DNA of 14,203 nt from positions 1 through 14,203 of the forward strand of contig CAWDRG010000016.1 in NCBI GenBank assembly GCA_963804645.1, in the 5' to 3' direction. Numbering within the stretch: the stretch's first letter is position 1; every line of letters starts with the position of its first letter. The translations under genes and the position numbers were made by a program. The notes beneath the pieces were generated by a model. The model saw nothing but the letters and a program-made list of their open reading frames with translations, was not told where the DNA came from and ran no database searches. This document shows positions 1 to 14,203 of the stretch, in pieces. Source of the DNA: an uncultured Bacillota bacterium. Its GTDB lineage: Bacteria > Sysuimicrobiota > Sysuimicrobiia > Sysuimicrobiales > Segetimicrobiaceae.

Positions 1-6
1 GATAAG

Positions 7-17
7 ATGAACGAGCC
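7..17 (+). repeat. Left subterminal inverted repeat of the IS
   Basis: ATGAACGAGCC is the exact reverse complement of 1501-1511. Confidence 0.9.
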
Positions 18-84
18 GGCGACCCGCGTAATACGTGGGTTGCCACCAGGACGGAGGCCTATCCACATACGGGGGTGCCGGCTC

Positions 85-1194
85 ATGGATCAGCATAGCA
101 TAGTGGTTGGTCTGGATGTCCACAAAGGGAGCATCACGGCCGCGGTCCTGCCGCCAAACGTTGCGCGGCCTCAGGAGACGTGCACGATCGAGAACGACGC
201 GCGGGCCGTCGAGCGCTTGGTGAAACGGATCATGAAGAACGGGAATGCGGTGTTTGTGTACGAGGCGGGGCCGTGTGGATATACGCTGCACCGGCAGTTG
301 TATCGTCTGGGCTGCCAGGCGGCGGTGATCGCCCCGGGCCTGACGCCCGTGCGTCCCGGCGATCGGGTCAAAACGGATCGGCGTGACGCGGAGAACTTGG
401 CACAACTCTATCGCGCGGGGCAACTCACGGAAATTCGGGTGCCCACCGGGGAAGAGGAAGCGGCCAGAGACCTCGTCCGTGCGCGCGAAGACGCCGTGGC
501 CGACCGGCTGCGCGCCCGACATCGGCTGAGCAAATTTCTCCTTCGTCAAGGACGGCTGTACGATGGCAAGCAAGCGTGGAGTCAGAAGCATTACGCGTGG
601 CTCCGTCAGCAACGGTTTGAGTTGACGTTGGCCCAGCAGACGTTTGATGCGTATCTCCGCGGGGTCGAAGAAGCCGACGCCCGGTTGGCGAGTTTGACCA
701 CCCAGGTGCTCGAACTGGCGCAACGGCCGAGCTATGCGGCGCTTGTGCAAGGCCTGCGCTGTCTGAAAGGCGTCGACACGCTGACCGCGATCACACTGAT
801 TGTCGAAACACAGGACTTCCGGCGCTTTGGGCACGCCCGCGCGTACATGGACTTCACCGGCTTGGTGTGCTCCGAGAACAGCAGCGGAGACAGGACCCGC
901 CGCGGCTCTATTACGAAAGTCGGCAACGCGCATCTCCGCCGTGTCCTGGTCGAAGCGGCCTGGAGCTACTCGCATCACAACAGCAGCGGCGCGACGATCA
1001 CCAAACGACGCCACGGCTGTCCGGCGGCAGTGGTGCAGATCGCCCGCCGTGCGCAGGACCGGCTTCACCGCCGCTACTGGCGCCTGACCCAGCGCAATAA
1101 GCCACGGCCAGTCGCGATCGTCGCCGTCGCGCGGGAGTTGGCAGGATTCGTCTGGGCAATCGCGCATAGCGTGTCGAGCACCACCGCGGCGTAG
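85..1194 (+). CDS. IS110-family transposase/recombinase (N-terminal RuvC-like DEDD domain, C-terminal Tnp domain), 369 aa
   Basis: Motifs VGLDVHK, YEAGPCG, KTDRRDA (D-E-D-D) and C-terminal SENSSG...GSITKVGNAHLRRVLVEAAW, ending AIVAVARELAGFVWA. ATG at 85 preferred because the ATG at 7 lies inside the terminal repeat. Confidence 0.97.
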   Translation: MDQHSIVVGLDVHKGSITAAVLPPNVARPQETCTIENDARAVERLVKRIMKNGNAVFVYEAGPCGYTLHRQLYRLGCQAAVIAPGLTPVRPGDRVKTDRRDAENLAQLYRAGQLTEIRVPTGEEEAARDLVRAREDAVADRLRARHRLSKFLLRQGRLYDGKQAWSQKHYAWLRQQRFELTLAQQTFDAYLRGVEEADARLASLTTQVLELAQRPSYAALVQGLRCLKGVDTLTAITLIVETQDFRRFGHARAYMDFTGLVCSENSSGDRTRRGSITKVGNAHLRRVLVEAAWSYSHHNSSGATITKRRHGCPAAVVQIARRAQDRLHRRYWRLTQRNKPRPVAIVAVARELAGFVWAIAHSVSSTTAA

Positions 1195-1260
1195 AGTACC
1201 AGGAACAGATTCCGAGGATCGACGGACGTGTTCTGGACCTGGAGGCGAAGCAGCGGTCAG

Positions 1261-1410
1261 GAGCATCCTCGAGGGGTCTATGTGGCGGACAGGCTGACGT
1301 CTGTGCCGACCCACGTTCCTAGATTGAGGCAGCTCCCGACGAATCACAATCATGTGCGCTCTGCCCGCTTCGTGCGGGTAACCGCCGAATATCAGAGTGA
1401 TTCACCGTCG
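1261..1410 (+). ncRNA. Putative bridge RNA / seekRNA core (ends approximate)
   Basis: Hairpin 1: 1261-1270 pairs with 1326-1335 and 1281-1292 with 1301-1315, leaving a 10x10 internal loop. Hairpin 2: GAATCAC 1341-1347 pairs with GTGATTC 1397-1403 and 1362-1368 with 1374-1380. Loop sequence ATATCAGA 1389-1396 is identical to IS end 1510-1517. Confidence 0.8.
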
Positions 1411-1494
1411 CGAACGCTTCGCTTCCAGGACCCGAATACGCCGTCCATCCTCTGGGACGACGGAGGGCCGTTCGTGGCTTGACCTACACGGTAC

Positions 1495-1500
1495 TTGACA
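1495..1500 (+). promoter_or_regulatory. -35 box (TTGACA) of circle-junction promoter; partner -10 is TAAGAT at 3-8
   Basis: Consensus TTGACA next to the right IR. Joining the ends at the GA core gives TTGACA-17 nt-TAAGAT. Confidence 0.8.
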
Positions 1501-1511
1501 GGCTCGTTCAT
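1501..1511 (-). repeat. Right subterminal inverted repeat of the IS
   Basis: GGCTCGTTCAT is the exact reverse complement of 7-17. Confidence 0.9.
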
Positions 1512-1512
1512 A

Positions 1513-2106
1513 TCAGACCTCCAGCAGGTCCACCCCGTCGACCACGAACTGCGACCACGACTCGAGGCGCGGGTACGCGGCGCGGAGTTCCTCCCGGCCC
1601 GCAAACGCGCCGGCGAGTTTGGAGGTCTCGCGCACCCGGACGTCCTCCGACGGCAGATCGGCGAGGTACACCAGGCCGAAGTGGACGCGTCCCACCGCCT
1701 GGACATCGTCGTTCAGCGCGCCGATGGGCACGGCGTGCCACCCTGGGGGCAGCGCGACCTCTTCGGTGAGCTCCCGCTTCATCCCGGCGGCGACGCGGTC
1801 CCGCTCGGTGTCGCCGTCCTCCGGGTTGATGTGGCCGCCGAGACCGACCGACAGCTTGTCGCGGAGCCGCGCTTCCGATCCGCCCCGCGTGCGCTCCACG
1901 AGAAAGATCCGGTCGGCGTGGCGGAGGATGACGTATGGGATGATCTGCTTCAGGCTCGCGTCCTCCTCCACGCGGTCGCGCGGCGCGAAGAACGCGTGGG
2001 TGGCGATCGTGTCGAGGTACGCGGGCAGGCCGTCGCGCGAAAATCCATAGAACGCGCCGGAGGGAAAGAGGAGCGCGCGGGGCACCACCAGGACCTGTTC
2101 GGGCAT
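1513..2106 (-). CDS. Predicted NUDIX-family phosphoesterase (YmaB/COG4112-like), 197 aa
   Basis: EQVLVVPR, RDRVEEDASLKQIIPYV, RTRGGSEARL, SVGLGGHINPED, GMKRELTEEV, VGRVHFGLV and LESWSQ are typical of this family; ATG at 2106. Confidence 0.85.
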   Translation of the reverse strand: MPEQVLVVPRALLFPSGAFYGFSRDGLPAYLDTIATHAFFAPRDRVEEDASLKQIIPYVILRHADRIFLVERTRGGSEARLRDKLSVGLGGHINPEDGDTERDRVAAGMKRELTEEVALPPGWHAVPIGALNDDVQAVGRVHFGLVYLADLPSEDVRVRETSKLAGAFAGREELRAAYPRLESWSQFVVDGVDLLEV

Positions 2107-2153
2107 ACCGTCCAGTTTTTCCCGGGGGCGACGAAGTCCTGCGGCGGACCGCG

Positions 2154-2645
2154 TCAGACGACGCGGAACGCCGCGTCCACGAGGACGTCGTCCTCGGCGT
2201 GGATCTTGCCGAGCAGGATGCCCGGGTCGGATCCAAACAGATGCGGCAGGATGAGAGGGAGATCCCCCGGGATGGGGAGCGACGCCACGTCCTCGAGCGG
2301 CACCCACCGGAGCGCGCCCTCGTCGGTCGCCGCGGGGTCCGGGTCGCCGCTCGGCCGCTCGGCGGTGAACGCGAACAGGAGCCACTGCGCGTTCGCCGTG
2401 CGGCTGATCACCGTCAGCACCGCGCGCAGACGAGCCTCAGCGAGGCGCAGGCCCGTCTCTTCGTGCACCTCGCGCAGGCAGGCGTCGTACGGGTCCTCGC
2501 CCGGCTCGATCTTCCCGCCCGGCGCGTTGTACTTCCCTTGGTTGGGCGGGTTGCGGCGGAGGAGCAGCAGCACGCGGTCGCCGTCGCGGATGAAGCACAG
2601 CGTCCGAAGATGGATCGCAGGCGGTCCGGCGCTTTCCTGGGCCAT
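2154..2645 (-). CDS. NUDIX hydrolase, MutT/8-oxo-dGTP diphosphatase-like, about 163 aa
   Basis: Canonical Nudix box GGKIEPGEDPYDACLREVHEETGL, plus TLCFIRDGDRVLLL and EGALRWVP. The start codon is uncertain. Confidence 0.88.
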   Translation of the reverse strand: MAQESAGPPAIHLRTLCFIRDGDRVLLLLRRNPPNQGKYNAPGGKIEPGEDPYDACLREVHEETGLRLAEARLRAVLTVISRTANAQWLLFAFTAERPSGDPDPAATDEGALRWVPLEDVASLPIPGDLPLILPHLFGSDPGILLGKIHAEDDVLVDAAFRVV

Positions 2646-2787
2646 TGCCGTCAATCTCGCGACTTTCCCGCCTGGCGTGGAATCGGCGCCGAGTATTCGT
2701 GTAAGACAGACGCGTTCACCGCTCACCCCACCATCGCCGCCGTGCGCGTTCCGCGACGCCGTCGGTTCTGGACTTCCCATGAAATGC

Positions 2788-2813
2788 CGGTGAGGGGGAG
2801 GGCCCCCTCACCG
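2788..2813 (-). terminator. Strong hairpin, probable intrinsic terminator
   Basis: CGGTGAGGGGG (2788-2798) / CCCCCTCACCG (2803-2813): perfect 11-bp stem with a 4-nt loop, 32 nt past the small-ORF stop. The U-tract is weak. Confidence 0.6.
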
Positions 2814-2845
2814 AACCACCGATCGTGCGCACCGCCCACATTCGG

Positions 2846-2917
2846 TCAGCGGATCATCAGGTGGCCTGTTGCCCACAGTGCGATACCGACAAACGCGAGA
2901 AATGCGAAGAGTGCCAC
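2846..2917 (-). CDS. Putative 23-aa single-pass membrane peptide MALFAFLAFVGIALWATGHLMIR
   Basis: Strong SD GGAGGAGGTGA (2933-2923), with GGAGG 8 nt before the GTG at 2917; TGA at 2848-2846; hydrophobic sequence; downstream hairpin. Confidence 0.6.
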   Translation of the reverse strand: MALFAFLAFVGIALWATGHLMIR

Positions 2918-3023
2918 CGGGTTCACCTCCTCCGCGACAATGGGTGCCGTACTGGTGTTCGCGGCGGCGCGCAGAGGTCCTGCCGGGACGAAGGTGCGAC
3001 GCCGACTCGCGGCGTGAGGGACG

Positions 3024-3249
3024 TTACTTCTTCGGGAAGAGCAGCGTCACGATGATCTGGACTCCCCACTGGGGGGCGGTGACGGGCCGGACGGGGTAGT
3101 ACTTGACCCCGAAGGCGAGGGAAGTGAGCTGGTTCCCGAATTTGTAGACCTTGCTCACCGACGCGATCAGCGGGACCGTCCACTGAGTCTGGGTCCAGTT
3201 GTACGTGGCCTGGGTCTGGAACGTGTAGGTGAGGCTGTTCTTGAGCGTA
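3024..3249 (-). pseudogene. C-terminal fragment of an outer-membrane beta-barrel-like protein
   Basis: YNWTQTQWTVPLIASVSKVYKFGNQLTSLAFGVKYYPVRPVTAPQWGVQIIVTLLFPKK shows alternating amphipathic strands and an LLFPK end. Protein-like sequence stops at a 10-bp tandem duplication (3240-3259), and there is no room for an N-terminus. Confidence 0.65.
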
Positions 3250-3363
3250 CTTGAGCGTATAGGAGACGAACGGCTGCCCGCTCCGTTCGCCATCGGTTCA
3301 CACGCATGCGCATCCCATGGAGCGGGCTTCGGCCGCGTCGCCGCGACTCCTTGTGCTGGAGCC

Positions 3364-4626
3364 TTACGTGACGATCGTGTTACGGTTCAGGAAACGGCCC
3401 GCGCGCATGATCATGGTCGGTCGTCGCAGGACGTCGACGTTGGCGAGTGAGTCGCCGCGTACCGCGATGATGTCCGCGGTCGCGCCTTCGCGCAGTGTAC
3501 CGGTCTCGCCTCCGATCCCGAGCACGTCGGCCGCGCCCGAAGTCGCCGCGGTCAGCGCCTCGCCCACGCGCATACCGGCCTCACACAACAGCTCGATTTC
3601 CGTCACCAGCCCGTCAAACGGCGTGTGCCGCCATCCGGCGTCCGTGCCGGCGATCAGCCGGACCCCCGCGTGGTGCATGCGGCGGGCGCTCTCGAGATGA
3701 TGCTCGAGACCCCGCCGCCACCGGTCCAGCGCGGCTCGCTCCGCGGCGGTCGTGGCCGCGCGGGCCCCGAGGGCTTTCACCATGTAATGGCTGACGCATA
3801 GGGTCGTGATCACCGGCGTGCCCGTGCGTGCCAGTGCGTCGACGACCGCCGGCTCGAACTCGTACGAGCCCGACGGGCCGCGGGAGAAATGTGCGTGCTC
3901 GACGTGGTCCGCGTGCGCGGCAAGCGCGTTGCGGGTGGCCGCGGCACAGGTGCAGTGAATGCCCACCTGACGGCCCAGCCGGTGGGCCTCCTCGACTGCG
4001 GCCGCGAGTTCCTCGACGGAATAGGAGGGCCGCGACGAGAGAGTCCCCACCGTCCCGCCGCCGCTCCCCATGATCTTGATGAAATCGACGCCCGCTTTGA
4101 CCAACCCGCGTACCATGCGGCGCATGCCCTCCGGCCCGTCGGCCTCGCCGCCGAAGTACCAGCAGTGGCCGCCCGTGATGGTGATCGGCCACCGACACAC
4201 GTGCAGCCGCGGGCCCACCACGTACCCGAGGGTCAGCGCGCGCTTCAGGTCGAGGGTGACGCGATCCATCCCGCCGCAGTCGCGAAGGGTCGTAATGCCG
4301 GCGGCGAGGGCCGTCCGCGCGTTGCGCAGGGCCAGCGCGGCCAGCGTCCCGCGGGGTTCCTGGACGGTGGTTTCGAGGGGCGTGCCATCGCCCGGCAGTA
4401 CTAGATGCACGTGGGCGTCGATGAGGCCGGGCAGCAGCGTGTCCCCGCCGACGTCGTGCACCGGGAGATCCGGAGGCAGGCGCTCCGGGGGAACCACGCC
4501 GGCGTATACGGCGTGAATGCGGCCGCCGCGCACCACGACGGTCGGGCGGTCGATCGGCGGTGCTCCGGTGCCGTCGATCAATCGCGCGGCGCGGATCACC
4601 GCATCGCCCGCCGGTGCGCCCGTCAC
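3364..4626 (-). CDS. Amidohydrolase-family metal-dependent hydrolase (prolidase/imidazolonepropionase-like), about 420 aa
   Basis: TLLPGLIDAHVH, GITTLRDCG, GVDFIKIM, VGIHC, VEHA, AGTDAG and ADIIAV motifs; GTG at 4626 with GGAG upstream (start inferred). Confidence 0.92.
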   Translation of the reverse strand: MTGAPAGDAVIRAARLIDGTGAPPIDRPTVVVRGGRIHAVYAGVVPPERLPPDLPVHDVGGDTLLPGLIDAHVHLVLPGDGTPLETTVQEPRGTLAALALRNARTALAAGITTLRDCGGMDRVTLDLKRALTLGYVVGPRLHVCRWPITITGGHCWYFGGEADGPEGMRRMVRGLVKAGVDFIKIMGSGGGTVGTLSSRPSYSVEELAAAVEEAHRLGRQVGIHCTCAAATRNALAAHADHVEHAHFSRGPSGSYEFEPAVVDALARTGTPVITTLCVSHYMVKALGARAATTAAERAALDRWRRGLEHHLESARRMHHAGVRLIAGTDAGWRHTPFDGLVTEIELLCEAGMRVGEALTAATSGAADVLGIGGETGTLREGATADIIAVRGDSLANVDVLRRPTMIMRAGRFLNRNTIVT

Positions 4627-4706
4627 GGAGTACGCTCCGCGTCCGTGCGCCGCGGCCGCGGAGGAACGCCCCGCCGACCCGAAGACGTCCGTCGCATCGC
4701 GGCCGG

Positions 4707-6296
4707 TTAGTGCTGCACGGACACGTCGTTCAGGAGCGGGTAGGTCGAATACGTGTACTTCGTGTCCTTGACCGTGTTGCGGATCGCCCACACGGACAGC
4801 ACGTCGTACAGGGGTACCGCCACCGCCTGGTCGAGGAGGAGGTGTTCCAACGCCACGTACGTGGCGCGCCGCTTTCCCGGCACGAGTTGCTCGCGCCCTT
4901 CCTGCAGGAGCCGATCCACGTCCGCGCTCGAGTAACACGCCCAGTTGAAGTTGCCGCCGATCGCCGATGACGAGAACAGGGAGGACAGGCCGTCCCAGTC
5001 GGTACTGCGCAGGAAGATGGTGGTGGCGTTGGTGGCGCAGCGGTAGTTGTCTTCATAGTACGGCGGGCGCGCCTGCCCTTTGATTCTGGCATCGATCCCG
5101 AGCGACAGGAGTTGGCCTTGGAGCAGCTCGATCTCGGGCGCAGTCCCCCCGCCGTAGTTGATTGTGTTGATGACCAGGGACAGGGATTTCCCGTTTTTCT
5201 GCCGGATGTCGTTCGGCCCCATCTTCCACCCATCCTCATCGAGGAGTTGGGCCGCTTTTTGAGGGTCGTAGGGGTAGATTGTGCACAGGGAGGGATCGTC
5301 GAGCGTGTGTCTGGACAAGGGGCCGCACGCCGTGGTGCCCAGGCCCTTCACGATGGACTCGACGAATGCGGGTCGATTGACCCCGTAGCTGATCGCTCGC
5401 CGGACCTGCAGATCGTCCGTGGGCGCGGCCCGCACGTTTAGGAACAATAGGTCCGACGATCCCGGATAGGGAAGACTCTCCACGCGCAGTGCCGTGTCCG
5501 CTTGCAACTGCGACAGGGCCGCGGACGGTGCGCCGAGGAGCGAGATCATCTGCGTCTCACCGGATTGTACCGTCACGACGCGCGCGCCGGCCTCCGGGAT
5601 AATCTTCCATACGACCGTGTCCAGGTAGGGCGGCCCCTGGTGGGTGCTCCACGGGGCGCGCCGATTGTAGCGCGGATTGCGCGCCATCGTGATGTGGTCG
5701 TGGTGGACCCATTCCGCGATGACGAACGGCCCGCTGCCGATCGGCTGATCGCCCACCGCGGCGCCCTGCCCGGGCGTCGTCTTCGGGGAGAGCAGAGGGA
5801 GCCAGCTTCCGGCGGCGTACGTCAAAAACGGCGCAAACGGCGCCTTGAAATTTACGCGCACCGTGTGGTCGTCGACGACGGTCGTCCCCGCGTATCCGGT
5901 AAGGTTTGTCAGCGACGCGCCCGCCGCAAAGTGCGGGTCGACGATCCTGTCGAAGTTCCACTTTACCGCCGCCGCATCCAGCGGGGCGCCGTCGGAAAAC
6001 ACGACATCCTTCCTCAGGGCAAACGTGAACGACTTCCCGTCCGGGGACACCGAGTAGTCCGTCGCGAGCCACGGGAGAATCTTGCCGTCCTGGCGCTCGT
6101 ACAGGAGACTCTCGGCCACGTTCGCGGTGATCTCGTAGGTGACCGCCGACGGCGTGGCGTGCGGATCGAGCGTGGGTGGTTCTTGGTCGAGGCCGATCGT
6201 CAGGGTCCCGCCCGGCGTGGCCGCCGCGCCGATCCCGGATGCGACCAGAAGCAGCATCAGCGCCGCGCCGGTTACATGTCGCCACCGTCTGGTCAC
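4707..6296 (-). CDS. ABC transporter substrate-binding protein, family 5 (DppA/OppA-like), 529 aa
   Basis: Signal peptide, GGTLTIGLDQEPPTLDPH, PWLATDYSVSPDG..FTFALRKDVVFSDG, PIGSGPF and VRRAISYGVNR; SD GGAGG upstream of the GTG. Confidence 0.95.
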   Translation of the reverse strand: MTRRWRHVTGAALMLLLVASGIGAAATPGGTLTIGLDQEPPTLDPHATPSAVTYEITANVAESLLYERQDGKILPWLATDYSVSPDGKSFTFALRKDVVFSDGAPLDAAAVKWNFDRIVDPHFAAGASLTNLTGYAGTTVVDDHTVRVNFKAPFAPFLTYAAGSWLPLLSPKTTPGQGAAVGDQPIGSGPFVIAEWVHHDHITMARNPRYNRRAPWSTHQGPPYLDTVVWKIIPEAGARVVTVQSGETQMISLLGAPSAALSQLQADTALRVESLPYPGSSDLLFLNVRAAPTDDLQVRRAISYGVNRPAFVESIVKGLGTTACGPLSRHTLDDPSLCTIYPYDPQKAAQLLDEDGWKMGPNDIRQKNGKSLSLVINTINYGGGTAPEIELLQGQLLSLGIDARIKGQARPPYYEDNYRCATNATTIFLRSTDWDGLSSLFSSSAIGGNFNWACYSSADVDRLLQEGREQLVPGKRRATYVALEHLLLDQAVAVPLYDVLSVWAIRNTVKDTKYTYSTYPLLNDVSVQH

Positions 6297-6576
6297 TGGT
6301 CACCTCCACGCCCGTCCGCGGATCTCCCGCCGTGGTCCGGGAGCGTAGCGTGTCATCGCGCCGCCGAGGCACGGCGACGGCCCGCACGCCGTCCCCAAGC
6401 ATTCCATACCGCCGTCGGGAGATCATTCCTCGAGGCGCATCGGAGGGAGGACCGTGGACGCCGGGACGTGGATGCGCCTGCGCGGTCTTGGCAGCAGTGA
6501 TCCGAGCACGTACCCGCGTCGGCCGCTCGCCTGGAGCGCGAGCGGCGTGTCGCACCAGGGGCGATGGGGAGCGCGC

Positions 6577-7053
6577 TTACATGACGACGATAAATCCGGC
6601 CATATAGCCTTCTTTCCCGGGTCCCGCGTAGCCGGAGTCCATCGCCCAGTGGCTGGGACCGTCGCACTGCAGCCCGCAGAACCACCGGTACGTGCCCGGT
6701 TTGGACGGCGTGAACGTGGTCGTCGTGGTGACCGGTGTGGTCTTGCCTGCTGCTTTCGTGCCGGGATTCACCTGCAAGTTGAGACCCAGGTCCGGCGCGG
6801 TGACCGTGTGGGCACCGGTATCGTAGTTGATGATCTGCAGGCGGACTGGCGAGCCGGCCTTGACGACGAAGCTTGACGGCACGAACGAGTCATGTCCCTT
6901 GCCGTCCGGTCCCGTCAGCGCCCCTGGGAGCACGTACATCGTCACCGACTGATCCTCGGCGTTCGCCCGCACCACCGGGCCCAGCACGGCGGCCGTGCCC
7001 ACTCCTCCGGCCATCATCATCAGCGCGTCTCGCCGTCGAAACACCCTTCGCAT
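6577..7053 (-). CDS. Exported cupredoxin-domain protein with Tat-like signal, 158 aa
   Basis: SD AAGGAGG before the ATG at 7053; FRRRDALM twin-arginine-like leader ending in [28 protein letters not shown]...H..M...GYMAGFIVV. Confidence 0.85.
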
Positions 7054-7309
7054 CGAGTGCCTCCTTCGTCCACCGTGCCAGTTCACGTCCCGGCCGCAGT
7101 GCGATTTCTTCCAGCAGTATGCCAACCACTCGGCGGGCGCGATATCGGGCCGAGGCCCGATCTTGGCACCCCGGCGACGCCCGCGGCCGTCGCGGGAGCA
7201 TGAGACGCCGCGCGCGCCCCCGAGCCGGGTGAGAGCGGGAGGCCGCAGGCGCGCGGCGAATCCACACCCTGCGGGCGCCGTCTGCGAGCGCCGCAAGGGG
7301 AGGGACGTC

Positions 7310-7660
7310 ATGGCCGATGTACGGCACGTGTTCGCGACGCTGCGCGAGCTTCCGGGCAAGGAGATCGCACCGGGAGCGACGATGCGGCCCCTCGCGGGCG
7401 AGCACATGATGATGAGCTACTTCGAGTTCGTGCCCGGCGCGGTCGTGCCGGTGCACTCGCACCCGCACGAACAGGTCGGCGTGCTGCTTGAGGGAAAGCT
7501 CGAGATGGAGATCGGGGGCGAGCGCCGCGCGCTGGAACCGGGCGACGCCTACGTCATTCCGGGTGGCGTGCCGCACGGCGCTCGCGCGCACGCCGGGCCG
7601 GCGCGGGTGCTGGACGTCTTCTACCCGCGCCGCGAGGACTACTTGAAGCTGTTCACGTAG
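7310..7660 (+). CDS. Cupin-domain protein, 116 aa
   Basis: [21 protein letters not shown] and [14 protein letters not shown] metal-binding motifs; SD GGGGAGG upstream. Confidence 0.93.
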
Positions 7661-9626
7661 CGGGCGGCTGGGTCGCGGCCGCGATCGCGCCGCGCACGAT
7701 CGCGCCGAGCCAGAGCGCGAGGTCCGCGCGCGTCATCGGCTGCGAGGGCGGCAGATTCGAGGCCGGCGCCGTCGAGGCGCCCGGGATCGCGGTCGAGATG
7801 ATCTGCGCCGCGCCAAATCCGCGCAGCGGCAGTGCCACGTCGGCCGGATCCGGCTGGAGGATGTCCGCGTTCGGATTCGCGGCGTCGGGCCCGCTCCATC
7901 GGCGGACGCTCGCGGCCGCGGCGGCGATCCGGCGCTTCGCCTCGTCGGTCGCCACCGGCCCGTCGGGCGTGAAGTCCAGATTGTCGTCGGTGCCTATCCA
8001 CACGCCTTCCACCGCGAGCAGCTGCGTCGCGGCGAACGCCGGATGGTCGATGGGCACGTCATCCCACCAGTACAGGGGCACCTGCTGGTCGATCAGCAGG
8101 ATCTGCAGCTGCCGCGTGAGGTCGGCGCGTCCCAGGACGTCCTGCGGCGTCACGTTCGCGCTGAGGCAGAACGCGGCGACCGTGCCCGCCGCGTCTCCCA
8201 CGGCCCACTCCACCGGGTGCAGGCGGTACGCGCCGTTGGTCAGATGCGTCGTGCCGATGTTCTTCGCGGCGGGCAGCAGGTTGAGCGTGCGCACCGGCAC
8301 GAGCGCGCCGAGCGGGATCTGAAACGGCTTCGTGTTGATGTCCGTCGTGCGCTCGCCGCAGCCGTGCAGATCGATTAGGTACAAGCCGATGCCGACCGTG
8401 TCGTCGAACCGCGCCGCCCGGGCGCCCGGATTCGAGGCTTCGGCGATGTTCTGTTCGACGATCGTGTAGCGCGCGCGAAGCCTCCGGCCCTCGCGCACGT
8501 ACGGCATCTGGGAGAGGCCGTCGACGCTGCCCATCACGTCGGGCCGGGGATTGAGCTCCGGATAGCCGGCGCCGCCGTCGTCCCGGGGCGCCTCGGTCTG
8601 CAGCCAGTAGAGGAAGCCGAGGCTCAGGAGGCGCGCTTCCTGGTACCGCATCTGCTGCTCGTCCGGCTGCCGGTCGACGACGGGACCGCCGCGGTAATCG
8701 TTGCCCGTCCAGTTCAGGATGCTCACGTCGACCGGGATGCGCGGATCGTCGAAGTTGGTGGCGTCCAGCGCGCGCCGGTACGTCCAGAACGGCCCCATCG
8801 TGCCGGGCGCGGTCATGAACATCTGATAGGCGGGCGCCCCCGGGTCGTAGGGGCGGTAGACCATCGTGTACGGCTGGGTTGTCCGGTTCTGGTCGTAGCC
8901 ATCGGGCTTCGCGATCGTATGGTCCTCTCCGGCGCGGTACTCGACCGCGATCGGAAACGTGAAGTTCTGAATGCACGCCGGGTTCGGAGTGTCCGGCGCC
9001 GACGGTTCGCCGGTCTGCGCCCGCGACTCCTGCCCGAGCGCGTACGCGGTCGCGGTGAATACCAGCATGTCGCCGAGGTCGGTCGCATCCAGGACGTACG
9101 CCGCCCGGAAGCGGATCACCGCGCCGCTGTCCAGATGCCGGGTCGCCACCGCCTCGACCCGTCCGTTGATGACGTCCGCGGCGACCGCCCGCGTGCGATA
9201 GAACACCTGCAGGTCGCCGGAGTCGTGGGGGCCGCTCATCATGCCCTCGAGCACCGTGACCCCGGCGCGCGGCTCGAACGACAGCGTGCTGACCCACGCG
9301 TTTCCGGGGTTCAGGTGCACGGCGTCGGTCGTCGGGGGGAGCGTGTACGTCGTGCGGTAGTAGGCGCGAATTCCCTGGCGCAGCTCGTAGTAGGAACCGG
9401 TGCCGCCGAACGTCTCGATGTACTGGTGCTCGTCGAGCGACGAGACGCCCTGTGTCGAGATCTGCCCGCCGGGCCAGCTCGTCTCCTCGATCAGGCAGAC
9501 GCGGCGTCCGAGCCGCGCGGCGCGCAGCGCGGCCGCGCAGCCGCCGAGACCGGCGCCGACGACGAGCACGTCGCAGACGATCTCCGTGCCGGTCTCCTCG
9601 GGGAGCACGGGGGTATTCAGGACCAC
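7653..9626 (-). CDS. FAD-dependent oxidoreductase (FAD_oxidored-type) with SLH-like C-terminal segment, about 657 aa
   Basis: [15 protein letters not shown]ossmann motif, [28 protein letters not shown] and [23 protein letters not shown] at 9626 after GAGAGGAG is preferred over the ATG at 9812. Confidence 0.9.
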
Positions 9627-9810
9627 GGGTCGGGCTCCTCTCTCTTGCGCCGTCGTAGGGGCGCCGCGCACGGGCGGGATGCCTCGGGGCGGGGATAGGA
9701 GTTTTTTCGGCGGTGTGGGCGGCCCTCCTGCTCCCCACTCGTGCGCGGCGGCCGTTCGGACGCTGCGATAAACGGGATCGCTCCCCACGGTAGAGAACTC
9801 TCGGTCCGAC

Positions 9811-11178
9811 ATGCCGTCGCGTCCGTCCGATCCGGCCCCGCGTCCCGTCCTCTGGCATCAGGGGGTGGCGCAGACCGCCCTGGCCCGCCGCGGCGGCCCG
9901 CTGCGGCTCGAGCGGGGCGCCGGCAGCCGCGTCTGGGACACGCACGGGCGGTCCTACCTCGACGCGCGCTCGGGGCTGTGGGCCGTGACGGTGGGGTACG
10001 GCCGCGAGGATGTCGCCGCGGTCGTGCACGCGCAGCTGCGGACGCTGTCGTTCGCGCCGCTGACCGACGCGGTGTCGCCGGTCGCCGAGGCGCTTGCCGC
10101 CCGGCTCGGCGATCTCGCCCCGGGCGACCTCGACACGGTGGTGCTCGTGCCGACCGGGTCGGAGGCGGTGGACACGGCGCTCAAGCTGGTGCGGCTGTAC
10201 CACTACGCGGGGGGCGACCGGCGGCGGCGCGTCGTGATCGCCCGCGAGTACTCGGCCCACGGCAGCACGTACGCGGGCCTGTCGTTGAGCGACCCCGACC
10301 GCGGGCTGCTGCGCGGCATCGGGCCGGGGCTCAAGCAGATCCGGTTCGCGCCGACGCCGTACCCGTACCGGTGCGCGTACTGCGCGGGGGCCGGTGCGTG
10401 CACGCTCGCGTGCGCCGAGGCGCTGGAAGACGCGATCGTCGCGGCGGGCCCGGACCGCGTGGCCGCGGTGTTCGCCGAACCCGTCCCCGGGCCGGGCGGG
10501 GTGCTGGTGCCGCCCGACGGCTACTGGCCGCGCGTGCGCGCCCTGTGCGACCGCTACGGCGTGCTGCTGGCGGCGGACGAGGTCGTCACCGGCTGCGGAC
10601 GGACGGGGCGGTGGTGCGCGTCGGACCACTGGGGGCTCGTTCCCGATCTGATGATCCTCGGCAAGGGCCTCACCGGCGGGTACCAGTCGCTCGCGGCGGT
10701 GGTGATGCGCCGGCCGATCGGCGAGCGCCTCGCGGGGCGGCAGGTGCCGCACGGCTTCACCTACAGCGGCCACCCGGCCGCGTGCGCCGCCGCGCTCGAG
10801 TGCCTGCGGATCGTCGACGAGGAGGGCCTCGTCGACCGCGCCGCCCGCCTCGGAACCCGCCTCACCGAGGGGCTGCGCCGCGAGCTCGCGTCGTGCCCGG
10901 TGGTCGGCGAGGTCCGTGGGCTCGGGCTCATGAGCGCCGTGGAGCTCGTCGCGGACGGGGCGGATCGCGCGCCGCTGCGCCTCACCGCCAGGCGGTGGCT
11001 CGCGCTCGAGCGGGATCTCGAGGAGCGCGGCGTGCTCTGCTTCGTCGACAATCCCGTGATCGTGGCGCCGCCGCTTGTGGTGACCGACGACGAGGTGGAC
11101 GTCTTGGTCGGCGCGGTGGCGGAATCGGTGCGCGGGCTCGCCGGTCACGCCGGCGGGGCGAAGGGGGGACGGGGATGA
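9811..11178 (+). CDS. Class III PLP-dependent aminotransferase (omega-transaminase/BioA-like)
   Basis: YLDARSGLW, GSEAVDTALK, DEVVTGCGRTG, PDLMILGKGLTGGY (catalytic Lys), HGFTYSGHP and VRGLGLM. Confidence 0.95.
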   Translation: MPSRPSDPAPRPVLWHQGVAQTALARRGGPLRLERGAGSRVWDTHGRSYLDARSGLWAVTVGYGREDVAAVVHAQLRTLSFAPLTDAVSPVAEALAARLGDLAPGDLDTVVLVPTGSEAVDTALKLVRLYHYAGGDRRRRVVIAREYSAHGSTYAGLSLSDPDRGLLRGIGPGLKQIRFAPTPYPYRCAYCAGAGACTLACAEALEDAIVAAGPDRVAAVFAEPVPGPGGVLVPPDGYWPRVRALCDRYGVLLAADEVVTGCGRTGRWCASDHWGLVPDLMILGKGLTGGYQSLAAVVMRRPIGERLAGRQVPHGFTYSGHPAACAAALECLRIVDEEGLVDRAARLGTRLTEGLRRELASCPVVGEVRGLGLMSAVELVADGADRAPLRLTARRWLALERDLEERGVLCFVDNPVIVAPPLVVTDDEVDVLVGAVAESVRGLAGHAGGAKGGRG

Positions 11179-11954
11179 CAGAGTCGTTGGTCGGGCTCGA
11201 CGGGCAGGACGGTGTGTTCACGCTGACGCTGCGCAGGCCCGATGTCCTGAACGCGCTCAGTACCGCGCTGTGTCGTGAGGCGGTCGGGGCGCTCGACCGG
11301 GTCGCGGCCGATCCGGGGGCGCGCGTGCTGATCGTCACGGGCGCGGGGCGGGCGTTCTCGGCCGGGGCGGATCTCAAAGAGCGCGCCGGCGCGACCCTGG
11401 ACGCGATCTGGGCGCACAACCGCGCGATCTTTGCGATTCCGCTCGCGCTCGAACGGCTGCCGGTGCCCACGATCGCGGCGATCAATGGTCCGGCGCTCGG
11501 CGGGGGCTGTGAAGTCGCGCTGGGCTGCGATCTGCGGTGGGCCGCCGAGGGAGCCCTGCTCGGGTTCCCGGAAGTGACGCGCGGCATCATTCCCGCGGCC
11601 GGTGGCACGCAGCGGCTGCCGCGGTTGGTCGGGCCGTCGCGGGCGCTGGCGCTCATTCTCACGGGCGAGCCGGTCCGGGCCGACGAGGCCTGCCGGATCG
11701 GGCTCGTGGACGCGGTGGTGCCGCCGGACACGCTGCTCGGAGCCGTCTCGGCCTTCGCGCGCCGCATCGCCGCGAACGCGCCGCTCGCCGTGCGCGCGGC
11801 GAAGGAGGCGGTGCGCACCGCGCTGGCGGGCGGCCTGCCCGAGGGGCTTGAGGTCGAAGCGCGGCTCCAGCGCGTGCTCTACGAGACCGAGGACTGCCGG
11901 GAGGGCATCGCCGCGTTCCGGGAGCGCCGTCCCGCGCGGTGGCTCGGGCGGTAG
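11175..11954 (+). CDS. Enoyl-CoA hydratase/isomerase (crotonase family), 259 aa
   Basis: RAFSAGADLKE, AINGPALGGGCE and FPEVTRGIIPAAGGTQRLPRLVG, with both catalytic Glu present; ATGA overlap with the aminotransferase stop. Confidence 0.95.
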   Translation: MTESLVGLDGQDGVFTLTLRRPDVLNALSTALCREAVGALDRVAADPGARVLIVTGAGRAFSAGADLKERAGATLDAIWAHNRAIFAIPLALERLPVPTIAAINGPALGGGCEVALGCDLRWAAEGALLGFPEVTRGIIPAAGGTQRLPRLVGPSRALALILTGEPVRADEACRIGLVDAVVPPDTLLGAVSAFARRIAANAPLAVRAAKEAVRTALAGGLPEGLEVEARLQRVLYETEDCREGIAAFRERRPARWLGR

Positions 11955-11970
11955 GGGGGCGTGCGGCGCC

Positions 11971-12387
11971 CTACGCGCTGCCGATCGCGAACCCGAGCAT
12001 CAGCATGGCGAAGACGAAGCCCGCGATCGCGACATACAGCCAGTCCCGCCGCGCCGCGAACGCGGCGACCGCGATCCCGACGCTCACGACCGGGGTGATC
12101 ATCAGCAGCAGCAGGCCGAGGTCGGTGACCGCGGCCGGCCGCGCCAGCGCGAGCCCGGCCAGCACGATGCCGAGCGACTGAGGGTCGGCGTTCCACGACG
12201 CCGGCGCGCCGCGCGGAGCGAACAAGATCGCGGGCACACCCTCCTGCACCACGAACAGGGCCACGCCGAGCAGGATGATCGCCGCGGACACCAGCACGCC
12301 CCAGCGCAGGACTTGGCTCAGGAGCGCGTCGACGCTCGCGAGCTCCCGGTCGTCGCCCTGCGGCGGATCCGGCGCGGGCCTATCCAC
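11971..12387 (-). CDS. DUF1634-family membrane protein
   Basis: LSQVLRWGVLVSAA and GLLLLMITPV motifs with three hydrophobic segments; overlaps the end of a TauE/SafE gene, the usual context for this family. Confidence 0.8.
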   Translation of the reverse strand: MDRPAPDPPQGDDRELASVDALLSQVLRWGVLVSAAIILLGVALFVVQEGVPAILFAPRGAPASWNADPQSLGIVLAGLALARPAAVTDLGLLLLMITPVVSVGIAVAAFAARRDWLYVAIAGFVFAMLMLGFAIGSA

Positions 12388-13203
12388 TGAGACCCCGTAG
12401 GATCATCTCGACGGCCGTGATCGCGAGCACCGGGATGAACATCTTCCGAATCGTGGTGTTGCGGAGCCGCTGCATCATGTGCGCGCCGCCCCACGCCCCG
12501 GCGAGCACGCCGAGCGCCACGGGCGCGGCGACGAGCGGGTGGATGTCGCCGCGCGCGAAGTAGACGCCGGCGCTCGCCGCCGCGGTGACCCCGATCATGA
12601 AGTTGCTCGTCGCGGTGGATACCTTCATCGGCAGGCGCATGAAGATGTCCATCGCGAGCACCTTGAACGATCCGCTCCCGATGCCGAGCAGGCCGGAGAG
12701 CAGGCCCGCGACGTACATCATTGCCCCGCCGGGAAGGACCGCGGTCGCCCGGTACGGCACCCGCGCCCGCAGCACCTGGTCGTAGTACGCTCCGGAGAAG
12801 CCGAGGCGGTCGGCGAGCGGATCGTCGGGTACGTGGACGGGGACTTCGATGTGCAGGCGGCCCAGCAGCGCGACCGCCGAGTAGCCGAGGAGGAGGCCGA
12901 AGACGACGTACAGCGCCCGCTGCGGCACGTGGCCGGCAAGAAACGCGCCGCACAGGGCCCCGACCGTGGTGGCGACTTCCAGCGCGATCCCGATCCGGAG
13001 GTTGGAGATCCGCCGCGGAGGTACGCGGCCGCGGCCCCGCTGCTCGTAGCGATCACCGACACGATGCTCGCGCCGACCGCGTACCGGAACGGCAGGCCGA
13101 TGAGCAGCGTGAGCGCCGGGACGATGATGATGCCCCCGCCGAGCCCGAGCAGCGAGCCCAGCACGCCGGCCGCGATCGAGAGGACGAGGATTTCAATAAA
13201 CAC
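12380..13203 (-). pseudogene. Sulfite exporter TauE/SafE (TSUP) family permease, split by a 1-nt deletion near 13010-13016
   Basis: The N-terminal frame (GSLLGLGGG...VIATSSGAAAAYLR) continues in another frame as ISNLRIGIALEVATTVGA...LSGLLGIGSG...STATSNFMIGVTA. The span is 824 nt, one short of a multiple of 3. A sequencing error is possible. Confidence 0.85.
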
Positions 13204-13480
13204 GAGCGTCAGCTCCCGTTCGCGTCGCGCGTCGAGTTACGTCGGGCCAGGCTCGGCATGCACGACCGCATTCGCGGCGGTGGCGGTCGTGGGCGCCCCA
13301 GGCGCGACACAAAGTCGCGCGACCCAGCCTCTAGGCTAGGCCGAGCTCCCTATAAAATCAAGACTTTCTGAGAGCCGACAGCTGCGCGTCGCCCCGCCGT
13401 CATTCACCTCGACCGCCTGCGGCTTCACCGGCGCGAAGGGGACACACAGGCGCGGGCGTCTCGCAGGCGGACATACGGAA

Positions 13481-13503
13481 GGGGCGGATGGTGAGTCCGC
13501 CCC
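13481..13503 (-). terminator. Hairpin downstream of the GYD gene
   Basis: GGGGCGGA (13481-13488) / TCCGCCCC (13496-13503): 8-bp stem with a 7-nt loop, 25 nt after the inferred TAG. Confidence 0.5.
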
Positions 13504-13528
13504 CTCCGACTGCCCGAACGCGTTGTTC

Positions 13529-13850
13529 CTAGTGCCCAGGCGCCGATAGCTGACGGTCTTCTTTGCCGCTTGGTCGACTTCTTCGGGCGTCATCAGAATG
13601 GTGGTCTTCACGCTGGCGGCCCCCGAGGCGTTGACGGTCAGCGCGATGGCCGCCGCGGAGACGTGATCCGGGACGCTGGCGATGAGATACACGTCCTCCT
13701 GTCCGAATGCATAATAGATGGATTCCAGGCTCCCCCCCACGCTCTTGAGCAGTGCTTCGATGGCCTGCTAAACGCGGTGCCGCCGCCGCCCTTAATCAGG
13801 CCCTTCATTCCCTCCACGGTGTACGACGCGCTGATCAGGTATTTGCCCAT
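13529..13850 (-). pseudogene. GYD-domain protein, two frameshifts
   Basis: MGKYLISASYTVEGMKGLIKGGG, then in another frame QAIEALLKSVGGSLESIYYAFGQEDVY...TPEEVDQAAKKTVSYR, then PGH-stop in the third frame. The span is 322 nt (324 minus 2). Confidence 0.8.
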
Positions 13851-14175
13851 GTCATCCCTCCATTCGAGCGTTTGTCGAACTCTTCGCGAGCCGTCGGGAA
13901 TTCCAGCAATGCCTGGTCACTCTTGATGATATAAGATGTTCGACGGTGGGCGCGTTGGTGAAGGACGAACGGTGGATGTTTCTACACAAGGGTTCGCTGA
14001 CGTGCTCTGTGGTTCCTCTAATCGCTGGGCCCGAGCCAGACCGGCGTCGCGCTTCTGCCTCTGCTCAGGTCGCGACGCGGAGCCGACAAGCGCCCCGATG
14101 GCGTGCTGGGGTGTGCGCGGTCTGGCTGCCGCTCGGACGGGTTCATACTTCAGAGGGCGTTGATGCTGCGGCGTG

Positions 14176-14203
14176 TGGTGCCCCCAGCGAGATTCGAACT
14201 CGC
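14176..14203 (-). tRNA. tRNA 3' half (T-arm, acceptor strand, CCA), cut by the window edge; possibly tRNA-Leu
   Basis: The reverse strand reads GCGAG-TTCGAAT-CTCGC-TGGGGGC-A-CCA. The anticodon is not visible, so Leu is only a guess from discriminator A and the stem pattern. Confidence 0.92.

Follow-up and report, generated by a model that had tools for sequence, protein, structure and literature searches.

The non-coding right end of an IS110-family insertion sequence at the start of a contig from an uncultured, GC-rich soil/peat bacterium raises the question of whether it encodes the RNA that guides the element's own recombinase and, if so, which of its bases read the target and which read the ends of the element. 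The contig (C16; 14,203 nucleotides, referred to over its whole length as the window) belongs to a genome of 5.3 Mb in 22 contigs with a G+C content of 68.6%. An earlier note, made from the letters of this DNA, had proposed a bridge/seek RNA-like molecule with two loops, one containing a copy of the element's end and the other a match to the insertion site. Two published descriptions provide the frame: a two-loop logic with a shared core, in the text available of PMC11208160, and, for the IS1111 family, a non-coding region downstream of the gene, a match to the top strand that precedes the one to the bottom strand in the 5′ to 3′ direction, and RNA forms 154 and 82 nt long, as given in the accessible part of PMC11187229. 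Based on structure, conservation, covariation, and the correspondence of guides to flanks and of guides to ends, positions 1258-1410 are, with a probability of about 90%, the gene for the bridge (seek) RNA of the element at 2-1516. The correspondence between loops, flanks, and ends, and the covariance match, are far beyond chance.

Architecture of the Element and Its Recombinase

The insertion sequence measures 1515 bp with one core copy counted, and its span of 2-1516 follows from the start of the contig at the G of the left AG, which also leaves the window copy's own left flank unreadable. Six copies of the element, 99.9-100% identical and with AG on both sides, are present in the genome; their borders read ...CT-AG/ATAAGATGAACGAGCC on the left and GGCTCGTTCATATC-AG/ACC(C/T) on the right (slash, border). 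The layout is of the IS1111 type as set out in PMC11187229 and PMC11208160, with subterminal inverted repeats of 11 bp, a left end (LE) of 83 nt, and a non-coding right end (RE) of 320 nt (Table 1). On the sequence reading, the insertion point is the TAG stop codon of a minus-strand ORF (1513..2385), for which the end of the element recreates a TGA stop, so that the encoded protein is unchanged.

Table 1. Features of the element, its predicted guide RNA, and the adjoining target in the window.
Feature	Position	Strand	Remarks
G of left AG core copy	1..1	+	window opens GATAAGATG; other copies read ...CT-AG/ATAAGATG
Left end (LE), non-coding	2..84	+	holds left repeat and putative -10-like TAAGAT (3-8)
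Left subterminal inverted repeat ATGAACGAGCC	7-17	+	5 nt from core
GTAATAC	28..34	+	uninterrupted in window copy; insertion site in three other copies
DEDD transposase/recombinase gene, 369 aa	85..1194	+	Pfam PF01548 and PF02371; NF033542
Right end (RE), 320 nt non-coding, contains predicted RNA gene	1195..1514	+	
P0, 5′ strand	1214..1251	+	pairs with 1416-1452, -61.6 kcal/mol; also in MFE of 1195-1525
Two-loop bridge/seek RNA core (predicted)	1258..1410	+	R1 54 bits, E 8e-12; R2 93.6 bits
Unit 1, predicted target-binding loop	1260..1336	+	stems GGAG/CUCC, CCUCG/UGAGG, UGUGG/CCACG; apical hairpin 1286-1310
Right target guide AGGGGUCUA	1272..1280	+	pairs with top strand T-AG-ACCCC(U)
Left target guide UUCCUAGAU	1316..1324	+	top-strand-like: flank CCU, core AG, LE bases AU
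Unit 2, predicted donor-binding loop	1337..1410	+	stems CGACG/CGUCG, AAUCAC/GUGAUU, and short inner stem
Right donor guide AAUCA	1348..1352	+	AUC pairs with core G and LE bases AT
Extra hairpin within donor loop	1359..1382	+	window's clade only; 24-nt insert relative to model
Left donor guide AAUAUCAGA	1388..1396	+	RE end ATATC, core AG, first right-flank base
Insertion point of second IS110-family element (B) in five other copies	1391..1392		uninterrupted in window
P0, 3′ strand	1416..1452	+	partner of 1214-1251
TTGACA, candidate -35 hexamer	1495..1500	+	from sequence
Right subterminal inverted repeat GGCUCGUUCAU	1501..1511	+	complement of left one; 3 nt from core
Right AG core copy; element terminus	1515..1516	+	
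Right flank of target, ACCTCC	1517..1522	+	

At GTAATAC, three other copies carry an IS1380-family element or its MITE of 232/248 bp, with the heptamer on both sides; the IS1380-family insert consists of two tandem copies with a period of 1498 bp. A mobile unit of 28-1391, which appeared as a BLAST block repeated in six places, was considered and dropped, since the blocks 1-34 and 1392-1519 are found outside the inserted elements; it is also contradicted by the orthologs L015 and L035, whose arrangement is uninterrupted like that of the window. The -35 hexamer is conserved as TTGA[CA] in 59 of 64 ortholog right ends, and joining of the ends into an RE-AG-LE circle would place TTGACA 17 nt from TAAGAT as a candidate junction promoter. 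Promoters at joined ends have been reported for these IS families.

The recombinase has an N-terminal DEDD/RuvC-like and a C-terminal Tnp domain, matching PF01548 (E 3e-18) and PF02371 (E 7e-20), and scores 237.9 bits with the NCBIfam model NF033542 'IS110 family RNA-guided transposase', for which the cut-off is 140. A PDB sequence search returned weak matches only, in the C-terminal part, to the IS621 and ISCro4 transposases. The earlier note had pointed to an RNA downstream of the transposase, as in the IS1111 group, and the architecture agrees: the subterminal repeats lie within 7-17 bp, a long non-coding region follows the gene, and the guide complementary to the top strand (1272-1280) is located 5′ of the one identical to it (1316-1324). 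The protein does not bear this out to the same degree, being only 27% identical over 285 residues to the transposase of IS4321 and 29% identical to that of a neighboring IS110-type element (B, see below). Its length is 369 aa, against the 330-350 aa of IS1111-family transposases reported in the part of PMC11187229 at hand, and it reads GLVCSENSSG where the family consensus is GLVPSExSSG, with Cys for the Pro of the GLxP----SG motif by which IS1111 proteins are recognized (GL-P----S(t)G). It is thus the architecture on which membership of the IS1111 group rests, and the protein is not clearly IS1111.

A Predicted Two-Loop RNA Encoded in the Right End

RNAfold reproduced the two consecutive stem/internal-loop/stem units that had been proposed at 1261-1335 and about 1337-1410, placing them at 1261-1335 and 1337-1410 in a fold of 1261-1410 with -62.1 kcal/mol (z -3.2; 1 of 200 shuffles equally good). 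The longer stretch 1195-1525 folds with a z of -4.5. An Rfam scan of 1-2200 at E <= 10 returned nothing over 1195-1525 and two chance-level matches inside the ORF.

The homolog set comprised 17 loci from species-representative genomes and 80 from metagenomes, with transposases 36-100% identical, and the same downstream pattern is seen in every diverged relative inspected. A covariance model, R1, was built with a hand-drawn structure from four well-aligned elements whose transposases are 42-46% identical in amino acid sequence to that of the window. At E <= 0.01, it matches 77 of 98 sources, always immediately downstream of the gene and in its orientation, which is the location in the 3′ non-coding end claimed for the RNA, and its match in the window is exactly 1258-1410. 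A second model, R2, built from the 77 R1-matched sequences, recovers 14 of the 21 R1-negative sources at E <= 0.1; several of the others are contigs cut off at the gene. R2 also matches 17 of the 94 genomes of the taxonomic order to which the window belongs, a tally that includes the source genome and one flagged as unpublished (G025). A six-sequence seed (A3) was discarded after two of its rows proved misregistered in unit 2, and RNAalifold on a MAFFT alignment of 11 orthologs found the stems of unit 1 (12 pairs) and missed unit 2 because the variable hairpins were misaligned.

Standard pairs fill 91.7% of the cells in the alignment (75 distinct rows) versus 27-42% when the partners are slid by 1-3 columns; the alignment behind these counts was fitted to the model and so favors the structure, a bias that the slid-partner controls share. 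Compensatory changes on both sides occur at 27 of the 32 base pairs, double changes are seen at 12 of the 15 pairs of helices 5-7 in unit 2, and none of 500 column shuffles reached any of five covariation measures. Two conserved U-G pairs (in 53 and 51 sequences) are compatible with the plus strand only. The fold and covariance check suggested beforehand therefore came out in favor of the RNA, with conserved stems, the 27 compensatory pairs, and an R1 match at E 8e-12. Like a bridge RNA, the region is structured, contains two internal loops, and is conserved among relatives.

The Closing Stem and Possible Expression

The two units are enclosed by a covarying stem of about 30-37 bp, referred to as P0. 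In 69 loci, pairing between the 45 nt on either side of the model match has a mean energy of -50.8 kcal/mol for cognate combinations versus -27.2 kcal/mol for non-cognate ones, the cognate value lying below the 5th percentile of the non-cognate set in 62 of the 69; the stem has a median of 30 pairs (19-37), and G-U accounts for 139 of 2044 pairs. Its stability is -50.8 kcal/mol on one strand and -51.6 kcal/mol on the other, with the plus strand better in 30 of 69 loci, and because P0 is equally stable on either strand it is by itself no proof of an RNA. A scan of 1-1700 found no promoter-like or terminator-like sites, and for want of a promoter-like site P0 is read as a likely processing or stabilizing signal, for example for RNase III. 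The bridge RNA would probably be cut out of the transposase transcript, a release that P0 may explain.

Metatranscriptome contigs from four runs of one peat study cover 84-262, 356-393, 680-815, 1144-1266, 1237-1333, and 1318-1519 with 0-2 differences; those over 1144-1519 differ at 0-1 positions, and the last crosses from 1391 to 1392 without an insert. These RNA-library contigs are a weak hint of expression only, since they come without strand or ends and DNA carry-over is possible; positions outside their coverage carry no information on expression.

Guides, Core, and Target

The guides are named following the terms of Durrant. In unit 1, the only parts of the loop strands that do not vary across the alignment are CUA, which closes the 5′ strand, and UAGA within the 3′ strand; in unit 2, the loop strands hardly vary. 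Such a pattern would follow from target reading by unit 1 and reading of the element's own ends by unit 2.

For unit 1, the reverse complement of AGGGGUCUA is TAG+ACCCCT, and comparison of the right target guide with the right flank at 61 loci gave matches at +1 to +4 in 56, 53, 52, and 43 loci, falling to 26 and 19 at +5 and +6. The mean of 4.08 matches out of 6, reached in 0 of 2000 permutations, compares with 1.65 +/- 0.15 under the null. On the other side, the inverted repeat alone served to position the left ends, and agreement between left target guide and left flank at -1 to -3 was seen in 41, 38, and 29 of 43 loci, with a mean of 3.09 of 5 versus 1.62 under the null (again 0 of 2000 permutations). 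The same holds inside the genome, where five right flanks (ACCTCC, ACCCCA, ACCTCG, ACCCTA, and ACCCCG) and four known left flanks (ending GCT, CCT, GCT, and GCT) can be set against the target predicted from the guides, CCU-AG-ACCCCU. Positions -2, -1, and +1 to +3 always fit, +4 and +5 fit or form a G-T wobble, -3 fits in one of four copies, and +6 never does. The unit 1 guides thus fit right flanks of the form AG/ACC(C/T)(C/T) and left flanks CT-AG, which is the insertion-site match that had been noticed in this loop. The short target amounts to about 3+2+4 bp, CCT-AG-ACCY, with CCTAGACCCC as the target sequence; on both strands of the genome CTAGACC occurs 56 times, rarer than the roughly 568 expected from base composition, and CTAGACCY 26 times.

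The copy of the IS end reported in the other loop is also real: AUAUCAGA of unit 2, within the left donor guide (1389-1396), equals the right IS end at 1510-1517. To locate right ends, the downstream sequence was scanned for the 7-mer taken from the 3′ strand of unit 2, with one mismatch allowed; this succeeded in 64 of 77 loci, and the other 13 were left out because of a contig end, an interrupted RNA, or the lack of a match. The agreement of donor guide and right end (46 of 64 perfect, 18 of 64 with one mismatch) is accordingly circular, the guide having located the ends; the ends so located adjoin the conserved TTGA[CA] and a repeat complementary to the left end, and they open the way to three independent tests, on the right flanks, the left flanks, and the core. 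The right donor guide, at 3-4 nt, is the weakest of the four and modestly above the null, its three pairing bases fitting the G and LE positions 1-2 in 32 of 43 loci (null mean 24). The division of labor proposed from the single sequence, in which one loop serves the target and the other the donor, is upheld across dozens of orthologs by the covarying stems and by the agreement of guides with flanks: the target loop covers both strands of the insertion site, overlapping at the core, and the donor loop covers both IS ends around the same core.

The core itself had been taken as GA, and this needs correction by one base to the left. Because the base after the right AG varies among orthologs, matching the guide in 56 of 61 loci, it belongs to the flank, and the core is AG (1515-1516); the appearance of GA arises from the left end and the window's right flank both beginning with A. 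At the right junctions, the core is AG in 55, AA in 5, and GG in 4 of 64 loci, and in one ortholog (L036) AA takes its place at either junction as well as in each of the three guides reading the core.

Two guides reach across the junction. In 26 of 43 loci (null 13.7), the left target guide extends beyond the core to include LE bases 1 and 2, and the last base of the left donor guide is the first right-flank base in 36 of 64 loci (null 17.5), neither value being reached in 5000 permutations. The left target and left donor guide strands therefore spell both product junctions.

By analogy with IS621, ISEc11, and ISPa11, the RNA would be produced, bound by the recombinase, and used in catalysis. 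Unit 1 would serve as the target-binding loop and unit 2 as the donor-binding loop, and the RNA-loaded DEDD recombinase (85-1194) would join the RE-AG-LE junction of the excised circle to a CCT-AG-ACCY target.

Alternative Readings

The alternative that survives best, although it is unlikely, is that unit 1 (about 1258-1336) alone is the working seek RNA and that unit 2 is dispensable or serves excision or regulation instead of recognizing the donor at insertion. For ISEc11, the available portion of PMC11187229 reports that an 82-nt short RNA sufficed for movement of a mini-IS (42% versus 15% for the 154-nt form), and unit 1 measures 77-79 nt while both units together measure 153 nt; the 82-nt ISEc11 RNA may be the counterpart of unit 1. 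A preprint, again as far as its accessible text goes, places a truncated target-loop RNA in a second pathway (10.1101/2025.10.25.684509). Moreover, the five copies in which element B splits unit 2 occupy different loci and retain 99.9-100% identity to the intact one, as if still moving, but the intact window copy could supply the RNA in trans. Against a dispensable unit 2 stands the unit itself, which is as conserved and covarying as unit 1 (12 of 15 pairs doubly changed) and whose 3′ loop strand copies the right end, with a last base that tracks the flank; this is hard to explain without a role in synapsis.

That the repeats and stems act as DNA, either as recombinase sites or as single-stranded hairpins, with no RNA involved, is very improbable. 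The internal copy of the IS end could be a binding site, and P0 is equally stable on both strands; yet, read on the opposite strand, the conserved U-G wobbles in both units would turn into C-A mismatches, and in each loop one guide is complementary and one identical to the DNA site, the signature of an RNA reading both strands. In addition, the protein family is experimentally RNA-guided according to the parts of PMC11208160 and PMC11187229 available here. An ordinary 3′ UTR stabilizer or terminator, or a small ORF (1228-1482, 84 aa), is scarcely credible and is contradicted by the orthologs. Although 1195-1525 folds well and the window has the 84-aa frame open, the scan for terminator-like sites was negative, no frame is conserved (16-23 of 74 rows are open per frame), the lengths are not multiples of three, and the loop bases track flanks and ends.

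Relation to Known Bridge and seekRNAs

The two-unit guide RNA favored here resembles, in its setting, the IS1111 seekRNAs of ISEc11, ISPa11, and ISKpn4. In the text available of Siddiquee et al. 2024 (PMC11187229), these are likewise downstream non-coding RNAs in elements with subterminal repeats, the top-strand reader is 5′, and the two matches overlap at the insertion point as in the window; the long form of 154 nt compares with 153 nt for the window's two-unit RNA. R2 found no match at E <= 1 beside the gene of IS4321. The bridge RNA of IS621, as presented in the accessible sections of Durrant et al. 2024 (PMC11208160), shares the two loops, two opposite-strand guides in each, and a 2-nt core, but is located in the left end upstream of the gene, with the guide order reversed and CT as the core. 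On the other strand, the AG core found here would read CT, as in IS621, and what weak similarity the two transposases have (E 1e-5) is confined to the C-terminal domain. The cross-junction positions of the window element resemble the handshake guides of IS621, with the difference that IS621 extends the guides pairing with the top strand and the window element those pairing with the bottom strand (Hiraizumi et al. 2024, PMC11208158, from the part available).

The closest named element is ISEc45 (ISfinder name) on the E. coli plasmid NZ_CP041001.1, which has 44% amino acid identity over the full length and comes from a different phylum and an AT-richer background than the window element. R2 matches just 3′ of its gene (L113, 2331-2459; 39.4 bits, E 1.3e-5), and a copy on an Azospirillum plasmid (46% identity) scores 102.8 bits. 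The match beside ISEc45 means that the element belongs to an already known kind of system. With regard to the suggestion that this ortholog may be undescribed, the family at any rate is not, since the model also matches a named element. No description of an ISEc45 RNA was found, the ISEc45 literature among the matches listed consisting, by title and abstract, of resistome surveys. ISEc45 is, however, in the data sets of both 2024 papers, and ISCARN28, one of the six elements for which Durrant et al. draw a bridge RNA (Extended Data Fig. 10c of PMC11208160, in the part seen), adjoins it in the header of the transposase matrix in the source data of Siddiquee et al. ISCARN28 may thus belong to the same subfamily, and the fold may already be covered by Fig. 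6d, Extended Data Fig. 10c, and Supplementary Table 5 of Durrant et al.

A Second IS110-Family Element Inside the Predicted Guide RNA Gene

The window copy is the only uninterrupted one of the six. In all five other genome copies, a second IS110-family element, B, lies on the opposite strand within the left donor guide (AAUA/UCAGA, slash at the insertion point), and the surrounding site reads CGAATATCAGA within 1370-1412 of the window. R2 gives 93.6 bits for the window copy and 66.5 for the five interrupted ones. B is 1430-1490 bp long and encodes a 401-aa IS110-family transposase, with a non-coding region of about 235 nt upstream of its gene. Its copies fall into three lineages of 75-82% nucleotide identity, inserted in host parts that are 99-100% identical.

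The 5′ region of B contains UCUGAUAU and CGAAUAU on either side of a hairpin, which together read both strands of TCTGATATTCG across the insertion point and are conserved in all three lineages. When both matches had to span the insertion point, only 3-5 of 5000 shuffled versions of the B 5′ region yielded the two kinds of 7-mer over the core. A looser test (any 7-mer, both strands, within 42 nt) was uninformative, as 270-300 of 2000 shuffles passed it. Relatives of B in other genomes (50-55% amino acid identity) have the same scaffold with different guide bases, which match their own left flanks.

The association extends beyond the source genome: a B element is inserted at the same point in a metagenome contig (L033), in a MAG (L016), and in another species of the genus (G070), where it is 72% identical in amino acid sequence to B1 and adjoins a truncated host RNA. 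B-like transposases (E <= 1e-40) are present in 19 of 94 genomes of the order, a tally that includes the source genome and G025. Besides the five copies described above, a BLAST search with B gave nothing more than a fragment of 150 nt, located next to a relative of 54% identity on contig C19, and no full-length copy of a B lineage was found outside such a site.

B is read as an RNA-guided element with the host's guide RNA gene as its homing site. The odds lie somewhat on the side of B being a dedicated parasite, with a 5′ bridge RNA programmed for the host's left-donor-guide DNA, the 11 bp CGAATA/TCAGA. DNA of this kind would be a stable target, because drift of the donor guide is limited by its need to match the host's right end. 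As B splits the donor loop and spares the target loop, it may disarm the host or make it depend on the intact window copy. No description of one IS inserted in the RNA gene of another was found in the bridge RNA/IS110 literature, as judged by titles and abstracts.

Implications

The element probably constitutes a natural RNA-guided recombinase system with readable guides, defined ends, and a short target, in an uncultured GC-rich soil/peat bacterium. It would be a further ortholog for engineering, the principle having been in print since 2024, and the covariance model, whose roughly 90 members include the named ISEc45, helps to annotate such elements. If the reading of B is true, it would provide an example from nature of a bridge system directed at another one.

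Insertion site, transposase and the stem around the RNA

The IS110-family element of the window is inserted in the TAG stop codon that ends the gene next to it (1513-1522; minus-strand ORF 1513..2385), at the target CTAG|ACC, and since the end of the element provides a new TGA stop, the protein of this ORF is unchanged. Most orthologs likewise target CTAG, which occurs rarely in this genome. At residues 258-267 (window 856-885) the transposase reads GLVCSENSSG versus the family consensus GLVPSExSSG, a cysteine replacing the conserved proline; the ORF of a metagenome contig, L033, is 100% identical to it at the protein level.

The two-loop RNA is enclosed by a 30-37-bp stem (1214-1251 with 1416-1452) whose complementarity is kept across orthologs despite differing sequence. 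Cognate flanks averaged -50.8 kcal/mol versus -27.2 for non-cognate ones, with 62 of 69 lying lower than the 5th percentile of the non-cognate values. The stability of this stem is the same on either strand, and it may serve as a site of processing.

Elements inserted in the other copies

Three host copies of the same genome are interrupted at GTAATAC (window 28-34), the heptamer flanking the insert on either side. The inserts are an IS1380-family element, present as two tandem copies with a 1498-bp period and ends CTGAATCCGGCG..., or its 232/248-bp derivatives, which face opposite ways and are 88% alike. A sixth host copy (C21:550-1913) lacks positions 1-27 and begins at GTAATAC, 53 bp (C21:1914-1966) past the point where the copy beside it has its right end; this region is probably a nest of elements.

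Elements inserted in host copies on other contigs of the genome
Feature	Contig	Position
Element B	C6	107740-109169
Element B	C19	114473-115902
Element B	C17	852862-854349
Element B	C21	2098-3521
Element B	C21	1-549
Insert at GTAATAC	C6	106144-106375
Insert at GTAATAC	C19	112862-113109
Insert at GTAATAC	C21	4886-7875

Element B and its relatives

In every other host copy of this genome the donor guide is split at the identical base (1391|1392) by a second IS110-family element, B, which encodes a 401-aa transposase with its RNA region upstream of the gene and whose copies form three lineages (75-82% identity). The same arrangement was found in another species of the genus (G070), a MAG (L016) and L033. 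The 5′ RNA of B itself contains UCUGAUAU and CGAAUAU, which, judged from sequence, read both strands across its insertion point.

Relatives of B with 50-55% amino acid identity (L118-L123, L136, L143) share a conserved 5′ RNA scaffold, GGGCAGGCCG ... UGGCCGCCCCUGCGAC, while their guide segments vary, each matching its own left flank. They represent a clear case of natural reprogramming within an IS110-type subfamily.

Follow-up and report, generated by a model that had tools for sequence, protein, structure and literature searches.

The RNA of an IS1111-type insertion sequence in a soil bacterium very probably reads both sides of its insertion site

The first 1516 bases of the window, i.e., the whole stretch of 14203 bases that was analysed, are very probably an intact insertion sequence (IS) of the IS110 family, IS1111 subgroup, a high confidence that extends to our explanation of this element as a whole. 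With similarly high confidence, the RNA encoded by its 3' non-coding end is an IS1111-type bridge (seek) RNA, one internal loop of which is predicted to read both sides of the insertion site. The natural target of the element would be (G/C)CTAG^ACC-Y-Y. The structure of the RNA, the covariation of its guides with flanks and element ends, the empty site and the left flank were all read by comparing related sequences. The window is one complete contig (C16) of the 22 in genome G000, and the assembly has nothing upstream of its position 1. The system adds a clean natural example to a mechanism already reported in 2024 and introduces no new mechanism.

Guide RNAs termed seekRNAs were reported for the IS1111-family elements ISEc11, ISKpn4, ISPa11 and ISPst6 (Siddiquee et al., 2024; PMC11187229). 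In the account given there, the match to the top strand lies 5' of the match to the bottom strand, which is the reverse of the IS110 type. The bridge RNA of IS621 was described by Durrant et al. (2024; PMC11208160) and Hiraizumi et al. (2024; PMC11208158). As described in the former, the IS621 guides each include the core, and as described in the latter, once strands have been exchanged, two handshake bases beside the right guides form pairs with the non-cognate partner.

The recombinase encoded in the window has the N-terminal DEDD (RuvC-like) and C-terminal Tnp domains of the IS110 family, matching PF01548 (DEDD_Tnp_IS110) at 3.2e-18 and 66.4 bits (cut-off 29) and PF02371 (Transposase_20) at 7.1e-20 and 71.6 bits (cut-off 21.3). 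The solved IS621 and ISCro4 transposases are distant matches (E about 1e-5), that of ISCro4 being the better; in the ISCro4 alignment, GLDVHK, YEAGP and KTDRRDA are aligned and SSG falls within the second aligned stretch. Insertion is site-specific, the empty site reading CTAGACC and the filled one CTAG[element]AG ACC, with only AG doubled. The IS1111 subgroup is defined, in the wording of PMC11208160, by subterminal inverted repeats of 7-17 bp and short terminal extensions. The window element has an exact 11-bp inverted repeat, extensions of 5 and 3 nt, a short left non-coding end of 84 nt and a long right one of 322 nt that carries the structured RNA. Thus, its subterminal repeats, end lengths and recombinase domains place it in the IS1111 subgroup. 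The features are listed in Table 1.

Table 1. Features of the window element and positions of the nested inserts in its other copies in genome G000.
Feature	Position	Strand	Remarks
G of the left AG core copy	1	+	left junctions all read ...CTAG^ATAAG
Left terminal extension ATAAG	2-6	+	5 nt from core to inverted repeat; 5 nt in 14/14 left-ended elements
TAAGAT, -10-like hexamer	3-8	+	read from sequence
Left subterminal inverted repeat ATGAACGAGCC	7-17	+	exact 11-nt repeat with 1501-1511
IS110-family recombinase gene	85-1194	+	369 aa; Pfam DEDD_Tnp_IS110 and Transposase_20
Structured bridge/seek RNA region (predicted), ~180 nt	1242-1420	+	stems 1242-1245/1417-1420 and 1253-1256/1405-1408
CCUC, 5' half of target-loop closing stem	1267-1270	+	pairs with GAGG 1326-1329; 98.3% of cells, nearly invariant
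Target loop, 5' strand GGGGUCUA	1273-1280	+	right-target-guide equivalent; 1273-1277 pair with right flank 1517-1521, 1278-1279 with the AG core, 1280 with the T preceding the core
Inner hairpin of target loop	1281-1315	+	stem 1282-1284/1312-1314; 3/3 pairs covary
Target loop, 3' strand UUCCUAGAU	1316-1324	+	left-flank sense; 1316-1320 same sense as left flank, 1321-1322 AG core, 1323-1324 (AU) the element's first two bases
GAGG, 3' half of target-loop closing stem	1326-1329	+	helix 4, same stem as CCUC
Donor-binding arm (predicted)	1343-1401	+	outer stem AUCA 1343-1346/UGAU 1398-1401; 90% of cells paired
Donor loop (predicted), 5' strand CAAUCAU	1347-1353	+	AUC 1349-1351 pairs with GAT (core G and the element's first two bases)
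Donor loop (predicted), 3' strand GAAUAUCAGAG	1387-1397	+	contains the right-end match
TTGACA, -35-like hexamer	1495-1500	+	facing outward; read from sequence
Right subterminal inverted repeat GGCTCGTTCAT	1501-1511	+	exact 11-nt repeat with 7-17
Right extension ATC and AG core	1512-1516	+	end tabulation across relatives
Flanking host gene	1513-2385	-	stop TGA (1513-1515) supplied by the element end
Right target ACCTC (flank)	1517-1521	+	flanks of copies and relatives' empty sites
Nested insert	C17:852863-854349		
Nested insert	C19:114473-115901		
Nested insert	C6:107740-109168		
Nested insert	C21:2098-3521		
Nested insert	C21:1-549		

Alignment A1 joins the 3' non-coding region of the window copy to those of nine loci from species-representative genomes and five from same-family genomes, i.e., 15 related elements in total, all of which are kin and not independent samples. 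Their right ends were located as the inverted repeat ending in CAT followed by 3 nt and 2 nt, and their left ends as 2 nt and 5 nt followed by ATG. The region 1195-1520 of the window folded far better than its shuffles (z = -6.1; second fold, z = -3.6). The consensus fold of the 15 elements consists of two closing stems and two arms, and in the structure as written out its 27 pairs are formed in 92.8% of cells, compared to 38-50% when the partners were slid by 1-3 columns. Compensatory changes occur in 11 pairs, which 0/500 shuffles equalled. Both strands of the target loop are unpaired in the consensus fold (columns 53-63 and 97-108, or window 1271-1281 and 1315-1325). In the single-sequence fold these strands likewise lie between the stem CCUC(GA)/(UU)GAGG and the inner hairpin, yet GGG is paired with UCC inside the loop; the open loop is therefore a reading from the comparison of relatives. 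A search of window 1-2000 against Rfam gave zero matches at E <= 1.

An earlier reading of the window from its sequence only had proposed that this loop binds the target, and the strings on which it relied are exact (GAGGGGTCTA at 1271-1280, TTCCTAGATT at 1316-1325 and GACCTC at 1516-1521). As it had described, GGGGUC (1273-1278) can be matched antiparallel to GACCTC, with a single G-T wobble (G1274-T1520) beside five Watson-Crick pairs. Read in reverse complement, the 5' strand gives TAGACCCC, which shares TAGA with the CCTAGA of the 3' strand. The proposal itself is supported by the 15 related elements, in which matches to the own flanks exceed shuffled pairings on both strands. It placed the guide complementary to the top strand 5' of the same-sense guide, and PMC11187229 sets out this arrangement for the IS1111 seekRNAs. 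The two guides match the two strands of the target and overlap in it.

The core was misplaced in the sequence-only reading. It had been given as GA, and the core that is shared is AG; window position 1 is the G of its left copy, and the A that precedes this G is outside the window and corresponds to the first base of contig C10 (reverse complement). AG stands at both junctions in 13/14 elements having both ends, with the left end of the window copy counted as reconstructed below. The exception is L021, with AG at its left junction and GG at its right one, and G011:C12, which is without a left end, has AG at its right junction. Where the right flank lacks an initial A (G006:C62, G011:C12, L018, L023 and L025-L030), only AG is common, and thus the core is AG and not GA. 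The AU that follows the core on the 3' strand, likewise assigned to the target before, matches the element's own first two bases instead. The two bases after the core are identical to the element's first two in 11/12 elements (AU/AT, AC/AC), and in L023 one of the two is.

Across the 15 elements, the 5' strand makes 62 Watson-Crick pairs with the own right flank at 90 positions (six flank positions per element), compared to 29.3 +/- 5.1 for shuffled pairings, a score that 0/20000 shuffles reached. In a non-redundant set of 12 elements, from which near-duplicates had been removed, the score of the right guide was 52 versus 24.0 (0/20000). At least three uninterrupted pairs starting at the core are found in 14/15 elements. 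The guides and the right flanks they face are compared in Table 2. One exception is L029, whose guide fits its right flank at just 3/6 positions. Another, outside the 15, is G004:C11 (L016/L046, ~6275), whose protein is 96% identical, with the guide ACCAC misfitting the right flank TGGGAC; this misfit may stem from later rearrangement. The left flank of this copy, the closest foreign one, is common to a diverged second copy (L017) over at least 32 nt.

Table 2. Right guides of related elements, as reverse complement, and their right flanks.
Element	Guide (reverse complement)	Right flank
Window	ACCCC	ACCTC
L015	AAACC	AAGCC
G006:C63	AAGTC	AAGTC
G006:C62	TGTCG	TGTCC
G005:C38	AACCG	AACCG
G011:C12	CGCAG	CGCAG
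L018	GAGCC	GAGCC
L020	AAGCG	AAGCC
L021	GGGGC	GGGGC
L023	TCCGT	TCCAG
L025	TGGGT	TGGTG

Six copies of the element are found in G000. All six are identical across 1236-1391, and over the compared length the sole difference between the window copy and the others is at the synonymous base 402, which is A in the window copy and C in four comparable copies (the copy on C19, with a one-base length difference, was left out). Apart from the window copy, four have an assembled left end, preceded by TTCGCTA, TCACCTA, GGTGCTA and TGCGCTA, and the five assembled right flanks are ACCTCC, ACCCCA, ACCTCG, ACCCCG and ACCCTA, i.e., ACC followed by two pyrimidines (Y and Y). From the loop, (TT)CCTA had been predicted to the left of position 1. 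Its CTA is exact in 5/5 copies, but the fourth base is G in 4/5 and TT is not conserved. Similarly, aligning the flanks of the copies, as had been proposed, yields CTA on the left and ACC on the right throughout, but the guide C faces G in 4/5.

A search of relatives with the right flank revealed the orthologous gene end without the element in 11/11 loci; the empty site that relatives keep reads ...GCCTAGACCTCCAGC. The empty allele that the sequence-only reading had suggested looking for was thus retrieved, with CTAGACC and without the element, in two relatives, i.e., G002 (CCTAGACC^TCCAGC, also given as CATGCCTAGACC^TCCAGC; in longer form ...GGGCATGCCTAGACC^TCCAGCAG) and G009 (TCTAGACC^TCCAGC; ...GGTCTAGACC^TCCAGCAG). 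The variants of the site in the other nine loci are CTAGATC (G003 and G006), TTAGATC, CTAGATT, TCAAACC, TTAAACG, TCAGGCC, TCAGATC and TCAGTCC. Given that empty orthologous sites contain them, CTA and ACC are target DNA, not element ends. The flanking host gene ends in TAG, TGA or TAA in the relatives, and the TAG lies in the target-like CTAG.

The relative G002 also served to recover the missing left flank. The 1500 nt upstream of its empty site match G000 only at the start of contig C10 (40-872 and 1872-2355, minus strand), the reverse complement of which ends in ...CATTCGCTA (equal to ...GGCATTCGCTA; in longer form ...GGTGCGGCATTCGCTA) directly before window position 1. The first gene of C10 begins at base 7 and encodes an OGG-like glycosylase, the start codon of which aligns, by translation, with that of the G002 neighbor. 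By this synteny, and with both contigs stopping exactly at the junction, the flank before window position 1 is read as TTCGCTA, with which (TT)CCTA agrees at 4/6 positions without gaps. The filled left junction would then be ...CATTCGCTA followed by GATAAGATG, and the empty site of the window copy would have been GGCATTCGCTAGACCTCCAGC, or ...CATTCGCTAGACCTCCAGC in longer form. A one-base bulge aligning the guide UUC-CUA with TTCGCTA was considered and dropped, the ungapped alignment (7/9) being simpler. The public runs that were found are all of DNA, stored as contigs, and one contig each from X1 and X4 extends beyond the first base of C10, by 25 and 34 letters. Empty sites were also sought for the copies on C17, C6 and C19, but the matches of same-genus relatives begin 209-299 nt off the junction or are absent.

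It is unlikely that only the 5' strand and the core guide the element, with CTAG read by the protein or a mere palindrome and the 3' strand mainly structural. The left-side signal is indeed the weaker one (the 3' strand scores 34 against the own left flank versus 24.2 +/- 2.7 for shuffled pairings, and 27/20000 shuffles reach it). CTAG is nearly invariant in the family, and there is thus little left-side covariation. Beyond CTAG the left guide is weak, since the guide C at -3 (1318) faces G in 4/5 natural sites of G000 and TT is unmatched. The excess is nevertheless unchanged when the core-adjacent base, which is nearly always T, is omitted (24 versus 14.2; 27/20000), and the 3' strand follows flanks that depart from CTAG, i.e., AAGTAG against GAGTAG in L020, GTTTAG against GGTTTAG in L023 and CCGTAG against CCCGTAG in L021/L022. 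In G006:C63 and L017, moreover, CGCTAG stands against CGCTAG.

Much less probable still are two further explanations. If the matches were due to chance or shared ancestry, CTA and ACC would be the element's termini and no RNA would guide it. The flanking triplets are identical across the copies in G000, as element ends would look, but CTAGACC is present without the element in G002 and G009, and the differing right flanks of related elements track their own loop sequences (0/20000 shuffles). In the other explanation, the RNA would be a regulatory or processing element acting in cis on the recombinase transcript and not a guide acting in trans. A promoter and terminator scan of 1100-1560 found nothing, so that no promoter of its own was seen between the gene and the RNA structure. 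A regulatory structure, however, would not require its loops to vary with the host sequence on either side and with the element's ends, and a 660-bp derivative (G006:C63) that has lost most of the gene retains the RNA with a guide fitting its own flanks. A target loop that reads both sides of the insertion site thus remains our explanation by a wide margin of confidence over the former of these two and the latter alike.

The second internal loop of the RNA is, by the same kind of comparison, a donor loop that would read the joined ends of the element. On its 3' strand, which is strongly supported, AUAUCAGA (1389-1396) is identical to 1510-1517, i.e., the right end with the first flank base, and among the 15 elements 100/120 positions of this strand are identical to the own right end, compared to 81.6 for shuffled pairings (0/20000). 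On its 5' strand, where the match is 3-4 nt, (A/G)UC pairs with the core G and the first two bases of the element in 12/14 left-ended elements, and the third of these pairs covaries (A with T, G with C). Comparison across the elements and inspection by eye found no convincing complementarity past 3-4 nt for a longer right-donor guide.

In the proposed mechanism, the bridge (seek) RNA encoded by the 3' non-coding end would have two internal loops. One would read the target, its last two bases matching the element's own first bases, and the second (1347-1353/1387-1397) would read the joined ends, where AUAUCAG has right-end sense and AUC is the complement of the core G and AT. Loaded with this RNA, the recombinase would take the element, as a circular copy, to (G/C)CTAG^ACCYY sites, where strands would be exchanged at the shared AG. 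Production of the RNA, its binding by the recombinase, the circular intermediate and the chemistry of strand exchange are presumed here from the published mechanism of the family. If the ends are joined in a circle, TTGACA, 17 nt and TAAGAT would follow one another and probably form a promoter for the recombinase gene at the junction. In 15/15 relatives, TTGA is found 6-20 nt ahead of the CAT of the right repeat, a count that is complete because the locating pattern matched every relative.

By layout, the window element resembles the IS1111 elements whose seekRNAs are described in PMC11187229, in that the RNA lies downstream of the recombinase gene, the inverted repeats are subterminal and the guides have the same order. 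It differs from the elements described there in its target, a stop-codon-bearing CTAG^ACCYY in a high-G+C soil bacterium. With IS621, as described in the two reports cited above, it has in common the target and donor internal loops, a 2-nt core common to target and donor, and a DEDD and serine recombinase. In IS621, however, the left end encodes the RNA, and its left guide lies 5' of the right one, whereas in the window element the right end encodes it and the order is reversed; the core is AG in the window element and CT in IS621. The two bases of the window element that match the non-cognate partner (the element start) follow the core on the same-sense strand of the left guide, and they may play the role of the IS621 handshake bases.

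In all five other copies in G000, a second IS110-family element (~1.43-1.49 kb) is inserted in reverse orientation between 1391 and 1392. ATA flanks it on either side, and its opposite strand encodes an IS110-family recombinase. This insertion splits the guide RNA gene of the host element in two. An insert at the same host position is found in copies of relatives (L016/L093 in G004 and L094 in G012). Within G000 the nested element occurs only inside the host element, except for one 66-73% similar sequence on C19. The 5' non-coding end of the nested element forms a hairpin with an internal loop, the strands of which are GUCGCGAAUAU and GUUCUGAUAUCU. The former is the sense of window 1383-1392 minus one C, and the latter is the reverse complement of 1389-1397 together with the insert's own first base. 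The nested copy in G004 carries GUCGCCGAAUAU, an exact match to its host. In more distant relatives of the nested element, one in G003 and five in a repeated sequence, the loop strands are different and agree with the left flank of the respective copy. Those five (L096, L097, L099, L101 and L103) are located at one position, after CCTTTAT or CCCTTAT, where the loop strand CCUUUA fits the flank; the repeated sequence may be a transposase gene.

We lean slightly toward the view that the nested element is a hyperparasite, whose RNA would guide its homing into the donor-loop DNA of the host family. The donor-loop stretch has little freedom to change, since its match to the right end of the host element has to be preserved. 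The nested copies are 81-91% identical to one another and the host parts 99.9-100%, which suggests that old nested lineages hop into each new host copy. If this view holds, the window copy alone would be free and self-sufficient, its guide RNA still intact. No other copy is free of both kinds of nested insertion, i.e., this one and the one at the left end described below. The nested element resembles IS1111-type elements that naturally insert into a portion of some other mobile element, but their target is a transposon terminal repeat, whereas the nested element targets the guide-RNA gene of another IS110-family element. A keyword search of the literature from 2024 on found no report of a nested insertion into a bridge-RNA gene, which does not prove that none exists.

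For this IS1111-type branch, the insertion site can be read from the RNA loop of the element closely enough to predict an unassembled flank, which is useful when targets are annotated and when gaps that assemblies leave at insertion sequences are to be closed. The set of known guide-target pairs from nature grows by about a dozen, with an AG core and a two-base match to the element start on the left-guide strand, and these could inform the rules for reprogramming IS1111-type systems. The known mechanism is unchanged, and the nested element is the part most worth further attention.

Several other observations were made on copies and sites of the element. The window element lies between the stop of the host gene (here taken as 1516-2385, minus strand) and, 3 nt on, the glycosylase start of C10 (C10:1-10). 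The TAG stop is replaced by TGA, and the insertion separates the downstream glycosylase gene from its upstream neighbor. The 660-bp derivative mentioned above (L059; G006:C63, about 14150-14810) has kept both ends and the whole RNA, and has a guide of its own (AAGTC/CGCTAG) that agrees with the flanks around it, which is what a non-autonomous element mobilized in trans should show. Contig C3 (1-12) starts with ACCCTC, a predicted right half-site, and the 88%-identical paralogous stretch of C4 (69759-69770) reads GGGTAG^ACCCAC; C14 ends in AAGCTA and C9 in GGCTAGA. No partner ends were matched for C3, C14 and C9, and these ends are suggestive of gaps that may hold unassembled copies of the element.

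The left end of the element is also a site of insertion. The same site, equivalent to window 28-37 and inside an imperfect palindrome (window 21-40), is hit in three copies (C19:112865-113109, C6:106147-106375 and C21:4886-7871), and all three inserts are flanked by a GTAATAC duplication. The inserts on C19 and C6 are short (245 and 229 bp) and have the terminal inverted repeats CTGAATCCGGCGG, while the insert on C21 is 2986 bp long and encodes a DDE_Tnp_1_4 transposase.

Follow-up and report, generated by a model that had tools for sequence, protein, structure and literature searches.

An IS1111-type insertion sequence that exchanges the stop codon of a NUDIX-like gene without altering its protein, and the recurrence of this exchange among its relatives

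The window, a stretch of 14,203 nucleotides, is the whole of contig C16 of genome G000, and its bases 1-1516 are an insertion sequence (IS) on the plus strand, delimited by its copies, their flanks and metagenome contigs carrying the empty allele. The element is of the IS1111 type within the IS110 family. Its transposase gene occupies 85-1194 on the plus strand, the ATG at 85 being the start that aligns with the family models; the reading frame is open from an ATG at position 7 (7-1194, 395 aa). The product is a DEDD (RuvC-like) transposase with a Transposase_20 C-terminal domain (Pfam DEDD_Tnp_IS110, PF01548, 3.8e-18; Transposase_20, PF02371, 8.2e-20), and its residues 33-388 match the NCBIfam model NF033542, "IS110 family RNA-guided transposase", at 2.1e-70 and 237.6 bits (cut-off 140). 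Other hallmarks of the IS1111 group are present as well. Subterminal inverted repeats of 11 bp, ATGAACGAGCC at 7-17 (plus strand; read from the sequence and conserved in relatives) and GGCTCGTTCAT at 1501-1511 (plus strand), are flanked by extensions of 7 bases on the left (AGATAAG, core counted) and 3 on the right (ATC, 1512-1514). A non-coding region of about 320 bases (1195-1514) lies 3' of the transposase gene, and insertion is site- and orientation-specific, without target duplication beyond a shared core. The hexamer TTGACA (1495-1500, plus strand) just inside the right repeat is conserved in true family matches. Promoters formed at the junction of a circular intermediate are known in other IS families. 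In a circle of the present element, TTGACA would be followed by 17 bases and then by TAAGAT of the left end, an arrangement that probably constitutes a junction promoter; bases 1495-1516 joined to 1-12 are predicted to form a good sigma-70-like promoter facing the transposase gene. A tRNA-like contig end was also considered and found no support, ARAGORN returning zero tRNAs in the window.

A BLAST search of the genome identified five full or nearly full copies of the IS (C16, C17, C6, C19 and C21a) and a sixth, C21b, cut by a contig end. All five have the right end ...GGCTCGTTCATATCAGACC in common and part company after 1519-1521. At each of the five sites the left flank CTA is followed by G...IS...AG and then by ACC(C/T), and the orientation relative to this motif is always the same. 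Within G000 the bases repeated at both junctions are AGA, so that either AG or GA could be the core. The sequence-only reading of this DNA had opted for GA. Comparison with relatives places the core one base away: the junctions in G006 read GCT-AG-ATAGG and ATC-AG-TGTCC, other relatives likewise have only AG in common, and the empty-allele contigs match the window from 1515. The right core is therefore A1515-G1516 and the last IS-specific base is C1514, a correction that leaves the argument on the stop codon unaffected. Position 1 of the window is the G of the left AG; the IS-specific bases are 2-1514.

On the minus strand, a gene for a protein of 197 aa runs up to the right end of the IS. Positions 1510-1521 read ATATCAGACCTC, which on the minus strand is GAG GTC TGA. 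Of the TGA stop (1513-1515, minus strand), T1513 and C1514 belong to the IS and A1515 to the core; the IS thus donates two of the three bases. The observation from which the sequence-only reading started, a gene ending GAG GTC TGA with its TGA inside the IS end, is thus upheld by the sequence and by the five copies. Its naming of this gene as a NUDIX gene proved too specific. The gene (1513-2106 in its ATG-started form, minus strand), recognized from its open reading frame, its orthologues and a structure match, has no Pfam match at E<=0.001 and no NCBIfam match at E<=0.1; it scores E=0.015 and 15.7 bits against Pfam NUDIX, below the gathering score of 21.1. The relative with a solved structure is 3e57, "uncharacterized protein Tm1382" (E=1.4e-25), and "NUDIX-like" (TM1382 family) is the most that can be said of it. 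The next gene upstream in the same direction (2154-2645, minus strand) encodes a NUDIX hydrolase of 163 aa (Pfam NUDIX, E=6.9e-23).

Orthologues of the 197-aa gene were found in 37 of the 40 relatives searched. Their stop codons vary: in the 19 relatives' loci examined, TAG occurs 8 times, TGA 8 times and TAA 3 times. All five same-genus orthologues are 197 aa long and end DLL(E/D)(V/I), those of G002 and G009 terminating exactly in GAG GTC TAG. In relatives, a gene for an OGG-like 8-oxoguanine glycosylase begins 2-3 bases past this stop. The corresponding gene of G000 lies on another contig (C10:7-891; OGG_N and HhH-GPD domains). The first bases of contig C10, TAGCGAATG, supply the left flank that C16 lacks and fit flush against the beginning of that contig. 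The synteny and the flush contig ends lead us to infer that C10 and C16 are adjacent, and the start of C10, taken together with the gene order of the relatives, gives CTG GAG GTC TAG CGA ATG as the ancestral sequence. Direct evidence for this allele came from X1 and X2, coded runs labelled as peat metagenome. Contigs of empty alleles match the window from 1515 onward only. A contig from X1 joins ...CATCCGCT directly to AGACCTCC; in its record 4, ...GGTGCGGCATCCGCT runs straight into AGACCTCC, with 3 differences over 1515-1614. In record 13 of X2, from a more distant strain, CT is joined directly to AGACC. The occupied junction is represented too, by record 12 of X2, a 631-nt contig spanning 1492-2122 with 3 other letters. 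The empty allele had been predicted to read GAG GTC TAG and the insertion to be silent; the X1 contig, the G002 and G009 orthologues and the start of C10 all agree with this, and the extra codons past the final valine that would have contradicted it were not seen in the empty allele or in the same-genus orthologues. A silent exchange of TAG for TGA, leaving the protein unchanged, is thus confirmed with a direct empty allele.

Silence for the 197-aa protein does not extend to the neighbouring gene. The NUDIX, NUDIX-like and OGG-like genes (1513-2645 plus C10:7-891) form a same-strand cluster that is conserved in relatives. The GGAGG serving the OGG-like gene sits within the Leu-Glu-Val codons of the 197-aa gene; after insertion, the bases preceding TAGCGAATG are IS sequence devoid of a GGAGG-like motif, and the OGG-like gene is now 1.5 kb further from any upstream promoter. 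Loss of the Shine-Dalgarno sequence and of the promoter would be expected to reduce expression of the OGG-like gene. The IS has split what is probably a cluster for the repair of oxidised nucleotides, with the NUDIX-like gene on one side and the OGG-like gene on the other.

The choice of site appears to be dictated by a guide RNA (seekRNA or bridge RNA), which an alignment and RNAalifold consensus of 17 elements place at approximately 1228-1440 on the plus strand, in the non-coding region. A search of window 1-1700 against Rfam 15 returned zero matches at E<=1; a match in Rfam is not a defining feature of the IS110/IS1111 family. When the non-coding regions of four diverged elements are aligned, a conserved RNA-like block becomes apparent with one variable patch, directly before CTATGTGGCG. 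In the 17 elements this patch and the constant CUA are together complementary to T-AG and to the five bases that open the element's own right flank (GAGTTCTA with TAGAACTC, for example, or CCCCTGCTA with TAGCAGGG). In the window, the right-target guide is AGGGGTCTA (1272-1280, plus strand), complementary to TAG-ACCCC(T) in the target top strand and covarying with the right flank across the 17 elements. The left-target guide, CCTAG(AT) (1318-1324, plus strand), has the same sense as the left half-site and covaries with the left flank: in the left patch, NNYTAGAT elsewhere, L229 and L245 have GTTAG and CTTAG, and their flanks end in TTA. The RNAalifold consensus puts the two patches on opposite strands of an internal loop, facing each other. 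As in the IS1111 group generally, segments of the predicted RNA match both strands of the target and change with it. All 17 elements have YUAG in the left guide, and a right guide that ends in CUA and varies at its other five bases; the target defined by this covariation is Y-T-AG followed by five variable bases. All five G000 sites fit the guide, with a G.T wobble at the C/T position. The covariation and these five sites bear out the target that the sequence-only reading had predicted from the guide, the core assignment apart. An internal copy of the right end and core, ATATCAGA (1389-1396, plus strand), is presumed to be the donor guide; a search of the second loop for a donor guide complementary to the left end produced no clear match, the ATATCAGA copy being the only one evident.

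Two of the five copies in G000 are on stop codons. Besides the C16 copy, on the GTC-TAG stop of the NUDIX-like gene, the C21a copy lies on the TAG stop of a 508-aa ORF of the other strand. This ORF ends TPLR-TAG, exactly as does its uninterrupted, 84% identical orthologue in G004; the TAG survives insertion because its T is flank and its AG is core. Of the other three, the C17 copy precedes the start codon (ATG) of an 824-aa LuxR/STAND regulator by 5-7 bases, the C19 copy lies between divergent genes, 86 bp ahead of one for a Zn-dehydrogenase, and the C6 copy follows a convergent ORF of 376 codons at a distance of some 65 bp. At C19, the sequence TAG-GTG-ATG was considered as a gene start and rejected, the real start of the Zn-dehydrogenase being 86 bp away and in another frame. 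Runs X1 and X2 contain a further insertion site of the IS, absent from the five G000 copies, in which the right flank is ACCTCC followed by CGGAGGTGACGGG.

The exchange of stop codons extends well beyond this genome. A 22-base right-end pattern retrieved 120 metagenome stretches, to which we added 19 true matches from a genome scan and locus L045 of G065. In that scan, performed with a 16-base pattern, about 19 of 119 stretches displayed the TTGA(C/T) context of a true IS end; the others look like chance matches. The collection yielded 86 distinct right junctions, each flanked by 300 nt or more and de-duplicated on 25 bases, so that related sites may remain among them. All family members were retrieved with a pattern containing CATATCAG, that is, with the TGA-giving end preselected, and no claim made here rests on G034 or G062, which are flagged as unpublished. 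On the minus strand we looked for ORFs of 100 codons or more that enter the IS, and for Pfam support at E<=1e-5. In the frame that ends NNC-TGA at the IS end, there were 20 such ORFs, 9 of them with Pfam support. The two other frames served as controls: the one ending two codons later contained 13 ORFs, 1 with Pfam support, and the one ending further into the IS contained 10, 0 with support. The sole match in the former is to another IS110 transposase. The nine families seen in the first frame are FKBP_C, HAD, Response_reg, AhpC/redoxin, CofD, the 2-oxoacid dehydrogenase E2 catalytic domain, TatC, ribosomal L18 and AAA_23. Several of these domain matches reach the natural C-terminus, that of ribosomal L18 covering 116/116 positions and ending at the last residue. 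Other insertions thus repeatedly coincide with in-frame stops (9 Pfam-supported genes at the IS TGA versus 1 and 0). At least nine different right-guide specificities are represented among elements with genes ending at the IS TGA. The geometry of the TGA swap recurs in G065, in G006 and in an Elusimicrobia MAG, and the known left flanks show that the stop before insertion was TAG (G006, L140, L231) or TAA (G065); for L214 and L269 no left end was found within 2.6 kb. On the left side, where the sample was small (17 distinct flanks of at least 300 nt), none of the flanks contained a credible gene of the plus strand that ends at the junction TAG. Silent exchange of the stop is thus a recurrent property of the clade and not a single event. 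One metagenome contig, L231, has an IS relative exactly on the stop of the ribosomal protein L18 gene, in the opposite orientation, within the expected spc operon. Either transcription must read through the IS at this place or the allele is a minority one.

We think it probable, at roughly 60%, that RNA-guided insertion accounts for these observations and that the stop swap is a by-product of the target half-site and the IS end; the anatomy of the element, its guides, the empty allele and the recurrence are the parts of this explanation that have been demonstrated. The IS would have integrated between CT and AG of GGAGGTC-TAG-CGA-ATG, the sequence linking the NUDIX-like and OGG-like genes, its guide RNA specifying Y-T-AG on the left and five bases (here ACCYC) on the right. 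The CTAG half-site reads TAG on both strands. With a right end ...ATC followed by the core AG, a convergent gene ending NNC-TAG would come to end NNC-TGA, its protein unchanged, and a gene of the other strand ending at T-AG would keep its TAG. Given the half-site and the conserved IS end, the swap would be automatic. Recurrence in the clade could then follow from the rarity of CTAG in GC-rich genomes and its concentration at gene ends, combined with the loss of insertions that break genes. G000 has 68.6% G+C, and CTAG occurs only 1689 times in its 5.3 Mb; by an ORF and GC3 heuristic, 27% of these occurrences are in-frame stops, versus 6.3% of all TAG triplets. Of the 56 CTAGACC sites that carry no IS, 13-15 coincide with GTC-TAG stops and 8 with stops of the other strand (21/56, about 38%), a background taken from one genome with a crude heuristic that calls a plausible 5375 gene ends in 5.3 Mb and makes overlapping calls at some sites. 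The two occupied stops in five match this availability. Base composition and purifying selection, rather than selection for docking at stops, would therefore seem to explain the recurrence. What speaks against a mere by-product is that the ratio of frames at occupied sites, 9:1:0 by Pfam, is more skewed than at unoccupied sites in the same orientation, where about 13 stops compare with about 9-10 positions inside ORFs. Loss of gene-breaking insertions would itself produce a scarcity of the two control frames; the skew thus fits purifying selection, and is also compatible with a preference.

Such a preference is at the heart of an alternative that we regard as possible, if rather unlikely: that docking at stop codons has evolved, the clade keeping its Y-T-AG half-site and its ...ATC end for the reason that conversion of TAG or TAA stops of either strand to TGA spares host proteins and allows the IS to occupy junctions between genes where genomes are gene-dense. 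By extension, and just as tentatively, the variable right guide would pick the gene end, amounting to an RNA-programmed safe-harbour rule that operates even between ribosomal protein genes. The constancy of YUAG in the left guide (17/17), set against a right guide that is free apart from its terminal CUA, could reflect selection for a stop-containing site. The guide has changed to UUAG in two elements, and even there a stop (TAA) results on the other strand; the 29 distinct left flanks include 17 CTA and 3 TTA. The Pfam-supported genes, 9 versus 1 and 0, and the at least nine right-guide specificities they involve point the same way. However, C-to-U is the commonest change and the elements are related, so that 17 of 17 does not represent 17 independent events; the conservation of the TGA-giving end may reflect the selection of the sample, CATATCAG being part of the retrieval pattern; and in a related subclade that shares this right end, the left flanks (CAA, CGA, ATA, AAA, ACA) provide no stop. 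Furthermore, the proportion of G000 copies at stops is about that expected from the 38% availability, the other three copies being intergenic or 5-7 nt before a start codon, and the insertion studied here deprives the OGG-like gene of its GGAGG ribosome-binding site and promoter. The recurrence beyond one site is supported by the clade-wide 9:1:0; the host-sparing targeting strategy proposed in the sequence-only reading is not supported in the form put forward there, in view of the 2/5 versus 21/56 and of the OGG-like gene being cut off. At the opposite extreme, the IS might merely abut one stop codon, with nothing general to be learned. The sequence-only reading had a single site, and three of the five G000 copies are not at stops; yet the second stop site at C21a, the cases in G065, G006 and the Elusimicrobia MAG, and the nine Pfam-supported genes opposite near-empty control frames make coincidence very improbable. 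We attach hardly any credence to the idea that the junction or the IS copy is a repeat chimera produced by assembly at a contig end. The contig does begin exactly at the IS boundary, and among the metagenome contigs displayed none spans 1369-1422 without differences, the pieces that bridge this region (1339-1418) having 5 other letters. The right junction, on the other hand, lies 1.5 kb inside the contig and is bridged by the X2 contig covering 1492-2122.

By-product or not, the element is an ordinary member of a known family, whose target rule repeatedly puts it on stop codons. For IS1111 elements with seekRNA (ISEc11, ISKpn60 and relatives), Siddiquee et al. 2024 (PMC11187229) describe subterminal repeats of about 11-13 bp, with a left extension of 7 (or 6) bases and a right one of 3. 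The present IS resembles them, as portrayed in the main text of that article, in its DEDD transposase, its 11-bp repeats and 7/3 extensions, its long 3' non-coding region and its two short RNA-target matches, one per strand; it differs in that the target is Y-T-AG plus five variable bases, often a stop codon that the IS end rewrites, and the term "stop codon" has 0 occurrences in that main text (PMC11187229). With IS621 and its IS110-group bridge RNA, as presented by Durrant et al. 2024 (PMC11208160), it shares RNA-guided recombination around a short core common to donor and target, and guides on the two strands of an internal loop, both covering the core. In IS621, according to the same study, the RNA is in the left end, the core is CT and the natural targets are REP elements, whereas here the RNA is in the right end, the core is AG and the sites are unique CTAG sequences at gene boundaries (PMC11208160). 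The openly accessible literature, with subscription journals and bioRxiv supplements outside its scope, yielded no description of stop-codon regeneration by IS110/IS1111 elements. Conserved gene ends as such are familiar landing sites: Tn7 inserts at a safe site that lies downstream of glmS, and tRNA genes have their 3' ends restored by integrative elements. In these systems, as in ours, the gene product remains intact, but they employ dedicated target-binding proteins or a long replacement 3' end; here a difference of 2 bases suffices to swap the stop.

These properties bear on current interest in IS110/IS1111 recombinases, which are RNA-guided and under development as genome-writing tools, and whose natural targets have mostly been described as repeats (REP, attC, transposon ends). 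If the constant Y-T-AG half is a mechanistic requirement, it will represent a design constraint for reprogramming these enzymes; if it has been selected, the element illustrates in simple form how mobile DNA can encode a rule for landing with little damage. Were docking at stops real, an IS could sit inside operons without truncating any protein. Either way, an insertion that is silent for one protein can still cut an operon.

Some additional observations concern the IS copies and the window at large. The window copy is the only one in the assembly without a nested insert, and its positions 1339-1418 are bridged in the metagenomes only as the variant with 5 differences. Every other copy carries a second element of the IS110 family, about 1430-1490 bp long and on the opposite strand, inserted in the guide-RNA gene at GAATA|TCAGAG (window 1389-1391). 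It is found at C6:107740-109168, C19:114473-115901, C17:852863-854349, C21:2146-3367 and C21:1-395, and also in G004:C11. The second IS comes in three variants, 73-81% identical, inside host IS copies that are about 99.9% identical, and every G000 copy of it lies inside the first IS. This looks like an element that specifically targets the guide-RNA gene of another IS. A known family element that inserts at one fixed place within another mobile element provides a parallel to this nested arrangement, and not to the stop-codon site. Two copies also harbour, in their left end, a MITE-like insert of about 230 bp (C6:106147-106375 and C19:112865-113109), with terminal repeats CTGAATCCGGCGG and a 7-bp duplication, GTAATAC, at IS positions 28-34. 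An element of about 3 kb with the same termini occupies the same place in a third copy (C21, between 4885 and 7872). Finally, CTTGAGCGTA occurs twice in tandem at window 3240-3259, where a minus-strand ORF (3024-3293) breaks off; this may be a small duplication that has disrupted a gene.
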